Shown: piece by piece, positions 1 through 64,000 of the stretch
Numbering within the stretch: position 1 is the stretch's first letter
Layout: the number at the start of each line of letters is the position of its first letter
IMG/VR virus record: IMGVR_UViG_3300033145_003080
Coordinates: 32,001-96,000 of that record
Length of the DNA: 64,000 bases
From: a virus
Reading direction: 5' to 3' (one strand)
Made by a program: the position numbers and the translations under genes
The notes under the pieces: generated by a model
What the model was told of the DNA's origin: nothing
Database searches by the model: none
Seen by the model: only the letters and a program-made list of their open reading frames with translations

Positions 1-310
1 ATAATTTTGCAGTCTCAATGATCATCATTCTGGCAACATCTTCCGGCCTTTCAATTTTTTCGAAATCAATATTTTGAGCAACGGTGGATGATATAAGATT
101 AAACAATACATCACATTCAGCGTATTCTATCTCATGCCCAATAATATTCTCTATGGCTGCTTTAATTGAATCAAACAATTTCGCCTGTTTCTTTACAATT
201 TTGAAACTATCTATAAAAAATTCCATTGACGCACCAATCTCAGGCAATACAGTGCATAACCGTTTAATATTCTCTTCACGAGCTTTGGATATATTCAGAA
301 TAATTCTTAT
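1..310 (-). CDS. hypothetical protein, runs off the window edge (start uncertain)
   Basis: Open minus-strand frame (..ILNISKAREENIKRLCTVLPEIGASMEFF..) downstream of the promoter motif at 361; the ATG with an RBS is out of frame. Confidence 0.4.
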   Translation of the reverse strand, partial: MRIILNISKAREENIKRLCTVLPEIGASMEFFIDSFKIVKKQAKLFDSIKAAIENIIGHEIEYAECDVLFNLISSTVAQNIDFEKIERPEDVARMMIIETAKL

Positions 311-359
311 GCATAATGTCTCCCGTTATGAATGAATAGTTATTTCCTTTACTATTATA

Positions 360-388
360 CTTATACCAAATTTTCGGGTTTTCTAACC
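360..388 (-). promoter_or_regulatory. conserved phage promoter, copy 1 (GGTTAG-N17-TATAAG)
   Basis: Same bipartite motif with TGG extended -10 recurs nine times in intergenic positions. Confidence 0.75.
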
Positions 389-829
389 ATCCAGAATACC
401 CAACCAGAGTCTCGTAACATCAGACAGGTCAGGCAGTTTGAATATATCCTTAATCGTCATGAACAGTTGCTCACTGTGCTTCTCAGGTTCTTTATTCTCA
501 AGCGTACCAGTGTACTCCAACGCCTGAAAGATATGACTGTGCGTATGGACTATAACGTCATTCTTTTTATATACGAACATCCTGTCTTTTAGGAATACAG
601 TCCTTGTTATAGTCAAACCGGTTTCCTCAAGCATCTCAAGACGAATTGTTTCATCAAGAGAGCTTCCCGGCATAACCTTGCCGGCAGGAATCGTCCATTT
701 ACCAATCTTAACGTGTTTCTGCATTAGAACTTTCTCGCAACTCCTGTCCTTAATAACGACAGCAACGCCAGAGTGATCTATAAGATCCTCTGCGGTGTAT
801 AACTCACTGTACGAAACCCTATGTATCAT
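383..829 (-). CDS. NUDIX hydrolase
   Basis: Nudix-box-like PAGKVMPGSSLDETIRLEMLEETGL. Confidence 0.85.
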   Translation of the reverse strand: MIHRVSYSELYTAEDLIDHSGVAVVIKDRSCEKVLMQKHVKIGKWTIPAGKVMPGSSLDETIRLEMLEETGLTITRTVFLKDRMFVYKKNDVIVHTHSHIFQALEYTGTLENKEPEKHSEQLFMTIKDIFKLPDLSDVTRLWLGILDG

Positions 830-898
830 ATAACGACCCCATTCTCCTTATAGCAATTCCAGAATAGTTGATTTGATAACAGCTAAAAAAACGCAGTG

Positions 899-1099
899 TT
901 ACCTGCGTTTCTCTTTCCTCTTTTCCTTTATTCTGCGATACAAATCGATGGTAAACTTTTGATTATCTCTACCCATACCATCCCAACCTTTTTTGGCTTG
1001 TTCATAAGCTTCATCGATATTGACCACACCCTGAAGAAATTTAATCGCTTCGATTCCTTCTTCTTCAGTATATCCTTCTACAGCTTTTGTTTCAGACAT
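899..1099 (-). CDS. small hypothetical protein
   Basis: ORF with GGAGG RBS, downstream of promoter copy 2. Confidence 0.6.
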   Translation of the reverse strand: MSETKAVEGYTEEEGIEAIKFLQGVVNIDEAYEQAKKGWDGMGRDNQKFTIDLYRRIKEKRKEKRR

Positions 1100-1314
1100 A
1101 CTACCCTCCTTATTTTTTCTTTTTTATTACTGCTCTTTTCTTTATCCTGATTGTTTGAATAGTTTTAATTGGTATATTATAATCAGGATGGAATTTTTTA
1201 GCTTGAGTTTGCAAAAACTCATGTACTTTCCTTTTACGATTACTGCGTTCAACAATACATGCCATAATGCCCTCCAGGCAAAAGGGTTGATAATTATCTC
1301 TTACAACTACTATA

Positions 1315-1343
1315 CTTATACCAGATTATCGGATTTTCTAACG
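1315..1343 (-). promoter_or_regulatory. conserved phage promoter, copy 2 (CGTTAG-N17-TATAAG)
   Basis: Motif match with exact spacing. Confidence 0.75.
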
Positions 1344-1408
1344 CTTTGATAGCTAAAAAAAGCCCTATCTCATAGTCAAGTGGTGTCGCCGCCGAGAGAC
1401 ACCGTCCA

Positions 1409-2233
1409 TTATAGAGATTGGGCTTCTAAAGCTTTCTGTATCACTTCTTTAATAAAAGTAGGATTTTCAATCCGATCACATTTGCAGTTTATCACACCAG
1501 AGAATGATGTTATTACATCGCGATTGTAAATATCTGGCTTATACCACTTGATTGGCTTTATCATTTCGGGAGACAAAAACGTTTTAGCTATGAATACGTC
1601 TCCAAAATCCTCAAGAACCAGTATGCCAACGTTCGCATTTAAATGATAATAATTTTCATGCCTGCCATACTCGAGATCTCCAGATAATGTCATTCCAGAT
1701 AAAATATCAACACTAGTTGCCGGGCCATTAAGCGATTCCTCTAATTTCTTAGCCAGATGGTCGTAAAGAATAGGACCTATCCGCTCTTCAAACCTTTCAA
1801 GGCAATGCTCAGTAAAGAATATGTTTCCACAGCAGCTATGATAGTACGAGCCATACAGCTTACCCTGACCGGCAACTGTAAATACACGGTCGAGGTTGGT
1901 ATTGAAATACATAGTTTTATTAACGTTGTTGATTTTAAAATGTGTAAGACTGACCCAACGGCCATATTTATTGCGAACTCTCCTGGTAACCTCATCCTTA
2001 ATCTTCTTTTCTTTACGTAAGCTGATTCGCTTTTTTGCGAAGCTTTTACCAAGGATTTTATCACATGCATTGGTGAATATAAGATTCATCATAGCATCGT
2101 TATATGGTTCAAAAGAGACTGTTTCGAAATGTTCGTTGAGTAGGGCGAGATAAACCTGCTCCTGTTCTTTGTTACGTTTTATGGAACTTTTTCTTTTCGT
2201 TATACACCTCCTTAATAATAAGGAAAATCCCAT
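1409..2233 (-). CDS. hypothetical protein (true start probably downstream, near 2200)
   Basis: 274-aa ORF on the coding strand, with AGGAGG near 2210. Confidence 0.7.
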   Translation of the reverse strand: MGFSLLLRRCITKRKSSIKRNKEQEQVYLALLNEHFETVSFEPYNDAMMNLIFTNACDKILGKSFAKKRISLRKEKKIKDEVTRRVRNKYGRWVSLTHFKINNVNKTMYFNTNLDRVFTVAGQGKLYGSYYHSCCGNIFFTEHCLERFEERIGPILYDHLAKKLEESLNGPATSVDILSGMTLSGDLEYGRHENYYHLNANVGILVLEDFGDVFIAKTFLSPEMIKPIKWYKPDIYNRDVITSFSGVINCKCDRIENPTFIKEVIQKALEAQSL

Positions 2234-2367
2234 TCGAGCCTGGTGAATTTAGGCACCCAGCGTTCGTGAAGTTGCAGCTGCACGGCTGGAGGATTATTCT
2301 GTCCTTTTAAAATGAGATTTTCCAATTTATGGTTGTTTGTACTATTGACTTCTGATTGAAAATAACG

Positions 2368-2907
2368 TTAAAAAACGGGAACTAGTTTGCGGTTCAAGAG
2401 ACACGGCTGATTACCACAAACCCAATCAGTACAAGACTCACATTGCTTATCAAATTCCCACTCAGAACAAATTACACCCCTTCCGTTTTGTAAATCCTCC
2501 CTATTATCCTGAGAATTGCTAATAACCGAAATAGAAATATTCTGATTAACATATCGATCAAGCAAATCACAGAGAAAGATGCCATCCACTTGATTATCGA
2601 AACTTCTTTTACCCCCTTTAGCACCTTGAAGTATATAACAGGGTACACGTTTGCCACATTCACCTGTAAAACCTTTCCAAAGCAAGCCACTGATAACCAT
2701 AAACATTTCTCCAATGGCATCTATTTGTCTGCCAGGCACTGTTGCTCGCGTTTCAACTTTCTGGGATTTGCGAGCTTTTTCAAGAATATGCTTGGCATCA
2801 ACCAGGGTTACAAATTCAACCGGCACATCATTGAATTCTAATTTAAACACAGTGTACCCTTCCCACTTCTTATCATTTTGACAAAGCGGGTGTTTAAATT
2901 CACTCAT
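2368..2907 (-). CDS. hypothetical protein, Cys-rich C-terminus
   Basis: ORF; GGAGG precedes MSEFKHP. Confidence 0.65.
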   Translation of the reverse strand: MSEFKHPLCQNDKKWEGYTVFKLEFNDVPVEFVTLVDAKHILEKARKSQKVETRATVPGRQIDAIGEMFMVISGLLWKGFTGECGKRVPCYILQGAKGGKRSFDNQVDGIFLCDLLDRYVNQNISISVISNSQDNREDLQNGRGVICSEWEFDKQCESCTDWVCGNQPCLLNRKLVPVF

Positions 2908-3157
2908 AAAGCAATCCTCCTTTTTTTCCTGATTTTGGCGGATCTTCCATTGGTATAACTCCAATAAGCTCACCTATTACCGTTCCTTTATTCTCAGCAT
3001 CCGCCACTTTCTGTGCTTCTGCCCACGTTTCCGCTTCAACCCTGTAACCATACATTTCAAGTGTTATGTGACAGAACTTATTAGTACACCATGTTTTCAC
3101 ACTACCCCCTCCGTTTCCCATTGTGCATTCATTATTTTTATAATTTCGGGGGTACAA
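2900..3157 (-). CDS. hypothetical protein (start uncertain)
   Basis: Fills the gap between neighbouring genes with overlapping stop/start. Confidence 0.5.
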   Translation of the reverse strand: MYPRNYKNNECTMGNGGGSVKTWCTNKFCHITLEMYGYRVEAETWAEAQKVADAENKGTVIGELIGVIPMEDPPKSGKKGGLLYE

Positions 3158-3528
3158 TCTTCCTGCCCAACCCTTTCTAAAAACTCTTTCATACCATCAG
3201 ATACAGGTCCACATACTACCCAAGCATGACGATGTTGTACTTCTTTAAGCGCCCACTGAATTGCCGGTGATTTTTTCGGCAATCGTTCCTTTACAAATTT
3301 ACCATGCTCTCCACAAAAATATGAAGCTAACACAGCAATCACTTTTGAAAGACGATACTCTTCTTCATAAAGATTCTGATATTCGTCCGCAAAATTCACA
3401 CATTCGCCAATGGGCGCTTTAGATGCGTGTTTTTTGAAAAAATTTAGCATTTGGTCACGCTTAACCTTTGTCTTTCGGACATCTTCCACTTTTACCTCCT
3501 TAGTCGAAATTTTTACCCCCTTGTCCAT
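3097..3528 (-). CDS. hypothetical protein
   Basis: ORF coupled to the upstream gene. Confidence 0.7.
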   Translation of the reverse strand: MDKGVKISTKEVKVEDVRKTKVKRDQMLNFFKKHASKAPIGECVNFADEYQNLYEEEYRLSKVIAVLASYFCGEHGKFVKERLPKKSPAIQWALKEVQHRHAWVVCGPVSDGMKEFLERVGQEDCTPEIIKIMNAQWETEGVV

Positions 3529-3529
3529 A

Positions 3530-4396
3530 TTATTTCACCTTGTATGGTTTAGATATAATCTCAGACAATTCAGGCCCTTTCCAATATGGCATGATCCATT
3601 GATATCTTCGCAATTTACGACCCACACCATAAACCTGATGCGTCCAATGGCCACGGACAAGAAACCTTTTATCTAAATTCCACTTTTTTACATGGCGTTT
3701 AGGTGTAAAGCGGCTTGGTGGTCTAAGTCGTATAAACTCCCTTGTAACCTTCTTACCTTTACTAACTTTGTATTTTTTCCTCACAACTGACTGGGTGTCA
3801 TATGCATCTCTTCCTGGCTCATTAATATACAGCACTGAATTTATAAATATATTCAGTACTTTCGGCACCAACTCTTTAACTCTATGATATTTTGATCCCA
3901 CCTCATTTTCCGCCCAATCTCTCCATGAAGATGAGCTTTTTATCGAAATATCAAACCAACCTATAGTTTCAACACCCTTACCATTAACTGGGTATATTGG
4001 CATTATTAGAGAATCAGATTCCCTATCATCATTAAGCTGATAATGGTTTGTTGCCAGGATCGCCTTATCACTCATATACATAACACTGAATATATCTACG
4101 TTATCCTCATCATCATCATCAGTCAGGATATTAGTATTAAATAATCTCAAGTCTCCTTCAATTATAAAATTGTTAAATGGCATATTGATATCGGCCAACT
4201 TAAAATCTAGTGGCACATCAGTATTAACAAACGCCTCTATTAAATCTTTTGATAAAATAAAGGTTTTCATACCAGTCTTTTTCCATATATCAATAAGCGC
4301 CAAAAATGAAGCATATGGCCGATACTGCCCGTCAGAACCATTTGTTATTATAAAATCTTCAAGAACTCTAATTCTTTTTAATAAATTCATAATCAC
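3530..4396 (-). CDS. phage hypothetical protein with C-terminal VRGHW motif (paralog A)
   Basis: RFLVRGHWTHQVYG...WIMPYWKGPELSEI; clearly homologous to the adjacent gene. Confidence 0.8.
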   Translation of the reverse strand: MIMNLLKRIRVLEDFIITNGSDGQYRPYASFLALIDIWKKTGMKTFILSKDLIEAFVNTDVPLDFKLADINMPFNNFIIEGDLRLFNTNILTDDDDEDNVDIFSVMYMSDKAILATNHYQLNDDRESDSLIMPIYPVNGKGVETIGWFDISIKSSSSWRDWAENEVGSKYHRVKELVPKVLNIFINSVLYINEPGRDAYDTQSVVRKKYKVSKGKKVTREFIRLRPPSRFTPKRHVKKWNLDKRFLVRGHWTHQVYGVGRKLRRYQWIMPYWKGPELSEIISKPYKVK

Positions 4397-5289
4397 TCCA
4401 CCTTATATGTTTTTGATACAATCTCAGATAATTCCGGACCTTTCCAGTATGGCAATATCCATATTCTTTTTCTAAATGCACGTCCCTTACCGTATGCCTG
4501 CCTTGTCCAGTGACCTCTTACTGTAAACCGTTTCTCTATTTTTCTTCCCGTTCCACTATTCAGTATTGACAAGTAACGTTTCGGTGGTTTAAGTAAAATA
4601 TACTGACTCTTTACCGTTCTCTTCTGACCTTTTATTTTATATTTAGAATGACCAACTGATTCAGTATCTTCTTTTTTTCTTCCAGGCTCGTTGATATACA
4701 TTATTGCATTGAAAAAGATATTAATAGATCGCTGAGCCTCCGGTATCGTAACTACACCCCTATACTGGTTAGGCTTTTTTGATTTTTCACATGCCGATTC
4801 AATCGATTCGTTATTGAGGAGATTAACCCACATGTGATCAAGACCAAATCCATCAAGACCAGGAGATAGGCCCGAAATGGATACATCCCAGGCAACATCG
4901 TTTTTAATCTCCCCATTCCTTGTTACAAGAAGTGTCTCATTATGAGTTATAGCATTACTATTTATAAATAATAAAGCGTGCACATCAGCATTATCATTTT
5001 CACGTATATTAACTTGAAATAGAGGTTTCTCACCTTCGATAAGAAATGTATCGAACGGATAGTGAAATTCTCCAGGTGTGATATCCATTGGGACATCTGT
5101 CAATGCAAATGCGTCAATTAGCTCTTTTGAAAGACGAAATGTTTTTGCACCTAATCCTAACCATAACTGTAATTTTGTATACAGCGCAGTAAAGTCATAT
5201 GTTACATCTTCAACGGCCTGGCTTGATGGAGTATACTTCATTGAATTGATAAGCTCTTTTGTTTCCTCCATTCTTTTAAATATATTCAC
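4393..5289 (-). CDS. phage hypothetical protein with C-terminal VRGHW motif (paralog B)
   Basis: RFTVRGHWTRQAYG...WILPYWKGPELSEI; GTG start after AGGAGG. Confidence 0.8.
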   Translation of the reverse strand: MNIFKRMEETKELINSMKYTPSSQAVEDVTYDFTALYTKLQLWLGLGAKTFRLSKELIDAFALTDVPMDITPGEFHYPFDTFLIEGEKPLFQVNIRENDNADVHALLFINSNAITHNETLLVTRNGEIKNDVAWDVSISGLSPGLDGFGLDHMWVNLLNNESIESACEKSKKPNQYRGVVTIPEAQRSINIFFNAIMYINEPGRKKEDTESVGHSKYKIKGQKRTVKSQYILLKPPKRYLSILNSGTGRKIEKRFTVRGHWTRQAYGKGRAFRKRIWILPYWKGPELSEIVSKTYKVE

Positions 5290-5370
5290 ATTATCCTCCT
5301 GATTAAAAAAGTGTCTGCGCATGGAAGCTACCATCACTTTTGTTTCTTCAATTTTTCTGAATATGTTTCA

Positions 5371-5715
5371 TTACCCACTCTCCTCTTTTGCCAACTCATC
5401 CTTCAAAAGTTCTACCAGCTTTTTAAAATCAATATAAAGCAGAGTACTTGCATCACCAGACTCACCTCCAACACAAATAAGCTTTTCTTTTACCCATTTG
5501 TTTTTAATATATTCTCTTAACTTATGTGTATTACCTGGTATCTTAGGCTCATATAATAGGGGGTGGTTACCTTCCACTATTACACCGTCATCCGAGATTC
5601 CCCAGCACACATCGTCTGAGATGCTGTGCAGCCCTTCCGCTCTATAATTAACATTTGCACGCTGGTGATTAGATGGCAAATTAAAAAATTTAGACAATCT
5701 CTTTAAAAAGCTCAC
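5371..5715 (-). CDS. hypothetical protein
   Basis: ORF with RBS. Confidence 0.6.
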   Translation of the reverse strand: MSFLKRLSKFFNLPSNHQRANVNYRAEGLHSISDDVCWGISDDGVIVEGNHPLLYEPKIPGNTHKLREYIKNKWVKEKLICVGGESGDASTLLYIDFKKLVELLKDELAKEESG

Positions 5716-6067
5716 GGCTACTCACCTCCCTGCCAAGTTTTTGGTATTCTGCCAAATCCAACTGAATCCAAACAAGGTCGCACTCATTATCTTTTATAAG
5801 CGCTGTCATTGTTTCTATTAAGTTTTTGTATATTTCCTCTCTTTTCGACCTGCGTATGCCATAAGCCTCTTCGACATAATCAAATACATAAGCTTTAGTT
5901 TTATTATCGTAATACATATCATATAACAAACTTATTGAATTTTCTTTCTCAAAAATAAATCTGCCATAATAACTTTCAACAGCGCAAGTGTATATCCCGG
6001 CCTCAAGACCAGATAGTTTTATTACGAAGGTTTTAACTTCAGTAATTTCATGATTAATGTCTCCCAT
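5690..6067 (-). CDS. hypothetical protein
   Basis: ORF with AGGAGG RBS. Confidence 0.7.
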   Translation of the reverse strand: MGDINHEITEVKTFVIKLSGLEAGIYTCAVESYYGRFIFEKENSISLLYDMYYDNKTKAYVFDYVEEAYGIRRSKREEIYKNLIETMTALIKDNECDLVWIQLDLAEYQKLGREVSSRELFKEIV

Positions 6068-6200
6068 TTTATCCTCCTGATTAAAAAAAGCGCCTGGTCA
6101 GGGCGCTATGGTATGCGCGAGGTTGAACATAAATAAAATTATGACAACCACGATAAATATAAAGATTTTCCACTTCATTGTATACTCCTTAGAATAAAAA

Positions 6201-6272
6201 GAGACGGCCGGGATACATTGTACAGAAAATCCACCCAGGAACTGTACAATTGCTCAACCAGCCGTCGCCCTC
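6201..6272 (-). ncRNA. unclassified structured RNA or long hairpin ending in a U-tract
   Basis: GACGGCTGG/CCGGCCGTC outer stem and ATTGTACAG/CTGTACAAT inner stem. Confidence 0.4.
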
Positions 6273-6302
6273 ATCATTGCCCCTCCCCCAAAAAAGGGAG
6301 GT

Positions 6303-6488
6303 TTATATACCCAATAAGTGCGGATATTCACTACCACCATCGATGGAATCGTTAGAATGCGCCGTTCCACCAATATTTTCTTCACTACCGTCATCCAATT
6401 GATACTCTTCTTGGCCAGGCCGATAGTCCGGATCGCTAATAAATACTTCTTCACTATCATCTTCAGGAAAAGGCATATCATCCTCCAT
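6303..6488 (-). CDS. small acidic protein
   Basis: D/E-rich 61-aa ORF directly after promoter copy 3. Confidence 0.55.
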   Translation of the reverse strand: MEDDMPFPEDDSEEVFISDPDYRPGQEEYQLDDGSEENIGGTAHSNDSIDGGSEYPHLLGI

Positions 6489-6555
6489 ACGTTTATATTA
6501 AATTTTACTTAATTTGTTCATAATAAAAAAATAATACCTATCCATTACTATTATG

Positions 6556-6584
6556 GTTATACCAAGAATGTGATTATTATAACA
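6556..6584 (-). promoter_or_regulatory. conserved phage promoter, copy 3 (TGTTAT-N17-TATAAC), overlapping the putative tnpB right end
   Basis: Motif match with exact spacing. Confidence 0.75.
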
Positions 6585-6601
6585 GATAAAACTGTTATCT
6601 T

Positions 6602-7711
6602 TTAAGCATAAGCTAAAGTGTGTAACCCCACACTTAATATATTTTTTGCGGCATTGAGATCTCTATCAATACTTAATCCACATTTATAACACTCATATTG
6701 CCTAGTAGACAGTTTCATAACTTGTCTATTTCCACAATTAGAACAATCTTGAGTAGTGTAGGCTGGGTTTACCTTAATCACTGTTCGTCCGGCACTTTCA
6801 GCCTTGACAAACAATATATTAAGAAATAGACCCCACGCCGCATCGTTAATTGATTTTGATAATTTTGGCTTTTTACCTTTAATTACCATATTTTTTATAT
6901 TAAGATCTTCAACACATATTACATTATATTTATTTATTATATTTCGAGACAATTTGTGACAAAAATCTTTCCTTTGGCTCCCTACCTTTTCATACCGCAG
7001 TGCAACTGATTTTTTATTTTTTGATGTATTGTTTTTTGAAAAACGCCTTTGTATCTTAATTATTTTTTTTTCTTCTTCTTTAAAAAATCGAGGATTATTA
7101 ATCCTTTCACCGTTAGATAATACGGCAAATGTTTTTAACCCAACATCTATACCAATTTTATTATTAATTTTATGTAATTTGTTTATAGGGATATTGTTAC
7201 ATACAATCGAAACAAACCATTTTCCAGTTGGGGTTCTTTTAATAGTACATGTTTTAGGACTACCAAACATCTCTCTATGTTTTATTATTTTAATTAATCC
7301 TATTTTTGCAAGATTTATATGTGTGCTACCAACATTAAATGGTGATCCACTTTCTGGGCATTGAGGATAAGTAAAAGAATCATACCACCCAGTACCTTTA
7401 AACCTTGGGTGTCCTGGCTTTTCGCCTGACTTACATCTTCTAAAAAATGATTTAAAAGAAAGATCTACTCTAATAACAACATTTTGTAATACTTGTGAAT
7501 AAATACCTTTAATCGTTTGTCTATTTTTTTTAATTGATTTTAGACTATTCATTTGACTAAAACATGATATAGATTCTTTTTTATCTTTCCAAATACATAT
7601 TCTTTCAGACAATAAATGATTGTACAACCATCGACACTCTTCCAATATATTATTGAGGAAACGTTTTTGTTTGTTTGATGGGTATATTCTATATTTATAT
7701 GTTTTAAGCAT
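6602..7711 (-). CDS. tnpB: IS200/IS605-family RNA-guided endonuclease TnpB, no tnpA
   Basis: N-terminal HTH (KTYKYRIYP), RuvC-I GIDVG, RuvC-II VEDL, Zn finger (CSNCG..CYKCG), RuvC-III DRDLNAAKNI; all catalytic residues present; TTGCAA-17-TATATT promoter just upstream of ATG 7711. Confidence 0.95.
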   Translation of the reverse strand: MLKTYKYRIYPSNKQKRFLNNILEECRWLYNHLLSERICIWKDKKESISCFSQMNSLKSIKKNRQTIKGIYSQVLQNVVIRVDLSFKSFFRRCKSGEKPGHPRFKGTGWYDSFTYPQCPESGSPFNVGSTHINLAKIGLIKIIKHREMFGSPKTCTIKRTPTGKWFVSIVCNNIPINKLHKINNKIGIDVGLKTFAVLSNGERINNPRFFKEEEKKIIKIQRRFSKNNTSKNKKSVALRYEKVGSQRKDFCHKLSRNIINKYNVICVEDLNIKNMVIKGKKPKLSKSINDAAWGLFLNILFVKAESAGRTVIKVNPAYTTQDCSNCGNRQVMKLSTRQYECYKCGLSIDRDLNAAKNILSVGLHTLAYA

Positions 7712-7757
7712 ATTATTAATATAGCATAAAATAATAAATATTGCAAAGTTATTAGCT

Positions 7758-7795
7758 AAAAAAAAGAGTTGAACCTGTACAGCGTTCAACTCTTT
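7758..7795. terminator. intrinsic terminator
   Basis: AAAGAGTTGAAC/GTTCAACTCTTT hairpin with A/T tracts. Confidence 0.7.
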
Positions 7796-8019
7796 GGTAT
7801 TGAGGACCCACCCATTGGTTTAAATCCTCAATTCCGATATATTACGATTCTGATTTGGCGTCGGATTTCTTTTCTTCCTTCTCGCGTTTCTTGAATATCT
7901 TCGGAAGGAAAATCGTTCCGAGTACACCAACAGCCGTGCCGGCTGCATACTTAAGAAGCTCTTTCATTTGAGCCTCCTTTCTCCTCATTTGGTGAGGGCT
8001 GTTTATATCTTACACTATA

Positions 8020-8048
8020 CTTATACCAGATTACGAACCAAAATCACG
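8020..8048 (-). promoter_or_regulatory. conserved phage promoter, copy 4 (CGTGAT-N17-TATAAG)
   Basis: Motif match; a ~45-aa ORF with a hydrophobic N-terminus (MKELLKYAAGTAVGVLGTIFLPK..) follows. Confidence 0.75.
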
Positions 8049-8052
8049 CCAT

Positions 8053-8454
8053 TTACAGCTCTTCCAGCATTTTCTCAATTTCTTCGACGGAATGGTCCTC
8101 GAGAGCTTCACCCTTCTTCTTCTCAAGAAGCTCCATAAGCCTCTGCTTCTTGGCCTTTGTCAGTATGGCCTTCTCAACCCTGTTAGCATAATTAACCTTG
8201 TGGTCCCTGATATGCTCAAGAATACCGAGCCTTATTTTTAATGAAGGGTCTACTTCGGAGCCCTCTACAACAACAAATGCTTCATTACCCTCATTATCCC
8301 TCACAGCATTTGTCATGGCTTTACCAACAACATCAATCGACAGATTGCCTTCTTTAGCTGTTAACGGAAGATCCCAAAGGTCCTCTGTAGAAAGGTTGCC
8401 TTTGGGTGTTTCGAATCTGAGCTTCTTACGGCTCGCGTAAGCAAATATGTCCAT
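8053..8454 (-). CDS. conserved jumbo-phage hypothetical protein
   Basis: ASRKKLRF..KGNLSTEDLWDLPL signature, recognised from large phages. Confidence 0.75.
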   Translation of the reverse strand: MDIFAYASRKKLRFETPKGNLSTEDLWDLPLTAKEGNLSIDVVGKAMTNAVRDNEGNEAFVVVEGSEVDPSLKIRLGILEHIRDHKVNYANRVEKAILTKAKKQRLMELLEKKKGEALEDHSVEEIEKMLEEL

Positions 8455-8464
8455 TACACACTCC

Positions 8465-10483
8465 TTAAAAGTTTATTTTAATAGTACGAGAAAAACTCCC
8501 GGATAACTTACACAGGACAGAACTGCTTTTGGTACTCGAAAAACCCAGGCCGCTCAATTGATTATCAGACTCTTCGGCCTTAAGCTTCGAACCAAGTACC
8601 TCAAACACCTTCCGGTGCTCAGTTAACTCATTACTGAGGAATTCATTGAAAAATCCCCTGGCTTTTTTCTCATTTTTACATCCATCGAGAATGAAAAATA
8701 CATGACGGTTACCGGTCTTATGCCCATCCCAGTGATTAGGAGAATTCATAATCATAGAAACCTTATGGAACTGATGGGTTGGTATGTTCCATACAGTTTT
8801 ACTGACTGTTGTGGATGGTAGCGATTTGGTAATCGTAATACCTTCTTTTCTTGAAAAGGTAAATATAGCGACCTCAACCCTTCCAGCCCCAGATACACGC
8901 TTGCTATAATGGAACTTATGAATATCCCCATCATATTCCATTTCAGCATCAAATCCGACATCGACATCTTCACGAGGAGAATAATTCTCTACGAAAAATA
9001 TGTATGTGCCCTCCTGCATTTTTGCCCTGTTGGTATACACGATATGCTCAACAGCTTCCCTTGATCCGTTGTCGCCTACATTCATATCAACATCCTGCTT
9101 ACCTGATGACGGATGGGTAATATTCCTATTGGAATAATAGATATGATTACCATTAGGCTCTTCAAGGTGTATATCAAGATCATCATAATTAAACCATCCA
9201 AGAGTAAGGCCCAAAACCCCACTAATATTTCCACCGGCCTTCTTAACTCTTTCCCTCATAGAGTCAGCAACCTCTCCATTGTAAGCCCAGGAGAAATTGT
9301 TATGCCATCGAAAAATACTCTTCGTACCAAGTTGCATCGGTGCGATCAGGCTCATGAGATTATTTATATGCCTGTTTTCAAACATTAGCTCAACAGTATC
9401 GACGTTTGGAAGAATATCTTTTATAAAATTATCAATACCAATCTCTTCCACCTTGCTAAACTTTTTTGCATCGACAGCAACCTCACTCTCAAGAACATCA
9501 AGTGCCCCCATCGATTTCTTGGCCTCACGATCAGCAAAGATAACATTATTGACAGTGATATCATCAACGATCGCGAATCTCCTCTGGAGAGAGTTCTCAA
9601 TACCGAGCTCGGCAACTTTCTTCTGTGCCTCAGCTATCATCCCTTTGGTGATCAATGCAGTTGGCCTTTTATAATTCTCCGGAGCCACCTTCGATTCGAA
9701 CATACGTACAGCATCATCAAGCTCTACATTATTAGATATATCAACAAGCAATGTTCCAATGACAGAATTTCTCATTCTGGATGAACCACCAAGCCTGAGT
9801 GATGTTGTCCAGCAATAAATATCGAGATCTTCTTCCAGAACTAAATCGAACTTCTTTTTTTCAGCAATAAAAAGCTCAACTGTATCCTTATGCTCTTCAC
9901 CGCGATATAGCGAATTTTGCTCAATAAGGTCAAGACATGTTTCCGCCGCAGATAATGATATTTCATTCATCGCCTTCAAGTACATCTCCTTATTAGTTCT
10001 CAGGCTGGATAAGACGGTACCTATCTCATCATTCGGTTTAACAACATCTGCAGGGAGTTTTAAAAAAAAATGTCCCCACCGCATAGTTTCACCATCGTCG
10101 AGCATTTGGGTATTATAATCAGTACCGACAGTGTTTTGGTAATAGAAGAATGCATCCCTGATCGGTTTTGATTTTACTACATTTGACAATTCGTTAGCAA
10201 CAACCTTATAGGGCCCGTCTATTTCGATATCCCATATTGATACTAACTTATTGTCAACTATAGAAACTACGTGTCCACATGCTCTTATGAAATGCTTGCA
10301 TGATTGACAGTCGTATTCAACACGCTCTCTGAACATTTTATTTATTCCTTCAGGGAAGCTTCCGAGATAGGTGTTCCACAACGTGTCTTTCTCAACATTT
10401 ACGACAAATAATTTTTGATTCCTCATAGAATCAAATTGTTTTTGAACCGCAAGTTTAAAATCTTTAAAATTTAATCCTTCCAT
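8465..10483 (-). CDS. conserved jumbo-phage protein with C-terminal YfaP/DUF2135-like domain
   Basis: 672 aa; YDCQSCKHF near the N-terminus; DDLDIHLEEPNG..YY..G.QDVD.N..EAVE in the C-terminal half. Confidence 0.7.
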   Translation of the reverse strand: MEGLNFKDFKLAVQKQFDSMRNQKLFVVNVEKDTLWNTYLGSFPEGINKMFRERVEYDCQSCKHFIRACGHVVSIVDNKLVSIWDIEIDGPYKVVANELSNVVKSKPIRDAFFYYQNTVGTDYNTQMLDDGETMRWGHFFLKLPADVVKPNDEIGTVLSSLRTNKEMYLKAMNEISLSAAETCLDLIEQNSLYRGEEHKDTVELFIAEKKKFDLVLEEDLDIYCWTTSLRLGGSSRMRNSVIGTLLVDISNNVELDDAVRMFESKVAPENYKRPTALITKGMIAEAQKKVAELGIENSLQRRFAIVDDITVNNVIFADREAKKSMGALDVLESEVAVDAKKFSKVEEIGIDNFIKDILPNVDTVELMFENRHINNLMSLIAPMQLGTKSIFRWHNNFSWAYNGEVADSMRERVKKAGGNISGVLGLTLGWFNYDDLDIHLEEPNGNHIYYSNRNITHPSSGKQDVDMNVGDNGSREAVEHIVYTNRAKMQEGTYIFFVENYSPREDVDVGFDAEMEYDGDIHKFHYSKRVSGAGRVEVAIFTFSRKEGITITKSLPSTTVSKTVWNIPTHQFHKVSMIMNSPNHWDGHKTGNRHVFFILDGCKNEKKARGFFNEFLSNELTEHRKVFEVLGSKLKAEESDNQLSGLGFSSTKSSSVLCKLSGSFSRTIKINF

Positions 10484-10571
10484 ATTGTTAACCTATCCTT
10501 GTTAAATTAGTATGAATTATAAAAGTAAAGGGCTATTACGCCCTTTAATATGAATTAATCTCTACAAAATG

Positions 10572-10600
10572 GTTATACCAGAATAGGATTGGTTATAACG
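10572..10600 (-). promoter_or_regulatory. conserved phage promoter, copy 5 (CGTTAT-N17-TATAAC)
   Basis: Motif match with exact spacing. Confidence 0.75.
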
Positions 10601-10621
10601 AAATAAGAAAAACTTTCACTT

Positions 10622-10864
10622 TTACAAAAACTTTTTCTTGATTTTGCGGTAATAAGGAGGTAAGGTCACCCCACACGCTAAATGCTTTGCCCCACAATGA
10701 AGGCAAAGCTTACCAATTAGCCGAAGCGACCATGGGTACACTTTAGATATAGATCTACAGAATGGGCATTTAATAAATTCATGTTTACTATCAGTATCGA
10801 TTTTATATCTATCATGTACCAAAGAAGCTTGATAAAAGTGGAGTACCAAATTGCGGAGATTCAT
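10622..10864 (-). CDS. small Zn-finger protein
   Basis: CPFC...CLHC; GGAGG RBS. Confidence 0.55.
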   Translation of the reverse strand: MNLRNLVLHFYQASLVHDRYKIDTDSKHEFIKCPFCRSISKVYPWSLRLIGKLCLHCGAKHLACGVTLPPYYRKIKKKFL

Positions 10865-11333
10865 CTGAATCGCCTCCTAATGGGTAAAATTTATTGTTCA
10901 ATATGTAAAACCTATTGCCCGAATCACTGTCACCAGAAATTGCCAACCCACCATCAGCATTTGAACCAGTAATAGACGACATACTACATTCAGAAGAACC
11001 AAAATCAACACCCGTAAATATTCCATCCATATACCGTCTGAATCTTTCATTTACAGGATTCATTAACATTTCGCCAGGAAGCATGTCATTATTTCTATTT
11101 GTCCGACGGGCCGTTCTGTTCCCTGAATGGTTTGCATAACCTTCTGCAAGGGGTGGTTTACAAAATTCTGCAAGGTACTCATTTGCAAAAACAGGCGTAC
11201 CTGCCTCATCAAGAAAGTCTGCAAATTCTTTCCATAATCCACCCCAACTGTTGAGTCCAATTCCGTTCACCATTCTATCTTTGCGAACAAAACCAACATC
11301 TGATTCAACCCAATTTTTGAGAATTGTTTCCAT
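10812..11333 (-). CDS. hypothetical protein
   Basis: Coupled to the helicase stop codon. Confidence 0.6.
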   Translation of the reverse strand: METILKNWVESDVGFVRKDRMVNGIGLNSWGGLWKEFADFLDEAGTPVFANEYLAEFCKPPLAEGYANHSGNRTARRTNRNNDMLPGEMLMNPVNERFRRYMDGIFTGVDFGSSECSMSSITGSNADGGLAISGDSDSGNRFYILNNKFYPLGGDSDESPQFGTPLLSSFFGT

Positions 11334-11335
11334 AG

Positions 11336-12925
11336 TTACTCCTGGATAGCATCAATAAAATATCTAGGAAAAAACCTTTTGTTTCGGATAAGAAAACCTC
11401 TGAAAGCTGAATCTAATATGTAAATATGGCACCAATCGTCTTTATGACGAACACCGCGGCCGGTTACCTGCACAAGTGTTAAAGCAGCTTTCCATACATA
11501 CCATCCCGGGTCTATCTCCTTCCTCCGTTTAATCTGAGGATCTCCAAGAAATGCAAATGGAATCTTCGCAACTATAATAAATCGGGCAAGATCGTCTTTT
11601 AAATCAATTCCCTCACTGAGCGATGGCGATATCATCACCTTCGGCTGTTTATGGGTAATAAAATAAGACAATGCCTGGCCCCGGTCACCGCCATCATGAC
11701 CAATTAATCGGCTTTTATACTTAGGTTCTATTTTATCATTAATATACCTTGATATTTTAAAACTATGAGTATAAATTAGTCCTTTATGGTCCTTGTGCAC
11801 ATCCATTATGTCAGAGATGTCTTTCGTAATAAAGGGGAGGGTCTCTTCTATATTGGTATAACTCATCGAACCGGTATTAATAAAGAATATTTTACGCCCA
11901 TCCGGAGGAAACGTGGAAGGAACCCGGTAGAATACAGCCTCCCCTTCCGGTATGCCAAGGTTCTTGCAAAAATTTACCTTATCCAATATAGTGGCAGACA
12001 TCAACATATGCTTATCACCATAATTAAATAAAAGCTCTTTTGCGTATGGGGCTACCGTGACCGGTTTGAAAAATATCTGATCATGGTCACTATTATTTTT
12101 ATCCCTCTTTAGGTCATGAATCCACTCATTCTCATTAGAAGTCTCGAAGAACTTTTTTATCTTCAATATCTGCGTTTCAAGCCGAGTGTTTATATTATGC
12201 AGGCGCTTAATACTTTCGATGATAGTGTCGCCACCAGAATTGGCATTTTGGAATTTTATTTTCAATTCACCAATAGCACTTTCATTCGATACCACCTCTC
12301 CGGCAAATAATTCAGATAACTGCTTGAGCCATGAATGATAATCTTCAACCTTTTCGTAATCCGGAATGTCAGATATCGAACCAAGTTTTCTTAAATATTT
12401 CGATGTAAACTTTATTTCAACAAAGTTCATTAACTCTTTATCGACACCGTGAGCTTCATCATAAATTATCATGTTTACTGGTGGAAATATCTTCGCATAA
12501 TAGGTCGCATATAAAAAATAGGTATAATTCATCAGTGCGATTTTTGAATTCAAAGCTATTTTCTTTGCAGTCTCATATGGACACGAACTCGGATCCGGAC
12601 ACCTACCAACTGTGCAAAAACCATCATCACACGTGCTGTCTTCCATCTGTTCGCATGGATAATTACTCCTACCCATCAATTCGGCAAAGTCAGGAGAGCC
12701 ATAATCGTGAACATACTGAGTCTGCAAAACTTTTTGAGATGTTAATAAGTACGAAGGTGCAAAATGCATACCCATCGTAATCGCCATAGGTGATTTGCCA
12801 GATCCGCATGGTGCTTCTAAAATTATATATTTAGAACCGTCATTATAAGCCTTTTCCATCGTGAGGATGGTTGGTTTTTGGAATTGACGGTAAGTGTCGT
12901 GCGGGAAATGTGTTAAAATAGTCAA
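11336..12925 (-). CDS. DinG/Rad3/XPD-family DNA helicase (Fe-S cluster type)
   Basis: EAPCGSGKS (Walker A), Cys cluster, DEAH, MSAT, SEGIDL, QVTGRGVRHKDD. Confidence 0.92.
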   Translation of the reverse strand: MTILTHFPHDTYRQFQKPTILTMEKAYNDGSKYIILEAPCGSGKSPMAITMGMHFAPSYLLTSQKVLQTQYVHDYGSPDFAELMGRSNYPCEQMEDSTCDDGFCTVGRCPDPSSCPYETAKKIALNSKIALMNYTYFLYATYYAKIFPPVNMIIYDEAHGVDKELMNFVEIKFTSKYLRKLGSISDIPDYEKVEDYHSWLKQLSELFAGEVVSNESAIGELKIKFQNANSGGDTIIESIKRLHNINTRLETQILKIKKFFETSNENEWIHDLKRDKNNSDHDQIFFKPVTVAPYAKELLFNYGDKHMLMSATILDKVNFCKNLGIPEGEAVFYRVPSTFPPDGRKIFFINTGSMSYTNIEETLPFITKDISDIMDVHKDHKGLIYTHSFKISRYINDKIEPKYKSRLIGHDGGDRGQALSYFITHKQPKVMISPSLSEGIDLKDDLARFIIVAKIPFAFLGDPQIKRRKEIDPGWYVWKAALTLVQVTGRGVRHKDDWCHIYILDSAFRGFLIRNKRFFPRYFIDAIQE

Positions 12926-13233
12926 AACTTTTTATCCTCCTGTAAATTATTTGAATTTGTTTAATATCATTTGTCATTTGGCACCATAATTTATTCACTC
13001 TCTTTATTTATTAATAGTTACCCGCTAGCTTTATTAGTTGGCGTAGAAAATTGCCTCCATAGCGTTCCGGGCGTGCCCCACAACAGGAGTTAGCGACATA
13101 TAATATAAGCCCGTATACAGGCTGTCCATTATTAATAGTCACCGGCTGGTGCGTTCTCCACATCCATCCACAAGAATTGAACTCGTTAACACGCCCTATA
13201 ACCATAAAAGCAATTTCCTATATTAACCAATAA

Positions 13234-13803
13234 TTACTCATCAGCAGAACTAATATCTCTGAAATGGTCCTGATGTTTTTCTTCACCATGGTTACCTAAC
13301 TGTTCAAGAACTTCTCCAAAATTACCGTAGAACCTTTCTCCGCATAGTTTACAATCACCATAACCATTTTCAACAGTCTGGCCGACCATATTAATTATAT
13401 CAACCATTGTTTCTCTGGCTTCTTTTGTAGGTCCTTTGCGGATTATTTTAAATATAGGAAAGTGTTTATCAACCGTATCTCCAGAAACCTGTTCCCACAT
13501 TTCTTGATTAATCCTTGCCGGCATTGTCCATCCACAATCACCACCACTATGGCACGCATAAGTGCCACCAGGATGTTCTGTAAACCGCTCATAATAAACC
13601 TCATCACTACCACATTTTGGACACTTCTCAGGATGTGGATGCATAGTTTCTAGTCCGACCCACGGGTTACCTCCCTTTGCCCATCCAACTTTGAATTTCG
13701 TATTTTTACAATACGCATGCAGCGCAAGCGATACATTATCCGGATTCAACCATAACGGATCATCCGGCGTATCATATTCAATTATAATCGCTATTTTAGG
13801 CAT
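13234..13803 (-). CDS. hypothetical Zn-ribbon protein
   Basis: CPKCG and CKLCG motifs. Confidence 0.65.
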   Translation of the reverse strand: MPKIAIIIEYDTPDDPLWLNPDNVSLALHAYCKNTKFKVGWAKGGNPWVGLETMHPHPEKCPKCGSDEVYYERFTEHPGGTYACHSGGDCGWTMPARINQEMWEQVSGDTVDKHFPIFKIIRKGPTKEARETMVDIINMVGQTVENGYGDCKLCGERFYGNFGEVLEQLGNHGEEKHQDHFRDISSADE

Positions 13804-13849
13804 AAAGTTCCCTTGTTATTATTTATAAAAAACGATAATGTATTAATCG

Positions 13850-14404
13850 CTAATTTTCTTTTTTCTTAGCATCTTTGTAATACTGCGGCTCAAGTGTCGG
13901 CTCTTCAGTGTGTGCCTCTACACCGCTGTTCAGTCTGAGAAAATTACCCGAGCCGATTGATGGCCCGTTTGGTAGGTGAACGAATTCGACACAACCATCT
14001 ATCTTTTCGTCCAAGGCTAATGGAATTAGCCAATTTAAATTGTATATACATGACCCGTCGATACAGAATCCTATATCTCCTCGGCCGCGTATATTGCTTT
14101 TTACTATTGTTTCGGTCTCTACAGTCTTAGCATCCTTGAATGCTTTACAATCAGCTGCTGTATAAAACGATACACTGAAATTTACATTATCTGTTATAAC
14201 AGCGAATTTCCTCCAATCTTCATAATGAACACCAGCCTCTTCTTCAAACTCGCGTATCATGGCATTTAATTCACACTCTCCACCTTTCACCTTGCCCCCT
14301 ACACCATTTAATGCCCCGAGCTGCCATGCTGGTTTTTGTTTTCTAATGAGTACAACATTACTCATCAGCTGATTAAACATAAATCCGACTACATAATTTT
14401 TCAT
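13850..14404 (-). CDS. NUDIX hydrolase
   Basis: GGKVKGGECELNAMIREFEEEAG Nudix box. Confidence 0.88.
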   Translation of the reverse strand: MKNYVVGFMFNQLMSNVVLIRKQKPAWQLGALNGVGGKVKGGECELNAMIREFEEEAGVHYEDWRKFAVITDNVNFSVSFYTAADCKAFKDAKTVETETIVKSNIRGRGDIGFCIDGSCIYNLNWLIPLALDEKIDGCVEFVHLPNGPSIGSGNFLRLNSGVEAHTEEPTLEPQYYKDAKKKEN

Positions 14405-14413
14405 ATACCTTCT

Positions 14414-15136
14414 TTACTTTATTAACTTAATTCCTTCTCGATATTTCTCTTTTGTTCTTTTGTTCACTCTCAATGGCGTTTCTACAGCCTTTTCAACTGA
14501 CCATCCGCAATCATTAATTCTTACAGATAGTGTTTTTGGTGATATGTTAATTACATCAGCCAAATCTGGAAGTGTATAATTTTTACCTTTATAATTTAAA
14601 ATTTTATTAAATCTGGTATTTCTTGATTGTTCTTTTTGTGTTGCCCATCGGCAATTTGATGGCTCATAATTACCACTATTATTAACTCTATCTATTGTGT
14701 GGTTGTTACTTGACGGGAAGCCCATGTCGTATATGAAATTCATAAACTTTTTAGAATTAAATTTTATACTATTTTTATCAGCCCATCTATTACAAATTGA
14801 TATACCTCTCCCACCATAATTAATCCAACTGTCATCTTTTTTATCAAAACACCTTCTAAGCATACTATTATATCTAGTATATAATTTATGATTTGTAAAT
14901 CTGTGTGTTGAGCGATTTGTTAAAAGCTTACTTTTATAACAGCCACATGATTTTGTATGGCCAGATGCCAAATTGCATTTTTTAACTTTTATAATAGCGC
15001 CACATTTACACATACATATAAATTTACTTGGTATATATTTTTTATTTCCTGACGCATACCTCTCTCCGGTATATACTGGTTTAATGTATTTAATTAATTT
15101 AAGATACCCAATAGTATCACCAATCTTAAAATTCAA
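14414..15136 (-). CDS. HNH homing endonuclease
   Basis: YGGRGISICNRW...TIDRVNNSGNYEPSNCRWAT..EQSRN; AT-rich insertion. Confidence 0.88.
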   Translation of the reverse strand: MNFKIGDTIGYLKLIKYIKPVYTGERYASGNKKYIPSKFICMCKCGAIIKVKKCNLASGHTKSCGCYKSKLLTNRSTHRFTNHKLYTRYNSMLRRCFDKKDDSWINYGGRGISICNRWADKNSIKFNSKKFMNFIYDMGFPSSNNHTIDRVNNSGNYEPSNCRWATQKEQSRNTRFNKILNYKGKNYTLPDLADVINISPKTLSVRINDCGWSVEKAVETPLRVNKRTKEKYREGIKLIK

Positions 15137-15227
15137 GGTTATTCCTTTCTTTTATATATTAAAAAAACAGGGAGGCGGCTCGTGTGACCGTTTCCCCATT
15201 CCCACTAGAAAGAAGATAGTCCCTAAC

Positions 15228-16133
15228 CTATTTTCTTCTCCACTTGCCATTAATATACTCAAATATCATTTTGTCTTTATAACTGATTGTCGGAGCACCT
15301 GCTACTATTTCGACAATTTTATATCCCTGCGGAAGAGGCATGAGATATTTATCACCATTCACACTGGCAATAACTGTTTCTATATCAAGAAAATAATCGC
15401 GGATCTCAACATTAACCATCCCCTGGCCACGAACTTTTTCATATGATGCTGTAAAACCGGCAACCTCATACATTTCACTGCGATCAATTTGAACCTGCCC
15501 GCCTGGTTTAAGTTGTTCACCTTCCGGCTTCCCCCTGCTATGGAATTGATTACCAGTGGTTCTGTTCCGTGCTATTCCACCTTCCTGTGGAGTGTCTGAT
15601 CTGGCATCCTGGGTCTGTTCAGTATCAAATCCAGGTTTTTGTGACTGGGATAAAACCTGTGCTTCGACCGTTTTATTCAAATCAATACCGGTACCTTCTT
15701 CTATTGCCGGAAACGAGGTTTCACCTTTGGGTTCTTCCCCCTCTGTTGCGTCATCTACAATAGGAATATCTTCCACTACCGGTTCGGCAACAGCATCTTC
15801 AAGACTCGGTCCGACTTTTTTATCCTCATCCTCGTCAGCCATCTGCTTAAGCAGTTCGTCAGCCGGCGGGACAACAGGTTCATCTTCCCCGGGCGGCGCC
15901 GGCGTTGTGAGCTCTACCGCATCATCGCTCGGCAGCTCAACATCAGATTCATCGATCATACCGTCATCAGCTTCCTGCGTGGCCTCCTGCTGATCCTGAC
16001 TATCATCAGGGTGCGGCTGCTTTTCCTGCACATCATCATCATCTTTTTCATTCTCTGCAGGCTGATTGCTCTCCGGAGGTGTATATTCTCCCTCACCATC
16101 CAGATGTGGTTCACCAGCATTTAAATCGTTCAA
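15228..16133 (-). CDS. highly acidic, low-complexity protein with a small C-terminal domain
   Basis: About 190 N-terminal residues rich in D/E/P. Confidence 0.75.
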   Translation of the reverse strand: MNDLNAGEPHLDGEGEYTPPESNQPAENEKDDDDVQEKQPHPDDSQDQQEATQEADDGMIDESDVELPSDDAVELTTPAPPGEDEPVVPPADELLKQMADEDEDKKVGPSLEDAVAEPVVEDIPIVDDATEGEEPKGETSFPAIEEGTGIDLNKTVEAQVLSQSQKPGFDTEQTQDARSDTPQEGGIARNRTTGNQFHSRGKPEGEQLKPGGQVQIDRSEMYEVAGFTASYEKVRGQGMVNVEIRDYFLDIETVIASVNGDKYLMPLPQGYKIVEIVAGAPTISYKDKMIFEYINGKWRRK

Positions 16134-16471
16134 GAGTTCTCCTTCTTTACAATTTGTTGAATATCAATCCATACATTTGGCATTTCATCAACCAATATAG
16201 GATTTTTTACTATTATATAAATGGGAAATTCAAGAGTGATAATTCCAGTTCGATCGACGAACCCAACTTCACAGTCTTTACTCAGACTCTTTCTAAGTAT
16301 AATAAGTAATTCTTCATTATTTATTATATCTTCATGCGATTTAACATGATACTCGCTCTTAAGGCTTCCGTTCAGATAAACTATCCTGACATCAAATCCG
16401 TGGAACGACTCATACCCATAGGTAATATTTTCTGGATTAACTTTCAATTTCTTGCCGAATGGATGGTCCAT
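16130..16471 (-). CDS. hypothetical protein
   Basis: ORF in operon context. Confidence 0.65.
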   Translation of the reverse strand: MDHPFGKKLKVNPENITYGYESFHGFDVRIVYLNGSLKSEYHVKSHEDIINNEELLIILRKSLSKDCEVGFVDRTGIITLEFPIYIIVKNPILVDEMPNVWIDIQQIVKKENS

Positions 16472-16649
16472 CCCCTGTCCCTCCTAATTCAATACAAAAC
16501 TGTTCGGGTTTTTCGATATATGCATTTGCAAAAGCAGATAGAACGAGCTGCATGGATTTATGGTTCTGTTTCTTCACAGTCTGTTTAAACTCTCTCCTTT
16601 TACCCCGGGGAAGTTTTAAATTTACTGTGACAATATCATTATCAGTCAT
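16437..16649 (-). CDS. ribbon-helix-helix-like DNA-binding protein
   Basis: VTVNLKLP..KRREFK...SMQLVLSAF..AY pattern. Confidence 0.55.
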   Translation of the reverse strand: MTDNDIVTVNLKLPRGKRREFKQTVKKQNHKSMQLVLSAFANAYIEKPEQFCIELGGTGDGPSIRQEIES

Positions 16650-16746
16650 ACTTCACCTGCTGGTATATGGAAAAAATACAGATAAAATCTACATTTCTTA
16701 ATATACTACAATTTCTTAAAAAAAACTAATACTTTTTCATATATTT

Positions 16747-17550
16747 TTACCCAGTACTTTCAACCACCTCGGCAGGCTCAACTTTTTCTTTATCATCCAG
16801 CAGCTCAACATGGCCAATACTATCTATTCTAATCATATGGCTGAGGTTCTGACCTTCACACATCAAAATATATTTATTATTAACATTTAAACGATCAAAT
16901 TCACCGACATATGTATTACCATCAGTCTCAAAGATCCTGTAAAACTCACCAGTTTTCATCTGAACACCCTTAATGGTGGTAATATACTCATATTGTCGAT
17001 CGTTTTTCGTTGCAGGTATAATATTAGCAATATCATTAACATTAATTCTGCTACTCACATTGCCCGCCCACGAGACCACTTGGTCTGCCACTTCATCGTA
17101 ATGATGGAATATACCATTAAACCAACCGTTGTCTTTTAATTGTATTTCATATATTTCACCCTGAACCATATGGGTACCAAACATAGTGATTTCAGCAACA
17201 AACCCACTACCGGTTGCCCTTTCTCCATCTTCTTCATCATCTTCACAATCTTGATAATGATCACCCCTTCCTCCATACCTCCTCCTCACCATTTCACGGT
17301 CATCCATTTCCTCCTGCACCATTTCACGTTTCCATGGAATATATGCGAGCAATACAGTTATCACCGGACAATCATCAGGACAGTCACACTGCCCTCCCAG
17401 ACAGCAGGCGTCTTGTCTGATATTGTTCCCCGCTCCCATTTGGTCATTTTCTAATTCAGCAATATCATCATAATGGGGACATGGCAAATTTCTTAATTCT
17501 TCGAATATTTTGCGCGCCCCTTCCGGAACGGCGTTACCTTTTAAAAACAA
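16747..17550 (-). CDS. hypothetical protein (Cys-rich N-terminus, repeated small beta domains)
   Basis: ORF; two similar G.F..y.I......G.F units. Confidence 0.65.
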   Translation of the reverse strand: MFLKGNAVPEGARKIFEELRNLPCPHYDDIAELENDQMGAGNNIRQDACCLGGQCDCPDDCPVITVLLAYIPWKREMVQEEMDDREMVRRRYGGRGDHYQDCEDDEEDGERATGSGFVAEITMFGTHMVQGEIYEIQLKDNGWFNGIFHHYDEVADQVVSWAGNVSSRINVNDIANIIPATKNDRQYEYITTIKGVQMKTGEFYRIFETDGNTYVGEFDRLNVNNKYILMCEGQNLSHMIRIDSIGHVELLDDKEKVEPAEVVESTG

Positions 17551-17949
17551 TTATTTCCCCCTTTTTTTTCTCATAAAGTTTATAGTGCCAATTTTAAATA
17601 CTTCAGCGACATCTTTTATATTCCATCCCATTTTGTGGATGCTACCAATCACCCCGTCGATAAAATCATACAATTTAGTCCTAAGTTCATCAATCGGCCT
17701 TCCATGCCTGATAAACCGACGTATTAATTCACTGAAATCATATGGATCTATTTTTTCATTCAATTCGAGATAGTAATCAGCCATTATTTCAGCAACTGTT
17801 TTATCATCAATCTCAAAACACTGGCCCACGATGTTTCTTAATTTAGCTGCCAGGGCCATACTTATTCTTGTGCGATAGATCTTACCGACTATTTGCCTAA
17901 TACATTTGCAGGAATAGTCATAAGGGTATAGCTTTTCATTTTTTTTCAA
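17551..17949 (-). CDS. hypothetical protein
   Basis: ORF with AGGAG RBS. Confidence 0.6.
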   Translation of the reverse strand: MKKNEKLYPYDYSCKCIRQIVGKIYRTRISMALAAKLRNIVGQCFEIDDKTVAEIMADYYLELNEKIDPYDFSELIRRFIRHGRPIDELRTKLYDFIDGVIGSIHKMGWNIKDVAEVFKIGTINFMRKKRGK

Positions 17950-18239
17950 CTCAAACTCCTCATTTAAGCGATTAAAAATTTATGGATTACTTTACAAAGT
18001 GGCAAGGATTTACGAAAAATCAATGCCTTATTTTTCAGTATTTCTTGACGAAATAAGTGGTTTCATGTACCTGCAAGAATTGTGCCAAACTCATTTTAAG
18101 CGTTTAACAAAATCTAGATCCCATGATGACATAAAGTGCAAGTAAAGCTTGCGGGTTTGTCACTATAGATTTGGTGTAAACCCATTTTTCTTGTAACACT
18201 TTGGTTACACGATACATGAAAGTATTCATTTTGTCAAGC

Positions 18240-18410
18240 CATATATAAAGATAAGTTATTATTATATATATATATATATTTTTATATATATAATATAATA
18301 TTATATAATACATTGATATATAATTAATTATATAATTAATTGATTAATTATGTTCTATAAACATATAGAGATTGAATAATTAATTTTAAAAAATATAATT
18401 TAATGACAAA
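18240..18410. other. extremely AT-rich non-coding tract (candidate replication origin or DNA-unwinding element)
   Basis: (AT)n runs and AATTAATT repeats inside a ~640-bp gene-free gap. Confidence 0.4.
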
Positions 18411-18596
18411 TATGCAAGTAAAAAGGGTGTTTATATCAATAAGGGTATTTCCCTTACGTATATGTAAAAAAATTGGAACACAGTTATTTTTAGTTTAAGG
18501 ATTTTTACTCCGGCTAGAGGATAGCCGGTAATAAGTAATATATATCAAATCAAAATCCTGTGCAAGCTTTTTCTTTTAAGATATTCCAGTTAACCA

Positions 18597-18897
18597 TTAG
18601 TAGACAGCCTCAATCTCTCCTACCTGGACCTCAACCATATCACCGCCCCTCACACCGACATTTAAAGCCGGGGTATTGGCAATGGTACCTATCAATGTAC
18701 CTTCAACTGTCTTTTCAGATATAAGCACCCAGAGACGCTCCAGTTGGCCGGTATCAAACATCTTCAAAAGACCTTTTCACATAAATACCGATAAAATCAT
18801 CGACGGGCCAGAACCGGTATTTCTGATTAGGCTTTGGTACACAATTACCGCGGACCAGTGCTATATTACTAATATGTTCTTTTTTATTCACTTCCAT
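18597..18897 (-). pseudogene. DUF2314/YegJ-like gene broken by a +1 frameshift at GTT-TGA (~18754-18759)
   Basis: Removing one T joins YVKRSFEDV to DTGQLERLWVLI..GTIANTP..GDMVEV..EIE, which matches the family pattern. Confidence 0.6.
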
Positions 18898-18967
18898 TCT
18901 CCATTTAAAAAAAAGGTGAGGAATTAAACGTTTCCCCACCTATATTTCATAAAAGGCATCTTTTGTA

Positions 18968-19390
18968 TCAAATTATCAAATCAGTAACACTTTTCAAATA
19001 CCACCAAATCCTGGTATTATTTTCTATAGAATCGTATTCAAGGGTTAGGGTATCAGTTACTTTGTAATAAGTTGTATCCCCGGGGATTTTATATATATAA
19101 TAAGCACGCAGGATAACATTCTGATGTTCAGGCAGTGTTACTTGATAGTAGCTATGGGAAGTATCCCCAATACAATGTATTGCAAAAGGCCTTTCGTCTA
19201 TTGTAAAAGTGTTTTCAAGTACCCATATGGTATAGGTGCATTTAATACCATTGGGGTAACTTTTCGTTCGATGAAATTTAATTTCGACGTTCTTTTCATC
19301 AGAAACGTCCATTCTTGGCGATACAGGATCGCATAAACAAAAACTTAGCACTAAGGCTGTTAATATAATTTTAAACATAATCATTTCCAA
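18968..19390 (-). CDS. putative exported or lipoprotein
   Basis: Signal-peptide-like MFKIILTALVLSFCLC. Confidence 0.6.
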   Translation of the reverse strand: MEMIMFKIILTALVLSFCLCDPVSPRMDVSDEKNVEIKFHRTKSYPNGIKCTYTIWVLENTFTIDERPFAIHCIGDTSHSYYQVTLPEHQNVILRAYYIYKIPGDTTYYKVTDTLTLEYDSIENNTRIWWYLKSVTDLII

Positions 19391-19443
19391 TCTTCTCTTT
19401 TGAGAATTTATTATTTTGCGGAAGCGGTTTAATTATCCTCTAT

Positions 19444-19800
19444 TTATATTTTATAAGCTCCCATCGCCTTAATTGGCGATATCCAGAATATTGATTTACA
19501 TTCTGAACATTTAATATTCATCGCCAAACCACCACTAGGGCCTTTTAGCATTGAATCGTGAGCACTGCATACCGGACACATCCTTTTCTCCTGGATAGTG
19601 ATCCAGGTATCGATTTTCTTTTTAACACCATCAACCCACTCTTTATTACCACTAACATTCGAAATCGATACACCTTCATAATTAATAGAAGTCTTTTTTT
19701 TAGAATTGAATATATTATGAATAATCATACGATACAGATAAAGAACCGTAATAGCTCCCATAACACATAATATAAACAACACCAGGTTCTCAGGCACCAC
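19444..19800 (-). CDS. membrane-anchored Zn-ribbon protein
   Basis: N-terminal TM; CPVC..GPSGGLAMNIKCSEC. Confidence 0.65.
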   Translation of the reverse strand: MVPENLVLFILCVMGAITVLYLYRMIIHNIFNSKKKTSINYEGVSISNVSGNKEWVDGVKKKIDTWITIQEKRMCPVCSAHDSMLKGPSGGLAMNIKCSECKSIFWISPIKAMGAYKI

Positions 19801-19810
19801 TTTATCCTCC

Positions 19811-20116
19811 TTATTTGAGTATTTTCCTTTTCAGGACCTGCACTTTATCCTGCAGTTTATCTAAATTTTCTCCGTGCTGGATGGATGAGATGTAGCCAAG
19901 AGTCGATTCAAGCACATTTGCGATATCCATCAAGATTTCTCTTTCCTTGAGATTGAACTTGCGCTCCTTCTTACACAGGGCTTTCTGTATTGAATTACCA
20001 AGCTTTACCGGTAATAGTTTAACACCACAAATCCATTTAATAGATGATAGTTCGCTAATAGTAGTGTTTACGTTCTTCGCTCCCGAAAGAATACTGACGA
20101 GCAAATATCTTCTCAT
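19811..20116 (-). CDS. hypothetical protein
   Basis: ORF with RBS. Confidence 0.6.
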   Translation of the reverse strand: MRRYLLVSILSGAKNVNTTISELSSIKWICGVKLLPVKLGNSIQKALCKKERKFNLKEREILMDIANVLESTLGYISSIQHGENLDKLQDKVQVLKRKILK

Positions 20117-20216
20117 ATTTTACAATTCTCCTTTTTAGCAACGGTAAGGGGCCCTTCGGTTATACACCCTTAAGTAATTTTTTACCACATCAGAAGTGCC
20201 AGGTTTATAAATTGTC

Positions 20217-20672
20217 TCAATACCCCTCGCCAAAAACCCCTTCCATTAATTGGTTAAATTCCGTTTCAACATTAATTATTGCAGGATCTTCTTCGGTCAC
20301 ATGGGGCTGATCGCAACACAAACACCGCCGTTCCCATTTCAGATATGCACCATTACAACCGGCACATGGGATTTCAAGACAAAGCCCTCTAATGGCAATG
20401 ATCATATATTTTATTTTCTTCCAGAAGTCATAGGTGGTAGTAATTGGTATACGATCGCATATTATTATACTTTTGTTTGAATTCCCGAACGTGATATCAT
20501 AATTATGATATGAATAATATCTTCTATGTATTTTCCAGACAAATCTGTTAAAAGTGCTTGAATTAAATCTGGTACCAGTTTCCTGGAGACCATTTTCATT
20601 AACCACAGTGGCTATGAAGGTTCCACTATTAATATCGGAATGCATTATAGCATCAAATTTTATTTGTACCAA
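20217..20672 (-). CDS. Zn-ribbon hypothetical protein (paralog of 20653..21147)
   Basis: CAGCNG..RRCLCC..FNQLMEGVFG. Confidence 0.7.
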   Translation of the reverse strand: MVQIKFDAIMHSDINSGTFIATVVNENGLQETGTRFNSSTFNRFVWKIHRRYYSYHNYDITFGNSNKSIIICDRIPITTTYDFWKKIKYMIIAIRGLCLEIPCAGCNGAYLKWERRCLCCDQPHVTEEDPAIINVETEFNQLMEGVFGEGY

Positions 20673-21147
20673 AAGCTTCCTCCATTAAATGGTTAAATGA
20701 TGTTGCAAGGTCTGGATTTAATATCTGTTCATATCTACAGCCGGAGCATCTTTTTCCTAAATAATACCGCCATATACCATTACAACCAACACATTCAACA
20801 TCAAACACTAGTCTGAACATTTGCATTAATTCATGACAGCTTTTCCAGAAATTGGATTTAGGTATGAAATCAACCATAATTACTTTATTAAAAGGTGCAT
20901 CAAGCATTGACACATCATATTCATAGGCGAAATTTCTATAAGAATACGTCTTATTGTATTTTTTTCTGACAACCCTGGCGAAGGATTCAACAATAGTCTC
21001 AGTAGCGAAAGTCTCTTTTGGATGAACAGCTTTTATCAGGAGAAATCCATATGGTTTCACACTGTGCTCAGCTGTATCAAAAGTAATTTGCATAAAACCT
21101 CTCCTTGACAATAAATTAATTATGTCTGATATATTTAATTTTTCCAC
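20653..21147 (-). CDS. Zn-ribbon hypothetical protein (paralog of 20217..20672)
   Basis: CVGCNG..KRCSGC..FNHLMEEAFG. Confidence 0.7.
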   Translation of the reverse strand: MEKLNISDIINLLSRRGFMQITFDTAEHSVKPYGFLLIKAVHPKETFATETIVESFARVVRKKYNKTYSYRNFAYEYDVSMLDAPFNKVIMVDFIPKSNFWKSCHELMQMFRLVFDVECVGCNGIWRYYLGKRCSGCRYEQILNPDLATSFNHLMEEAFGTNKI

Positions 21148-21162
21148 ATATCCTTCTTTTTT

Positions 21163-21552
21163 TTAATGAGCTTCAGCGTCGCAACTGCTGATATTATTTA
21201 CTTCTGCATGGATATTATAGTAACGGTAATATGGACTTGCATTATCCAGATTAAATATGTAATGCATAAGCCGAACAATCTGGCCGTAGAATTTTAAATT
21301 CAATTTTTCCACCATCTCATATTGATCTGGAAAAAACTCATGAAGATGGATTGGAACGGTATTTTCAATCTCTCCGGTATATTGTGAGGCGATGGCCGAT
21401 ATATATTCGTTTATTGTATCATATTCATAATTATGAAGCGCTTCTGCAATAGAGTACTCACTGATATTGCCGAGCTGGGTTTTTGTTGGGAACACTTTTT
21501 TCCACAACTGGACAGCATCCTTTTTTTGTAATTCATCAAGCATTTTATTCAA
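21163..21552 (-). CDS. hypothetical protein
   Basis: ORF in operon. Confidence 0.6.
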   Translation of the reverse strand: MNKMLDELQKKDAVQLWKKVFPTKTQLGNISEYSIAEALHNYEYDTINEYISAIASQYTGEIENTVPIHLHEFFPDQYEMVEKLNLKFYGQIVRLMHYIFNLDNASPYYRYYNIHAEVNNISSCDAEAH

Positions 21553-21754
21553 GCCTTCCTTTGGGGGCTGTGGGATCTAATTTTTGAATCTTATCCATAA
21601 TTGTATTAAATTTTTTCGACAACCGGCCGATGCTGGGCCTGATTGTTAAAGCGAGAGAGGCACCACAGCTGAATTCATCAAGCTCTGAATTGTATGCTTT
21701 ATAAACCAACCGGGCTCTGTATTTTAACAGTTGTATTCTTATCGATTTTATCAT
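21545..21754 (-). CDS. hypothetical protein
   Basis: Overlapping stop/start coupling. Confidence 0.6.
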   Translation of the reverse strand: MIKSIRIQLLKYRARLVYKAYNSELDEFSCGASLALTIRPSIGRLSKKFNTIMDKIQKLDPTAPKGRLE

Positions 21755-22125
21755 TTATCAACCCCTTCTATGGAGACAGTATTAATTAAACCCCCTTTGC
21801 AATATCCAATCCACTTCCCTTTATAATGAACGGTACCCTGGATTATATGAGATGGTATTTTGATAAGTTCGAAGAACCCGGCGTACCAATATTCGTTTTC
21901 TGCATCGATAATTGCAATGAAGTATTCTTTTTTAAAATATTCAACAATTAGAGAACGCAGTTGTTGGTTAGATTTTGTTTTTAAACCAACCTTACCCATG
22001 TGCCTTTGGGCTTCAGGGGCGAGATTCATCATAAACAACCCGGCAATAATTTTATCATTTAAAGCTTTCTTAAGGAGCTTGCACAGCCATTTGTTATACA
22101 TCTTTTTTCGCCATTCATTTTGCAC
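21751..22125 (-). CDS. hypothetical protein
   Basis: AGGAGG RBS. Confidence 0.65.
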   Translation of the reverse strand: MQNEWRKKMYNKWLCKLLKKALNDKIIAGLFMMNLAPEAQRHMGKVGLKTKSNQQLRSLIVEYFKKEYFIAIIDAENEYWYAGFFELIKIPSHIIQGTVHYKGKWIGYCKGGLINTVSIEGVDK

Positions 22126-22166
22126 TTATAATCCTCCTTATTTTTATTTCAATCGCTTAAGTAAAA

Positions 22167-22550
22167 TTAATAATAATCAGTATCACAACATTCAATATTA
22201 CTCATTATCTTAGCAACTGTTTTCCAGTTATAATTAAAACTAGTCCCTAAATAAAACACAGACCTGGCAAGCATAATTAGATGGTCATCATAATATTCTT
22301 CAACATCACTCCTTATTTCTCTTTCACATTTAAAATATTTCTGAAGATGCTCTGGGGCTTCTTCTATTTTTTTAAGTGCACATTGACATTTGTATTCAAC
22401 AAAATCTTCAGTCCTATCCCACTCTCCAACATAACTTCTTGCAATACTAATTCTTGAGGCGATTTGCAAGACTGTGCCGTTTAGGGCTTTTTGATATAGA
22501 TCAATTGCAGCAAGACGATCAGCTCTGGTTATTGGTTGTTGTTCTGGCAT
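22167..22550 (-). CDS. hypothetical protein
   Basis: Coupled ORF. Confidence 0.65.
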   Translation of the reverse strand: MPEQQPITRADRLAAIDLYQKALNGTVLQIASRISIARSYVGEWDRTEDFVEYKCQCALKKIEEAPEHLQKYFKCEREIRSDVEEYYDDHLIMLARSVFYLGTSFNYNWKTVAKIMSNIECCDTDYY

Positions 22551-22897
22551 TATTTATTTTCCCTGATATCACAGATTTCTTTTAATGTCTGGTGAGCATG
22601 ATCAGGTATATGGTTAAGCCATTTTTCAGCCCATTCCAGAACCAGAACAGCAAGCGCTTCCCTGTCCCGGGAAACTAATTTTATATTATCGATTTCAAAA
22701 TCGTTAAAGTGAAGTGTTTTGTGACATAGCTTTATCGAAACGCATGTTTGGCCGTTTTTTATACTTTCTATAGGTTCGCCAAACAGCGCGCATGAATCTT
22801 TACACTCTTTATTTTCTCCATCCGGACAGAATTGTTTCGTCATTTCTCCACGGACTTGAATTATTAAATTACCTTCATGATCAATTTTACCCTTCAT
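22550..22897 (-). CDS. hypothetical protein
   Basis: GGAGG before MKGKIDHEG; first gene after promoter copy 6. Confidence 0.65.
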   Translation of the reverse strand: MKGKIDHEGNLIIQVRGEMTKQFCPDGENKECKDSCALFGEPIESIKNGQTCVSIKLCHKTLHFNDFEIDNIKLVSRDREALAVLVLEWAEKWLNHIPDHAHQTLKEICDIRENK

Positions 22898-22941
22898 ACT
22901 CCCTCCTTTAAAAAGAATATTGGCTAACACCATCTATAATT

Positions 22942-22970
22942 GTTATACCAGAATAAACATGATGATAACA
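22942..22970 (-). promoter_or_regulatory. conserved phage promoter, copy 6 (TGTTAT-N17-TATAAC)
   Basis: Motif match with exact spacing. Confidence 0.75.
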
Positions 22971-22992
22971 GCTAAAAAAAATAATTGTAAAA

Positions 22993-23024
22993 TAAAAAAA
23001 ACCTCTTCATTTCTGAAGAGGTTT
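22993..23024 (-). terminator. intrinsic terminator
   Basis: AAACCTCTTCA/TGAAGAGGTTT hairpin plus U-tract. Confidence 0.7.
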
Positions 23025-23056
23025 CATTATTTTAAAAAAGCTTATTCTTAATACAC

Positions 23057-23497
23057 TTAGGCGCTTACCATGGGTAGCTTAAGCACGTTTAACGTGAATA
23101 TCCTTCCGGAACTTTTTATGTATTTAATATTTCCGCTATACAATTTACCACTATACAATTTATCACTTTTATCATTCTTAATAACAAATTTGAATTCACA
23201 ACAATTCATATCGTTTATAAATGATGTCCTCATTAAACCATCTGGATGTTCGATCCCATTGTAATTGCCTGGATGTTCAATTTTTCCAAATAGGGTCGCC
23301 TCTTCTGCGACGATGTAGAATTCTGAAAAAACAATATCAGTCAAAATAACATTGTCAACCTCGATGTCTATTGACCCCAGCTCAGTTGCTTTGTCAATAT
23401 TAACAGGGGGCTTGCTGAAACTTGATGTAGAAAACAATAATAGTACAATTAACCAGACGAACATACCAGACACACGAAAAATATTGTGCATGCCCAA
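23057..23497 (-). CDS. putative secreted protein
   Basis: Signal-peptide-like N-terminus. Confidence 0.6.
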   Translation of the reverse strand: MGMHNIFRVSGMFVWLIVLLLFSTSSFSKPPVNIDKATELGSIDIEVDNVILTDIVFSEFYIVAEEATLFGKIEHPGNYNGIEHPDGLMRTSFINDMNCCEFKFVIKNDKSDKLYSGKLYSGNIKYIKSSGRIFTLNVLKLPMVSA

Positions 23498-23608
23498 CCT
23501 CCTTTTGTTGAATTAAGAAAAAAATTAATGGATATAGATTTAATAGATATTACTTTATATAATTATTATTCCACAATAAATCAAGAGATAACAGTTAAAA
23601 AAGCAAAA

Positions 23609-24067
23609 TCATTTTTGCCCTTTAATCCAATTTTCTGCCTTTTTCATCGCCTTTGCCTTACTTACGGCATTTCCCACCATGAATTGAAAAACCTTTATTA
23701 TGATATAACCCTTTGGGAGGTTCTCTATTACCTGGATGGTAGCAGTTTTTTTCTTTCCCTTCACAGCTTTGCCATGGCCTCTCGACAATTGAATTTGATA
23801 TGTCACATCGGCAATCATATCCGCTTCAAACCAGAATTTTTTACTCATACTCGTATCGAGGTCCGTGTTACTGTGGGCTGACAGGTCAACGAGGAATTTT
23901 GTGATTGTGCCGATACGTTTTGGGTCGTTGTGTGGCGGCATCCTTTTCATGAGCGGTTCTTTTCTTGCTTTGAGAACCGGACCGGTGAGATTATGAAGGT
24001 ATTCGGCGATACCTTTCATAGCTTTTACTTTAACGATTCGTCTTTTTTTCTTAACCATATCATTCAA
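23609..24067 (-). CDS. basic hypothetical protein
   Basis: ORF after the nucleotidyltransferase. Confidence 0.65.
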   Translation of the reverse strand: MNDMVKKKRRIVKVKAMKGIAEYLHNLTGPVLKARKEPLMKRMPPHNDPKRIGTITKFLVDLSAHSNTDLDTSMSKKFWFEADMIADVTYQIQLSRGHGKAVKGKKKTATIQVIENLPKGYIIIKVFQFMVGNAVSKAKAMKKAENWIKGQK

Positions 24068-24078
24068 CCTTTATCTCC

Positions 24079-24930
24079 TTATTTACAAACTATATCGAAA
24101 AACGCAGAATCAAGACGCTCATAGTCATTATTTGTTAAATTATGAACATTCAAAGTTTCAGCAAATTCTTTATACGCATCGAGATATTTTTGACAAAAAT
24201 CATCAAGGGCATGGATATGGGGACCTTTGCCGAGCTCTTCGCCATTCTTTTTCCGAAGAAGCAAACTAGCAACGGCTTTACTCACATCATTAAAACCACC
24301 CGAAGGCAACATTTCAGCAAATTTAATTAACCTATCGAATTCCATTGGAGGAACACTGGTATTTCTCATAATCCATTCACATACATAAAGAGGCCGGAGG
24401 ACGTACAGATATTTTTTAACTATCACATCACCCTCAACATTTATGATATATTGAGTAAAGTTTTTCCTTGCCATGTGTTCGTAGTGATAGATGCCCGCTT
24501 TCTTCTTAAAAAAATCAACTGCTAATCGTTTGACGGCAGAGATAACAAAGGGGCGTTCCATGTATACAATAGGAGAATAAAGCCATTCTGCCAAGGCTGG
24601 ATTTCCTTTTGATATCAGCTCCATTACTTTAGAAATATCAAATCCGACAAAATCAAGATCTTCCCTCTCGAGACTGCGAATAAAACTACTCGTTGCAATA
24701 TCGCCTTTATTCCGATCGATAACTTCACGACGTGGTTTTACTGTAAAATAAGCACCTGGCCTGCGTACGTAAATGAACCGGATATCATTATCACTATCTT
24801 CAGATGCAAAGCCCCAAGCTTTACTACCAGATTCGCAGGCGTAGATAATTTTGAAATTCTCTAAAATTTCGATTTCTTGTAATACTTCAAGAATTCGTTC
24901 TTTTTTAAATACTTCAATCGATCGGCTCAA
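24079..24930 (-). CDS. DNA-polymerase-beta-superfamily nucleotidyltransferase (RlaP/YcgL, PF10127-like)
   Basis: YACESGSKAWGFASEDSDNDIRFIYV, KGNP..EWLYSPIVY, KKYLYVLRP; TTG start after GGAGG. Confidence 0.9.
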   Translation of the reverse strand: MSRSIEVFKKERILEVLQEIEILENFKIIYACESGSKAWGFASEDSDNDIRFIYVRRPGAYFTVKPRREVIDRNKGDIATSSFIRSLEREDLDFVGFDISKVMELISKGNPALAEWLYSPIVYMERPFVISAVKRLAVDFFKKKAGIYHYEHMARKNFTQYIINVEGDVIVKKYLYVLRPLYVCEWIMRNTSVPPMEFDRLIKFAEMLPSGGFNDVSKAVASLLLRKKNGEELGKGPHIHALDDFCQKYLDAYKEFAETLNVHNLTNNDYERLDSAFFDIVCK

Positions 24931-24960
24931 TTGTACCTCCTTTATAAATAAAAAAAAAGA

Positions 24961-25058
24961 GTGAGTGGGACGTTCCAAAGATCGAACAGACGAAGAAGCG
25001 GGTAGCCATTATCGCTGTTCGAAAGGGAAACCCTCCCGGAATTCCCACGCCCACTCAC
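24961..25058 (-). ncRNA. unclassified ~98-nt structured RNA
   Basis: GTGAGTGGG/CCCACTCAC closing stem, TCGAACAG/CTGTTCGA inner stem, GGG-TTT-CCC side hairpin, 3' U-tract. Confidence 0.6.
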
Positions 25059-25102
25059 CCAGTTAATTGGAATGCCTGGTAAATTTAAACACTAGATATT
25101 AA

Positions 25103-25762
25103 TTAATCATTTCTTTTTAACCACCGCTTTACAGTTGTGGGGCTAACACCATATTTGTCACCAGTTTTTTTATATCCAAAACTCCCAACACTTCTAATTA
25201 ATTTTTCTTTATCAATATTTTTTATTATACGCCTTTCTTTACTCTCACATTTAGTACACCGTGTGGATTCTTGTAAAATTTTTTTGCCACATTCACATCT
25301 TTTCTTTGGTAATTTTTTACACTTAATATTTCTTCCTGTAAAGGTTGGTAATTGACTATCACAATTTGGACAAACTAACCTTAAGTTTTTTTGTCTATTA
25401 TCATTTCTGACACCGTTTATGTGATCCATTATAAGTACAAGCGGTTTATTTTTCCATTTTTTTATTCCACAAATGTAACATTTATATTTTAATAGCCCTA
25501 AATTAATCAATCTTTTTTTTAGTCTTTTTCCTTTATATGTTGAATTTTTTACCATTATTTTATTTAAAGACATCGGGCTGGATCTACCACCATATCTCCG
25601 ACCTAAAAAATGGGGCCAAATTATCTTAAGATAGTTTATTCTTTTTTTTACAGAACAGGGGTTAGCATGTGGATTTAGACCCAACTCTCTCATTACAGCG
25701 GAGGTGGTAACATTGTTTTTAACAGCTTTTCTTAATTGTTCATCTGTCCAAGTTCTTTTCAT
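25103..25762 (-). CDS. HNH endonuclease inside the tRNA/ncRNA cluster
   Basis: CYICG..DHINGVRNDNRQKNLRLVCPNCDSQ; own TTGACT-17-TATAAT promoter 5 nt before the ATG. Confidence 0.9.
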   Translation of the reverse strand: MKRTWTDEQLRKAVKNNVTTSAVMRELGLNPHANPCSVKKRINYLKIIWPHFLGRRYGGRSSPMSLNKIMVKNSTYKGKRLKKRLINLGLLKYKCYICGIKKWKNKPLVLIMDHINGVRNDNRQKNLRLVCPNCDSQLPTFTGRNIKCKKLPKKRCECGKKILQESTRCTKCESKERRIIKNIDKEKLIRSVGSFGYKKTGDKYGVSPTTVKRWLKRND

Positions 25763-25823
25763 ATCTAATTATAATTAATGGCGAAGCAAAAGTCAAACAA
25801 GCCAACGCTCTACCATTAAATTC

Positions 25824-25897
25824 CCGCCCGTAAGAGAATCGAACTCTTTCAATTAAGGAATTTAGAGTTCCTCGCCTTCCCATTTGGCTAACGGGCG
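25824..25897 (-). tRNA. amber suppressor tRNA, anticodon CUA
   Basis: Acceptor CGCCCGT/ACGGGCG plus G73, D arm GCC-AAATGGGAA-GGC, anticodon arm AGGAA-CT[CTA]AA-TTCCT, T arm AAGAG-TTCGATT-CTCTT; CCA not encoded. Confidence 0.88.
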
Positions 25898-25929
25898 TTT
25901 TATAAGGACAATGTCGGCCCCATTATTAC

Positions 25930-26012
25930 GCATGAGGTAGGACTGATTACACAACACTCTCCGAAGAGAATATTGCCGGCATCCTTCCGGGTAGCCACAG
26001 CCTGCCTCATGC
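25930..26012 (-). ncRNA. unclassified 83-nt three-way-junction RNA
   Basis: GCATGAGGCAGG/CCTACCTCATGC stem, CCGG/CCGG hairpin, CAATATTCTC-TTCG-GAGAGTGTTG hairpin (cUUCGg tetraloop). Confidence 0.65.
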
Positions 26013-26020
26013 TAAGAAAA

Positions 26021-26116
26021 GTGGGAGTGATGTGGATTCGAACCACTGGCACCGGCACATACAGCATTTGAGCTGATCCTGTGTAAGGGGTTGAACACTC
26101 GTTCTATCACTCTCAC
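26021..26116 (-). ncRNA. tRNA-like RNA 3 (long acceptor, 4-bp T stem, no canonical anticodon arm)
   Basis: GTGAGAGTGAT/ATCACTCCCAC stem, GTGG-TTCGAAT-CCAC T arm, GAAC-GAGT-GTTC hairpin. Confidence 0.6.
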
Positions 26117-26124
26117 CTTTTTTT

Positions 26125-26210
26125 TGGTGGCAGGAATAGGATTTGAACCTACCTGGCGAATTTCAGGAGCCGGCGGTTAACATGGGTCTACATAGTAGCC
26201 ACTTACTGCC
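26125..26210 (-). ncRNA. tRNA-like RNA 2 (acceptor, T arm and CCA; no canonical anticodon arm)
   Basis: GGCAGTA/TCCTGCC-A-CCA, GTAGG-TTCAAAT-CCTAT. Confidence 0.6.
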
Positions 26211-26234
26211 AACGTTGGACTCCTTACACATATA

Positions 26235-26308
26235 TGGTGGCAGGGGTAGGATTTGAACCTACGCAAACCCGTGAAACCGGGCATGTCTTTGCGCTGCATC
26301 ACCCCGCC
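26235..26308 (-). tRNA. aberrant tRNA (tRNA-like RNA 1) with a shortened anticodon arm containing UCA
   Basis: GGCGGGG/CCCTGCC-A-CCA, GTAGG-TTCAAAT-CCTAC, anticodon arm CCCG-GTTTCA-CGGG (6-nt loop). Confidence 0.6.
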
Positions 26309-26329
26309 GTAAATATTGAACTACTCTCC

Positions 26330-26641
26330 TTAAGCCAATGGTAGCTTACTGAATATTTTTCCATCGTCAATACATGCGATGGCAGTTAATTGATTATCTA
26401 TATCAGGCTCATTGAATCCGACGAATTGTTTTTCGCGGCGTCCGAGCTCTTCCTACCAGTACTCCAGTGCTGCGAGATGAGGAACCCCGAGACATATCAG
26501 GGTTTCATTGTTCCATTCCCGGTAAAGAGCGATATCACCTCTCAAAGAGTACTCTGCAAGCGCGTGGTTGCCCTGGACGAAGTTATACTTCGGCCCAAGA
26601 TCCTTACGCAGCAACAGGTATAGTTTCTTCGATTTTGACAT
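26330..26641 (-). CDS. peptidyl-tRNA hydrolase 2 (Pth2)-like protein with an in-frame TAG at codon 63 (26453-26455)
   Basis: KLYLLLRKDL..VQGNHA..W..ETLICL..LEYW*EELGRR..FNEPDIDNQLTAIA..FSKLPLA; family motifs lie on both sides of the TAG. Confidence 0.8.
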
Positions 26642-26930
26642 AGGTGTAATCCTGAATGATCTTTTTAACATGAAGCATATTTGCTTTATTTCCTTCACGA
26701 ACTTTCCGTTCACACTGTTCGTATGTTTTTCCACGAAGCATACAGTAAGCAAGATGCCGATGTCGAATTGCGAATTTAGATGTATGGATCTTAGACTGCA
26801 GATGTCCTGCAGGTTTCCGATCTTTCTGAGTAACCTTCGTGTCCTGTTTTAAAACCCGAAGCGCATTAGCTTCGAGTATTAACTCTTCCTTAAACTTCCT
26901 TGTTAAACATCTCTGTTCTATTGGCAACAT
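26604..26930 (-). CDS. conserved phage protein (RHRHLAYCMLRGKTYEQCE motif), function unknown
   Basis: ORF with AAAGGAG RBS; overlaps the Pth2-like start. Confidence 0.75.
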   Translation of the reverse strand: MLPIEQRCLTRKFKEELILEANALRVLKQDTKVTQKDRKPAGHLQSKIHTSKFAIRHRHLAYCMLRGKTYEQCERKVREGNKANMLHVKKIIQDYTYVKIEETIPVAA

Positions 26931-26995
26931 TGTTATACTCCTTTAAAAAATTAAATAAAATACACTGAATTGCATTATACTAAAGAGTATAACGG
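26931..26995 (-). promoter_or_regulatory. anti-SD/SD translational attenuator
   Basis: GTTATACTCTTTA (26993-26981) is complementary to TAAAGGAGTATAAC (26945-26932), which covers the RBS. Confidence 0.7.
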
Positions 26996-26997
26996 CG

Positions 26998-27066
26998 TTA
27001 GGGCGGTTTGCGTTTACGGGGATAAAGCTACGGTGGGTGTTGAGTAGTAATCTATAATGGTAACAT
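26998..27066 (-). CDS. leader peptide with two in-frame amber codons: MLPL*ITTQHPP*LYPRKRKPP-TAA
   Basis: AAGGAG RBS at 27082-27077; TAG at 27052-27054 and 27028-27030; Pro-Pro before the second TAG and the final TAA. Confidence 0.65.
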
Positions 27067-27194
27067 ATAATTTTTGCTCCTTGCTAATAATATACGTTTT
27101 GGTGAATGAAATTATTTAATTTTTTATAATATTTTAAAAAAGGTAGATAGCTCTGCACGCTCAAGGGCAATTGGGTTCTGCCACTGCACACGAA

Positions 27195-27620
27195 TTAATG
27201 AGCTGTTTTTAAACATAGAGAATTTAACTCCTCTAAAATAACAGCTTCTTTTGCATTCAAATCTTGTATATTGGCATTCGGAAGAACTTTTCTTATTCTG
27301 ATTAATGTTACAAGAGCTTCGTATTCTTTAATTTTATCACCATTTTTTTCCGCCTTTGCCAACAATGCAATAACACTATCAATACTAACACTTCGGCTTT
27401 TATGATTATTCATCTCAGCCGTTAGGAAATCCCGCTTTTTATGATTATCTATCTCAGCCATTAGGGAATCCCGCTTTGTCCTTAACAAGTCGTTTCTGTC
27501 ACGAACTTTATAAAATGTATTGGTTAGTGTTAATTTTTTATTATAATGCTTTTTCTGTATTATAATAAAACCAAATGACAAAGCGATTACAATACACAAA
27601 GCTATAGATAATTTGTTCAT
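27195..27620 (-). CDS. membrane-anchored coiled-coil protein with internal 13-aa tandem duplication
   Basis: N-terminal TM; KRDSLMAEIDNHK / KRDFLTAEMNNHK. Confidence 0.65.
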   Translation of the reverse strand: MNKLSIALCIVIALSFGFIIIQKKHYNKKLTLTNTFYKVRDRNDLLRTKRDSLMAEIDNHKKRDFLTAEMNNHKSRSVSIDSVIALLAKAEKNGDKIKEYEALVTLIRIRKVLPNANIQDLNAKEAVILEELNSLCLKTAH

Positions 27621-27718
27621 ATTTTACCTTAAATTTTAAATTAATTGATTATCTTGATATCATTTTATCCTTTTACCAGACGAAAATGGATAAATTCTCA
27701 TACTCCGCACGTTAATAA

Positions 27719-28174
27719 TTATTTGGCTATATTAACCAATTTTTTTATAAAATTGATTTTTTTCTGAAGACCTTTAATTACTTCTTGATATTTTTCTATA
27801 GATATTTTAATGCCTTGTTCGTTAATAAATGTTTTGCAAATTTTTGAATTATTAAAGATCAAATCAATTTCTCCATCGTCGAATTTTAATATTATACCAG
27901 GTTGAATTTCTATAGACTCATGGCCCCAGCCTGGTCCCATAATCTCAATTATAGTTTTTTCAGCCGATCTGCCTTGGCAATGAATTCGAACCTCCAAATC
28001 ATTTGCATATCCAAACTTCCATTTTGTCATTCCAAGTATTTTGCTATCAAAAAGTTTTTTTATTTTTTTTTGCACTCCCTTTTTATACAATATGTTAATT
28101 TTTTTTTGAAGATTGTCTTCGCACCTGGTATGCCAATTTATTTTATTTTGTAATTTATCAATTTTTTCATCCAT
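27719..28174 (-). CDS. hypothetical protein
   Basis: AAGGAG before MDEKIDK. Confidence 0.65.
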   Translation of the reverse strand: MDEKIDKLQNKINWHTRCEDNLQKKINILYKKGVQKKIKKLFDSKILGMTKWKFGYANDLEVRIHCQGRSAEKTIIEIMGPGWGHESIEIQPGIILKFDDGEIDLIFNNSKICKTFINEQGIKISIEKYQEVIKGLQKKINFIKKLVNIAK

Positions 28175-28351
28175 TAAATTCTCCTTATAAAAAAAAAGCA
28201 TAGTAGTTCATGCCCAATTGTGATACTACTATACTTTTTAATGAATTATTAATTATCATGAATCTGTAACTTTACACTTTTTCACTTGACATCATAGATA
28301 TCAGCTTTTTGATTTCAATAGTTATTGTTGCGGTTATTTTTTTCATAATAA

Positions 28352-28954
28352 TTACCAATCGAATAAAGATAAATCCTCATACTCCGGACCATCCCTGTCT
28401 ATTTTGAGATACTGACACCCATTCTTCTTGGCAAGCTTAATAAGATGCTTAAATGCCTGGGAATATCCTTTATAATCGGGAAGGGCTAATTTCGGATCAA
28501 TCCAAACAACCCAGCCGTATTCAAATTTATACACTATCAATTTACGTATATGGTGTTCATCAATATTATCATTTGACCACTCCCAATCAACACCTTCTGA
28601 ATCCATTTTGCTGATATGGGATGTTGATACAATAAGGTATTTCTGTATCTCATATTGCGGGCCAGGATCTTTTTTGGGTTCTTTTGTGATAAGATCCTTT
28701 GCTTCTTTAACACGTTTTGTAACTTTACCAGTTCCTGCACACCAACCACACTTGTCTTTAAACCCATCCCGACAACCGCAAGGCACAAGAGAGGCGATAC
28801 ATGGACCAACTGAATAGGCGCCACCACTGCTATGTTCAAGTTTCCCTTGCCACAAAATGGAGGTCATAGCCATCACATTACCATAACCATACTCGTCGCA
28901 AATAGCTTTTATTTTTTGAGTTCCTTGTTTAGTATATTGTGGCATGGGACCCAT
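28352..28954 (-). CDS. hypothetical protein with C-terminal DUF5983-like domain
   Basis: STSHIS..YGW..LIKLAKKNGCQYLKIDRDG. Confidence 0.65.
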   Translation of the reverse strand: MGPMPQYTKQGTQKIKAICDEYGYGNVMAMTSILWQGKLEHSSGGAYSVGPCIASLVPCGCRDGFKDKCGWCAGTGKVTKRVKEAKDLITKEPKKDPGPQYEIQKYLIVSTSHISKMDSEGVDWEWSNDNIDEHHIRKLIVYKFEYGWVVWIDPKLALPDYKGYSQAFKHLIKLAKKNGCQYLKIDRDGPEYEDLSLFDW

Positions 28955-28969
28955 GCTACCTCCTTTTTT

Positions 28970-29803
28970 TTAAATATCATATTCCTTAGCAAAATTCAAA
29001 GCTTTTTTAAACGGACTATCAACAGCACCAAAATCAGCGGATAGTTGTATTACATTTGTAAATCGATATTTCAACAATCCGGCAAATTGACCAATCAACT
29101 CGAGATATTCATCTTGCTCATCAGGGGAAAATCCGTCATATTTTCCATTTTCGAATATAAATGATGAGCCAAAATGCTTACCGAGCTGATACCCTTCATA
29201 ACACACGCCGAATGTACCGGGTTTATTACCAAGCATCCCGGTTTTTAGTCTAACTATACTGCCTGGGAGCATTATTTGGTGCGGTACCTTTGAAATATTA
29301 TGCAAGCATTCTTTATGAATGATATGGCAATTTAAATTGCCAAGCTTTCCACATATCGGGCAAAGAATTGATGTGGCATCCTTCCGTTCAATGTTCCATC
29401 TTGCAACAAGTACATTAATATAATTAATTAAATCGTCTTGGGTTCCAGCTATAGCAGCCATTGCGAGATTATCCATTGAAGCAATGCTGTGGAGAGTATC
29501 ATGAATTTTACCATTCGTATACATCTTTTCTTTGATATATTCGATGGCCTCGCGGCTACCATCACAGTGAATCTCACCAGATTTAGGATTGATGTGGACA
29601 GTTACACTCATCCACGGTTTTGGATAAGATTCGGGATGTTCATTCAATATCTTTTTGGCATGCTCTACAATTGCTTTTTTAATATCAGCATAGTAAGGAT
29701 CGTGGCCGAAGAAACCTTGATCGATTTCTTCAAGTATTTTGGCGAGCATTTGATACGGGGATTGTATTTGTTGAATTTCTTCAATGTATTCCTTGTCAGA
29801 CAA
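28970..29803 (-). CDS. hypothetical multidomain phage protein
   Basis: ORF; C-terminal GVCYE..FIFENGKYDGFS module. Confidence 0.7.
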   Translation of the reverse strand: MSDKEYIEEIQQIQSPYQMLAKILEEIDQGFFGHDPYYADIKKAIVEHAKKILNEHPESYPKPWMSVTVHINPKSGEIHCDGSREAIEYIKEKMYTNGKIHDTLHSIASMDNLAMAAIAGTQDDLINYINVLVARWNIERKDATSILCPICGKLGNLNCHIIHKECLHNISKVPHQIMLPGSIVRLKTGMLGNKPGTFGVCYEGYQLGKHFGSSFIFENGKYDGFSPDEQDEYLELIGQFAGLLKYRFTNVIQLSADFGAVDSPFKKALNFAKEYDI

Positions 29804-29999
29804 GGGGCTCCTCCTTTAAAAAGTTAGGACCATATTCATAAAACTCAGCATGCATCTTCTGCCACCTGTGGTACCTGACCATATCATTGCGAACGAGACA
29901 CCTTGTCAGGCCTATGCACAATCTTCGGGCACGTGATAGTGTTCTACACACGTTGTCTCGTTCTGGCTTTGGTAGATATTCGGTCCAGGTTTTTAACAC
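29796..29999 (-). CDS. small hypothetical protein
   Basis: GGAGG RBS, coupled to the next gene. Confidence 0.55.
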   Translation of the reverse strand: MLKTWTEYLPKPERDNVCRTLSRARRLCIGLTRCLVRNDMVRYHRWQKMHAEFYEYGPNFLKEEPLV

Positions 30000-30020
30000 A
30001 CAACCTCCATTTAATATAGG

Positions 30021-30626
30021 TCATTTTAAATTAAGTTTTTTTATAACTTCTCTGCTAAATAGATTTAGATAAAAGTAGAACTCCCACTCTTCTTCGTAAT
30101 GGAAAACAAAATTCACATCACATCTTTCACAAATAGTAATACCATTTGTAGGTTCTAACCTTAGATCTGGATACAATGAGAATTTTTTAATATGGTGAGC
30201 TCTTAATCTTCCACCTTTATCTCCACAAATTTGACAAACAAAATCATCTCTTATAAAAATGTCTTTTCTCCAATTAAAATAATCAGAACTTTTCCTAATC
30301 CTCTCGTTTATTGTAGTTATTCCTCTAAAATTCCAAGGAATAGTACCTTTCCGCGACGGTGGAACTATTCCAAGCCTTTTATTTCTTTCTGATATTTCCT
30401 TACGATGTTTATCGGTAATTTTATATTCTTTTTTAGCTTTCATAAAAGTTTCAAAATTTTTTGGCATCTTGCCTTTTTTAGCTTCACTTTTACTCCTAAG
30501 AATATCTCTACAGTATTTAATCATAGTTCTTTGGCACACATTCTCTATAAAGCAAGTTTCTCTAACTGTTAAGCCACTTAAATATGTATTTCTCATTGAT
30601 TTAATTTTATCTTTTTTCAACATCAT
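30021..30626 (-). CDS. HNH endonuclease (NUMOD3-like DNA-binding motif plus HNH)
   Basis: TDKHRKEISE..PWN..WRKDIFIRDDFVCQICG..AHHIK..NGITICERC. Confidence 0.85.
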   Translation of the reverse strand: MMLKKDKIKSMRNTYLSGLTVRETCFIENVCQRTMIKYCRDILRSKSEAKKGKMPKNFETFMKAKKEYKITDKHRKEISERNKRLGIVPPSRKGTIPWNFRGITTINERIRKSSDYFNWRKDIFIRDDFVCQICGDKGGRLRAHHIKKFSLYPDLRLEPTNGITICERCDVNFVFHYEEEWEFYFYLNLFSREVIKKLNLK

Positions 30627-30658
30627 AATAAAAGCCTTATTTTGCTTAAAAGATTAAA

Positions 30659-31522
30659 TTATAATTCCGGTAAGTAAATCATATCCCGATCCCAAGCGCC
30701 TAAAATGTGATAATAGAAACCAAATGGGGATTGGACAAGAAGAATTGGATCACGACTTTCATATTTCTTACTGAAATCTTTTGCATTAGCTATAACGTAG
30801 AATCGGGGCTTCTTATCACACAAAGCGACGACAGCATCGCTATAGCCAATCATAATCCTTGCAGCATCATCAGGCAGTTCAGGAACGAAGATGTCTGCTG
30901 GATGAAACTCAAGATGGATATATTTTTCAGTAAGTGTGTGAATATTTGCTTCATTCGTAGTATCCCGCTGTTCGAAGAACGTTTTGAATGTCATCTTTTT
31001 ATCTGGCTCATACTCATACTCGTCAAAACACTTCTTACGATTTTTGAGACAGAGAAGTAAGCCTTTAATATCACGTTCGGCACCACTATTTTGTATAAAA
31101 TCTTTCTTCGCTTCCAGAATGTGAATTTTATCATCAATCTCGTTAAGCGACCAGTTTGTTGGTGAGCGTTGCAGCTCTCCGATGACATCGATCGGCTTTA
31201 CTGATATGGCCCGTTTTGGGGTTTCTGCTGCAGGTGGCATACCACTTGAATCACCATTAACCCAGGCAGTAGATTCACGAGGAGTACCGACGAGAACATT
31301 GCCACCAAACTGATCCCCATTAAAACTGATCATATAATTATCATACATTTGACCCTCTGAACTCATTGGAACACCAGCCATCGCAACGGCGCCCCTCTTA
31401 TCAAGCTCAACGATTTTATCTGATGTTTTATTAAGGATCTTTTGGAAATGTAGAAATACAAAAAGTATAAAAACCAATAAAATTACAAGTGCAAATGCAA
31501 TACTGCCGATAACAACATCCAC
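30659..31522 (-). CDS. membrane-anchored conserved phage protein
   Basis: N-terminal TM; C-terminal DPILLVQSPFGFYYHILGAWD. Confidence 0.7.
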   Translation of the reverse strand: MDVVIGSIAFALVILLVFILFVFLHFQKILNKTSDKIVELDKRGAVAMAGVPMSSEGQMYDNYMISFNGDQFGGNVLVGTPRESTAWVNGDSSGMPPAAETPKRAISVKPIDVIGELQRSPTNWSLNEIDDKIHILEAKKDFIQNSGAERDIKGLLLCLKNRKKCFDEYEYEPDKKMTFKTFFEQRDTTNEANIHTLTEKYIHLEFHPADIFVPELPDDAARIMIGYSDAVVALCDKKPRFYVIANAKDFSKKYESRDPILLVQSPFGFYYHILGAWDRDMIYLPEL

Positions 31523-31579
31523 AATTACCTCCTTTTAGTTAATAAAAATCCACAGATTAGAATGGCGTCTCATCCGGTT

Positions 31580-32068
31580 CTATTCTTCTTCTGTAGACTG
31601 TGAAAATATTGTTTTAAAATTATGCTTTACATACTCCCTGATTTCAGCTGATATCTTTTTCGTGGGAACCTGACTTCCTTTACATGGAAAAAAGGGCAAT
31701 CGTTTTATATCTGTAAAACAGATTGATTGAGGTTTAGCACAGCTTGTACTCATTTCGGGGCCATGGCCATATTGAAAGTATTTCTTATCTTCTTCAGGCA
31801 TTATTTGATTAGTAGGACCGACAATCTCAGTTTTGGCAATACCAACAATACCACCTTTTGGAAGTTTAGTGATATCTATATTCAGTTTTTTATCAATCAT
31901 CCATGGAAGCATGAACCAATCTGGCCATGCTTTTTTGGGAGAATGTAATAAAACCCAATCACCGGGTTTCGGCAAGTGAACGTGCCAGCTCCTTGTTTTC
32001 GTCCTGATATAACCTCTCAGGAGCGCTTCTGACCATGGTTGGCTATTTGACATTAACCATAGATACAT
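31580..32068 (-). CDS. ASCH-domain protein
   Basis: SNSQPWSEALLRG..KTRSW..GDWVLLH..PKGGIVGIA. Confidence 0.75.
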   Translation of the reverse strand: MYLWLMSNSQPWSEALLRGYIRTKTRSWHVHLPKPGDWVLLHSPKKAWPDWFMLPWMIDKKLNIDITKLPKGGIVGIAKTEIVGPTNQIMPEEDKKYFQYGHGPEMSTSCAKPQSICFTDIKRLPFFPCKGSQVPTKKISAEIREYVKHNFKTIFSQSTEEE

Positions 32069-32418
32069 TATTTACCTTGTTCTTTCTCTGGGGTTTCTTG
32101 ACATTTTTCAGACGCCTCATTTTTTCTATTATCATACTCCCAGTCTTTACGAAACACTTCCCATTCACCTTGTTCATTTTTTATAATCAAATCGCAGGGG
32201 CAAGCCACTTGGCCACCATGCGACTTATCAATCCATCCATGAAGATACATTGTGTGACCACACCTGGTACACAGTGTGTCAACAGGAATTCCAGGATGGC
32301 GAAAATATCTGACAACCTTTCCTTCTCCAGTTTTTTCCTGAAGGCCGTCACCACCCTGCATTACTGTACAACCATCTTCAGGATGGTCGCCATTTTTAAA
32401 CCATTTATGAGCTTCCAT
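32068..32418 (-). CDS. conserved phage hypothetical protein
   Basis: WFKNGDHP..EGKVVRYFRHP..CTRCG..HGWID. Confidence 0.7.
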   Translation of the reverse strand: MEAHKWFKNGDHPEDGCTVMQGGDGLQEKTGEGKVVRYFRHPGIPVDTLCTRCGHTMYLHGWIDKSHGGQVACPCDLIIKNEQGEWEVFRKDWEYDNRKNEASEKCQETPEKEQGK

Positions 32419-32687
32419 TACGCATTTTCTCCGATCATTTCTTTTGCATGATTTAACATTTCATCTTTTTCTGCTACAATCCAATCTGGCTCGTCATCGA
32501 GGATCGCCCAACCAAATTCTTCATCAATACACGTCATTACGTGAGCTTTTAATTGATTAGATCCATCTGTCTCCCTATCAATATCAATAATTATTACCGG
32601 GTATAAATCTTTATTTTCTGATTGTGTGTAGCAATGGGATATTATAGAGTCTAAATGCCTTTCAGGATCATTAGTCTCAATCCACAT
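32418..32687 (-). CDS. hypothetical protein
   Basis: GGAGG RBS, coupled. Confidence 0.6.
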   Translation of the reverse strand: MWIETNDPERHLDSIISHCYTQSENKDLYPVIIIDIDRETDGSNQLKAHVMTCIDEEFGWAILDDEPDWIVAEKDEMLNHAKEMIGENA

Positions 32688-33041
32688 TTATGCCTCCTTT
32701 GTTATCACCATATTCCTTGGTACCGATCCAGTATCATTACACAGACCACACGGGCCAGGTTGACCATGTTTCCATTTCTCTTTTGTCCCATTACATTCGA
32801 AACATCTTTTGCGTAAGCGTAATAAAAGCCATAAATCCCAAAAGCGCCATTCATATTGACGCTTAGATGGACGTCTATTTATAACCCAAAAGAATGTAAT
32901 GCATAAATCTATAGCAAGAAACGCGGTCGTAAAACAAATGGTTCAGTAAGAATCAAGAAAATTTGAAAGTGGAGAAATTAGAAAGCCAACCTGCAAAGCG
33001 AGAACTGCGAGTAATAAGTTAAAAAAGAACATAACTTTTCC

Positions 33042-33761
33042 CTAACCGCGATTAAATGTAGCAACCGCCTTTTGCGTTAAATGTGATTTGATTGTTATCC
33101 CATACCACACATGGCTTCTAATAGGAAGCATTACCCATGGCCAGGGTTGTTTAATTTCGAGAACAGGGAATTCTTTTTTGTATCCCCATTGTTCGAAAGG
33201 AACTTTTGGTACGGGATCGAATTTATTTTCAACACGTAGAAAATTTATACCTTCTGTACGAACCTTCCACCTTTCATCACCATAGCAAGGTGCACCGTAA
33301 GTGATACCCATGACATTGCTGCCCCATGGATAATCTTTTGACATATCAGAAGCAAATTCTGATAAACCTATTACTATTGCCCCTCCTCTTGAATGACCGC
33401 GAAAGTCAATAGCCTTTACATTTCTCCATGCACTGACATGCGGAACAATAATATCATTCCAAATAACCTCAGCAGGCTCATAAAAACCTTGATGCCGGCC
33501 CATTCCATCCAACTCACAATCACAATTTTCTATCCAGTCTTTGATGTCGTCTGTGCCGGCAATTGAGACAAGAACTTTAATCCCACCGCTTGCATGGTCA
33601 TAGAAAGCGATATATCCACGATCGTTGCCATAGGAAAAGAAATAGCAAGCATGGGGTTTTATACCCAAAGCCTTTCTGATCAACTTTGGTTTGTCATTGG
33701 CTTTCGTAAGAAGCCAACCGTTTTGAAGCGTTTTTTTACTTACGATAAATTTTAGCATCAT
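33042..33761 (-). CDS. class 3 lipase (alpha/beta hydrolase)
   Basis: AGTD..DW, HQGF, GHSRGG nucleophile elbow, TYGAP, DPVPKVP, late His. Confidence 0.88.
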   Translation of the reverse strand: MMLKFIVSKKTLQNGWLLTKANDKPKLIRKALGIKPHACYFFSYGNDRGYIAFYDHASGGIKVLVSIAGTDDIKDWIENCDCELDGMGRHQGFYEPAEVIWNDIIVPHVSAWRNVKAIDFRGHSRGGAIVIGLSEFASDMSKDYPWGSNVMGITYGAPCYGDERWKVRTEGINFLRVENKFDPVPKVPFEQWGYKKEFPVLEIKQPWPWVMLPIRSHVWYGITIKSHLTQKAVATFNRG

Positions 33762-34060
33762 TCCTCCTCAACAGATTCAGGATGAGAACATTTATCAGGA
33801 TGGTCTTGGCAAAATTCACAACCAATTTTGTGTTTTGCCGCCATATTTCTTATAAATTTTTCTAACTCTTCGGCAGTTTGAAATTTATTGCATACTATAA
33901 AAATCTGATTTGCAAGTTCAACTGCAAAATCGACATAGCGTTCATCAGTTGTTTTAACCAGGTGATGGTTCTTGGGACAGTAGGTGAGAGCCCCACATTC
34001 GAGAAGGAGCTGTTTGGCAAACCTCTCCTGATTCATAAATTTAGTAAAACATTCTAACAT
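33758..34060 (-). CDS. hypothetical Cys-rich protein
   Basis: GGAGG before MLECFTK; follows promoter copy 7. Confidence 0.6.
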   Translation of the reverse strand: MLECFTKFMNQERFAKQLLLECGALTYCPKNHHLVKTTDERYVDFAVELANQIFIVCNKFQTAEELEKFIRNMAAKHKIGCEFCQDHPDKCSHPESVEEE

Positions 34061-34100
34061 GCAATCCCTCCTAATAAAAATAATTACCATCATCAAAATA

Positions 34101-34129
34101 GTTATACCACATATTTGATGAGAATCACA
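34101..34129 (-). promoter_or_regulatory. conserved phage promoter, copy 7 (TGTGAT-N17-TATAAC), at the strand switch
   Basis: Motif match with exact spacing. Confidence 0.75.
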
Positions 34130-34211
34130 ATTTATTTTTTTTATTTGCATTAAATTTAGACATTGACTATCTTTCTATAAGATTTCTCATAGTTAAAAAA
34201 AAGGAGGACGG

Positions 34212-35015
34212 ATGAACGATAAAGGTGAAGGGCCGGCACGCCAGTCTCGTCAAGGAATATTTGATGATAAAAAAGATGAACAGGCGCCGGGAAAAAAAAG
34301 CATTCAAGAAGGTGGGGCAACAGAGCCTAAAAAGGATATGAAAGATGTGTTTGCTCAGCAGACTGATGAAATTAAAAATAGAACCAGTAAAGCAAAAGGT
34401 GCTGATGCAGACAATTATACCGAACATGCCGTCAATCAGGTTAACAAGGCGCTAAGTGATGCTGATCAGAACCTCGAGGATATTGTAATCGATGAGAATG
34501 ATATAAAACTCGCCGAGAGAATGATATTCGATGGGTATGCTGAAACTGAAGTGTCAATGGATAACTTCCCAGATACTAAGTTTACCATTTGTTCAACAAA
34601 TGCTGAAGAACTTGGTGTGCTTGATGAGATTATATTTGATCTCATGAAAGAAAAAGAAACTGAGGATGGAATGGTTGACATTCCTCAGAATAAAGTACAA
34701 ACCTTCCGCAATGCGATGTTCATTGCTCTTGGGTATAGAGGCCGTGATGAAGAAGATCTTTGTGGTCCTGACCGGTCACGCCATCTTATACTAATCAAAA
34801 AGGCAATCAAGAGACAGGGTGACCTTACGATGGCCGGGAATGTAGAGAAGGCCGAAGCTTTGAACAAAAGCATTAAAGAAGCGGTCACAGTCAGGGCAAG
34901 GCGTATAATGCAACTTCCGACACCGTTGATTGATTTTCTTTCAGCAGAGAAGTATAAGTTTGACAAGAAAATGTTTAAAATTATGACCACAAAGGGGGTA
35001 GTCCCAAAATCCTAG
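34212..35015 (+). CDS. hypothetical protein, possible tail-assembly chaperone, with slippery site at its 3' end
   Basis: AGGAGG RBS; ends A-AAG-GGG..C-CCA-AAA-TCC-TAG. Confidence 0.7.
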   Translation: MNDKGEGPARQSRQGIFDDKKDEQAPGKKSIQEGGATEPKKDMKDVFAQQTDEIKNRTSKAKGADADNYTEHAVNQVNKALSDADQNLEDIVIDENDIKLAERMIFDGYAETEVSMDNFPDTKFTICSTNAEELGVLDEIIFDLMKEKETEDGMVDIPQNKVQTFRNAMFIALGYRGRDEEDLCGPDRSRHLILIKKAIKRQGDLTMAGNVEKAEALNKSIKEAVTVRARRIMQLPTPLIDFLSAEKYKFDKKMFKIMTTKGVVPKS

Positions 35016-35338
35016 GGACCGCTACAGGTGCTGCCAGGGCTTACTTTCTTTTTGTCGGTCGAGAGTTTAGATATGACTCCCTAGAAGAATCGATAGCGAT
35101 TTCTGTATTCGAGCGTGAAAGGGTGAGAAAATTCGTATCGCCACTTATATCTGCAGCCGGTCCCGATGATTTAAACAGGTTACAAATGAGGTTGCGGAGT
35201 GTATTGTTTCCGGAAGACAAATACGATGAACTTGCTCATGTCCGTAAAGCTAAAAAGCTATTTGAGAAGCTTAAGGGTGTTAAGCTCAGTATCAAACCTT
35301 TTCGTGATAATCAGGCCGGATGGAGGAGGGTTCAGTAA
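35003..35338 (+). CDS. -1 frameshift extension of 34212..35015
   Basis: The -1 frame is open from 34958 to 35338 and has no ATG before 35186. Confidence 0.6.
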   Translation, partial: PKILGTATGAARAYFLFVGREFRYDSLEESIAISVFERERVRKFVSPLISAAGPDDLNRLQMRLRSVLFPEDKYDELAHVRKAKKLFEKLKGVKLSIKPFRDNQAGWRRVQ

Positions 35339-35526
35339 TGCATATCAAGATAACATATGTTGATTGTGACCAATTAAAAAGCGGTATTATTTATGTGTAT
35401 GGTGACTGGAATTCAATACAAAATTGTCTTTACACTTTGCCAGGATGTACTTCGGATAATATTATCAAAATGGAAAAACAGGCAATGTGTGTAGGAAGTA
35501 ATCAAACTTATTAAAAGGGTGGCTCA

Positions 35527-35997
35527 ATGCCTAATTTAAAGAATTATACTTCATCAGTATCAGCAAGGAGCTCGATATCCCATATCGAAAATAAACTTTC
35601 TGTATACGGCGCGTCGAGCATATCAAAATGGTTCGACAGCGAACATAGGACTGCAGGTTTGTGTTTTGTTTTGGTAACCAATGGTATCGCCATGACTTAT
35701 AAAGTTCCTGCCAATGTCCTTAAAGTTGAGAAACGTTTTTTAGCTAACAGGTCACGGCCGCCAAAGACCAAAGTAGACAAAGACCGAGTGCGTGATCAGG
35801 CCGAACGGACCGCATGGAAGATTATGTCAGATTGGGTTGATATCCAACTTTCATTAATCGACGTTGACCAAGTTGAGGCATCAGAGGTTTTTCTTCCATA
35901 CATTTTCGACGGTGAATCGACTTATTATGAATATCTTAAAAAGAATAAGTTTAAAGGGATTCCGCAACTTACCCACAATCCTGTAAATAAAGCTTAA
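35527..35997 (+). CDS. conserved phage hypothetical protein
   Basis: NYTS.V....S...IE..QAERTAWKI..DW...QL..EVFLPY pattern. Confidence 0.75.
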   Translation: MPNLKNYTSSVSARSSISHIENKLSVYGASSISKWFDSEHRTAGLCFVLVTNGIAMTYKVPANVLKVEKRFLANRSRPPKTKVDKDRVRDQAERTAWKIMSDWVDIQLSLIDVDQVEASEVFLPYIFDGESTYYEYLKKNKFKGIPQLTHNPVNKA

Positions 35998-36235
35998 TTG
36001 ATGTTATAGGATCGGGTAATCGGGAATAACAATATTGAGGAGATTTGTTATGTGGTATGTAATTTTAAGACATCCAAAGGATAATTCCGTTATCGGTTTT
36101 ACTGAAGACGCTGACGGAAAGCCTGTGGCTCACAAGACAGACGAGTCTGCCAACGAGTCAATGGAAGACCACATGTTCGAAAAACATTATGAGCTTATAG
36201 AATTGCAGGAATAATTCAAATGATTAGGAGGTGAT

Positions 36236-37024
36236 ATGAATCCATATACTGTAATTACAGTCATGCTTGGTATGAACCGGTTTCATCAGAAGGATGCTGA
36301 CCATCCTTTCGACATGACGGCTCTTGATGGTTATAATACTATTTGGATGCCGGAGATAACCAAGGAGGAAAAATATAATTCTACTCTTTTTTATGAAGCG
36401 CTCCAGGCTACTGAGATGGTCAGACGGAAGCATGGAGAAAAAGACGATTATGTTTTTATCTTCGGAAGGGGAACAATCGGCCGAACTCAGGAAGAAAGAT
36501 TGTTCGAAGCATGGCGTAGCTGTATGCAGTATTATGGTAATGATGTACGGCATATTATTGTAGCAAAAAGTTTCGGGGTTGGCGATACGCTTACTGCTCT
36601 CAAGAAATTTAAATTTTATCACAGAAAGCCCAATATTGAAGGGCTCTTTTTAATTGACGGCTTCTTACCACCATCACGAAGGAGAAAAATTGCAAAAAAG
36701 GTTGAAGGTAATTGGAAAATTAAAATTCCTAATTATGTCAACCATTATTATAATGTTATACAGCGCACGAAAGGGACTCGCGGTGCTCGGGTTATTAATC
36801 CTAATTATAATCTTGTTGTTAGGCAAAGTTATATAGATAAAACGGGTAAATATTATTCTGAGTACAAAGGGGATTATAGAAGGCTGCTTACCGCATGCCA
36901 TTTCAATATGGAAGAGATAGTCAGTGCAATTCCATGTATACGAATACAAAATGATTTTTTAACATTAAGATTCGCTATACAAAGATTAATCGAGTGCTGT
37001 TATAAAGATAGAATTAAAAAATAA
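36236..37024 (+). CDS. alpha/beta-hydrolase-like protein
   Basis: IIVAKSFG elbow, LFLIDG, late His (CHF). Confidence 0.55.
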   Translation: MNPYTVITVMLGMNRFHQKDADHPFDMTALDGYNTIWMPEITKEEKYNSTLFYEALQATEMVRRKHGEKDDYVFIFGRGTIGRTQEERLFEAWRSCMQYYGNDVRHIIVAKSFGVGDTLTALKKFKFYHRKPNIEGLFLIDGFLPPSRRRKIAKKVEGNWKIKIPNYVNHYYNVIQRTKGTRGARVINPNYNLVVRQSYIDKTGKYYSEYKGDYRRLLTACHFNMEEIVSAIPCIRIQNDFLTLRFAIQRLIECCYKDRIKK

Positions 37025-37157
37025 TGGCATTACGGGAAGATGAAAATTGTTCTAATTGTAAAGATGAGGATACGGATAATGATGAATACCCATGCAATCG
37101 ATGCAATCCAGTTATTCTCAACGAATGGAACCCAAAATTGGAGGAGGGTACTGATTT

Positions 37158-37394
37158 ATGGGACATGTAGTATGGAGATCAATTCTTGCAATGTCCACAT
37201 TGATAGCAGTAATCATAATAGTATTTTTCAGCGGGTGTAGTTTCTGCCCGAGATATCGCATGGTATATTGTGATTCAATTGCGAGTATCGAACGTCTGCA
37301 TCTAGGATGCGAGATAATCGAGATTAAAGAACGGCGATTCCCGCCAAAATACAGGGTAAAAGTTTATTGCCCGGAAAGGAAGAAAAAGAAGTGA
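37158..37394 (+). CDS. small putative lipoprotein
   Basis: Hydrophobic stretch plus FSGC lipobox; GGAGG RBS. Confidence 0.55.
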   Translation: MGHVVWRSILAMSTLIAVIIIVFFSGCSFCPRYRMVYCDSIASIERLHLGCEIIEIKERRFPPKYRVKVYCPERKKKK

Positions 37395-37924
37395 AGAAAA
37401 AATTAATTACCTAATAGAAAGGGTGACAATTAAATGAAGCAGGTAAAGATATCTGTAACTCTTTATTCAAACACAAGAACCGAACAGATAAAAATGTTCC
37501 TAAGCATTGTGGCGAGCGTTGTTCCTCTTTTGTTAACTACAAAACCAAAACATGTCGGTAGAGAAGGTGGCGGCATACAGGGCAAGCATCATCGTAAAGA
37601 AGAAGCATACTGGACTGTGGAAAGAGAGGCATAATGTTATCAAGCAATTGTAAGTTGTCTTCGATACCCTATAGAAATTGAGGATCAATTATGATTTCAG
37701 TATATAAAGTAAAAGGTAGAAAGTATTGTAGTCATTGTAATGAGCCTGCGGTAATTGAGATAATGATCGAAAATGAAAAGGTTATTCAAAATGAAGCAGG
37801 ACCATGTTTCTGTGTAAAATGCAAAACCATATTAGAAGAGTGTCTCAAGCACAAGAAAATGACAACGAGACCAAATCGCGATTAGCCATTATGGCAATGA
37901 ATTATTTAAACCGAAGGAGTTGGA

Positions 37925-38353
37925 ATGAATGAAGAAAATGAAAATAGAGCACCTGATGAGCAGCCAGAAGAAATGCCTGATATATTAAAAAGCTTGTTTG
38001 GTAGTCTTATTAATAGTGGCAAGATGATTCCTATTCCGCTTAGTGCTCTCAATCCATCCACTCGTGAAAGTATATGCAGATCCTGTCCGCAACAGCAGAC
38101 AGAAGATATTGCGGAGCTTGACATGAACGAGATGGATGAATTGCGTTCTGTTGAAGCAGAAGAGGATCGTATCAATGTGGTAGTTGATAATTTAAAACTC
38201 GACATGGAACTTGTGAAAACTCGCAGGAGCATGTTGCATCTTAAATTGGAGAAAAAGCATAAACAGGTTGGTGACCAACGTCTCGCAATCCAAGAAGGTA
38301 AATTTGTAAGGAGGTTTTGTGGCAAACCGCCAAACGAAAACTGTGACAGGTAG
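37925..38353 (+). CDS. acidic coiled-coil hypothetical protein
   Basis: AGGAG RBS. Confidence 0.65.
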   Translation: MNEENENRAPDEQPEEMPDILKSLFGSLINSGKMIPIPLSALNPSTRESICRSCPQQQTEDIAELDMNEMDELRSVEAEEDRINVVVDNLKLDMELVKTRRSMLHLKLEKKHKQVGDQRLAIQEGKFVRRFCGKPPNENCDR

Positions 38354-38636
38354 AGACCTTCGGAATACTCTTGCGAAAGTGAGAGATGCATTTTTTGAAT
38401 CCGATGACGGTGAGCGATGTTGTGAAGGTACTGCTAAAGGGCAGTATCTTCGTAACAGGCTTGAGACGGCTTTTTTAGCTGGAGCTCGAACGCTGGAGGA
38501 AAAGGGGAAAGAGGCGATTGATATTTGTGATAAATTAACATGGCAGGTTGATATGGGCCAACTGTGTATGGCTGAAGCTATACTCGAAAAACATGCTAAA
38601 AAATGGAAAGAGGTGACAGGTAATGGGTCTAACTGA
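38319..38636 (+). CDS. hypothetical protein
   Basis: AGGAGG RBS. Confidence 0.65.
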   Translation: MANRQTKTVTGRDLRNTLAKVRDAFFESDDGERCCEGTAKGQYLRNRLETAFLAGARTLEEKGKEAIDICDKLTWQVDMGQLCMAEAILEKHAKKWKEVTGNGSN

Positions 38637-39063
38637 ATTACACAATCTTGTAAAGCGCTGGCGAAAACGTCGGGAAAAGCTTCGTAAAAGTAGTAAGGCT
38701 TTTGCAAAAAACAAAACCAAAGCCAACGAATATCATTCCAATATTGAGTATGGAAGATTTATGGAGATAGAGAAGTGTGCATCAGAGCTGATCAGGGTAT
38801 TGAACAGAATGGTTAAGGATGGTATGGTACATAAAGGAACAGCACAGCACAGTAAGGAACAGCTGCCTAAATATGCCAACCGCTGTCTGTTGTATTGTCA
38901 ATCATACAAAGAATATTACCATGATGGGGATAAGATCACTCCATCGTATTGTATACGGTTGAAAAGAAGCATTTTGTCTGAACATAATAACCTTGTGCAT
39001 CCCGAAGACTGTCCTGTAAATAATATAAGGATACTAGCCGGTTTGAAGGAGATAAAATCATAA
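38623..39063 (+). CDS. hypothetical protein
   Basis: Coupled ORF. Confidence 0.6.
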   Translation: MGLTELHNLVKRWRKRREKLRKSSKAFAKNKTKANEYHSNIEYGRFMEIEKCASELIRVLNRMVKDGMVHKGTAQHSKEQLPKYANRCLLYCQSYKEYYHDGDKITPSYCIRLKRSILSEHNNLVHPEDCPVNNIRILAGLKEIKS

Positions 39064-39500
39064 TGTCTTCCACAAAGGACAATTTAATTAAACTGGCAGC
39101 AGAAATACTCACCAGTCAAAAAAGAATATCTGTAGACCCTGATGATTGGAATATTCCAAAATCAGTTCCGCAATATTTTATGAGAATCCTTTTTCGAAGG
39201 ATAGCTGCTCTTGACAAAGCGCTTGTAGATTGGGCAGTTGAAATACGGAAGATTGCTGATGGAAAAGAGTCATTATCAATTCAGGGAATAAAAGAGTTGA
39301 TAGAATACGCTCAGAGTATTATTATACTCCCCAGGTCGGAGTTGCTGGCTCTTACCAAGTTCAATTGTGACCATGTAATATTCAGTGGCAATGAAGAGAT
39401 GCATTGTGATAAGAATGAGAATGATTTAAAACGTGGTGCTTGCTGTAATTCATGCTGGGTCCGGCGATGGGCCAAACAGAAATTAAAAATAAAGGATTAA
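39063..39500 (+). CDS. hypothetical protein
   Basis: Coupled ORF. Confidence 0.6.
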   Translation: MSSTKDNLIKLAAEILTSQKRISVDPDDWNIPKSVPQYFMRILFRRIAALDKALVDWAVEIRKIADGKESLSIQGIKELIEYAQSIIILPRSELLALTKFNCDHVIFSGNEEMHCDKNENDLKRGACCNSCWVRRWAKQKLKIKD

Positions 39501-39709
39501 GGAGAATTGTAATGATATACAGAATTGTAAAATGCGATATTGTTGAAGAAAAAGGTGAGCAGATAGCAGTGATAAGGGTAGAAAACGTAAACAGCCCTAA
39601 TTGGTTTGTTGAATTAAAAATATCAGCAAGTGAAGTGGTAAATCTTGTCGATCAAAAGTTTTTGGACAAAATTGCTAACAAACCACTAATACCAGCCTAA
39701 AGGATTAAC

Positions 39710-39943
39710 ATGCCTGACAATGCTGTAAGATGCAACAAGTGCGGAGTTGTATTAATTGATCCTCGAAAGAGGAAGATACGAAGTTGTTCTCATTATCCAG
39801 TTACAATGGAAAGAGATGAGCTCGGCACATATGTAATTAAGATCGGTACAAAGAATTCTGAGAACGCCTACACTTCTATTTCTGTAGACGGTTTTAATGA
39901 TTGCTTTAGAGCGGCATTGGATTGGGGTAAGAAAAATAATTAA
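39710..39943 (+). CDS. small Zn-binding hypothetical protein
   Basis: CNKCG..CSHY. Confidence 0.55.
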   Translation: MPDNAVRCNKCGVVLIDPRKRKIRSCSHYPVTMERDELGTYVIKIGTKNSENAYTSISVDGFNDCFRAALDWGKKNN

Positions 39944-39984
39944 ATGATAATAAATCTTATTAATATATGGCGAAAGGATAATGA

Positions 39985-41148
39985 TTGATGTTAAAAAGTG
40001 TATGGCTTTGGGCTACAGGATCATTGATGTCTGTATTTTTACTTATCAGATCAATGGTCCTTTATACTATACGGATACGAGGTCATCGTGCGAGCGTATT
40101 GTTTGACATGGTGAGACAAGAAGGTAGATTCTTCAAAATAAAGGAAGAATTTTGTGATGATGCTATTCCAAAAGAATTCAGGGCCATCGGATTTTTAAAG
40201 GGAATAATGTTCTATATTGATATTACAGAACGCATGCTTCAGGCAGGGTTCGCCGGTACCGACAGTATAATTAATGTCACTCTGGCCAGATGGAGAGTCA
40301 ATAAGTTTAAGAACATGATACTCACTCAGAAGATTATCAATACAGAAATCCCTATTTATATTATGCAGTCATGGGATGCTGAAAAAATTGGTGTAGTGAA
40401 AGCGCCGAAGATTTTTTATCCATCTGTGTATGGCGATGTGTACAATCAAATTGATCAATATATCCAAAATGTCATTAGTGGCCAAATGGATAAAACAGGA
40501 ACTATCCTACATGGCCCTCCCGGAAATGGCAAAAGCCTACTTGTTAAGCACTTCTCATGCAAATACAATCTTCCAATATACCTCCTATCATTAATGAGGG
40601 ATTTGGACAACCATTCTTTGATTAGAATGTTCGCTCGAGCAAAGGGGCCAGGTATTGTGTTGGTTGAAGATTTCGATACAACATATGAGGGCAGAAAATG
40701 CCTGATAGAAGAAGCAAAGTTCACGTTCGATACTTTACTTAATGTAATTGATGGTGCTTATTCAAATAATGAAAAGCTGATTTATTTCATGACGGCAAAC
40801 CACATTGATAGGATTGATTTTGCATTAAAATGCCGACCATCTCGTTTCCGAGTTGTCGTTGAGGTGCAGAATCCCAGTCAAGATGTTTGTGGTAAAATAT
40901 TGGAGAAGTATCAGAATAATGTGCATAAGACCAGTATTGTTGAGGGTGGGTATACAATGGATATTGTTATGTTTGCTAAAGAAATGCTTGACCATGGCCA
41001 CTCATTCTCTGATGTATGCAATAAGTTCATTCCTCAGTTTCAGGAAAGTAGTGAAGGGATAAGGAAAGATGCCGTTGAACAGCTTAGAAAGAAGAACGAA
41101 AAGCCTTCTGAGCCTCAAGCAGCAGTACCTGCGGTTACTGCATCATGA
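39985..41148 (+). CDS. membrane-anchored AAA+ ATPase (BCS1-like)
   Basis: LHGPPGNGKS, VLVEDFD, LLNVIDG, MTANH, ALKCRPSRF; N-terminal TM. Confidence 0.88.
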   Translation: MMLKSVWLWATGSLMSVFLLIRSMVLYTIRIRGHRASVLFDMVRQEGRFFKIKEEFCDDAIPKEFRAIGFLKGIMFYIDITERMLQAGFAGTDSIINVTLARWRVNKFKNMILTQKIINTEIPIYIMQSWDAEKIGVVKAPKIFYPSVYGDVYNQIDQYIQNVISGQMDKTGTILHGPPGNGKSLLVKHFSCKYNLPIYLLSLMRDLDNHSLIRMFARAKGPGIVLVEDFDTTYEGRKCLIEEAKFTFDTLLNVIDGAYSNNEKLIYFMTANHIDRIDFALKCRPSRFRVVVEVQNPSQDVCGKILEKYQNNVHKTSIVEGGYTMDIVMFAKEMLDHGHSFSDVCNKFIPQFQESSEGIRKDAVEQLRKKNEKPSEPQAAVPAVTAS

Positions 41149-41468
41149 AGGGAAAAATAAAGCAATTAAGAAAGAAGTATTTAGGTAAATTCTTTGTTCA
41201 TCATAATTCTGCCGGAAGTATTTCAATATGCCATGTGGTAAAGGTTTATTATTCTGCCGGCACATATTTTGTTCAGACAAAAGGGTTATATATGAATAAT
41301 GAATTTAATCAGAGAAAGGTTGGTACATCTGACAGCATATACCATCTTGAGGCTTTTGCTTTGAAGTTTAAAATATTGCGAGAAAGGGAGTGGGCCAACA
41401 AGATGGTTGATCAAGCTGTTGAGGATGTGAAATGTTTCTTAGACACAGAGACGGGCTATTGTCAATAA
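41145..41468 (+). CDS. hypothetical protein (paralog of 41499..41828)
   Basis: LRKKYLGKFF...EWANKMV. Confidence 0.65.
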   Translation: MKGKIKQLRKKYLGKFFVHHNSAGSISICHVVKVYYSAGTYFVQTKGLYMNNEFNQRKVGTSDSIYHLEAFALKFKILREREWANKMVDQAVEDVKCFLDTETGYCQ

Positions 41469-41498
41469 GGAGATCAGATATGGAAAAAAGAAAGATTA

Positions 41499-41828
41499 AT
41501 GAGTTGCGCGAGAGGTTTCAACACCGTGATTGATTGTCTAAGAAGAAAGTTTGTTAACAAGTTCTTTTTTAGGAAAACGGGGTATAAAGCATATTCAGCA
41601 GCCTATGTAATAGCCATTATTTACGAGAAAAACGATTATGTGATTAAATGCATTACGATCGACGTTGATGATGAGTTTGAAGAGATCAAAATTGTAAAAA
41701 ATGTGACTATAGATATGAGTGTATTTATTGTCACCTTCAAAGAAAGAGGGAAGAAGTGGGCTGAAGGGTTTATGGAAAGCACTCTTGAGCAAATAAAGGA
41801 ATTCGGGAAAGGACAGATTGATGTTTAA
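41499..41828 (+). CDS. hypothetical protein (paralog of 41145..41468)
   Basis: LRRKFVNKFF...KWAEGFM. Confidence 0.65.
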   Translation: MSCARGFNTVIDCLRRKFVNKFFFRKTGYKAYSAAYVIAIIYEKNDYVIKCITIDVDDEFEEIKIVKNVTIDMSVFIVTFKERGKKWAEGFMESTLEQIKEFGKGQIDV

Positions 41829-41966
41829 TTCTATTTTAGTAAGTATAGTTGGCCTTATTTTGGTAATAACACTAGCCTGTGTCGGCTTAGTGCTTATTAA
41901 AATAAACGAGACATTGGCCAAAATAGAAATTGCAATTAATAATCACAAAGGAGGTCCGGTACTATA

Positions 41967-44030
41967 ATGGATTTAGGTCGTGATGTAGATTTGCATGAAT
42001 TTGCTGAATACATTAAAGACCTGTCGGGACAAATAGGATTTAAAGTCTCGGCGAGAGGATGGGCTTATTTATTGGAAACCAGACGGTTGGTAAATAAGGA
42101 CCAGTTCGACAGAGTAAACTCATTGATTAATCAGTGTAGAAAGAAAGGGCTTTTGCCCATTAATTTTGTTGCTGAAGACAGCGCAAGAATGTTTCAGGGT
42201 GTTGATGTACCAAGTAAAGTTGATGTCGTAACCGACCTTGGTGAATGGCTGAAATCAGCCAGCAATACCGCAGAGTATTATGATCTCGACTGGTGGGATG
42301 GTGAGGAGTACTACATACAAATGGTAGTGGAGAAGGTCGATTTGGTAACACTGTTTTCTCCCATATGCCGTGAATATCATATTCCCATTGCAAACTGTTT
42401 TGATGACAAAACAGAAATATTAACCGATAAAGGTTGGATTAAATTTGATGACATTGATTATACATACAATGCAGCATCAAAAGATGGAAATGGCGATCTG
42501 ATATATACACCAATATTGAATATAACAAAGCAAAAATATAATGGTGATATGTATCATATACAGAATAGGGGTACCGATCAATGTGTTACGCCAAATCACA
42601 ATTCGTATATAGCACGGCAAAGAAACAAGAAAGACTATGTAGTATTTGAATTATGTGACACAAAATCTGTTGTTCATTTACAAAATTTGAGATTTTCAAA
42701 GAAAATCAATTTTAATGGTCCTATTGTTGATAAATTTCATTTACCAATTCATAATAATTCAAATGGAAACAATACGATTAAAAAACATTTTAATATGAAT
42801 GATTGGTTAAAGTTTCTTGGTTATTATTTATCAGAAGGGAGTTGTTTAAAAAAAGATAGAAATCAATCATATATTGTTAGAATTTATCAGAAGAAATCTG
42901 TTCATCCAGGTGTGTATAATGATATTAAAAATTGTTGTAAATCTCTTGGTTATAATTTTTACGAAAATGATTGTTTTATTGAGATAAGCAATAAGCAATT
43001 GTATAACTATTTATCAATATTTGGCGATCATTGTTCAAAATTTATACCAAGGGAATTTCTTAATCTGCATAAAAAACAACTAAAGATATTATTAGATTCT
43101 CTTGTTGCTGGTGATGGGCATGTGAGGGGTAGTGATAGTATGTCGTATGCATCTACGTCTAAAGATCTTGCTGATGATGTTCAGGAGCTTGCATTAAAAG
43201 CAGGGTATTTTGCTTCGATGTCGACTAGGACAAAAGATGAGCTTAATAATAGTATTATAAATGGTAGAACTATTTCATATACTGGCAATCTGTATATAGT
43301 TAATATTTGCAAATCAAGAAATTATTTTCGTATAAATCATGGGAAAAAAGATTGGCAAAAAATTAATTATAATGGATACGTTCATTGTGTTGAGGTCGAA
43401 ACTGGTTTAGTATATGTAAGAAGGAATGGAAAACCGGTTTGGTCTGGCAACTCTAAAGGATGGAGTTCAATGTTACAGAGGGCAGAGTATGCCCGCAGGT
43501 TCGCACTTGCAGAAAGACAAGGGCTCAAATGTGTCTTACTTTACATGGGTGATCACGATCCTGATGGTTTACGGATTTCCGACTTTATCAGAAAGAATCT
43601 GGTTGATATCCAAGATGTTAAATGGTCAGATGGTCTTCCGGGGTATAAACCATACAAGTTAATAATTGAAAGGTTCGGATTGAACTTTGATTTTATCGAG
43701 CAAAACAATCTAACATGGATCGATAATTTAATTACCGGTTCAGGAAAGAATCTGGCGTCACCCAGTCACCGCAATTTCAATATGGAGTATGTTCAACAGT
43801 ATTTGAGTGAAATAGGTGAGCGCAAATGTGAAGCTAATGCTGTTGTGACAATGCCTGATTCAGCGAGGGATCTGATTAGGAAAACCATAGAGGGATATCT
43901 TGGTGAGGATGCACTTGATCGTTTTGAGGAAAGGCGTCAGGCTATCAGGGATGAACTTGATGCATATCTTGATAACTCTGGTGTTGGCGACAAGCTCGAT
44001 GGTATTATTGACGAAATAGACGAACGATAA
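41967..44030 (+). CDS. Topo VI-A/Spo11-like TOPRIM nuclease, intein-containing
   Basis: SARGWAY (winged-helix Tyr), VVEK, (intein), KGW, MGDHDPDG, CEANA. Confidence 0.8.
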   Translation: MDLGRDVDLHEFAEYIKDLSGQIGFKVSARGWAYLLETRRLVNKDQFDRVNSLINQCRKKGLLPINFVAEDSARMFQGVDVPSKVDVVTDLGEWLKSASNTAEYYDLDWWDGEEYYIQMVVEKVDLVTLFSPICREYHIPIANCFDDKTEILTDKGWIKFDDIDYTYNAASKDGNGDLIYTPILNITKQKYNGDMYHIQNRGTDQCVTPNHNSYIARQRNKKDYVVFELCDTKSVVHLQNLRFSKKINFNGPIVDKFHLPIHNNSNGNNTIKKHFNMNDWLKFLGYYLSEGSCLKKDRNQSYIVRIYQKKSVHPGVYNDIKNCCKSLGYNFYENDCFIEISNKQLYNYLSIFGDHCSKFIPREFLNLHKKQLKILLDSLVAGDGHVRGSDSMSYASTSKDLADDVQELALKAGYFASMSTRTKDELNNSIINGRTISYTGNLYIVNICKSRNYFRINHGKKDWQKINYNGYVHCVEVETGLVYVRRNGKPVWSGNSKGWSSMLQRAEYARRFALAERQGLKCVLLYMGDHDPDGLRISDFIRKNLVDIQDVKWSDGLPGYKPYKLIIERFGLNFDFIEQNNLTWIDNLITGSGKNLASPSHRNFNMEYVQQYLSEIGERKCEANAVVTMPDSARDLIRKTIEGYLGEDALDRFEERRQAIRDELDAYLDNSGVGDKLDGIIDEIDER
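42396..43451 (+). mobile_element. intein (352 aa) with LAGLIDADG homing endonuclease
   Basis: CFDDKTEILT start, VTPNH block B, FLGYYLSEG and LLDSLVAGDG, ends VWSGN followed by Ser+1. Confidence 0.93.
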
Positions 44031-44282
44031 ACTTGTGAGGAGAGATTGTGCTGTTTACAAAAATTATTAAATCCAATAGGATAAAGAATGGCATGGAAGC
44101 GATCCATGCCCCGATTTCAACTGCAAGGAACTACCCGGGCATCGTATATGGTGTCTGGGCGGAACCTGGCAGCCATGTAGAGTGGTACAAAACCTTTCTT
44201 CCTAATGGAAAATTTGCCATCACCGGATACAAGATACATTCCCCAATTAAAAACCTGGCTTGTTAAAATTTTAACTATTTTA

Positions 44283-44311
44283 TTGATTATATATAGAAGG
44301 GGTGCTATAAT
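44283..44311 (+). promoter_or_regulatory. sigma70-type promoter
   Basis: TTGATT-N17-TATAAT with TG extension. Confidence 0.7.
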
Positions 44312-44411
44312 TATAGCGAACGAGAAGGTTATACCGTTTCAAGTTTTTCAGGCGCATATGATTGATACCTTTGCGTGATGAACTTGACTTTGCGTTCTAA
44401 GGGAGGCGAGA

Positions 44412-44585
44412 ATGGATAAGTCAAGAATGAAAAGATTCATGAGCGATCAGGCGGAAGAAATAAAGAAATATAAACGCAAAAGGGACAAGGAGGCTGGTAA
44501 AGACCTTGGTGATGTACCGATATATGAATGGATTGAAGGTCAAGGTGCAGAGTTCAGGAGAAAGTGGATAAAGCGTAATAGTTAA
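44412..44585 (+). CDS. 57-aa protein, DUF4032-C-terminus-like
   Basis: QAEEIKKYK..EAGKDLG..EWI..GAEFRRKW; GGGAGG RBS. Confidence 0.55.
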   Translation: MDKSRMKRFMSDQAEEIKKYKRKRDKEAGKDLGDVPIYEWIEGQGAEFRRKWIKRNS

Positions 44586-44618
44586 AAAAAAGAGGGTTGG
44601 GATTGCCTCTTTTTTTTA
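44584..44618. terminator. bidirectional terminator at convergence point
   Basis: AAAAAAAGAGG..CCTCTTTTTTT. Confidence 0.7.
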
Positions 44619-44622
44619 GCTA

Positions 44623-44949
44623 TTACTTCTCGCTGTCAACATAAGGCAGACCTGGCTTCTCATGAAATTCATACCATATTGATGGAACTATATTGCTATC
44701 TTTATCCTTTTTAATAGCAATGGCTTTCTCCATATACAAAATAGCGTTAGGTCCCATTGCACCCCTGCACGATTGTCCATCCTCAGAGTTTCTCAGTTTA
44801 TGAATATTAACCTGAACATCGGCGTTCTCTGCGCCAAACTCATGCTCCTGAATTTCAATTCCAATTGCATACTGCTGATTGTTGGCAGTTTTGATGTTTA
44901 GAGATAGCACCCTGTCGTCTTTTTCTATTAAAACAATATCTTTATGCAT
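44623..44949 (-). CDS. hypothetical protein
   Basis: AGGAG RBS. Confidence 0.6.
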   Translation of the reverse strand: MHKDIVLIEKDDRVLSLNIKTANNQQYAIGIEIQEHEFGAENADVQVNIHKLRNSEDGQSCRGAMGPNAILYMEKAIAIKKDKDSNIVPSIWYEFHEKPGLPYVDSEK

Positions 44950-45063
44950 ACCGTCTCCTATATACCTACAGGTTCATATCATCATAAGCCCATTCATCTT
45001 CTGTGGGATATAGAACCACAGCAATAACGATCCCAATGATCGTTAGAATGAGTGTCAGGATCG

Positions 45064-45267
45064 CTATTCTTTTGAGCAATTGGATCCTCCTTTCTTCCAT
45101 ATATCACGAAAAATATTATGATTTTTTAAAGCAATTAATATAATGGCGTAAAAAAAGAGACATATCCCCAGATACACAAAATCGCCCTTCATCGCATGTA
45201 AAACCGCCTTAATCAGCGTCAAACAAAACCCAAAAGCAAAAAGAGCAATCGCAATTATTGGTATCAT
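45064..45267 (-). CDS. small two-TM membrane protein
   Basis: Hydrophobic ORF. Confidence 0.55.
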   Translation of the reverse strand: MIPIIAIALFAFGFCLTLIKAVLHAMKGDFVYLGICLFFYAIILIALKNHNIFRDIWKKGGSNCSKE

Positions 45268-45818
45268 TTAATCCTCCTTATACCCATGATACAATATCCA
45301 GGCGGCATTCCAATATCCACAAGGCCCTCAAACATGTACGTAACCCTCATCGACACAGAGCGCCCGGTGTATGTCTTATTTGTAACACGCCATTCATTCA
45401 GAACGAGTATGTCGCCAACCTGAAAATCACGATCGTTTTTCCTGAAATCAAACAGTTTTCTTTCTTCAAGAATATCTTGATAAAGTGGTATCCATGTCTT
45501 TAGCTGATGCTTTTTCGCATTAAAACGAACTTCCACTTCCTTTTCTTCTTTTTCTGTCTGAAGTTTACAACCTTCTTCCAGAACAAACGGCAGGCATGGC
45601 CAGCATGTTTTGCCAAAATGTCTACATCTAAAGCAATAGTGATCAATACTTTGCGCATTTTCGTTTTCATAATTGCGAATACGAACTTGCAACTTTTCCC
45701 ACACCTTATCAAGTGACAATCCGATTGGTTTTTCCGATTTCAGTTGTCTTATCAGCTCATCAACCATTATATCAGGATCGCTACTGTCAAAGCCGCCTAA
45801 TACGTATTTTTTATTCAT
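45264..45818 (-). CDS. DUF3850/ASCH-domain protein
   Basis: HQLKTW..K.FDFRKNDRDFQVGDILVLNEW..YTGR. Confidence 0.85.
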   Translation of the reverse strand: MNKKYVLGGFDSSDPDIMVDELIRQLKSEKPIGLSLDKVWEKLQVRIRNYENENAQSIDHYCFRCRHFGKTCWPCLPFVLEEGCKLQTEKEEKEVEVRFNAKKHQLKTWIPLYQDILEERKLFDFRKNDRDFQVGDILVLNEWRVTNKTYTGRSVSMRVTYMFEGLVDIGMPPGYCIMGIRRIK

Positions 45819-45887
45819 AATTAAATTACCCTCTTTCGTTCTATAAATGAAAAAATCTTTGGCTTTTAAAAAGAATAGTACAAATAG

Positions 45888-47180
45888 TTAATTAGCATCC
45901 TGTAATAACCGAATAGGAAGCCCCCACCTTTTACCAATCCCACACTTGATAAAACCGGCCGAATTAAAAGCAAGTTCACGGCAATATGCAGATTGTGTAT
46001 TGTAGCTTGTGGAACTCCACCAATAACAAAACAATCCAAAACCATAAGATTGGCCATTCGCATCATAACAATAGCCGGTTGGTAGGCCTGAAAACCCACT
46101 CTTATTATTTTTTGACAAATCCATACCAACTGTACCAATACCGGTATCAGGCTCTTTCCAATCTATGTTAGCGGCTAATGATTTTGCTGTCTTATTACCT
46201 TCTGTCGTCCCATCCCAATTAAATCCATTGGCAATTAAGTAATTCTGCAAGGTATCCCATTCTCCATTGGTCGAAATGTGCCAACCTGTCGGGGCAAGCT
46301 TTCCAGTATTTACAGCATGCCAATTGTATAAAGCTCCGTATTTCTCTATACTATCAACATTGGTCGTATTATTATAATAACAACACCCGGGCGTAGTAAG
46401 GGTTGACCATGTAGTATCATTTGTTATTAATGGTATTGTTGAACCATCGTTATATTTCGTTGTACGTAAATTTTCTATTGTCCATGTTTGCGATCCTATT
46501 TTTATCGTATGATATACATTCCCATCTATATCTACTATCGTACCAGGGTGAGTTATCAGTTTTATTTCTATACCATTAGTGTCTAAATTTGTTATGACCA
46601 TTTGGTAATCCAAATATCCATTTTTAGTCACTTTTATAACATCGCCAGTTGGGATACGGCTATTTGACAGGCTCGATGGTATTGTGGTTGTTAAGTCGCC
46701 TGTGCTTATTATTGTACCAACTGACACATTACCAATAGAATGGTTCTTTAATACAAATTTATTATTACCGATTTTAATATGATAAAAATAAATACCAGCT
46801 CCAACATTAGGCAGCGCTATTGAATGTATTCCAGCATCAATAGTCTTTCTTATTTCAGAAACAACCTTTCCTTGAAGAGTGTAAGCAGCACCTTCTATTA
46901 ATGATTTTTTTTGAACATTTACACATAAAAAACCGTTAAGTATTCTTATAGCGCGTATGTAAGGCTGAGATTGCTTTTGGTCGATTATTTCAACAGCATC
47001 GACAAGTAAAAACTCTCCATTTGTTTCTGTTGTATCGCTTATTCCAACATTTTCTAATATTACATTAGCCCCGATTACAGGCATGCCGTTAATATTCGTT
47101 ACTGTACCACTGATATTAACAGCTTGAATGGTACATAGTGATATGAATATCAATTCTGCTAACAATATTTTAATAGTCAT
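45888..47180 (-). CDS. FISUMP (Fibrobacter succinogenes major paralogous domain) exported protein
   Basis: Signal peptide, Ig-like ISGTVTN, T9SS-sorting-like YTLQGK..GAGIYFY, DIDGNVYHTIKIGSQTW..NL, YGALYNW, PTGWHI, SGFSGLPTG. Confidence 0.88.
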   Translation of the reverse strand: MTIKILLAELIFISLCTIQAVNISGTVTNINGMPVIGANVILENVGISDTTETNGEFLLVDAVEIIDQKQSQPYIRAIRILNGFLCVNVQKKSLIEGAAYTLQGKVVSEIRKTIDAGIHSIALPNVGAGIYFYHIKIGNNKFVLKNHSIGNVSVGTIISTGDLTTTIPSSLSNSRIPTGDVIKVTKNGYLDYQMVITNLDTNGIEIKLITHPGTIVDIDGNVYHTIKIGSQTWTIENLRTTKYNDGSTIPLITNDTTWSTLTTPGCCYYNNTTNVDSIEKYGALYNWHAVNTGKLAPTGWHISTNGEWDTLQNYLIANGFNWDGTTEGNKTAKSLAANIDWKEPDTGIGTVGMDLSKNNKSGFSGLPTGYCYDANGQSYGFGLFCYWWSSTSYNTQSAYCRELAFNSAGFIKCGIGKRWGLPIRLLQDAN

Positions 47181-47439
47181 AATATCCTCCTTAAATAATA
47201 AAAGCAACGGATTTTTATCAGCTGCTTACTATCCAATCTTCCTTATTCCCATGATACAATACCGCATATCTCCAAATCTTCAAAAGGCCAAATAGAATAA
47301 CCGTTTACAGGAGCTGTCGAGATTAGATCAAGATTAGTGCTTGAGGCATTCCCTTCCGCAGTTGATGCATTCATTACAATTGTAACACAGATACAACTCC
47401 TCACAAAATTTCTCCATATCACTTTCGAACCATGGCATT

Positions 47440-47802
47440 TTAAACTTTCTTTAAGTAGTTTGCATACATCGCTCTGGTTTGCCCAATGTCGTCGGCCCAG
47501 CTCCAATGATTAAGCAGTAGGTTCTGAGCTTCATTATGATCCAGCTCAATCTCATCATCACAGGACATTTCGAGCATAGCGATTGCATCATCATACGCCT
47601 GTTCATGAGATTCCGGTGCAGACAGTCGTATATGAAAACTGTCAGTTTCGTCAGCAGTGAACTCTTCAAGCATTTCTTTGATGGCTGCAATCCCTGCTTC
47701 ACGAAACTCTCCATATGCTTTTTCAAATTCCTTCAGGTGCAGGTCTCTGTTTTCTTTAACTCTTTCCAAAAGCTTATCTCTATTAACACATACCCTTTTC
47801 AT
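47440..47802 (-). CDS. conserved phage hypothetical protein
   Basis: LLERVKENRDLH..PESHEQAYDDAIAMLEMS. Confidence 0.75.
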   Translation of the reverse strand: MKRVCVNRDKLLERVKENRDLHLKEFEKAYGEFREAGIAAIKEMLEEFTADETDSFHIRLSAPESHEQAYDDAIAMLEMSCDDEIELDHNEAQNLLLNHWSWADDIGQTRAMYANYLKKV

Positions 47803-47895
47803 GAATTACCTTCTTTCTGTAATTTGTTAAATTCTTTAATTATTTTTTTGTTGTCAATAATCTTGGAGATATCATTCAGCGTTTTTTCGGCCACC

Positions 47896-48210
47896 TCAGT
47901 TACTGTTGGCCATGGCTCTTTTTTTCGAAGTAACGACGATTTTGCCATAAAACCATTGTACCATATAAGACTTTCCACAATTATGGCATTTAATTTCACG
48001 AGGCGCTTTATTAACTTCGTTGTAGAAATTGGCGTCATTATACCCAGTTAATTTTATTGATGTTTTAATTTTGCCGTTAGGAAATTTTTTATTGAAATCT
48101 TTCCACATATCACTATCATCGACACATGTGCATTCGAACTTTGCAAACAAATCGTTTCCAAGTCTGTCGATTTTTGTAATCTCTATTTTATTACTTTCAG
48201 AGCTTGGCAT
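47896..48210 (-). CDS. hypothetical protein
   Basis: ORF after tmRNA; CHNCG. Confidence 0.55.
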   Translation of the reverse strand: MPSSESNKIEITKIDRLGNDLFAKFECTCVDDSDMWKDFNKKFPNGKIKTSIKLTGYNDANFYNEVNKAPREIKCHNCGKSYMVQWFYGKIVVTSKKRAMANSN

Positions 48211-48243
48211 GGTAAAAACCTTTCTTATAATTTACTTAACAAA

Positions 48244-48644
48244 TGGTGGAGGTGAGGGGAGTCGAACCCCTGTCCACAATGCCTTCTTTTTGAACCTCTA
48301 CAATGCTTAGTCATGATTTAATCTCACTGCTATCAGCTTCCACAGACAGAATCAGACAACAGCCAGCTCCTTAATTTAACCTGCTGGTTGAAGCACCACA
48401 ACAGGCGAGGATTCTAAGGCTACCCAGTGATTCCGAATCCACTCCTCACTGAGTTTGTCATCTTTTTATTAGATGACGGCTATGTCCTGCCGGGCATTTG
48501 CATAGCAAAGTGCACCAAAAGCAAGACAGAAATCGACATTAGATTTGCCAATTAGAGTTATGACCGATATTTAACGAGGCCAACGATCATCCTCGGCATG
48601 CAGTTCAAACGTCCGTTCATCATGTCGAAAACCAATACACCCCC
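48244..48644 (-). ncRNA. ssrA: tmRNA (transfer-messenger RNA)
   Basis: 5' GGGGGTGTATTGGTTTTCGAC, 3' GGACAGGGGTTCGACTCCCCTCACCTCCACCA, G3:U70 pair, internal tag ORF 48549-48469. Confidence 0.93.
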
Positions 48645-48648
48645 TTAT

Positions 48649-48846
48649 TTAAATAGATTCTTTTTCCGGCTCTTCTTTCTTTTCAAGATCAAAGTAATCA
48701 TTATTCACTGCACAGTTCTGTGCCATATCTTTTATGTTACATTCTTCATACCAAAAACAATCTGTGTGTTGACAATCCTCTGTATGTTGATAATCCTCTG
48801 TGTGTTGACAATCCATCATATACCTCCGTAACGAGGTTTTATCCAC
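48649..48846 (-). CDS. small protein with 6-aa tandem repeats (DCQHTE x3)
   Basis: 18-bp tandem repeats near 48760-48815. Confidence 0.5.
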   Translation of the reverse strand: MDKTSLRRYMMDCQHTEDYQHTEDCQHTDCFWYEECNIKDMAQNCAVNNDYFDLEKKEEPEKESI

Positions 48847-49078
48847 TTGGTAGATGAATCCAAATGAACTTTATCAGAATCGTGAATGTCGCTATAGCTG
48901 AATAGACGACAAAACACGTTCCGCTGGTTTTGAACGATATTACCCATACAGCCTTATTACCATCTTTTAGAACACCGAGCAATGATAATAAAAACCATAT
49001 GAAGAATAATACCCATATTATAAAAATATATTCCATAACATCTCCCATTAGTGAAAATATTGACCGACGTTTAACCAT
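48839..49078 (-). CDS. small membrane protein
   Basis: Two hydrophobic segments. Confidence 0.5.
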   Translation of the reverse strand: MVKRRSIFSLMGDVMEYIFIIWVLFFIWFLLSLLGVLKDGNKAVWVISFKTSGTCFVVYSAIATFTILIKFIWIHLPSG

Positions 49079-49274
49079 AGGACAATTAGACCTACAATTA
49101 TTGATATGGTTATAAAAATATTATTTCTACATTTCCTTCGCTTTTTTATCTCCTGTTTTATTTTCAATATTTCTATGTGCCTTCGTGTCTCCTCCTGCAT
49201 TTTGCCGTATCCCTCCTTAAAAAAGGGGTATCCAAACTACCCCTTTTTCAGTTATTTATTTCCTGTTACCATTG

Positions 49275-49628
49275 TCAGCTAGACGTTTCTGATCCTGTTC
49301 CTTTTGCACATTCTTCCGACATGTTTTTTACAATCGAAACAGTTATATTGCCCCACCCAACTGTATCAAGCCGTGAAAGCTCTTCAATCTTTTCTTCATC
49401 AGGTGTATCCTCCTGCTTCCATCCGGGTATCTCCTTTTGCAGGTTACACCGTATTGCGTCGATTATAATGTGTCTTTTTAATTCTGAAAGATAATTAGTA
49501 TCATCATCATCACAAACATTATTATAATCTTTGAGCTCAGGTTTTTTCTTTTTTTTAAGAGTAAGGGCCGTAACCCCTCCAATAAAAAGAATTCCTGAGA
49601 CTATCCATCGAGCGGTAGTTCCGTTCAT
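49275..49628 (-). CDS. membrane-anchored hypothetical protein
   Basis: N-terminal TM then poly-Lys; AGGAGG RBS. Confidence 0.65.
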   Translation of the reverse strand: MNGTTARWIVSGILFIGGVTALTLKKKKKPELKDYNNVCDDDDTNYLSELKRHIIIDAIRCNLQKEIPGWKQEDTPDEEKIEELSRLDTVGWGNITVSIVKNMSEECAKGTGSETSS

Positions 49629-50052
49629 GGCTATCCTCCTTTAGTATATAAAAATTACGCGGGGGAGTGTTACCACTCCCCTTTTGTATTAATTTTCTTC
49701 TTTCTTGAGCACATGATCGGTGCTCTTTTTAATTTTTCCTGCCGCTTTTAAAACTGCAAACATGAATCCTGCACCGCTTACTGCACATAGTGCGCATGAA
49801 ACTAACACAGAAGTTAATAATGACATTTGGCACTCCTTCTTTTAAAATGAAAGGAATAATTATTACTACCTATATAATAGTTATACCAGATAATTGAATA
49901 TTATCACACGATATAATTTAAAATATTTTTTTAATTTATTTCAAAATATTTCTGGCGAATCCAGATTCATTAATTTCATATTCAATATATTCTGCTTTTA
50001 TTTTTTTTAATTAATATATAAAAAAAGCGGAGAGCGCACTCCGCTTTTCTTG

Positions 50053-50253
50053 TTACATTGTTTGTATTTTATTATATATTGCGTCTCCTAATGTTTCCCA
50101 GCTATCGTAATCATAGTGTGCACGAGCTCTTATTAATCCCATTGTCAATCCGTCAGGGTCTTCTTTTCCTCCAGGTATCTCTTCTTTGATACCAAGTTTT
50201 AGGGCTATCTTTGCCATTTTTATACGACGTTTAATTAAATAATCAGAAACCAT
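50053..50253 (-). CDS. small hypothetical protein
   Basis: AGGAGG RBS. Confidence 0.6.
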   Translation of the reverse strand: MVSDYLIKRRIKMAKIALKLGIKEEIPGGKEDPDGLTMGLIRARAHYDYDSWETLGDAIYNKIQTM

Positions 50254-50312
50254 ACCATCCTCCTTTTAATATACAAAAAGTACGCGGGGAGTATTTCTAT
50301 TCCCCTTTTGTA

Positions 50313-50537
50313 TTAACTTTCAGTGTGAGACGCTATCAGGTATGTTCCGAAAAGTGTAATTGCAAACCCAATTCCCATTATAACCCCAAGGCTTATTGCA
50401 AATTGTGTGGATACCATAAATCCTGTAGTGCTCAATGCAAACTTAACAAGAGACACTGCAATGACTAATGCTGATAACGCGAACAGCGCCAATCCTATGA
50501 AAAAAGTTAGATATTTAAGGAATAATTTTAGTGACAT
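50313..50537 (-). CDS. small two-TM membrane protein
   Basis: Hydrophobic ORF directly after promoter copy 9. Confidence 0.65.
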   Translation of the reverse strand: MSLKLFLKYLTFFIGLALFALSALVIAVSLVKFALSTTGFMVSTQFAISLGVIMGIGFAITLFGTYLIASHTES

Positions 50538-50698
50538 TCAGAACTCCTTTTTTTTAAATTAAAGGAATAATTACATTATTCACATTATAGTTATACCACA
50601 TAATTAATTATTATAACCATCTTACAATTGAAAAAAGAGTGTTTTAAAGTTATATTGTAATTATAACAGTAACCAATCTTTAAAATCGAGGACGATAC

Positions 50699-53600
50699 AT
50701 GCCTCCTCCTGAATTCGGTTACGGGCCTGTCAATTTTGCCCGCCCGGGTCATATTGACCCATTCGCCGCATTTGATAATCGTATCCGTTATAATGATATG
50801 ATTCGCCAACAGATGATTTCCCAATATCAACAGGGGGCTGTACAGCCCACCTCAATGACACTCGCTCAACAGAGACATATCGCTATGGACCCGCGTTTTC
50901 AATATGGTGTTCCTGGTGGGCAGGATCCCCGTCACTATCAGCGACAGGCTGAATTAAGGAGAATGGGAACAGGAACTGCAATTGCTAAAACAGCCATGGA
51001 TATAGGGAGCTGGGGACCGGCTGCGGCTATAGGTGGTGCCACCATTGGTGGTATCGGTGGAGCTGTTGCTTTCCCCATAGTGGCGACGGCTGCCGCTCTA
51101 TATATGCCGATGCGTGGTATAAATAATGCGATGGCGCGTCAAACTTTTATGCATGGTATGGCTGCTGATATCGAACAATATAGAGACCAGCTTGGGTTCA
51201 GAGGTGGATTGTCATATAATCAGGCAACCAATCTTGCCGGCAGCATGCAGAGAAATATGTATCAAGGCGGCTTCTTTAACCCTGGACAACAATCTCAAAT
51301 TCATAAGATAGCCCTGTCGAACAAGATGATATCTGCTCGAGGAGGAGGGGCGCCTGGATCTCTTCGTCAGTATGAACGGAACTTTGAAGAGTTGCGTGAG
51401 ACAACTGAGGAAGTTGTAAAGTTGCTTCAGACCACTATCGAAGGTGGTATGTCTGTAATCAAAGAACTTCAACAAACTGGTTTCGGTGGCATGCGCCAGG
51501 TGAAAAGTCAGATTCGCCAGGCAAAGGCATTCGGTGGGATTACCGGACTTGGTGCACAGAATATGATGCAGATAGGAGCTGCCGGAGCAAGAGCTGTTCA
51601 GGGTACACCGTGGGCAGCAAATGTCGGTGCTACTATGTATCAGTCCGGCGCAGCACAGGCAGCAACGATGGCTCGTATGGGGCCTGCCGGTGCATATGCA
51701 GTACAAAGAGCCGGTGGTGTTGCTGCAGCCGGTGGTGCACTTGCTAATGCTCAAATGAATGTTCTTTCTTCAGGCATGGGAACCAAAGCTGTTGCTTATG
51801 CGATGAATGCTAGTGGTACTGTTGACCAGGGCCGCATGGCCCGATTGATGGGTGGCAAGGTTGGTGCGTATGAAATGGTTGTTGGTGCTAGTGAGCGTGG
51901 CTATGCTATGGGGCCATCCGGAAGAGTTATGTTTGAGCTGAATAAAGAAGATGTTTTAAATCAGATGTCTGATATTGGCAGAACCCAAATGGTTAACCGT
52001 GTGTTTCAAGCATGGGGGCAAGGGCGGTATGGTACTAATCAGGCAAAGGCAGTAGCATTTGCAAAACTATATACCAACAACCAAAGGGACCAAAGATTAT
52101 TTGCTGAAAACTTATTACGACCGAAAGGTTTTGATGACCAGTACGCAGCAATACAGGCAACAAGAGCGTCGCTTAACCAAGTACAAATGAATAGACCTCT
52201 CGGGATAGTAGGAAGAGCGGCTACTGGGGCTATTAGTGCAACTGGTGGGTATTTCAATCGAATGGGTGAAGATATTGTTTATGGCTCTGGAAGAGCGATG
52301 GGTAGGATTGCCGGAATTGGTAGAGGGATTGGCACTGGGGTGTCTCAATTGTATGAAGATGTGTTGCAGGGTGTTGGTGTTTATGACAAGTATGGAGGAA
52401 TTAATAGGGCAAATCCAATTGATGCTGGAGCGGCTATAAGAAGTCAATATGGCATTGGAAGAAGAGAAAGTGATCTCGGCGCTCGAGGATTGGCAATGGC
52501 ATCGCCATCTGGTTTTTCAAAACTTGAAAATATCAAAAAATTAAATACTGGAATTGATTATGGTGCGCTAGTAAGTAAAGATCCAAAGACGGCTGCATAT
52601 TTGTATCAACAAATAGGCGGTGCTTTGCAGGTTGGGACTGCTGGCGATCTTTTTAAGAATGATATGGTACTCAGAGGGCTTAGTGCCACGCCAGGAAGCG
52701 CCATGTTCAATATGATGAAAGAGCAACCGATAGCATTTGCGAATTCATTCCTTGCTACAGCAAATCAATACCGAACAAGTGTTAATAAAAAATACGAGAA
52801 CCAGACAACTGAATATGAGCGTATAGGGACAAGGTTGCCTGGAGAATCTCAACGAATTCAGTTGCGGGATATGAAGAATCAGGCCTTATTTATAAAAGAA
52901 ATGACTGGTAGCTTTGCCCGTGAAATGACAATAGGCAAGATAAAAACCCAAGGAATACCAATGGGTGCCGCAGGTGACCTCGCCATTAAACAGGCGGATG
53001 TGGAATATAATAAAAAGAATTCTGATATGGCTGGCGCAAATTTGCATGAAAAATCTGTTGATCTTGCTAAGTACCAAAAGGCGAAAAGAGAAGCTATATA
53101 TTATGGTACTTTTGGATTTGAGATGGAAGAGCGAGCTGTATCAGCCGGTCAAATGCGTACGGGTGGCCCCAGAACTGAAATGGTTGAAACGGGGGCAACG
53201 CGTCGTAGAAAAAAGAAAATAGCAAATATTCTTGGACCAGGATTTGGGCTTGGAACCACGCGACAACAGGAAGAGGCGGCAGCAGAAATAGATCGTCTAA
53301 TTGCAACGATGGATAAGCCGAAACTTACTAAACTTGCCCCTTGGGTATCTGAGATAGAAGGCGCCAGGCCTGAATATTTCGGCTCACCATTGTGGGAAAA
53401 TAGAAAGATGAAAGAAAGGGAGGCCAGGGCAAAATACGTTGAGGCTGAGGCCCTTGATATCAGAACTGGTCAGGCTAATAAGTTTATGGACCATTTGAGG
53501 TACAATCTCTTAGCTCAACCTACTTCCAAACAACAGACGCAGATAAAAAATATTATTACCGGAAAGATTAGACCAACCGATCTTGGAGCGGGTATAGTTA

Positions 53601-53983
53601 GTCTTCTCGAAACGGGGGCTGGTGTTACAAAGGCGACTATAGAAGAGGAGATTGCGGCAGGTACTATTGGTACTTATTTAAGAAAAAGCGAACCTGTTAT
53701 GTCGAAGCAGGAGGTTAGTGAAATTGAGAAAGCAAGAGTACACTTTGTTAACGCTGAGGCTGCAAAAACCAGGGCTGACAATGTAGTAGATAGAACTATT
53801 ATTGGAAGAAAAGGTAAAGAAAAGATAGCAACAAAAAAGGGCCTTGAGTATTTAGTAGCAAAAGAAAAATATGAAGAGCTAACACAGGTGATGTCATACC
53901 CACAATCAACTCGAGACCCAGGATCATATACCAGTGTGCAACCTCCAATATTGAATTATTGGAATAATAAATGGACACTTTAA
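50699..53983 (+). CDS. large Gly/Ala/Gln/Met-rich virion protein, tape-measure-like
   Basis: 1094 aa, helical low-complexity composition, heads an operon of large genes. Confidence 0.55.
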   Translation: MPPPEFGYGPVNFARPGHIDPFAAFDNRIRYNDMIRQQMISQYQQGAVQPTSMTLAQQRHIAMDPRFQYGVPGGQDPRHYQRQAELRRMGTGTAIAKTAMDIGSWGPAAAIGGATIGGIGGAVAFPIVATAAALYMPMRGINNAMARQTFMHGMAADIEQYRDQLGFRGGLSYNQATNLAGSMQRNMYQGGFFNPGQQSQIHKIALSNKMISARGGGAPGSLRQYERNFEELRETTEEVVKLLQTTIEGGMSVIKELQQTGFGGMRQVKSQIRQAKAFGGITGLGAQNMMQIGAAGARAVQGTPWAANVGATMYQSGAAQAATMARMGPAGAYAVQRAGGVAAAGGALANAQMNVLSSGMGTKAVAYAMNASGTVDQGRMARLMGGKVGAYEMVVGASERGYAMGPSGRVMFELNKEDVLNQMSDIGRTQMVNRVFQAWGQGRYGTNQAKAVAFAKLYTNNQRDQRLFAENLLRPKGFDDQYAAIQATRASLNQVQMNRPLGIVGRAATGAISATGGYFNRMGEDIVYGSGRAMGRIAGIGRGIGTGVSQLYEDVLQGVGVYDKYGGINRANPIDAGAAIRSQYGIGRRESDLGARGLAMASPSGFSKLENIKKLNTGIDYGALVSKDPKTAAYLYQQIGGALQVGTAGDLFKNDMVLRGLSATPGSAMFNMMKEQPIAFANSFLATANQYRTSVNKKYENQTTEYERIGTRLPGESQRIQLRDMKNQALFIKEMTGSFAREMTIGKIKTQGIPMGAAGDLAIKQADVEYNKKNSDMAGANLHEKSVDLAKYQKAKREAIYYGTFGFEMEERAVSAGQMRTGGPRTEMVETGATRRRKKKIANILGPGFGLGTTRQQEEAAAEIDRLIATMDKPKLTKLAPWVSEIEGARPEYFGSPLWENRKMKEREARAKYVEAEALDIRTGQANKFMDHLRYNLLAQPTSKQQTQIKNIITGKIRPTDLGAGIVSLLETGAGVTKATIEEEIAAGTIGTYLRKSEPVMSKQEVSEIEKARVHFVNAEAAKTRADNVVDRTIIGRKGKEKIATKKGLEYLVAKEKYEELTQVMSYPQSTRDPGSYTSVQPPILNYWNNKWTL

Positions 53984-53995
53984 CAAGGTTGTTCT

Positions 53996-54868
53996 ATGCC
54001 ATTTCGTTTGCCAAATGAATTTTTAAGCTCACCGGATGATAATAAAATACGCCCATACACTGTTGGTACAACAGAGCATGCAGGAACCGTTGCAACAATA
54101 GTCCTTTATACAACAGCGCAGGGTTTTTTGTCGGATGATGCTCTCAAGACGAATGACTATCTTACTGATTTATCAATGAGCATTTCCGAATTAGAAGCTG
54201 GTTCAATTAGTGGAGACGAGCAGGCTCCTCCTTCAATACCAGGCGGCAAGATTGCTTTAATTTCTCTTGATGGCAAGCAGCCGAATAATTATTATGGTGT
54301 ATTTAATAATTTTTCATTGATAAATGTTCAAGAAGCTCATGGTGAAATAGTCAAGTTGCATCAAAATTTCTCAAATGGGTGGAATGCATTTTTCTTTGGA
54401 GAAAAGCCTGCGATATACAACTTTTCTGGAATGTTCCTTGATACTCGAGAATATCCATATTACCAGGAATTCATGGTTGCGTATAATAAATATCTTCGTG
54501 GCAGAAGATGTATTGAAAACAATATGCAATTAAAAATAATGTATGACGGCAAACTCGTAGATGGCTACATGCTCAATATCAGCACCAGTACAACTGGAGA
54601 TTTGGAACAGAGCAAATCATTCACATTTTCAGTTCTTGTAAGAGCATCGCGATGGATCAGGATGAATCTTATTCCAGTTTATTCTTCTCATGACAACAGA
54701 TACATAAGTGTTGATGAATTTAATAGTATGAGAAATGCTGGCAGGTTGGCTGGCGATTTCTTAAGTGGATATATCGAACATATACAAGTTGACAAGAACG
54801 ATCCAAGTGGAACTGTAACACCAACGGATATTGTTTCAGCACCATCGACTAATCTGAAAGATACTTAA
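53996..54868 (+). CDS. putative tail or baseplate structural protein
   Basis: Beta-rich (FSLINVQE..FFGEKP.IYNFSG..DGYMLNIS..FTFSVLV); follows the tape-measure-like gene. Confidence 0.5.
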   Translation: MPFRLPNEFLSSPDDNKIRPYTVGTTEHAGTVATIVLYTTAQGFLSDDALKTNDYLTDLSMSISELEAGSISGDEQAPPSIPGGKIALISLDGKQPNNYYGVFNNFSLINVQEAHGEIVKLHQNFSNGWNAFFFGEKPAIYNFSGMFLDTREYPYYQEFMVAYNKYLRGRRCIENNMQLKIMYDGKLVDGYMLNISTSTTGDLEQSKSFTFSVLVRASRWIRMNLIPVYSSHDNRYISVDEFNSMRNAGRLAGDFLSGYIEHIQVDKNDPSGTVTPTDIVSAPSTNLKDT

Positions 54869-57822
54869 TGGCTGAAAAGAAAGGTTTTAGTTATTCATTT
54901 AAGATGTATATGGAGGGAATTGCCGTTCCTTTCAAGGGTGCTACTATTGTCTGTACTCCTAATGGTCAGGAGGCGAATATAAATGTATATTCTAATAAGC
55001 AACTTCTTGACATTAAGCCAAAAACCGCCGTACAAATATTCTATCGTGAATGGTCTACTCGAGAGAAAAGGCCTGCATGGAGATTGGCGTTTGATGGATT
55101 CTTTTCGTGCTTCTATAAAGTAGATCAAGCAACTGAAGGGCGTGGATTGGGAATGGTATGTCGTGACTTTCGAATGGATATTCGAAGGGCGCCCGCTGCA
55201 ATAGCCTGGGAAGCGGCTGATGCTTTAACCACTCGCAATTTTTATAATTCGATGGGGATATTTCAGACATTTGTCATAAAAGGAAAAACGCAAAAACAAG
55301 GTACTGATATCAGGGTATTTGACAATACAGGACTAGCACCTTTGTCCTATACTCTTGGCCTTATTGCCGGCAGCGCAGGATACAGCCGCACATCAAACAA
55401 GATGAAAGGGACGAAGAAGAGTACGAACACTATTGCTGATGAGGGGAGCTTCGATCAACAGATTGGTAAAATACAAAAAGATGAGAAAGCAAATAAGACA
55501 CAGCAGGATGGTGAAGATGCTTATTCTGCTGAGTTTGCCAGTGCAACACCATCAGATAATGGGGTGGCAAATTGCGGATTCTATCTGGATGCATTAATTA
55601 GGGGTATGTGGCTAGAAGCTGTCGGTGGTACGGCAGTAGGAACATTCCTTAATAAGCGTATACGGCTTGATAAACGTTTTCTTGTACCGGTAAATAAAGC
55701 GGGATATAACTTTTGGAGCAAACAGAGTGGAAGTGTGCATATTGGTTCTCACCTGATGGGCAATTCACGTTTCTCGAGTCTCGAGGCGGCCATAATGAGA
55801 TTGGCCGGCGCATTTTCTACTCGAGTGTATTCATGCAGCACGCCATCATTAATACCAATAGGCAACAAGGCTGATGGAAAACCGTATGATGCAGTTGAGT
55901 ATGTTATGGATTCAAAGGTAAGGAAGTTTCTCGTAGACAGGGCATCTGCCGAATTCGGTGGTAAATATATATTAAATGAATCAATGCTTTTGCCTCCACT
56001 CGAGTTTACAGCCCCACCGAATTGTAATCTTCTTTTTCCACCAATGTATGACAGGGTTGAATGGCAATATGATATTGATGCCGATGTTACTCGAGGGTAT
56101 TTTGATCAAGTCCACATGCTTTCGTCGCCAGGTGGAAACGCCCTTGCATCACCCAGCGTACAGGTTCCGAACGCTTTGTTTAATTTGATGAATAGTGATG
56201 GTGATCGGGCAAAAGATATGACAAAATCGAAAGGTACCGTTGACGGTACTGATCCGTCTAACAAGAAAGTTGCCAATGCTACAAAAGCTAATGTGACAGA
56301 GAATAAAAAGAAAAAACAAAATGCAGCCAGTAAATCAGTTAAGACAAAAGGGACAGATAGATATGGAAGAATAAAACCGCCACTTACACTTGAGGAAAGG
56401 TATAAAGGAATTAATGTCATATTTGGTAGCGTGTCTCATGAACTGGCAATGAATGATGCAATCAATGTTGTTAAGGATAGGCAGGCGAATAAGAAGGCCA
56501 GGGACAAACTTGATAGTGAGATAGCAAAACTGGAAGATGTTAGAGATAAAGCGTTAGGAGCTCTTGAAATATCACCTGAAAACACAGGGTTTGCTGCTGA
56601 AAAAGCAGATGCTGTAAGAAATAAAATTAAAGAAAAACGTGCTGCCAGAGATAAGCTTAAAGGTCATAGGGGTATAAATAATAAAACTAAAAATGCCCTA
56701 AAACATCATGCGCTTTTAAAGTTTCTGAACAGAAAGTATGCAGGGCGAGTTGTGACGGTTGATATGGCTTTTAATCCATATATCATGTGTGGTTTCCCCG
56801 GGGTAGTAATAGCTGACGACATGGGGTATGGCGAAGAGTCGATGAAGACTATTCTTGGAATGGTGCAGCAGGTAAAACATACTTTATATATTACACCACA
56901 AAGTGCAGAGGCGAATACATCTATTGTTATGAATAATGCTCGGTTCGAAGACGAGCCAACTGATATGAACGAACATGGCTCTCCGATGTACATGAAAGCA
57001 ACTGTTCCGTCAGATGCTGAGATAGACATTGATACACTCGAGTACAAAAACAACTACTTTATCCCTGAGCCGAAAGCTCCGGTCAAACGTATTCTTAATT
57101 CGGATTATTATGATTTGAATGATGAGAGCCAGCTACATAGTGAATATGTATACGCAAAAGATTTACTTAGCTTAACAGCACAGGATATTGCTAATGGAGA
57201 ACGTAATCAAATTTATATTGACGAAGGGTATGAGCCAACACGAATAGCAAAGTTCTATCGTGATGTGTTTGGCCATAAAAAGCAGCATTTTATGATAGGA
57301 AGCGCTGTTGACCCGAATAATGAAACAGAACGAATAAATTTTATGCATGACACGGTCCATGAAGCCTTACAGTATTTACGTGATTCAAAACCTGAGTTGC
57401 TTCAGAATTATGAGGATTGTCTTGATTTTATAAAAAGAAATGTTTGTTCTGCCGATGCTTTCTATCAGGGAATATTAGGTTTATCTATTAGTGATAAGGT
57501 TGCTGATGATGAGGGCAATCAAATATATGAGTATGTGAACTATCCGGCTTTGGGAGATGAGCTTGGAACTGAGATTCTTTTTAATGACCACATAATTCAC
57601 AATCGGTATTATGGTGTAACGACCACTGATTGGGATAGTGGAAATTTGGATGGTTTGAAGCAGAAAAATGGTGGTACGATGTATGAACCAGGTCAATTCA
57701 GCAGCATCCGTGAGCACATGCCGGTTACTGCCTTTATTCAAGAGCGCAGAGACGCTGTTGAGATATATGTGTCTAAAGTTCTGCAGCGGGTAAGTGGAAC
57801 ACAGTATGCACCGGTTTATTAG
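54868..57822 (+). CDS. putative baseplate hub-like protein
   Basis: 984 aa; N-terminal YMEGI.VPF, late FNPY...GFPG..G....V.H pattern; operon position. Confidence 0.5.
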   Translation: MAEKKGFSYSFKMYMEGIAVPFKGATIVCTPNGQEANINVYSNKQLLDIKPKTAVQIFYREWSTREKRPAWRLAFDGFFSCFYKVDQATEGRGLGMVCRDFRMDIRRAPAAIAWEAADALTTRNFYNSMGIFQTFVIKGKTQKQGTDIRVFDNTGLAPLSYTLGLIAGSAGYSRTSNKMKGTKKSTNTIADEGSFDQQIGKIQKDEKANKTQQDGEDAYSAEFASATPSDNGVANCGFYLDALIRGMWLEAVGGTAVGTFLNKRIRLDKRFLVPVNKAGYNFWSKQSGSVHIGSHLMGNSRFSSLEAAIMRLAGAFSTRVYSCSTPSLIPIGNKADGKPYDAVEYVMDSKVRKFLVDRASAEFGGKYILNESMLLPPLEFTAPPNCNLLFPPMYDRVEWQYDIDADVTRGYFDQVHMLSSPGGNALASPSVQVPNALFNLMNSDGDRAKDMTKSKGTVDGTDPSNKKVANATKANVTENKKKKQNAASKSVKTKGTDRYGRIKPPLTLEERYKGINVIFGSVSHELAMNDAINVVKDRQANKKARDKLDSEIAKLEDVRDKALGALEISPENTGFAAEKADAVRNKIKEKRAARDKLKGHRGINNKTKNALKHHALLKFLNRKYAGRVVTVDMAFNPYIMCGFPGVVIADDMGYGEESMKTILGMVQQVKHTLYITPQSAEANTSIVMNNARFEDEPTDMNEHGSPMYMKATVPSDAEIDIDTLEYKNNYFIPEPKAPVKRILNSDYYDLNDESQLHSEYVYAKDLLSLTAQDIANGERNQIYIDEGYEPTRIAKFYRDVFGHKKQHFMIGSAVDPNNETERINFMHDTVHEALQYLRDSKPELLQNYEDCLDFIKRNVCSADAFYQGILGLSISDKVADDEGNQIYEYVNYPALGDELGTEILFNDHIIHNRYYGVTTTDWDSGNLDGLKQKNGGTMYEPGQFSSIREHMPVTAFIQERRDAVEIYVSKVLQRVSGTQYAPVY

Positions 57823-57830
57823 GAAATAAC

Positions 57831-58523
57831 ATGCCAACCGACCAAGAGAACATACTGCAATGGCAGAGGACGAAAGATCCGCGGTTGTTTGCTGATCTTA
57901 TTATTCGTTATCAGCCTGTGGTTAATAAGGTTGTTGGGCAATACCGCACTGTCGGCGTTTCCCCTGCCACGTTGCGTGCAGAGGCGACTACCCAACTCAT
58001 TAAATCCTTCAAGTCTTATGATCCGAAGCATGGTACCCAGCCGACTACGCACGTATGGAATAATTTGAAAAAGGTACAGCGTGTAGCATCTGAATCTCTT
58101 ATGTCAGGCCATATCCCTGAGAATAGAGCATTAAAGCGATCTACTTTTACCATTGTCAAAGATAATCTCGAGGATCGCCTCGGTCGGGAGCCGAGTACTT
58201 CTGAAATTGCTGATGAGATAGGATGGAATAAAAAAGAAGTTGCTCGTATGGAGCATGAACTTGGAGGGGAAGCAACTGCATCGAAAGCTTCTTTTGATTT
58301 TTATGGCAATGCGATAACTAAAGAACATCCTGATAAAGCGCTTGCTGATTATATGTATTATGAATTGGCTGGTCCGGACAAAGTTATTTTTGAACACACT
58401 TTTGGCTATGGTGGAAAGCGGATATTGAATAACAAAGAAATTGCGGGAAAGCTTCATAAAAATGAAATGTGGGTACATCGAGCGAAGAAGCGATTGTCGC
58501 AGAAAATTCAATCATATAGATAA
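57831..58523 (+). CDS. phage RNA polymerase sigma factor (sigma70 family, FliA/SigB-like)
   Basis: Region 2 (LIIRYQP..LIKSFKSYDPKHGT..TTH), region 3 (LGREPSTSEIADEIG), region 4 HTH (LNNKEIAGKL). Confidence 0.88.
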   Translation: MPTDQENILQWQRTKDPRLFADLIIRYQPVVNKVVGQYRTVGVSPATLRAEATTQLIKSFKSYDPKHGTQPTTHVWNNLKKVQRVASESLMSGHIPENRALKRSTFTIVKDNLEDRLGREPSTSEIADEIGWNKKEVARMEHELGGEATASKASFDFYGNAITKEHPDKALADYMYYELAGPDKVIFEHTFGYGGKRILNNKEIAGKLHKNEMWVHRAKKRLSQKIQSYR

Positions 58524-58532
58524 GGAGAAAAT

Positions 58533-59075
58533 ATGTTAGCGCCTGAAGTTTTAAAATCATTCAGTAACCATGTAGACATGGATAAGGTTGCGTACGGTGT
58601 GCAGAGTTATTATGCACATAAGGGTGGTGAGGTTGGGTCTTATGCGTCTCAAACCTATCCAGGGAAAGGGTTTAAGAAGAATGTTGAGATGGGAGTTGAC
58701 AGGTATGGTAGGAGTGTTTATGACAGGTGGTCACCATACAGCAAAGGGTCTTCTGATTATAATACTGCTGTAGAAAATTTAAAAGGGTCAAAGTATGGCA
58801 GGCGCTCTTTGCGGCGTGCTGGGGTTATTAAAAGAGAACCACTTTCAGGCGGATATGCAAAACCTGCCATTGCTGGTGCGGCTGTTGGTGGCACGGTTGG
58901 AGCGGTCGCTGGAGCCCACGGTGCTCTCCGTGCTGCACATCGTATATATAGAAAAACAGGCGTTCTTCCGATGCGAGCCGCAGGAAGAGTCGCTAGAAGG
59001 GTTGGTGTTGGCGGTGCCGTGCTTGGTGCTGGCATTGGACTGGCATCGAGATTTATAAGTAACAGAACTGCATAA
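58533..59075 (+). CDS. basic Gly/Ala-rich protein with glycine-zipper-like segments
   Basis: AIAGAAVGGTVGAVAG and VGGAVLGAGIG. Confidence 0.65.
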   Translation: MLAPEVLKSFSNHVDMDKVAYGVQSYYAHKGGEVGSYASQTYPGKGFKKNVEMGVDRYGRSVYDRWSPYSKGSSDYNTAVENLKGSKYGRRSLRRAGVIKREPLSGGYAKPAIAGAAVGGTVGAVAGAHGALRAAHRIYRKTGVLPMRAAGRVARRVGVGGAVLGAGIGLASRFISNRTA

Positions 59076-59161
59076 AGGATATTAAATGCCTCCTCCAAAA
59101 CAGGTACATCGGGCAAAGAAACGGTTGTCATAGAAGATTCAAACTTATCGATAGGGTTGAT

Positions 59162-61258
59162 ATGCATATTGCAGATATATACAACACGGCGTTTGTAGAT
59201 GAGCTTATGAAAGTGGCGAAATTTAAGGGAACGTTGTTGCCACATCAAGTTGAAGCGCTTGAGAAGTTCAACAAAGAAGACGCTATTCTTCTTTTGCATC
59301 ATTTGGGATCTGGTAAAACAATAACATCAATTGCCGGCACTGAAGATGGAGGTTCTGTTGATGTGGTTGTCCCAGCTTCTCTCAGAGAAAATTATAAAAA
59401 GGAATTGGCTAAATTTACAACACCCGGCGGTACAAAAAGAAATGTTATTTCTTATAATAAATATGTAAAAGAAGGACCGACGCCGGGAGCTAAAGCTGCT
59501 GTGTTTGATGAGCCTCAAAGGATTGGTAGGCATGGCACATTAACATCCCAAACTGTAGTTGGTTCTGCGCTATTGTACCCAAAAAGGATGCTTTTAACAG
59601 GAACTCCAGCGACAAATTATCCTTATGAACTTGCTCCTATTATAAGGACATTAACGCCTGAAGCAAAAAACATACCACTTGATCCAATTGCGTTTAAAAG
59701 TAAATTTCTCGGAGAAAAAAAGATTCGATTGTCACCACTTAAATATTTAATGGGGATGAAGCCTGGTGTTGAATTTTATCCGCGTAATGTTGAGGAGATC
59801 AAAGGCGCCATTAAGGGGAAGGTTCATTATTACAAACCTGATGAGGAGGGTTACCCAGAGCGTATTGATGAGGTTAAAAGTGTAGAAGCGTCCCCAGAAC
59901 AGGTAAAGTATTATAAATATGTTACCAAGCGAGCCAATCCGGTTGTTGCTTTAAAAGTGCGCATGAACATGCCTTTGTCTAAAAAGGAATCAAAGGAGTT
60001 AAACGCATTCATGACTGCCGCGAGACAAGTCTCAAATACAACAAAGCCATATGGTGGTAAAGAGCAATTGTCTCCAAAGTTAAAGACTGTTATTGACGAT
60101 TTTGAGGAAAGTGTTAATAAAAATAAAAAACACAAAGGTATTATATATTCTAATTATCTTGGGGCAGGTGTCGATATTATTGCTGAAGAAATGGAAAAGC
60201 GTGGCATTCCTTACACACGTTTTACTGGAAAATTAAATGATAAACAAAAAAAAGAATCTGTTGATAAATACAACAAAGGCGAAGTAAAGGCAATACTTGT
60301 AAGTGGGGCAGGGTCTGAAGGGCTTGATTTAAAAAATACTCGTTCTATACAAATAATTGAGCCACACTGGAATCAATCGAGAATAGAACAGGTTGTCGGA
60401 AGGGGTATTAGGTACAAGTCGCATGAGGGACTTCCTAAGTCTGAAAGAAAAGTTGATGTAATAAAATACCAAACAACGATTCCAAAAAAAATTATGCAAA
60501 AGATTTTTAAGAAAAAATCTGATACATCGGCAGATCAATATCTTGAAACTTTAAGTAAAGACAAACAGAGGCTTTTAGACAAATTCCTTGATATTTTTAA
60601 AGAAGAAGGAGTGCAGAAATCGGCTTTCGACATGATGTGTGAAAAAAAATACCAAGCAGTTTTTAAAGATGAGCTTGAAAAAATAGCTGCTGTTAATCCT
60701 GAAAATTATTTATATCATTATTTTTCTCCAAAAAGCATTAATAAAATGGTTAGTTCCGGCGGAATAGTGGCAACCCCAAGAAAAGCTTTTGGTGGTAAGA
60801 AAGTAACTGGTATTAGTACTACTAGAGACCCAAAGGCCACATTTTTTAAATCTCTTCCCACAAAAGGTGATGTGGGTTTCTTAAGGTTTAAATTATCAAA
60901 AGATATAATAAATAAAAATTATAAAATAAAACCTTTTGACGACATTGGGCTAAGAAGCATCGGAAAGTCTGAAGCTGAAGAATTAATTATTTTAAAAAAA
61001 ATAAAAGGCAAGCAATCAGTTGTACCTTTTTCAAAAATAAAATCAATTGAAGTTGCCGATCCTAGCGGGTTAAAAAATTATTTAAGAAGTGGCTCTATTG
61101 ATGTAAATAAAATCCCGCAGATTGATTTTTCAAAAATGGAAATATCAGGTGAAAATATGGAAAATATTATGGGGGCGCTTAAGCCGAAAGGGTCCTCAAA
61201 ACAAAGAATTAAAAATATACGAAAAATATTTAACGTTATGAAAAAATTAAAAAAATAA
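59162..61258 (+). CDS. SNF2-like SF2 helicase fused to a C-terminal ADP-ribosyltransferase-like domain
   Basis: LGSGKT, DEPQ, LTGTP, GSEGLDL, QVVGRGIR; C-terminal YLYH..STTRD..EAEE. Confidence 0.85.
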   Translation: MHIADIYNTAFVDELMKVAKFKGTLLPHQVEALEKFNKEDAILLLHHLGSGKTITSIAGTEDGGSVDVVVPASLRENYKKELAKFTTPGGTKRNVISYNKYVKEGPTPGAKAAVFDEPQRIGRHGTLTSQTVVGSALLYPKRMLLTGTPATNYPYELAPIIRTLTPEAKNIPLDPIAFKSKFLGEKKIRLSPLKYLMGMKPGVEFYPRNVEEIKGAIKGKVHYYKPDEEGYPERIDEVKSVEASPEQVKYYKYVTKRANPVVALKVRMNMPLSKKESKELNAFMTAARQVSNTTKPYGGKEQLSPKLKTVIDDFEESVNKNKKHKGIIYSNYLGAGVDIIAEEMEKRGIPYTRFTGKLNDKQKKESVDKYNKGEVKAILVSGAGSEGLDLKNTRSIQIIEPHWNQSRIEQVVGRGIRYKSHEGLPKSERKVDVIKYQTTIPKKIMQKIFKKKSDTSADQYLETLSKDKQRLLDKFLDIFKEEGVQKSAFDMMCEKKYQAVFKDELEKIAAVNPENYLYHYFSPKSINKMVSSGGIVATPRKAFGGKKVTGISTTRDPKATFFKSLPTKGDVGFLRFKLSKDIINKNYKIKPFDDIGLRSIGKSEAEELIILKKIKGKQSVVPFSKIKSIEVADPSGLKNYLRSGSIDVNKIPQIDFSKMEISGENMENIMGALKPKGSSKQRIKNIRKIFNVMKKLKK

Positions 61259-61270
61259 TAGGAAAAACCA

Positions 61271-63337
61271 ATGCCTCCCCCAAAACAAGCATGTGAAACT
61301 ATACTTAACACGCAAATGGCTGTGGTTAAGATTATTAAGCGTGTGCGTGAGATTTCTCAGAAACTTCGCACGCTACTCGAGAATAAATCTAAATTAAAAT
61401 ACGGCATTATTAATCTGCTGGATGTGATAGGGGCAGAGACGCTCACCGCTATTACTTCAGTAGCAGCATCGGCAGCAAAAGCTATACTTGGTGCAATGTC
61501 GGGTATGGCCAGCACGCTGCTCGAGTCAATTCTATCCAGCCTTCTTAAGATATTGCTTGCAAATCCAACTGCTATATTTTCTCTTGTTGCTATCCCCCAT
61601 AGCCAGGCAATTAAAGCCGTTACTGAAGAGAGGCTTTTGCTTCAACGCGCACGAAGGAATATGCGAACTATTTTATATATTATTCTTAAATGGACACAAG
61701 GGGTAAGCGGTGCCCGGTATTATAAACAGTTAAAGGCCGCTCTTCCTTATATCCAGAAAGCAATAGCATTATCAGTTGATATCATCCATGATTTGGAAGG
61801 AGAGCCGACAAAAGATAGTGAGGTAAGGAATGCCAAATTTAATGAGTCAAAATACATAGTAATGCAATGGAATCTCGAAATGGCAATTGATATAACAAAG
61901 CCTGATTCAATTGTTGATACTCGATTTCAAATTACAAAGAAAGTTGAACAAAACCGGAATAGACGGTATAGGCAACTTGCCGAAAAGATAGAGGATAATT
62001 ATAAAAAAAGACGAAAAGAGCTTGCTCGGTGGTATAGTAAACAGATATCACAAATTGACCATGAGAGCGAAAATTTATCAACCGCATTAAAGATGGAGCG
62101 GATACGACATGAATATGCATTTAAAAGAAAGATAATAGAAACTGAGCGCAAAGAAAAGCTCCATGCGGCTGAATTACAAGCGGCTTCAGAGTCTCTTGTT
62201 GACAAAAGTGCATATTTAAATGCTATTGGTGGGATTGCCGCAGAGTTTTCGAATGATATGATAAATCTCGCTGCTAATCTGGCTGAGTTTGTTGATAATG
62301 TGAAAGATGCGTATACAACATACCGGCGTAGTCAAAATTTGTGCAATGCTATTTATAGAATCAGAAATCTTATTACCAATCTGATTAATGAGATTGTTGA
62401 TATATTACGCAGAACTTCGAATGCATCAGCATCTGCGGCGATCAAATCTCTCGAGACAGCGCAGTCGATAATGGAGGTGGTGGAAGAGGATTTTATAGAT
62501 TCAACAGGAAGGTATGAAAATACCTCTGAGAAAATAAGTTCTTCTGAACTGGCCGGCGCAGTTATTTCAGGCTATGGTTTATTATCTTCAGCAGATGCGC
62601 TTCTTGACAGTACTATAACCAAAAGCCTTATCGATTTAGTAAATTCTGATGATGTACTTCAGACTGCAAACGAAGATTTTGAAGCATTTCATCAGGCTTT
62701 AACTCAGATTCCGGACTGGGATGGTCAACTAAATGTGTGGGCTGTAACCCCCACTGACAGTGCATTCAGTCCATATATACAGATGATAGCTGATTCAATA
62801 TCTGTTTTGGCAAAAGTTCCTGTACTCGCCATGTCAAACGATGAAGATGCCAGAATTGAGGTTACCAGAATATTAAAAGATATTAATAATACTTTTAGGG
62901 CTCTGTTTAATCATAATGCAATAGTAAGTAACACGCTCAATTCTTATGTGCCATATATGTCGTCTGAAGCTGGTAATTTGACGAGAATTTTGGCAAATGC
63001 AGGATTACTCGAGGAATTCGCAACTGGAATGAGTATTGCAGCAATGACTGCAGATATTGTAACATCTATAATAAAAGGTGGTCTCGATGATACTATGCCG
63101 ACATATGCCAATTGCCGTTCAGCTTATCCTGAGTTGTATGATAATGCTGACGCTGCAGAGGCTGCTGCGCTTGGTAACGCGAGCATTACTCCGGCGGAAG
63201 TAGATTTAAATTATATATCGAAAGTTGAAGATAAAGAAGTGCAGCGGCTTGGTGGTGATTCTTTTGCGAGGAACTGGGATATGAACAGTTCTCTAACAGA
63301 TGATAGTTTTGCTCGACCGGGCTCTGATGAGGGATAG
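61271..63337 (+). CDS. large alpha-helical hypothetical protein, probably virion-associated
   Basis: 688-aa coiled-coil-rich ORF in the late operon. Confidence 0.7.
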   Translation: MPPPKQACETILNTQMAVVKIIKRVREISQKLRTLLENKSKLKYGIINLLDVIGAETLTAITSVAASAAKAILGAMSGMASTLLESILSSLLKILLANPTAIFSLVAIPHSQAIKAVTEERLLLQRARRNMRTILYIILKWTQGVSGARYYKQLKAALPYIQKAIALSVDIIHDLEGEPTKDSEVRNAKFNESKYIVMQWNLEMAIDITKPDSIVDTRFQITKKVEQNRNRRYRQLAEKIEDNYKKRRKELARWYSKQISQIDHESENLSTALKMERIRHEYAFKRKIIETERKEKLHAAELQAASESLVDKSAYLNAIGGIAAEFSNDMINLAANLAEFVDNVKDAYTTYRRSQNLCNAIYRIRNLITNLINEIVDILRRTSNASASAAIKSLETAQSIMEVVEEDFIDSTGRYENTSEKISSSELAGAVISGYGLLSSADALLDSTITKSLIDLVNSDDVLQTANEDFEAFHQALTQIPDWDGQLNVWAVTPTDSAFSPYIQMIADSISVLAKVPVLAMSNDEDARIEVTRILKDINNTFRALFNHNAIVSNTLNSYVPYMSSEAGNLTRILANAGLLEEFATGMSIAAMTADIVTSIIKGGLDDTMPTYANCRSAYPELYDNADAAEAAALGNASITPAEVDLNYISKVEDKEVQRLGGDSFARNWDMNSSLTDDSFARPGSDEG

Positions 63338-63384
63338 AAAGATTAATCGATAGCGTTATAATGTTTTAATTACTATTTTAATAT

Positions 63385-63640
63385 TGTTACTGGCCACAAA
63401 ACATATTTGCGGTTTGAAAACGGCATTTCAATGCAAACAGTGACTAGCACAAGAGAAGTTCAAAATGAACAATATCTACGACGATAAACAGCTACAAGAA
63501 CGGAATCAGAGTGCTCCCACAGCTCTGCCCACTTCGGGGATTGCCGATCCTGATGTGTCTTTTGATACTAAGCTGAATTGTCATGTGCGAGTGGGTAATA
63601 CTGGTTATAGTACCAGGCCGAATGTCGGTAAACATACTAT
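63385..63640 (+). ncRNA. putative omegaRNA (HEARO-like) of IscB; boundaries approximate
   Basis: GACTAGC and GTGCTCC..AGCTC motifs plus hairpins directly upstream of the PLMP domain. Confidence 0.55.
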
Positions 63641-64000
63641 ATTTGTTTTAAATGTTAATGGTAAGCCATTAACCCCAACAACACCAGCAAAAGCAAGAAA
63701 GTTATTAAAAGGAGGTAAAGCAAAAAAATACTGGAGTAAGTTTAACACATTTGGTATTCAACTTGTTGATAAAACAAGAGAAGAAATACAGAAAACTGTA
63801 CTTGGATATGATCCAGGTAGTAAATTTGAAGGCGTTTCTGTGGTTTGTGGTGATGAGAATAATTTGTCTGTAAAATTAAATTTACCTAATAAAACAAATA
63901 TTGTTAATAAATTAAAAGAGCGCAGACAAATCAGAAGGAATAGAAGATATAGAAAATGTCGTAGAAGAAAAGCAAGGTTTTCAAATAGAAAAAGGAATGG
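63465..64000 (+). CDS. iscB: IscB/IsrB RNA-guided nuclease (RRXRR family), truncated by the window end
   Basis: FVLNVNGKPLTPTTPAKARKLLKGGKA (PLMP-like), RuvC-I GYDPG, bridge helix ERRQIRRNRRYRKCRRRKARFSNR; not in the ORF track. Confidence 0.88.
   Translation, partial: MNNIYDDKQLQERNQSAPTALPTSGIADPDVSFDTKLNCHVRVGNTGYSTRPNVGKHTIFVLNVNGKPLTPTTPAKARKLLKGGKAKKYWSKFNTFGIQLVDKTREEIQKTVLGYDPGSKFEGVSVVCGDENNLSVKLNLPNKTNIVNKLKERRQIRRNRRYRKCRRRKARFSNRKRN

What the first reader, a model, noticed from the sequence alone, without database searches (positions are those of the whole stretch)
24079..27082. Candidate new system: operon for translation rescue gated by amber readthrough, with its own CUA tRNA
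Seen, in transcription order on the minus strand: a leader ORF with two in-frame TAGs; an anti-SD; an unknown protein; a Pth2-like gene with an internal TAG; three tRNA-like RNAs; an 83-nt RNA; a tRNA with CUA anticodon; an HNH gene; a 98-nt RNA; an RlaP-family nucleotidyltransferase. Three internal amber codons and an amber-decoding tRNA fall within about 1.25 kb, while the other large genes in the window are intact under code 11 and several end in TAG. Established: Pth2 hydrolyses peptidyl-tRNA, and the PF10127 family is associated with RNA repair. Inference: this is local, conditional recoding used as a switch. When RF1 is limiting or inactivated, or the suppressor accumulates, the phage turns on peptidyl-tRNA recycling or ribosome rescue, possibly as counter-defence against host attacks on translation. 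It could also be an early stage of TAG reassignment.
Basis: partly seen in the sequence, partly recalled or inferred. Interest (0 to 1): 0.93.

Follow-up and report, generated by a model that had tools for sequence, protein, structure and literature searches.

The report
Stop-codon-gated phage operon with own tRNA
A large phage that otherwise uses the normal genetic code carries a tRNA that reads the UAG stop codon, and beside it a small operon (tiny leader, unknown protein, tRNA-hydrolase-like enzyme) that can be fully translated only if UAG is read through. Dozens of distant phages keep the same layout, so it looks like a natural and apparently undescribed gene switch driven by stop-codon suppression.

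Summary
On the minus strand lie a 22-codon leader with in-frame TAGs at codons 5 and 13 ending KRKPP-TAA, an anti-Shine-Dalgarno segment, a 108-aa protein ("X"), a Pth2-fold gene with TAG at codon 63, and tRNA(CUA).

The 149-kb genome is otherwise standard code: about 90% coding, and TAG ends 21 of 162 genes.

Three close relatives keep both leader TAGs with synonymous changes after them. Two share the Pth2 TAG; the third has CAG there.

A profile scan found 50 distant phage loci. Forty-six carry tRNA(CUA), often 1-50 nt after the Pth2-like gene. About 40 have a leader of the type M-x-TAG-(I/V)-x-x-P-P-stop. X is a large unannotated family, fused to Pth2-like in seven loci. Nine or more independent in-frame TAGs occur in Pth2-like genes.

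Best reading: an arrest-peptide attenuator whose input is amber suppression by the operon's own tRNA. What X/Pth2-like do is unknown; feedback on the suppressor or clean-up of its by-products are both possible.

HNH, RlaP and the extra RNAs are not core parts.

This scan found the same module earlier in at least 11 other genomes. I found no published description.

The parts
27077..27082 (-). Shine-Dalgarno (AAGGAG) of the leader ORF
   Evidence: Sequence. Invariant in the window, L004, L002 and L091.
26998..27066 (-). Leader ORF of 22 sense/amber codons plus TAA: M-L-P-L-TAG-ITTQHPP-TAG-LYPRKRKPP-TAA. The TAGs lie at 27052-27054 and 27028-27030.
   Evidence: Frame, both TAGs and the KRKPP-TAA end are conserved in four phages. 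Changes after the TAGs are synonymous (CCA/CCG, CGC/AGA, AAA/AAG). It is the only such mini-ORF in the genome.
26981..26993 (-). Anti-Shine-Dalgarno segment, starting 4 nt after the leader stop
   Evidence: Pairs with 26932-26945 in the MFE structure (-15 kcal/mol duplex, z = -4.6 against shuffles). L002 has a different anti-SD (GTAATCTC) matching its different RBS (GAGATTAC). Across 29 loci mean z = -2.2, Wilcoxon p = 5e-8.
26932..26945 (-). Ribosome-binding region of gene X, sequestered by the anti-SD
   Evidence: RNAfold P(SD unpaired) = 0.03 when free or with a ribosome at either TAG. It rises when a ribosome is placed on the leader stop.
26604..26930 (-). Gene X: 108-aa protein of a large unannotated family (motif [FY]RHxHIAYCxLRGRxYEQIE)
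   Evidence: Alignment A5 of 28 loci. No Pfam or PDB sequence hit. 2151 representatives at E<=1e-3 among 1.84 billion proteins. Fused with Pth2-like in L043, L046-L048 and L050-L052. AF2 pLDDT 91: long helical hairpin.
26330..26641 (-). Pth2-fold gene (103 codons) with in-frame TAG at codon 63 (26453-26455). It overlaps X by 38 nt.
   Evidence: phrog_3668 match spans the TAG. The same TAG occurs in L004 and L091 with a conserved downstream frame; L002 has CAG there. AF2 and Foldseek give a Pth2 fold. Profile hit to PDB 2zv3; PF01981 in 6 of 11 relatives.
26235..26308 (-). tRNA-like RNA with encoded CCA and an aberrant 6-nt anticodon loop
   Evidence: ARAGORN and Rfam tRNA 34.8 bits. A similar element in L002 at 4871-4950. 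Not conserved across the wider set; role unknown.
26126..26210 (-). Second tRNA-like element (shares the T arm and 3' end with the first). Weak.
   Evidence: Sequence. Fold z = -1.2. No Rfam hit.
26023..26114 (-). Structured RNA with a T-arm-like hairpin, alignable with elements in L002 and L004
   Evidence: Rfam tRNA-Sec only 19 bits. Fold z = -2.5. Alignment A6.
25930..26012 (-). Strongly structured RNA of about 83 nt, function unknown
   Evidence: -39.8 kcal/mol, z = -4.3, 0 of 200 shuffles as stable.
25824..25897 (-). Amber suppressor tRNA(CUA). It is the only canonical tRNA gene in the 149-kb record.
   Evidence: ARAGORN; Rfam RF00005 54.3 bits. tRNA(CUA) accompanies the Pth2-like gene in 46 of 50 distant loci.
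25103..25762 (-). HNH homing-endonuclease-like gene. A likely mobile insertion, not part of the module.
   Evidence: phrog_10822 4.8e-41. Best promoter-like site of the region lies just upstream. Absent from L002 and L004.
24079..24978 (-). RlaP-family nucleotidyltransferase. A neighbour, not part of the core.
   Evidence: PF10127 226.6 bits. Also downstream in L002. Not recurrent in the 50 loci.

Best explanation
This is a self-contained phage module: leader peptide, then protein X, then Pth2-like hydrolase, then tRNA(CUA). It works as a translational attenuator whose input is amber suppression.

Proposed steps (none is shown directly; all rest on comparative or structural evidence):
1. Ribosomes start on the leader and meet UAG at codons 5 and 13.
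2. If RF1 wins, they leave. The anti-SD just after the leader stop stays paired with the ribosome-binding site of X, and the operon is silent.
3. If the operon's own tRNA(CUA) decodes both UAGs, the ribosome reaches K-R-K-P-P-UAA and dwells there. This is a Pro-Pro end like RAPP/RGPP arrest peptides, with slow termination after Pro.
4. The paused ribosome's footprint covers the anti-SD and frees the RBS of X.
5. X is translated. The overlapping Pth2-like gene is translated by coupling, but needs a third read-through at codon 63. Output therefore rises steeply with suppression efficiency.
6. X and Pth2-like act together, since they are one polypeptide in some phages, probably as an ester hydrolase on a tRNA-linked species tied to amber suppression.

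Inferred with less support: the pair either damps the suppressor (negative feedback that holds read-through at a set level in a genome that still ends 13% of its genes with TAG), or it clears peptidyl-tRNA and stalled complexes that suppression creates.
For: Leader is translated through TAG:
- Four phages keep ATG, both TAGs and the PP-TAA end in frame, with synonymous changes after the TAGs.
- In 11 distant loci with 8-codon leaders, the two Pro codons are invariant at positions 1-2 and free at position 3 (entropy 1.35 and 1.54). TAG at codon 3 is invariant.
- Such leaders precede about 40 of 47 distant loci: 45 TAG mini-ORFs against 8 (TGA) and 14 (TAA) in controls.
- They also appear in 3 of 3 loci sampled independently from the X family, and once per genome.

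Anti-SD:
- MFE sequestration in the window, L091 and L002. L002 shows a compensating change of both partners.
- Across 29 loci mean z = -2.2, 16 with z < -1.64, Wilcoxon p = 5e-8.

Link to the tRNA:
- tRNA(CUA) is on the same strand in 46 of 50 loci and within 150 nt after the Pth2-like stop in 24 or more. It is the only tRNA in 16 loci.
- It is the only canonical tRNA in this genome.
- In TAG-recoded Lak-A1 the neighbouring tRNA is UUA and the leader-like ORF carries an in-frame TAA.

Gate inside the enzyme:
- In-frame TAG occurs at nine or more different events in Pth2-like genes, with one TGA and no TAA.
- Four such genomes are about 90% coding in code 11 and gain nothing from TAG as sense.

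X and Pth2-like work together: overlapping genes in most loci and fusion in seven.

Pth2 fold.

RAPP/RGPP arrest motifs are established stallers (PMC10951233, PMC12992588). Several relatives carry exactly RAPP or RGPP.
Against: - No experiment and no expression data; no RNA run was available.
- In L004 the predicted anti-SD pairing is weak and a local hairpin is preferred.
- RNAalifold on the four close relatives picks the local hairpin GTTATAC/GTATAA(T/C) rather than the long-range helix.
- The window's arrest-like end is RKPP, not the tested RAPP/RGPP.
- A ribosome with the stop codon in the A site would cover only the first 5-6 nt of this phage's 13-nt anti-SD.
- The amino acid carried by the tRNA is unknown; CAG in L002 only hints at Gln.
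- The canonical loop lysine of Pth2 does not align, so hydrolase activity and substrate are unproven.
- The direction of the effector (feedback or clean-up) has no direct evidence.
- Loci in the statistics are not phylogenetically independent.
Confidence: 0.62

Rival explanations
1. The sensed variable is RF1, not the tRNA. The tRNA(CUA) is a constant reference, and the leader reports loss or inhibition of host RF1 (by phage takeover, stress or a defence system). It then switches on X/Pth2-like as a rescue or counter-defence function.
For: - UAG decoding is always a competition between RF1 and the suppressor.
- Pro-Pro before the second TAG would slow RF1 (own knowledge).
- The phage also encodes a tmRNA.
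- ArfB-like GGQ proteins, canonical Pth2 and RtcB occur near the module in some loci.
Against: - This is not exclusive of the main model, because the two inputs cannot be separated by sequence.
- The near-obligate physical linkage with tRNA(CUA), often 1-13 nt after the enzyme gene, suggests the tRNA is more than a passive reference.
- No RF-1 domain protein or known RF1 inhibitor is in this genome.
Confidence: 0.17
2. This is incipient or relaxed TAG reassignment. Once a phage has an amber suppressor, TAG mutations are tolerated, and they persist by linkage in the genes closest to the tRNA. There is no regulatory meaning.
For: - Borges et al. (bioRxiv 10.1101/2021.08.26.457843) propose that suppressor acquisition precedes recoding.
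- CAG in L002 against TAG in the window is a single transition.
Against: - TAG is confined to the leader and the Pth2-like gene in four genomes of 140-274 kb.
- X genes, equally linked to the tRNA, showed no internal TAG in the loci read.
- Leader TAGs are positionally invariant across very divergent phages, with a Pro-Pro end and an anti-SD.
- TAG still terminates 11-20% of genes.
Confidence: 0.08
3. The leader is only a short minigene that truly ends at the first TAG, and the Pth2-like gene is a decaying pseudogene. The conservation downstream reflects promoter or RNA-structure constraints.
For: Short ORFs ending soon after ATG are known sources of peptidyl-tRNA drop-off (lambda bar minigenes, own knowledge). 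L091 carries an extra in-frame TGA in the Pth2-like gene.
Against: - Codon-periodic conservation after the TAG, with Pro codons free only at the third position.
- Synonymous changes, including CGC to AGA, after the second TAG.
- Eleven or more in-frame TAGs against one TGA and no TAA or frameshift in about 55 Pth2-like genes.
- The part after the TAG folds as an integral part of a confident single domain.
Confidence: 0.04
4. The TAGs are sequencing or assembly errors.
For: None found.
Against: The same TAGs occur in independent assemblies: IMG/VR (window), Logan SRR26901924 (L004), two JGI metagenomes (L090, L091) and the L002 contig for the leader.
Confidence: 0.01

Closest known systems
Arrest-peptide translational attenuators (SecM-secA, MifM-yidC, ApdA/ApdP/ApcA with RAPP, RGPP peptides of Streptomyces; ermC and cat leaders)
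   Same: A short upstream ORF whose ribosome pauses at a Pro-Pro-containing C-terminal motif and thereby opens a sequestered Shine-Dalgarno of the next gene. Several relatives carry exactly RAPP or RGPP (PMC10951233, PMC7897499, PMC12992588).
   Different: The input here is not secretion, membrane insertion or an antibiotic. It is whether in-frame UAG codons upstream of the arrest motif are read through by a co-encoded suppressor tRNA. The leaders are much shorter (8-22 codons). The window's motif is RKPP followed directly by a stop.
prfB (RF2) autoregulation through an in-frame UGA (own knowledge)
   Same: An in-frame stop codon early in a translation-factor gene measures termination efficiency at that codon and sets the output of a factor acting on the same process.
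   Different: prfB escapes by a +1 frameshift and needs no tRNA of its own. Here the escape is cognate decoding by a dedicated tRNA(CUA), and the gate sits in a separate leader as well as inside the enzyme gene.
Stop-codon-recoded phages (TAG read as Gln, code 15; crAss-like, Lak) with suppressor tRNAs (Borges et al., bioRxiv 10.1101/2021.08.26.457843; PMC9523058)
   Same: A phage-encoded tRNA(CUA) and genes whose expression depends on it. Those authors proposed recoding as a timing device.
   Different: These genomes are standard code: about 90% coding in code 11, and TAG ends 11-20% of genes. In-frame TAG is confined to one leader and one gene next to the tRNA. Neither the Pth2-like/X pair nor the leader is mentioned in that work.
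PTH2 of jumbo phages (Iyer et al. 2021, PMC7824862)
   Same: Pth2-fold proteins in large phages, placed in a context of tRNA repair and ribosome rescue. RlaP is also described there.
   Different: That overview does not contain the word 'suppressor'. The protein here is a divergent branch, below Pfam detection for the window copy. It is always paired or fused with family X, preceded by the amber leader and followed by tRNA(CUA). Some loci have a canonical Pth2 in addition.
Synthetic amber-suppressor logic gates (supD tRNA plus amber-interrupted T7 RNA polymerase; own knowledge)
   Same: Gene output requires both a transcript with in-frame TAG codons and a suppressor tRNA. Several TAGs sharpen the response.
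   Different: Those gates are engineered. This would be a natural counterpart, with an added arrest-peptide and anti-SD stage.

Membership tests
Peptidyl-tRNA hydrolase PTH2 (PF01981) | Pth2 alpha/beta fold | tested here: met
   AF2 model pLDDT 93.9 as one domain across the TAG. Foldseek top hits are archaeal Pth2 and Bit1 (2zv3, 3erj, 1q7s), E 1.6e-5 to 1e-4, TM 0.76-0.80.
Peptidyl-tRNA hydrolase PTH2 (PF01981) | Sequence match to the Pfam model above its curated cut-off | tested here: not met
   The window protein has no Pfam hit at E<=0.1. Six of 11 relatives match PF01981, best E 7.1e-5. Profile against PDB 2zv3 gives E 0.006.
Peptidyl-tRNA hydrolase PTH2 (PF01981) | Catalytic residues: loop Lys, Asp, Thr of archaeal Pth2 (from memory, a lead only) | tested here: inconclusive
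   Q23, H26 (VQGxHA) and D80 (EPD) are conserved. The canonical GK loop aligns with a 2-residue gap.
Peptidyl-tRNA hydrolase PTH2 (PF01981) | Hydrolysis of N-blocked aminoacyl- or peptidyl-tRNA | not testable with these tools
   Needs an enzyme assay.
RAPP-like ribosome arrest peptides | C-terminal R-A/G-P-P core | tested here: not met
   The window has K-R-K-P-P (Arg at -3, Lys in place of Ala/Gly) and H-P-P before the second TAG. Exact RAPP or RGPP occurs in relatives L009, L016, L028, L015, L017, L018, L030, L033, L035, L038 and L097.
RAPP-like ribosome arrest peptides | Upstream ORF whose stalled ribosome exposes the RBS of the next gene | tested here: met
   Predicted only. Anti-SD/SD helix in the window, L091 and L002; significant complementarity across 29 loci.
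RAPP-like ribosome arrest peptides | Demonstrated elongation arrest | not testable with these tools
   Needs toeprinting or in vitro translation.
Stop-codon-recoded phage (code 15) | Many genes with in-frame TAG; low coding density in code 11 that is restored by reading TAG as sense | tested here: not met
   Coding density 0.903 in code 11 against 0.908 with TAG as sense, no more than with TGA or TAA. TAG with open frames on both sides is not enriched. TAG ends 21 of 162 genes.
tRNA (RF00005), amber suppressor | Cloverleaf above the Rfam gathering score with a 7-nt anticodon loop reading CUA | tested here: met
   54.3 bits against a cut-off of 29; loop C-U-C-U-A-A-A.
tRNA (RF00005), amber suppressor | Aminoacylation and amino-acid identity | tested here: inconclusive
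   Features are C1:G72, G73, G10, and no encoded CCA. CAG at the homologous codon in L002 hints at Gln. Similarity to other phage tRNAs is uninformative.
RlaP (PF10127) | Match to the Pfam model above cut-off | tested here: met
   226.6 bits against a cut-off of 23, full length.
Bacterial Ro60/Y-RNA or Rtc RNA-repair operon (considered for the tRNA-like RNAs next to RlaP) | TROVE (Ro60) or RtcB gene in the genome | tested here: not met
   No PF05731 or PF01139 match in the 149-kb record, which is about 80% complete.

The most novel reading that the evidence does not exclude
The module is a closed-loop controller of the genetic code. The leader measures how well UAG is being read as sense. X/Pth2-like is a tRNA(CUA)-directed hydrolase that strips the suppressor, or its peptidyl form. 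The operon therefore holds amber read-through at a set point in a cell and a phage that still use UAG as a stop. The stop codon used as the gate co-varies with the anticodon of the tRNA (TAG with CUA here, TAA with UUA in TAG-recoded Lak phage). This would be a new class of natural regulatory circuit, and it would explain the 'orphan' suppressor tRNAs of standard-code phages.
Probability: 0.3. Interest if true: 0.95.

Novelty: new variant of a known kind. Interest (0 to 1): 0.86.

Why it matters
Suppressor tRNAs in phages that use the standard code have had no known target. This module gives them one: a conserved leader and an enzyme gene that are locked by the very codon the tRNA reads.

If the model holds, it would be:
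- the first natural gene switch whose input is stop-codon suppression, a natural counterpart of synthetic amber logic gates;
- a new input class for arrest-peptide attenuators;
- a pointer to a large unannotated protein family (X, more than 2000 clusters at 50% identity) that works with a divergent Pth2-fold enzyme on some tRNA-linked substrate.

It also makes a long-standing question testable: how can a phage run partial read-through of a stop codon without wrecking termination of its own and the host's genes? The parts are short and portable (leader, anti-SD, tRNA), so they could also serve as tools.

Tried and rejected
- Genome-wide TAG recoding: rejected.
- Ro60/Y-RNA or Rtc repair operon as an explanation for the tRNA-like RNAs beside RlaP: no TROVE or RtcB in the record. 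No RF-1-domain protein either.
- DNA search of GenBank phages with the 3.3-kb region: only three short matches, no close relative.
- Protein search of GenBank phages: Stenotrophomonas phages (Moby and others) have a stand-alone Pth2-like gene after dexA, with no leader, X or tRNA. RAS14 has the domain at the end of a 261-aa protein. No cultured phage with the full module was found in this search.
- Fold of X: Foldseek PDB found nothing at E<=0.001. VIA-align wide gave only generic helical hairpins (best Z 8.0). The resemblance to the tRNA-binding arm of seryl-tRNA synthetase (6x94, Z 7.0) is no better than unrelated rows. Pfam and PDB sequence searches of X were empty.
- Amino-acid identity of tRNA(CUA) by similarity to 202 other phage tRNAs: no consistent isotype. 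The CUA tRNAs of the loci are very divergent, with all four discriminator bases.
- Sequencing runs: none was listed, and no RNA holder was listed.
- Promoter and terminator scan: no more sites than in shuffles. The only strong promoter-like site lies before HNH.
- RNAalifold on the four close relatives returned the local hairpin, not the long-range anti-SD helix. L004 does not show the long-range helix.
- Pattern scan for the exact leader in IMG/VR found only the L002 contig. The metagenome scan added L090-L092.

Full report
WHERE THE WINDOW LIES. The window is bases 32001-96000 of a 149,037-bp IMG/VR virus record with inverted terminal repeats, estimated about 80% complete, GC 37.6%. PHROG matches to helicases, a topoisomerase-like protein and a transposase show a large phage. 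ARAGORN finds only three RNA genes in the whole record: tRNA(CUA), one aberrant tRNA-like gene and a tmRNA.

THE OBSERVATION. Read on the minus strand, the region contains these elements in order:
- AAGGAG at 27077-27082.
- A mini-ORF starting at 27066 that reads M-L-P-L-TAG-I-T-T-Q-H-P-P-TAG-L-Y-P-R-K-R-K-P-P-TAA.
- Four bases later, GTTATACTCTTTA, complementary (with one bulge) to TAAAGGAGTATAAC, the ribosome-binding region of the next gene.
- A 108-aa ORF at 26604-26930, here called X.
- Overlapping X by 38 nt, a 103-codon frame at 26330-26641 with a TAG at codon 63.
- Several structured RNAs.
- tRNA(CUA) at 25824-25897 (Rfam 54.3 bits).
- An HNH gene, then an RlaP nucleotidyltransferase (PF10127, 226 bits).

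Of the 'tRNA-like RNAs', one passes the Rfam tRNA threshold (34.8 bits) but has a 6-nt anticodon loop, and the other two are weak. The '83-nt RNA' is very stable (z = -4.3).

THE GENOME USES THE STANDARD CODE.
- ORF lists in code 11 and with TAG as sense differ only trivially, except for the Pth2-like frame.
- Stops with long open frames on both sides are no more common for TAG than for TAA or TGA. The candidates are adjacent genes or non-coding frames.
- A greedy gene set covers 90.3% in code 11 and 90.8% with TAG as sense, the same gain as with TGA or TAA.
- TAG ends 21 of 162 genes.

THE PTH2-LIKE GENE IS REAL AND NEEDS READ-THROUGH.
- The window protein has no Pfam hit, but phrog_3668 ('hydrolase') aligns across the TAG.
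- Six of 11 relatives match PF01981. A family profile hits the Pth2 structure 2zv3.
- AlphaFold gives one confident domain (pLDDT 93.9) with the TAG inside a helix. Its best PDB matches are archaeal Pth2 and human Bit1 (TM 0.76-0.80).
- The closest full-length relative (L002, 64% identical) has CAG at the TAG position.
- Two closer relatives from independent assemblies (L004 from a Logan run, L091 from a JGI metagenome) have TAG at exactly the same codon. Their downstream 40 codons are conserved in frame, although the residues just after the TAG differ.
- This rules out sequencing error and simple decay. L091 also carries one TGA in place of a Cys codon, which I cannot explain.

THE LEADER IS CONSERVED AS A TRANSLATED FRAME. 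The window, L004, L002 and L090/L091 all have AAGGAG, ATG-TTA-CCA-(T/A)TA-TAG, four variable codons, CAC-CCN-CCN-TAG, and a tail ending AAR-(CGC/AGA)-AAA-CCG-CCN-TAA. The changes after both TAGs are synonymous or conservative, and the reading frame is always kept. L002 keeps the leader TAGs although its Pth2-like gene has none.

THE MODULE IS WIDESPREAD. A profile of the Pth2-like family found 50 loci in IMG/VR, on contigs of 5-470 kb with 30-65% identity.
- tRNA: forty-six loci carry a tRNA(CUA) on the same strand. Two of the four exceptions are cut at the contig end. In at least 24 loci the tRNA starts within 150 nt of the Pth2-like stop, often 1-13 nt after it. In 16 loci it is the only tRNA within 3 kb. 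The CUA tRNAs themselves are very divergent.
- Leader: about 350-450 nt upstream of the Pth2-like gene, nearly every locus has an SD-preceded mini-ORF of the type M-x-TAG-(I/V)-x-x-P-P-stop. Some have a second unit (...P-P-TAG-x-x-R-G-P-P). The count is 45 such ORFs with TAG, against 8 and 14 in TGA and TAA controls.
- Codon pattern: in the 11 loci with an 8-codon leader, ATG, TAG and the first two bases of both Pro codons are invariant, while the third Pro positions are free (entropy 1.35 and 1.54). This is the signature of a peptide translated past the TAG.
- Context: the residue after the first TAG is Ile or Val in 29 of 41 leaders, so TAG is followed by a purine. From my own knowledge, this context favours suppression.
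- Uniqueness: in three whole genomes this kind of mini-ORF occurs once, at the module.

THE MIDDLE GENE X.
- The ORF between leader and Pth2-like gene is a conserved family (alignment A5, motif [FY]RHxHIAYCxLRGRxYEQIE).
- It has no Pfam or PDB sequence relative.
- It usually overlaps the Pth2-like start by 20-37 nt.
- In seven loci it is fused with the Pth2-like domain in one ORF of about 190 residues.
- An exhaustive profile search finds 2151 representative proteins (1008 at E<=1e-10), mostly about 100 aa, some 185-189 aa.
- Three loci drawn from that list independently again show leader, X and Pth2-like. One has RAPP in the leader, an in-frame TAG in the enzyme gene and a tRNA(CUA).
- The model of X is a long helical hairpin with no informative structural match.
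- No other gene recurs with the module. HNH and RlaP are local neighbours. Some loci have an ArfB-like GGQ protein, a canonical Pth2 or RtcB nearby.

IN-FRAME TAGS ARE SPECIFIC TO THE ENZYME GENE.
- Besides the window group, in-frame TAGs lie inside the conserved domain in L013, L014, L021, L022, L034, L035, L038, L042, L096 and L097.
- They sit at several positions, with a cluster in the loop before a conserved Trp.
- No TAA, and only the one TGA in L091, was seen.
- The full contigs of L013, L014 and L022 (224, 140 and 274 kb) are about 90% coding in code 11, gain nothing from TAG as sense, and end 11-20% of genes with TAG.

THE ANTI-SD.
- RNAfold puts the SD of X in a helix with the segment next to the leader stop in the window and L091 (P unpaired 0.03 and 0.00).
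- In L002 both partners have changed together (GTAATCTC with GAGATTAC).
- Placing a ribosome on either TAG leaves the helix intact. Placing it on the leader stop removes it.
- L004 is an exception, and RNAalifold prefers a competing local hairpin.
- Over 29 loci, the duplex between the leader-stop window and the SD window is stronger than for shuffled sequences (mean z = -2.2, 16 of 29 below -1.64, Wilcoxon p = 5e-8). The loci are not all independent.
- In many loci the Pro-Pro codons themselves read CCUCC, a direct anti-SD.

HOW IT MOST LIKELY WORKS. Nothing here is shown experimentally.
- Inferred from conservation: the leader is translated through UAG, ends in a Pro-Pro motif, and sits next to an anti-SD. 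X and Pth2-like act together, and tRNA(CUA) belongs to the unit.
- Inferred from established knowledge: RAPP/RGPP-type ends stall ribosomes (PMC10951233, PMC7897499, PMC12992588). A paused ribosome opens downstream structure, as in SecM or ermC.
- The resulting model: the operon is silent unless the tRNA(CUA) outcompetes RF1 at two leader codons. The Pth2-like protein needs a third read-through, so its level rises steeply with suppression.
- What the enzyme pair does is open. I give roughly equal weight to negative feedback on the suppressor and to clearing products of suppression. The sensed variable could equally be RF1.

A COVARIATION LEAD. In the TAG-recoded Lak-A1 phage, the Pth2-like gene is preceded by a tRNA(UUA) and by a mini-ORF, M-K-L-Q-H-W-TAA-V-T-L-S-R-G-S-P..., whose in-frame stop is TAA. 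I checked this one case only.

WHAT IS KNOWN. PTH2 and RlaP in jumbo phages are described (PMC7824862), but that paper never mentions suppressors. The survey of phage recoding does not mention Pth. Four full-text searches found no paper linking Pth2, a leader peptide and a suppressor tRNA in phages. This scan has met the same module in at least 11 other genomes, and follow-up agents reached the same reading.

VERDICT. The switch reading is supported by comparative evidence, while the purpose is open. It is a new variant of leader-peptide attenuation and of phage suppressor-tRNA biology, and of high interest.

Noticed in passing
window 48244-48644 (-): Phage-encoded tmRNA (Rfam 162 bits, full length) with predicted tag peptide ARQDIAVI. 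A second translation-rescue element in a genome whose only canonical tRNA is an amber suppressor.
   Followed up: no
window 25930-26012 (-): Very stable structured RNA of about 83 nt with a UUCG-capped hairpin (-39.8 kcal/mol, z = -4.3), between the tRNA-like elements and tRNA(CUA). No Rfam family.
   Followed up: partly
window 26023-26114 (-); L002 4976-5045; L004 about 2480-2560: An RNA element conserved between the three close relatives (core ...GTCCGGTAAAAGYCCGGTTAAATCGGGGAGTGGTTA... in L002 and L004). In the window it has a T-arm-like hairpin and a long acceptor-like stem. Rfam gives only weak tRNA-Sec and twister-P1 scores.
   Followed up: partly
L091 about 1057-1059: In this close relative the Pth2-like gene has the shared TAG and also a TGA replacing a conserved Cys codon (IAC to IA-TGA). 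It could be a variant, decay or leaky read-through.
   Followed up: no
L004 2597-2671: The CUA tRNA of this relative has an 8-nt anticodon loop (extra A 5' of C-U-C-U-A-A-C). ARAGORN misses it; Infernal scores it at 41.8 bits.
   Followed up: partly
L095 (Prevotella phage Lak-A1, MK250016.1) 1736-2800: In a TAG-recoded phage, the Pth2-like gene is preceded by tRNA(UUA), a leader-like ORF with an in-frame TAA and an X-like gene. The gate codon seems to follow the tRNA anticodon.
   Followed up: partly
L027 2028-2366; L034 3645-4034; L038 33-1070: Near the module, some loci carry an ArfB/ICT1-like GGQ protein, a canonical Pth2 (so two Pth2-fold genes in one locus) or an RtcB ligase.
   Followed up: no
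window 27052-27066 versus 26916-26930 (-): The leader start (ATG TTA CCA TTA TAG) resembles the start of gene X (ATG TTG CCA ATA GAA), as if the leader arose by duplication of the X start. The same holds in L091.
   Followed up: no
window 6602-7789 (-): Transposase gene (phrog_506, 3e-105) inside the phage genome.
   Followed up: no
window 28352-28954 (-): 200-aa protein with a C-terminal DUF5983 domain (PF19419, 1.3e-16), two genes upstream of the module.
   Followed up: no

Follow-up and report, generated by a model that had tools for sequence, protein, structure and literature searches.

An in-frame UAG probably makes synthesis of a phage Pth2-like protein depend on stop-codon read-through

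Architecture of the locus

The window analysed here is a 64,000-nt stretch of viral DNA (IMG/VR record IMGVR_UViG_3300033145_003080, positions 32,001 to 96,000) within a 149-kb contig that is estimated to be 80% complete. On its minus strand lies a short gene for a Pth2-like protein whose frame is interrupted by one TAG codon, together with a leader open reading frame (ORF), a partner gene, tRNA-like RNAs and a tRNA gene with the anticodon CUA:

27111-27138, minus strand: A+T-rich block upstream of the leader (counterparts at 1440-1475 in the relative L001 and 5530-5560 in the relative L003)
27081..27076, minus strand: AAGGAG site upstream of the leader ORF
26998..27066, minus strand: leader ORF, ~24 codons with two in-frame TAGs, ending in TAA
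26604..26930, minus strand: partner gene, 108 aa, overlapping the start of the Pth2-like gene by 38 nt
26330..26641, minus strand: Pth2-like gene, 103 codons including one in-frame TAG, then TAA (from translation, homologues and the AF2 model)
26456..26641, minus strand: N-terminal 62 codons of this gene, the entire product if UAG terminates
26455..26453, minus strand: codon 63, an in-frame TAG that falls within helix 56-68 in the AF2 model
26330..26452, minus strand: C-terminal 40 codons and TAA, translated only after UAG read-through
26235..26308, minus strand: tRNA-like RNA immediately 3' of the Pth2-like stop, anticodon loop of 6 nt (ARAGORN 'tRNA-???'; Rfam tRNA, 34.8 bits)
25824..25897, minus strand: tRNA with anticodon CUA (ARAGORN; Rfam tRNA, 54.3 bits)

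The Pth2-like frame opens with an ATG (26641..26639), runs through 62 sense codons, the last four of which read L-E-Y-W, meets the TAG and closes at a TAA (26332..26330). A list of ORFs made with code 11 displays it only up to the TAG. The initial annotation, from which the strand of the gene was missing, had stated that the ORF ends at LEYW and that the frame runs on for 40 codons to a TAA, and translation confirmed this. It had also pointed to EPD..TA and LPL motifs downstream of the stop and to the lack of any other decay. Indeed, E78, P79, D80, T86, A87, L100 and L102 are invariant or near-invariant columns of the family, and both frameshifts and second stops are absent 3' of the TAG. An open stretch of 40 codons is by itself not rare at 37% G+C; that the downstream frame is more than a chance opening follows from its homology to phrog_3668 and to full-length homologues.

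The codons beyond the TAG are conserved as coding sequence

Residues 5-96 of the read-through product align with positions 3-102 of the 152-position profile phrog_3668 ('hydrolase'; E 1.8e-7), in a match that crosses the TAG, and residues 64-103 alone still match it (E 0.005). In a large protein collection, nine full-length relatives (95-128 aa, 40-64% identity, 94-98% query coverage) were found, along with one 62-residue protein, 87% identical, that ends exactly at the stop of the window's ORF. The contig of this 62-residue protein (L001; Logan SRR26901924, an independent assembly) carries a TAG at codon 63, followed by 40 open codons and a TAA. Thus, the codon-63 TAG is not an assembly error.

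The window and L001 share 79-84% nucleotide identity, and their synonymous divergence is similar on the two sides of the TAG (dS 0.76 upstream, 0.82 downstream). With a dN/dS of 0.09 before the TAG and 0.18 after it, the downstream codons have been under purifying selection; the differences there fall 4, 7 and 14 times at codon positions 1, 2 and 3. In the next relative (L003/L006, 64% identity), codon 63 is CAG (Gln) and the gene is TAG-free, and homologues as a whole vary at this column (Q, S, A, K, C, G, Y). The initial annotation had proposed that the full 103-aa product is made only under amber suppression, and it had stated that a plain nonsense mutation would show itself by a sense codon at this site in close relatives and by relaxed downstream selection. 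We looked for these signs and saw neither. The proposal is supported by the TAG kept in L001 and by the low downstream dN/dS.

These comparisons bear directly on whether the gene is a simple pseudogene, that is, a dispensable gene hit by a recent nonsense mutation. Such a history would agree with a code 11 ORF that stops at codon 62 and with a family that is not universal in phages. It is highly improbable in view of L001, which at dS ~0.8 has the same TAG, constrained downstream codons and a frame free of frameshifts or second stops, and in view of the family at large (described below), in which all 19 premature stops are TAG and never TAA or TGA.

The read-through product has a PTH2 fold

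An AF2 model built from an alignment of 42 relatives shows one compact domain (pLDDT 94.4, pTM 0.87). Across these 42 sequences Q23, H26, E78, D80 and T86 are invariant, and the last three of them, as well as strands 73-78 and 84-92, all lie beyond the TAG. Of the four core strands, the N-terminal 62-codon piece has only two, and it is without the E-P-D...T-A motif.

When the model was compared with the PDB by Foldseek, ranks 1-13 were all PTH2/Bit1-type structures, with a probability of 1.00 and TM-scores (normalised to query length) of 0.68-0.80. They include 2zv3, 3erj, 1q7s, 1xty, 1rlk, 1wn2 and the uncharacterised 2gax; among the matched proteins are M. jannaschii MJ0051, A. fulgidus AF2095, human Bit1 and S. 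solfataricus Pth2. At the sequence level the likeness is weaker. A Pfam search of the read-through product and of each half gave no match at E <= 1, and PF01981 found nothing at E <= 10 on the whole contig. The family's own profile matches PTH2 chains weakly (E 0.002-0.05), over the N-terminal two thirds. In Sulfolobus Pth2, the lysine of the G-K loop and the aspartate of the D-A-G motif are catalytic. Aligned to 2zv3 by HMMER, the phage protein has a G-K-G-K loop shortened by two residues, and the second lysine of this loop aligns to position 19, which is tyrosine in the window's subgroup and glutamine in most other members. The designation 'Pth2-like' in the initial annotation therefore stands for the fold, where the first 13 structural matches agree, and fails at the level of Pfam and of the canonical lysine. 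For this reason we speak of a PTH2-fold or Pth2-like protein and not of a demonstrated peptidyl-tRNA hydrolase.

The position of the conserved residues also weighs on the idea that the 62-residue piece is itself the functional product and that the downstream frame is conserved for an RNA structure or a separately initiated peptide. The phrog_1866 profile, which matches the N-terminal part alone, could be read in its favour. Against it, the Pth2-like frame contains no in-frame ATG, GTG or TTG start 3' of the TAG, the downstream differences from L001 lie mostly at third codon positions, the two downstream strands are needed to complete the sheet in the model, and the invariant E78, D80 and T86 would be lost. 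We give this idea hardly any credence.

A suppressor-type tRNA adjoins the gene

The tRNA(CUA) lies downstream of the Pth2-like gene on the same strand, separated from it by 433 nt. Its anticodon loop reads C-U-CUA-A-A; it has C1:G72, G73 and a short variable region, and CCA is not encoded. Its normal T loop and the GG of its D loop set it apart from tRNA-Pyl. In the ARAGORN search this was the sole canonical tRNA on the contig, which means that it does not belong to a bank of tRNAs.

The same neighbourhood recurs across the family, which we assembled from two scans of IMG/VR as 92 different loci (86 distinct sequences, including the window and L001). Within flanks of 2.5-3 kb, ARAGORN found a CUA tRNA in 46 of 50 and 31 of 42 loci (~85%), usually co-oriented with the Pth2-like gene and often only 1-50 nt after its stop. 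At three more loci the suppressor-type tRNA is UCA or UUA instead. Within the sequence examined, a CUA tRNA is present for 17 of the 19 members that bear an internal TAG. The CUA tRNA of L001 (2597-2671), which has an 8-nt anticodon loop with an extra A 5' of C-U-CUA-A-C, was missed by ARAGORN and scores 41.8 bits with Rfam. When the nearest non-suppressor tRNAs of 49 distinct CUA tRNAs were determined, they scattered over 21 types, and this scatter permits no call of an amino-acid identity.

We infer that the tRNA(CUA) of the window is expressed and charged, and that it decodes codon 63. The amino acid that it would insert is, as a guess, glutamine, because the nearest TAG-free relative has CAG at this codon.

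Between the Pth2-like stop and the tRNA(CUA) lie three tRNA-like RNAs (26021-26308, minus strand). The first is the RNA with the 6-nt anticodon loop listed above. The other two (~26125-26215 and 26021-26116) keep the T arm and the 3' end of the acceptor and are not recognised by Rfam. At a loose threshold, Rfam found no ribozyme or other family in the interval between the Pth2-like gene and the tRNA. A phage tmRNA is encoded elsewhere in the window (48244-48644, minus strand), and tmRNA genes occur in several other loci of the family.

Both its fold and its steady association with stop-reading tRNAs, whichever of the three anticodons they carry, suggest that the Pth2-like protein may be an ester hydrolase acting on the stop-reading tRNA or on read-through products.

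The partner gene and other neighbours

Directly upstream of the Pth2-like gene, orthologues of the partner gene (~100 codons) were found in 60 distinct loci. They share the motif R-H-x-H-[ILV]-A-Y-C-x-L-R-G-x-x-Y-E-Q, with an invariant R..H...E pattern. The protein is modelled as a long helical hairpin (pLDDT 89.5) and belongs to no Pfam family and no PHROG. Comparison of the model with the PDB gave no match below E 1, the hits being generic helical hairpins; a weak resemblance to the arm with which seryl-tRNA synthetase binds tRNA (E 3.8) serves as a lead only. In eight loci (L044, L047-L049 and L051-L054) the partner is fused in frame to the Pth2-like domain. Because of these fusions in several phages, the two proteins probably act together.

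Farther downstream, the window encodes an HNH endonuclease (25103-25762, minus strand) and then a nucleotidyltransferase of the RlaP family (24079-24978, minus strand; PF10127, E 5e-67), a family linked to RNA repair; the RlaP gene lies three genes downstream both in the window and in L002/L003. The cultured jumbo phage Stenotrophomonas phage RAS14 (L155; OP752703.1, 88311-89096) encodes a 261-aa protein whose N-terminal half carries HD-type motifs and whose C-terminal half is a Pth2-like domain. This fused gene adjoins a gene for valyl-tRNA synthetase, with no tRNA within 2.5 kb. Stenotrophomonas phage CM1 likewise has an HD domain and a Pth2-like domain joined in one gene. The HD fusion, the RlaP neighbour and the tmRNA genes may point to the biology of tRNA 3' ends.

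A leader with two TAGs precedes the operon

The leader ORF reads M-L-P-L-TAG-I-T-T-Q-H-P-P-TAG-L-Y-P-R-K-R-K-P-P-TAA. Both TAGs are present in the leaders of L001 and L003, as are H-P-P before the second TAG and K-R-K-P-P before the TAA, and the proline codons differ synonymously between the leaders (CCA CCG, CCA CCA and CCG CCG). The initial annotation had treated the leader as a gate; as sequence this is borne out by a two-TAG leader conserved in three diverged relatives, which may have a regulatory role. L003 keeps the two-TAG leader even though its Pth2-like gene has CAG at codon 63; in this lineage, the TAGs of the leader are thus older and more constant than the one in the gene.

Between the leader and the tRNA there is no terminator-like site, an arrangement compatible with a single transcript that would run from the leader to the tRNA. 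Just upstream of the ribosome-binding site of the leader, the window, L001 and L003 share the conserved A+T-rich block A-A-C-C-A-A-A-A-C-G-T-A-T-A-T-T-A, which could be the promoter of the operon.

In-frame TAGs are specific to the Pth2-like gene

Exactly one in-frame TAG is found in 19 of the 86 distinct family members. It stands at codon 3 or 4 in five members, in the loop 35-42 in eight, and otherwise near codons 52, 63, 65, 75 and 95; these are variable surface or loop columns, and they differ between lineages. The differing codon positions alone indicate that the in-frame TAG has arisen many times. On the family tree, which is poorly resolved, the TAG-bearers are scattered and the 19 TAG rows require at least 15 changes. 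None of the 86 members has an internal TAA or TGA, even though these AT-rich genomes use TAA more than any other stop. The locus L142 shows a possible early TAA, with no matching tRNA. In L130, L135 and L143, where the adjoining tRNA is UCA (opal) or UUA (ochre) and not CUA, the Pth2-like gene contains no in-frame stop.

The partner gene provides a matched control, being of similar length and sharing the operon and the genomes. It has an in-frame TAG in 0 of 60 cases, as against 19 of ~86-87 for the Pth2-like gene (Fisher p 2e-5). The Pth2-like gene also seldom ends in TAG (4 of 83 true terminators), compared with 12-20% of genes genome-wide. By the measure of these sequence comparisons, the in-frame TAG appears to be a trait of the family that is specific to the Pth2-like gene. 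It is an optional trait, since most members, including the L003/L006 relatives, are TAG-free (67 of 86).

A neutral account of this pattern has to be weighed. In the presence of an efficient suppressor, a change from CAG, AAG or GAG to TAG in a co-expressed gene would be nearly harmless, and TAGs would drift in without any regulatory role. The variable columns at which the TAGs sit, the lineage-specific sites, the majority of TAG-free members and the CAG of the nearest TAG-free relative, which is one transition away, are all what drift would produce. Drift does not account for the partner gene, however, which escaped TAGs altogether, nor for the two leader TAGs at fixed places in three relatives or the persistence of the codon-63 TAG over dS ~0.8. 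Moreover, other candidates for read-through in the genome resolve as adjacent in-frame genes, with one exception (see below). We consider neutral tolerance unlikely.

The genome uses the standard code

Self-trained codon-usage gene sets were made for G000, the 149-kb contig of the window, and for three further contigs, from TAG-bearing relatives (G001-G003). In all four, code 11 gave the best coverage and score; for the window's contig, the coverage was 0.901 compared with 0.886 when TAG was taken as sense. TAG ends 25 of 173, 20 of 165, 29 of 144 and 34 of 218 genes in the four contigs, that is 12-20% (14% in the window's contig), and the frames that follow these terminators are short or non-coding by score, in the window's contig also those behind large structural genes. 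As TAG is the normal terminator of so many genes, there is no global recoding.

This result speaks to the reading in which the phage has reassigned TAG genome-wide (code 15, TAG = Gln) and the Pth2-like gene is merely one of many recoded genes. The phage-encoded tRNA(CUA) would fit such a phage, as would weak relatives of the Pth2-like gene in TAG-recoded Lak megaphages. Set against the scores and terminators of G000-G003, reassignment is very unlikely. The best other candidate for a read-through gene, G000 127998-129278, was rejected as such, because it resolves into two in-frame genes separated by a TAG, a GGAG site and an ATG.

One exception concerns G000 28501-29418 (minus strand; -3499..-2582 in window coordinates, outside the window), where a 175-codon ORF ending in TAG is followed by 129 in-frame codons. 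The coding score after the TAG is mildly positive, an AGGAGG overlaps the TAG, and the phage collection contains no homologues. By sequence, the region could be either a second read-through gene or two genes.

Backup stops are not in excess after TAG terminators (p 0.53). Given also the share of genes that end in TAG, a strong suppressor should come at a high cost, and this favours suppression that is weak or brief. Neither a release factor nor a Gln- or Glu-tRNA synthetase is encoded on the phage contig.

Discussion

How read-through could control the Pth2-like protein

Judging from sequence conservation, synthesis of the full-length Pth2-like protein probably depends on UAG read-through, and this dependency is probably both real and selected. 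Termination by RF1 at codon 63 would yield a 62-residue fragment in which half of the fold and the E-P-D...T-A site are missing. Reading of the UAG as an amino acid would instead yield the full 103-residue protein. The most likely reader of the UAG would be the phage's own tRNA(CUA), encoded ~430 nt downstream and probably on the same transcript, such that the yield of full-length protein would track the activity of the suppressor relative to RF1 termination. In this arrangement a UAG leader, a helical partner, the Pth2-like protein and a suppressor tRNA would form a cassette carried by large standard-code phages. We infer further that the dependency on UAG is adaptive, serving as a timer or a feedback rather than being a tolerated accident, and that the protein would be a hydrolase which acts on a tRNA ester bond in connection with the function of the suppressor tRNA.

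The sign of such a loop could be positive or negative. In the first case, the UAG would act as a lock that opens once the tRNA works; in the second, the Pth2-like protein would act as a brake that limits suppression. A brake would fit better than a lock with TAG terminators that are kept without an excess of backup stops.

One form of negative loop resembles that of prfB. In it, the Pth2-like protein, perhaps with the tRNA, would lower UAG read-through, either by deacylating the suppressor or by releasing the chain at UAG, and the UAG in its own gene would make its synthesis self-limiting and keep suppression at a low set point; the requirement for read-through is common to this loop and to the explanation that we favour. 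Such a loop would reconcile a suppressor tRNA with a genome in which TAG terminates 12-20% of genes without backup stops. It would also agree with the linkage of the family to suppressor-type tRNAs of all three anticodons, and with a fold known from ester hydrolases that act on tRNA. It is weakened by the absence of the canonical catalytic lysine and by the many family members without an internal TAG; as these are the majority, a loop through a coding TAG cannot be essential to the function of the family. We regard this loop as possible, on balance rather doubtful.

Returning to a selected dependency on read-through, a more far-reaching version would make the Pth2-like protein a dedicated hydrolase of the phage's stop-reading tRNA and the cassette a self-contained homeostat of read-through. 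The hydrolase, possibly guided by the partner, would strip the amino acid or the nascent chain from the stop-reading tRNA. The UAGs in its own mRNA and in the leader would then hold read-through at a set level while UAG stays a terminator. We put this version forward as a speculation with a small chance of being right.

Implications

Suppressor tRNAs are common in large standard-code phages, and the cassette supplies a conserved candidate target right beside the tRNA. That members of the Pth2-like family so regularly occur next to stop-reading tRNAs points to a function common to both. Should the dependency be real, it would amount to a compact natural switch or feedback made of a tRNA, a stop codon and a tRNA-directed hydrolase, and the cassette may represent a step between the standard code and the full TAG recoding of crAss-like and Lak phages. 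The four-part operon of ~1.3 kb would, if the proposal is true, be a ready-made part for synthetic genetic-code expansion, and a true homeostat would offer a natural and portable means of controlling ambiguity in the genetic code.

Comparison with known systems

The phage protein shares its alpha/beta fold with archaeal and eukaryotic Pth2 (2zv3, 3erj and 1xty, and Bit1/PTRH2, 1q7s; TM 0.69-0.80). Further likenesses are a hydrophobic first strand followed by R-x-D-L, the motif Q-x-x-H-A, and an acidic D followed by T-A-I-A. The phage family differs from these enzymes in the missing PF01981 match, the two-residue deletion in the loop and the tyrosine or glutamine in place of the canonical lysine. 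Its members are also ~100 aa long, phage-borne and linked to suppressor tRNAs.

In prfB, the gene for RF2, an in-frame UGA at a fixed, conserved site is bypassed by a +1 frameshift, and RF2 itself reads this stop. As in the phage gene, synthesis depends on the decoding of a stop that lies in frame. By contrast, the bypass in the phage gene would need a suppressor tRNA, and the site of the stop varies between lineages. Viral stop read-through, as in the Q-beta A1 protein and retroviral gag-pol, relies on near-cognate host tRNAs, has low efficiency and gives two products that are both functional. The window's gene resembles these cases in that one frame could give two products by stop decoding; it differs in that its short product is without the conserved site and in that the virus brings a cognate suppressor.

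For code 15 phages (TAG = Gln; crAss-like, Lak and others), it is established that they encode suppressor tRNAs and have late genes recoded at TAG (10.1101/2021.08.26.457843; PMC9523058). There too, a tRNA(CUA) and in-frame TAGs make products dependent on suppression, which has been proposed to time expression. Those phages carry in-frame TAGs in many genes, mainly late and lysis genes, and their coding density drops under code 11. The window's phage, by contrast, reads best in code 11, and it has in-frame TAGs nowhere but in a single small gene family and in a leader near the tRNA. The preprint on recoded phages (10.1101/2021.08.26.457843) does not mention peptidyl-tRNA hydrolase. In Xanthomonas phage XacN1, 18 amber stops were read through in silico and no target gene of its CUA tRNAs was found (PMC5852040). 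XacN1 is likewise a large standard-code phage with CUA tRNAs in which TAG is still a terminator; the difference is that in the window's phage a candidate target adjoins the tRNA.

A full-text literature search found no paper that joins a suppressor tRNA with Pth2 and no published description of the cassette. Suppressor-dependent phage genes as such are already known. What is new here is a gene, dependent by all appearances on a suppressor, that is confined to a self-contained cassette in standard-code phages, and the same pairing of a Pth2-like gene with a suppressor tRNA recurs in dozens of distant large phages.

Follow-up and report, generated by a model that had tools for sequence, protein, structure and literature searches.

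A leader with two in-frame TAG codons as a probable translational switch reporting amber suppression in a phage genome

Organization of the locus

The window analysed here, a stretch of 64,000 nt, comprises bases 32001–96000 of a 149,037-bp phage record (G+C 37.5%). The element lies on the minus strand, in a 264-nt spacer that separates a 141-aa gene (27620–27195) from a 108-aa gene (26930–26604). A Shine-Dalgarno (SD) sequence, AAGGAG (27077–27082), precedes a leader open reading frame (26998–27066) whose ATG occupies 27066–27064 and whose 22 sense or read-through codons and final TAA spell M-L-P-L-UAG-I-T-T-Q-H-P-P-UAG-L-Y-P-R-K-R-K-P-P-UAA. The first in-frame TAG (27052–27054) is codon 5, which follows M-L-P-L and is itself followed by an A; the second is codon 13 and closes a Pro-Pro-TAG (CCA CCG TAG, 27028–27036) that would act as a second amber gate. 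The frame ends in Lys-Pro-Pro-TAA (AAA CCG CCC TAA, 26998–27009), the proposed site of a ribosome pause or arrest. The 108-aa gene, which belongs to an unnamed helical-hairpin family linked to tRNA(CUA), is the proposed regulated gene. Its end is overlapped by a gene for a Pth2-like peptidyl-tRNA hydrolase (26330–26641), and an amber suppressor, tRNA(CUA), is encoded about 1 kb downstream of the leader (25824–25897; ARAGORN; Rfam tRNA, 54.3 bits), both again on the minus strand. An earlier note on this DNA had read the leader SD, the ATG, both TAGs, the Pro-Pro-TAG and the Pro-Pro-TAA directly from the letters, and each of its coordinates proved correct when the sequence was re-read. The 149-kb genome contains a single instance of an SD and ATG combined with an early TAG and a Pro-Pro-stop; 30 shuffles yielded none.

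Genome-wide recoding of TAG (code 15) was considered and rejected, as ORF coverage of the whole genome rises from 0.89 under the standard code to just 0.92 when TAG is read through, and TAG is the ordinary stop of about 26 of the 177 genome ORFs. The genome outside the element reads as standard code, and one homology-supported in-frame TAG was found outside the leader, in the Pth2-like gene (26455–26453). With so many ORFs ending in TAG, strong suppression would be costly, which we count against the switch proposed below.

Just 5' of the leader SD lies a 15-nt block, CCAAAACGTATATTA (27088–27102), which holds a −10-like TATATT (27094–27089) and is unchanged in all ten aligned relatives and in L018, a locus of the wider family described below. 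From its sequence and position, the block is a possible operon promoter. That it might be a repeated phage promoter was rejected, as it is present in a single copy in the genome. A pattern scan for the conserved 5' block matched L016 and L017 only, both of them contigs of the close family, and the scan of the viral contig collection gave no match. A promoter and terminator scan of 26000–28000 and of the region upstream of the leader in L001 scored no canonical site, with no sigma-70 promoter at the 15-nt block; since no terminator was scored, a hairpin with a T-run seen by eye 5' of the leaders of L001, L010 and L011 is unconfirmed. A fold test of the window's spacer upstream of the leader gave no significant structure.

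Coding selection across both TAG codons

A blastn search of the region against a phage GenBank collection returned no match, and searches of IMG/VR loci with the 108-aa or the 141-aa protein as a single query found no relatives, whereas an alignment-based search succeeded. The close family consists of seven homologues of the 108-aa protein at 39–79% identity, whose contigs were fetched, and seven distinct leader sequences were compared. In this family the spacer is more conserved than the genes that flank it, and its changes follow codons. The two leader indels found among the seven relatives, of 6 and 3 nt, are both in frame, and the variable leader columns number 10, 5 and 15 at the first, second and third codon positions. 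Columns in which the codon varies and the residue stays the same number eight in the leader frame versus two and none in the other frames. All four proline codons (CCA, CCG, CCC and CCT) are used among relatives for the first Pro of the Pro-Pro-TAG, and likewise for the last Pro of the leader; Arg is written as CGC, CGT or AGA, and Lys as AAA or AAG. All nine codons 3' of the second TAG vary; in six, the changes are confined to synonymous ones or to Leu/Ile exchange.

The leader SD is invariant throughout this drift, as are both TAGs and the TAA (7 of 7 distinct relatives). Such a pattern is characteristic of a frame that is translated through both TAGs as far as the TAA. Since the TAGs are never swapped for a sense codon while their neighbours change, TAG itself is under selection. 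The proposal in the earlier note depended on the leader being translated, and coding selection that spans both TAGs in seven distinct relatives argues that it is. The start of the leader (27064–27052) also resembles that of the 108-aa gene (26928–26916), in that both read M-L-P-L/I and several relatives have ATG TTA CCA ATA, which suggests that the leader arose by duplication of the 5' end of the 108-aa gene.

A predicted helix over the ribosome-binding site of the 108-aa gene

The sequence GTTATACTCTTTA (26993–26981), which begins 4 nt (CGCC) past the leader TAA, can form 13 pairs, with one bulged G, with TAAAGGAGTATAAC (26932–26945), the SD and spacer of the 108-aa gene (ATG at 26930). This anti-SD pairing had been claimed in the earlier note, and it is present in the sequence. 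In a fold of the region that runs from the TAA through the first 13 nt after the start codon, the anti-SD:SD helix is both the minimum free energy (MFE) structure and the centroid. The fold has an energy of −18.3 kcal/mol, compared with an average of −9.7 for shuffled sequences (z = −3.3), of which 1 of 200 reached this value. Further out, the helix also takes in UAAC(G) of the leader stop, paired with the initial codons of the 108-aa gene, and the complete anti-SD strand of the MFE helix (26981–27000) is composed of UAAC, the stop and 1 nt, together with GUUAUACUCUUUA (26993–26981). When genome ORFs are ranked by pairing between the ribosome-binding site (RBS) and its upstream region, the 108-aa gene comes 9th of 177, a position that is notable and not unique.

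The 11-pair core of the helix is conserved in the seven close relatives, with 96% of its cells paired. No two-sided compensatory change was seen in this close family, where the substitutions comprise three that give G-U pairs and two mismatches; as the helix is nearly invariant, the close family alone says little about it. The most distant close homologue (39% identity) is represented by two independent assemblies, L014 and L015 (bases 1–54), which both break at one and the same base. The break falls inside the would-be anti-SD (TACTCC, facing GGAGTA of the RBS), so the leader cannot be read there.

A competing local hairpin noticed in the earlier note, TTATACT-CTTT-AGTATAA, is indeed present (26992–26975). 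Its 3' arm, AGTATAAT (26974–26981), copies the SD spacer and contains TATAAT; the arm is kept in the close family with one-sided changes and is no general feature of the wider family. It is conceivable that the 108-aa gene has its true promoter in this TATAAT (26979–26974), with the inverted repeat as an operator, in which case the leader would be a separate small gene and its complementarity to the RBS incidental. The box is perfect and sits within a conserved inverted repeat, and the CATAAT and TATTAT found in relatives retain the key −10 positions. However, the box has no −35 partner and was not called by the promoter scan, L010 has TATAAC together with an 8-nt insertion in the loop, and distant loci that lack the box keep the anti-SD complementarity in different letters. 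We regard this explanation as very unlikely.

Recurrence of the design in distant phages

An exhaustive profile-free search places 305 representatives, each of about 100 residues, in the 108-aa family at E ≤ 1e-3; the conserved motif is R-H-x-H-I-A-Y-C-L-L-R-G-x-x-Y-E-Q-I-E. Neither Pfam nor PHROG holds a matching family, the Pfam hits being isolated, weak and limited to single members. AlphaFold2 predicts a long helical hairpin with additional short helices (pLDDT 93), for which solved structures offered no sequence match, Foldseek no significant match and Atlas features no usable match.

An alignment-based scan gave a wide family of 24 IMG/VR phage loci (L018–L041) on contigs of 8–258 kb, with 29–63% identity over the best matched segment. 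A Pth2-like gene lies directly 3' of the 108-aa gene in 22 of these loci, and 20 have a tRNA(CUA) no more than 3 kb away, mostly 570–1500 nt downstream of the gene start and on the same strand. About 22 of the 24 have an SD-led upstream mini-ORF with an early TAG, which ends 46–74 nt before the gene start. It takes the form M-(1–3 residues)-TAG-(3–15 residues)-[K/R]-[P/G]-P-stop, with its end overlapping the anti-SD of its own locus; examples, with x for TAG, are MTxKFKPP, MKKxMLKPP, MRxMTKPP, MSxVYNKPP, MKxIAKPP and MLxTLHxVFKPP.

Of 23 leaders, 15 have their first TAG at codon 3 and 21 have a purine after it, and the number of internal TAGs is one in 17 leaders, two in five and three in one. 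A proline stands immediately before the stop in 19 of the 23, the window included, and 19 end in [K/R/I]-[P/G]-P-stop with varied synonymous codons. The KPP-stop of the window is common in the family: the endings include 14 KPP, 2 RGP and one each of KGP, RPP and RGPP, which resemble the R-A-P-P/R-A-G-P motif in pattern and do not match it as defined. Four leaders lack a Pro ending, and three end in TAG itself. Leader length ranges from 7 to 23 residues, with the early TAG and the C-terminal tripeptide being all that is conserved family-wide, and a TAG replaced by a sense codon was found in none of the 23 leader loci. Judged by these features, some two dozen distant phages share the design. 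The leader could in principle be a functional 22-residue micropeptide written in a code in which TAG is sense, with the RNA pairing serving ordinary coupling only. Such a peptide would fit the clear coding selection, but the family-wide loss of everything other than the TAG and the tripeptide, the spread of lengths, the absence of any sense codon in place of TAG and a genome that is not TAG-recoded leave this idea with next to no credibility.

Across the wide family, the sequence that follows or overlaps the leader stop complements the SD and spacer of its own locus, in letters that differ between loci. The window's anti-SD GTTATACTC faces GAGTATAAC, and the corresponding pairs are GTAATCTC and GAGATTAC in L018, CATACTCC and GGAGTATG in L024, ATCTCCATAG and CTATGGAGAT in L033, and AATATCTCCT and AGGAGATATT in L034; the anti-SD starts between −8 and +5 nt relative to the leader stop. 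We calculated duplex energies for the 24 loci between the segment from −90 to −33 and the RBS from −22 to +4, and compared cognate with non-cognate pairs using 20,000 permutations. Cognate duplexes have a mean energy of −14.5 kcal/mol, compared with −8.7 kcal/mol for non-cognate ones, and the cognate mean was reached in 0 of 20,000 permutations. The control is a fair one, because non-cognate pairs also hold an SD and CUCC-like motifs. Row by row, the cognate RBS pairs best in 13 of 24 cases, and column by column in 18 of 24. At the level of sequence, this excess amounts to covariation that supports the helix.

The consequence of a ribosome on the leader was modelled with partition functions. 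In the free RNA the SD has a median accessibility of 0.01. A ribosome placed at the first TAG leaves this low, at 0.005, whereas one at the final stop raises it to 0.49 (Wilcoxon p = 2.4e-6, n = 23). The window's own SD shows a weaker effect, with a modelled probability of being unpaired of 0.01, 0.01 and, with the ribosome at the TAA, 0.15. The earlier note held that a ribosome pausing at the last stop would cover the anti-SD and free the RBS, and folding with and without the ribosome footprint bears this out in the model, as the SD opens only with the ribosome at the final stop.

The position of the first TAG and the identity of the neighbouring gene bring to mind minigenes such as bar of phage lambda, which are toxic when Pth is limiting. 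M-x-UAG would then lead to peptidyl-tRNA drop-off, the Pth2-like enzyme would handle the products, and suppression would not be sensed at all. The prevalence of codon 3 as the site of the first TAG and the regular presence of a Pth2-like gene next in the operon speak for such a minigene, and the coding selection past the TAG, the KPP-stop ending, the covarying anti-SD and the linkage to tRNA(CUA) are left unexplained by it; we therefore consider it highly improbable.

The suppressor tRNA and the Pth2-like gene

The close relatives L004 and L005 likewise have a tRNA(CUA) downstream on the same strand. In sequence the window's tRNA(CUA) is unrelated to those of L004 (4813–4887) and L018 (4485–4559), which resemble each other. 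This difference points to a conserved design with an exchangeable tRNA, in which the suppressor tRNA was apparently substituted and the leader design retained. Between the Pth2-like gene and tRNA(CUA) there are further tRNA-like elements (25900–26320, minus strand). One of them (26235–26308) is given a 2-nt 'anticodon', tt, by ARAGORN and scores 34.8 bits with the Rfam tRNA model, and two near-identical 3' ends, GGTTCAAATCCTA..CTGCCACCA, are found about 110 nt apart in the same interval.

The Pth2-like assignment comes from a family profile that matches solved Pth2 structures (24bt_A, 1.9e-5; 2zv3_A, 1.4e-4; 1rzw_A, 2.7e-3); the single sequence gave no match in Pfam. Five relatives have the in-frame TAG of this gene at an identical codon position, flanked on both sides by conserved protein sequence, and a match to PHROG 3668, 'hydrolase' (1.7e-7), spans this TAG. 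The closest TAG-free relative has Gln at the TAG position, a hint, not proof, that tRNA(CUA) inserts Gln. The Pth2-like genes of L035 (approximately 3137–3436) and L031 (approximately 3140–3445) have in-frame TAGs at positions unlike that of the window, which suggests that this gene acquired amber interruptions on more than one occasion.

A proposed switch that reports amber suppression

We propose, with a probability of roughly 0.7, that the element is a translational switch that reports working amber suppression, and that the 108-aa gene is probably translated only when the UAG-reading tRNA of the phage works; the stalling and the regulation are what we infer from the sequence and the folding models. 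In the off state, the anti-SD that starts at the leader stop would be paired along the SD and spacer of the 108-aa gene and into its first codons. Ribosomes would enter at the leader's own SD and, if no functional, charged suppressor were available, would be released by RF1 at the UAG of codon 5 or at the Pro-Pro-UAG of codon 13, both of which lie too far upstream for the ribosome to reach the helix. To arrive at Lys-Pro-Pro-UAA, a ribosome would have to decode both UAGs by means of tRNA(CUA); there, slow termination at the Pro-Pro-stop, a candidate pause, would keep it over the anti-SD and melt the helix. A second ribosome could then start the 108-aa gene at the freed SD, and the overlapping Pth2-like gene would follow by coupling, with read-through of its own UAG required in addition. 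The presence of two TAGs would make the response steeper.

The reading of the element as a switch draws on several lines of evidence. The leader shows coding selection through both TAGs, and its TAGs and TAA are invariant in the seven distinct relatives; a TAG is apparently decoded elsewhere in the operon, in the Pth2-like gene and its five relatives; and tRNA(CUA) is both close to the leader and linked to the family in 20 of 24 loci. To these are added the family-wide leader design, the covariation of the anti-SD, the modelled rise in SD accessibility, the significant MFE helix of the window and published precedent for the parts, namely the opening of a stem in SecM-secA and stalling on uORFs that end in Pro-stop. 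The attenuator proposed in the earlier note is thereby sustained in its structural elements, that is, the coding selection on the leader, the invariant TAGs, the KPP-stop, the position and covariation of the anti-SD and the nearby tRNA(CUA), and its pause and derepression are putative.

The main rival keeps the same amber gate and dispenses with a programmed arrest. Any ribosome that arrives at the leader end would open the helix or reinitiate, by a coupling such as that of the MS2 coat and replicase genes, and the Pro-Pro would serve otherwise, for example by favouring read-through at Pro-Pro-UAG. The anti-SD overlaps the stop codon, so arrival alone would disrupt the helix, and the helix places the leader stop near the start codon of the 108-aa gene; the four leaders without a Pro ending, and the three that end in TAG, also fit coupling of this kind. 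It is harder to see, if neither the nascent peptide nor termination has a part to play, why [K/R]-[P/G]-P-stop is kept as amino acids in 19 of 23 leaders while its codons vary, and stalling on Pro-stop uORFs is known. On balance we think coupling without a programmed pause unlikely.

Several observations count against the switch with a programmed pause. The window's SD opens in the model to 0.15 at most, the close family offers no double changes in the helix, and the RBS is 9th of 177 in its pairing. Three leaders end in TAG itself and four have no Pro ending, and, from its sequence, the TATAAT in the local hairpin could be a promoter that bypasses the leader.

Beyond the switch itself, the leader, the 108-aa protein, the Pth2-like enzyme and tRNA(CUA) might together form a widespread 'suppression checkpoint', or code-switch module, in which the leader gauges charged suppressor and licenses proteins that reinforce or limit read-through. 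We offer this wider idea speculatively and consider it doubtful. If it were true, the licensed proteins could be, for example, an RF1 antagonist or a tRNA-handling factor, the phage would exert feedback over a temporary change of the genetic code, and the 'orphan' suppressor tRNAs of standard-code phages would be accounted for.

Relation to known leader-peptide systems

In SecM-secA a stalled ribosome opens a stem that holds the SD, and ribosomes on uORFs that end in Pro-stop halt when the stop codon occupies the A site (PMC10987492). The phage element has much in common with SecM-secA, MifM-yidC2 and ErmCL-ermC (PMC10987492): a short SD-led uORF, on the same transcript and strand as its target, a stem that hides the next SD, and a ribosome at the uORF end that covers one strand of that stem. 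The input differs, being the decoding of in-frame UAGs in the phage and secretion force or a drug in the known systems. The phage leaders also differ in being very short (7–23 residues) and in having no targeting signal, and their stalling is a prediction. Set against arrest leaders with sec or yidC targets, the 22-residue leader of the window likewise has no N-terminal localization signal, and what lies downstream is the 108-aa protein and a Pth2-like enzyme. RAPP-like motifs block peptidyl transfer (PMC10951233), and the phage leaders share with RAPP-like and Pro-stop arrest leaders a basic residue two positions before the P-site proline and an ending in Pro-Pro or Gly-Pro. The window has R-K-P-P-stop and not R-A-P-P, and its KPP-stop is a candidate arrest motif.

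In PepNL of E. coli, a near-cognate Trp-tRNA reads the terminal UGA and the arrest is relieved (PMC11890864); it is, like the phage element, a natural leader in which read-through of a stop by a tRNA changes the outcome of arrest, whereas the phage would need a dedicated suppressor tRNA at internal UAGs merely to reach the pause site. In engineered trp and tna leaders with an inserted amber codon, downstream expression needs tRNA(CUA) (reviewed in PMC6412442), and translation of the leader beyond a UAG by tRNA(CUA) is a requirement shared with the phage element. The synthetic leaders act on transcription termination, through rut or an attenuator, while the phage element is natural and would act on an SD helix. 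The 'code-change modules' of stop-codon-recoded phages (bioRxiv 10.1101/2021.08.26.457843) also cluster a suppressor tRNA with translation-related genes and contain in-frame stops that delay expression; the present genome is not recoded overall, its module contains neither a tRNA synthetase nor a release factor, and no leader sensor is described in that survey.

A full-text literature search for a natural leader gated by a suppressor tRNA found none. The earlier note did not recognise its attenuator logic from a described system, and for natural systems this holds in the search made here; SD unmasking by a leader is, however, a known logic, and a synthetic switch with a TAG in its leader exists. 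The element is best described as leader-peptide SD unmasking, which is known, with a new input, the decoding of in-frame UAGs. Autoregulation of prfB, which encodes RF2, depends on a +1 frameshift at a UGA within its own gene, and is similar in that an early in-frame stop measures release factor against an alternative decoding event; unlike the phage element, prfB has no separate leader, no suppressor tRNA and no SD helix.

Many standard-code phages carry suppressor tRNAs that have no known target, and the element would supply a concrete and conserved one. Work on recoded phages has raised the question of how phages time and control stop-codon read-through, for which the element would be a natural, compact sensor of suppressor activity, one that links these tRNAs to a new protein family and a Pth2-like enzyme. 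A natural amber-dependent riboregulator would also be relevant to genetic-code expansion, where the equivalents are engineered only.

Other features of the surrounding genome

The tRNA region is flanked by two HNH-type endonuclease-like genes (25103–25762 and 30021–30626) and by a gene for an RlaP-family nucleotidyltransferase of an RNA-repair pathway (24079–24978; Pfam E = 5e-67), all on the minus strand. The window also encodes a phage tmRNA (48244–48644, minus strand; Rfam, 162 bits) with an unusual, short tag, ARQDIAVI, that is followed by two stops.
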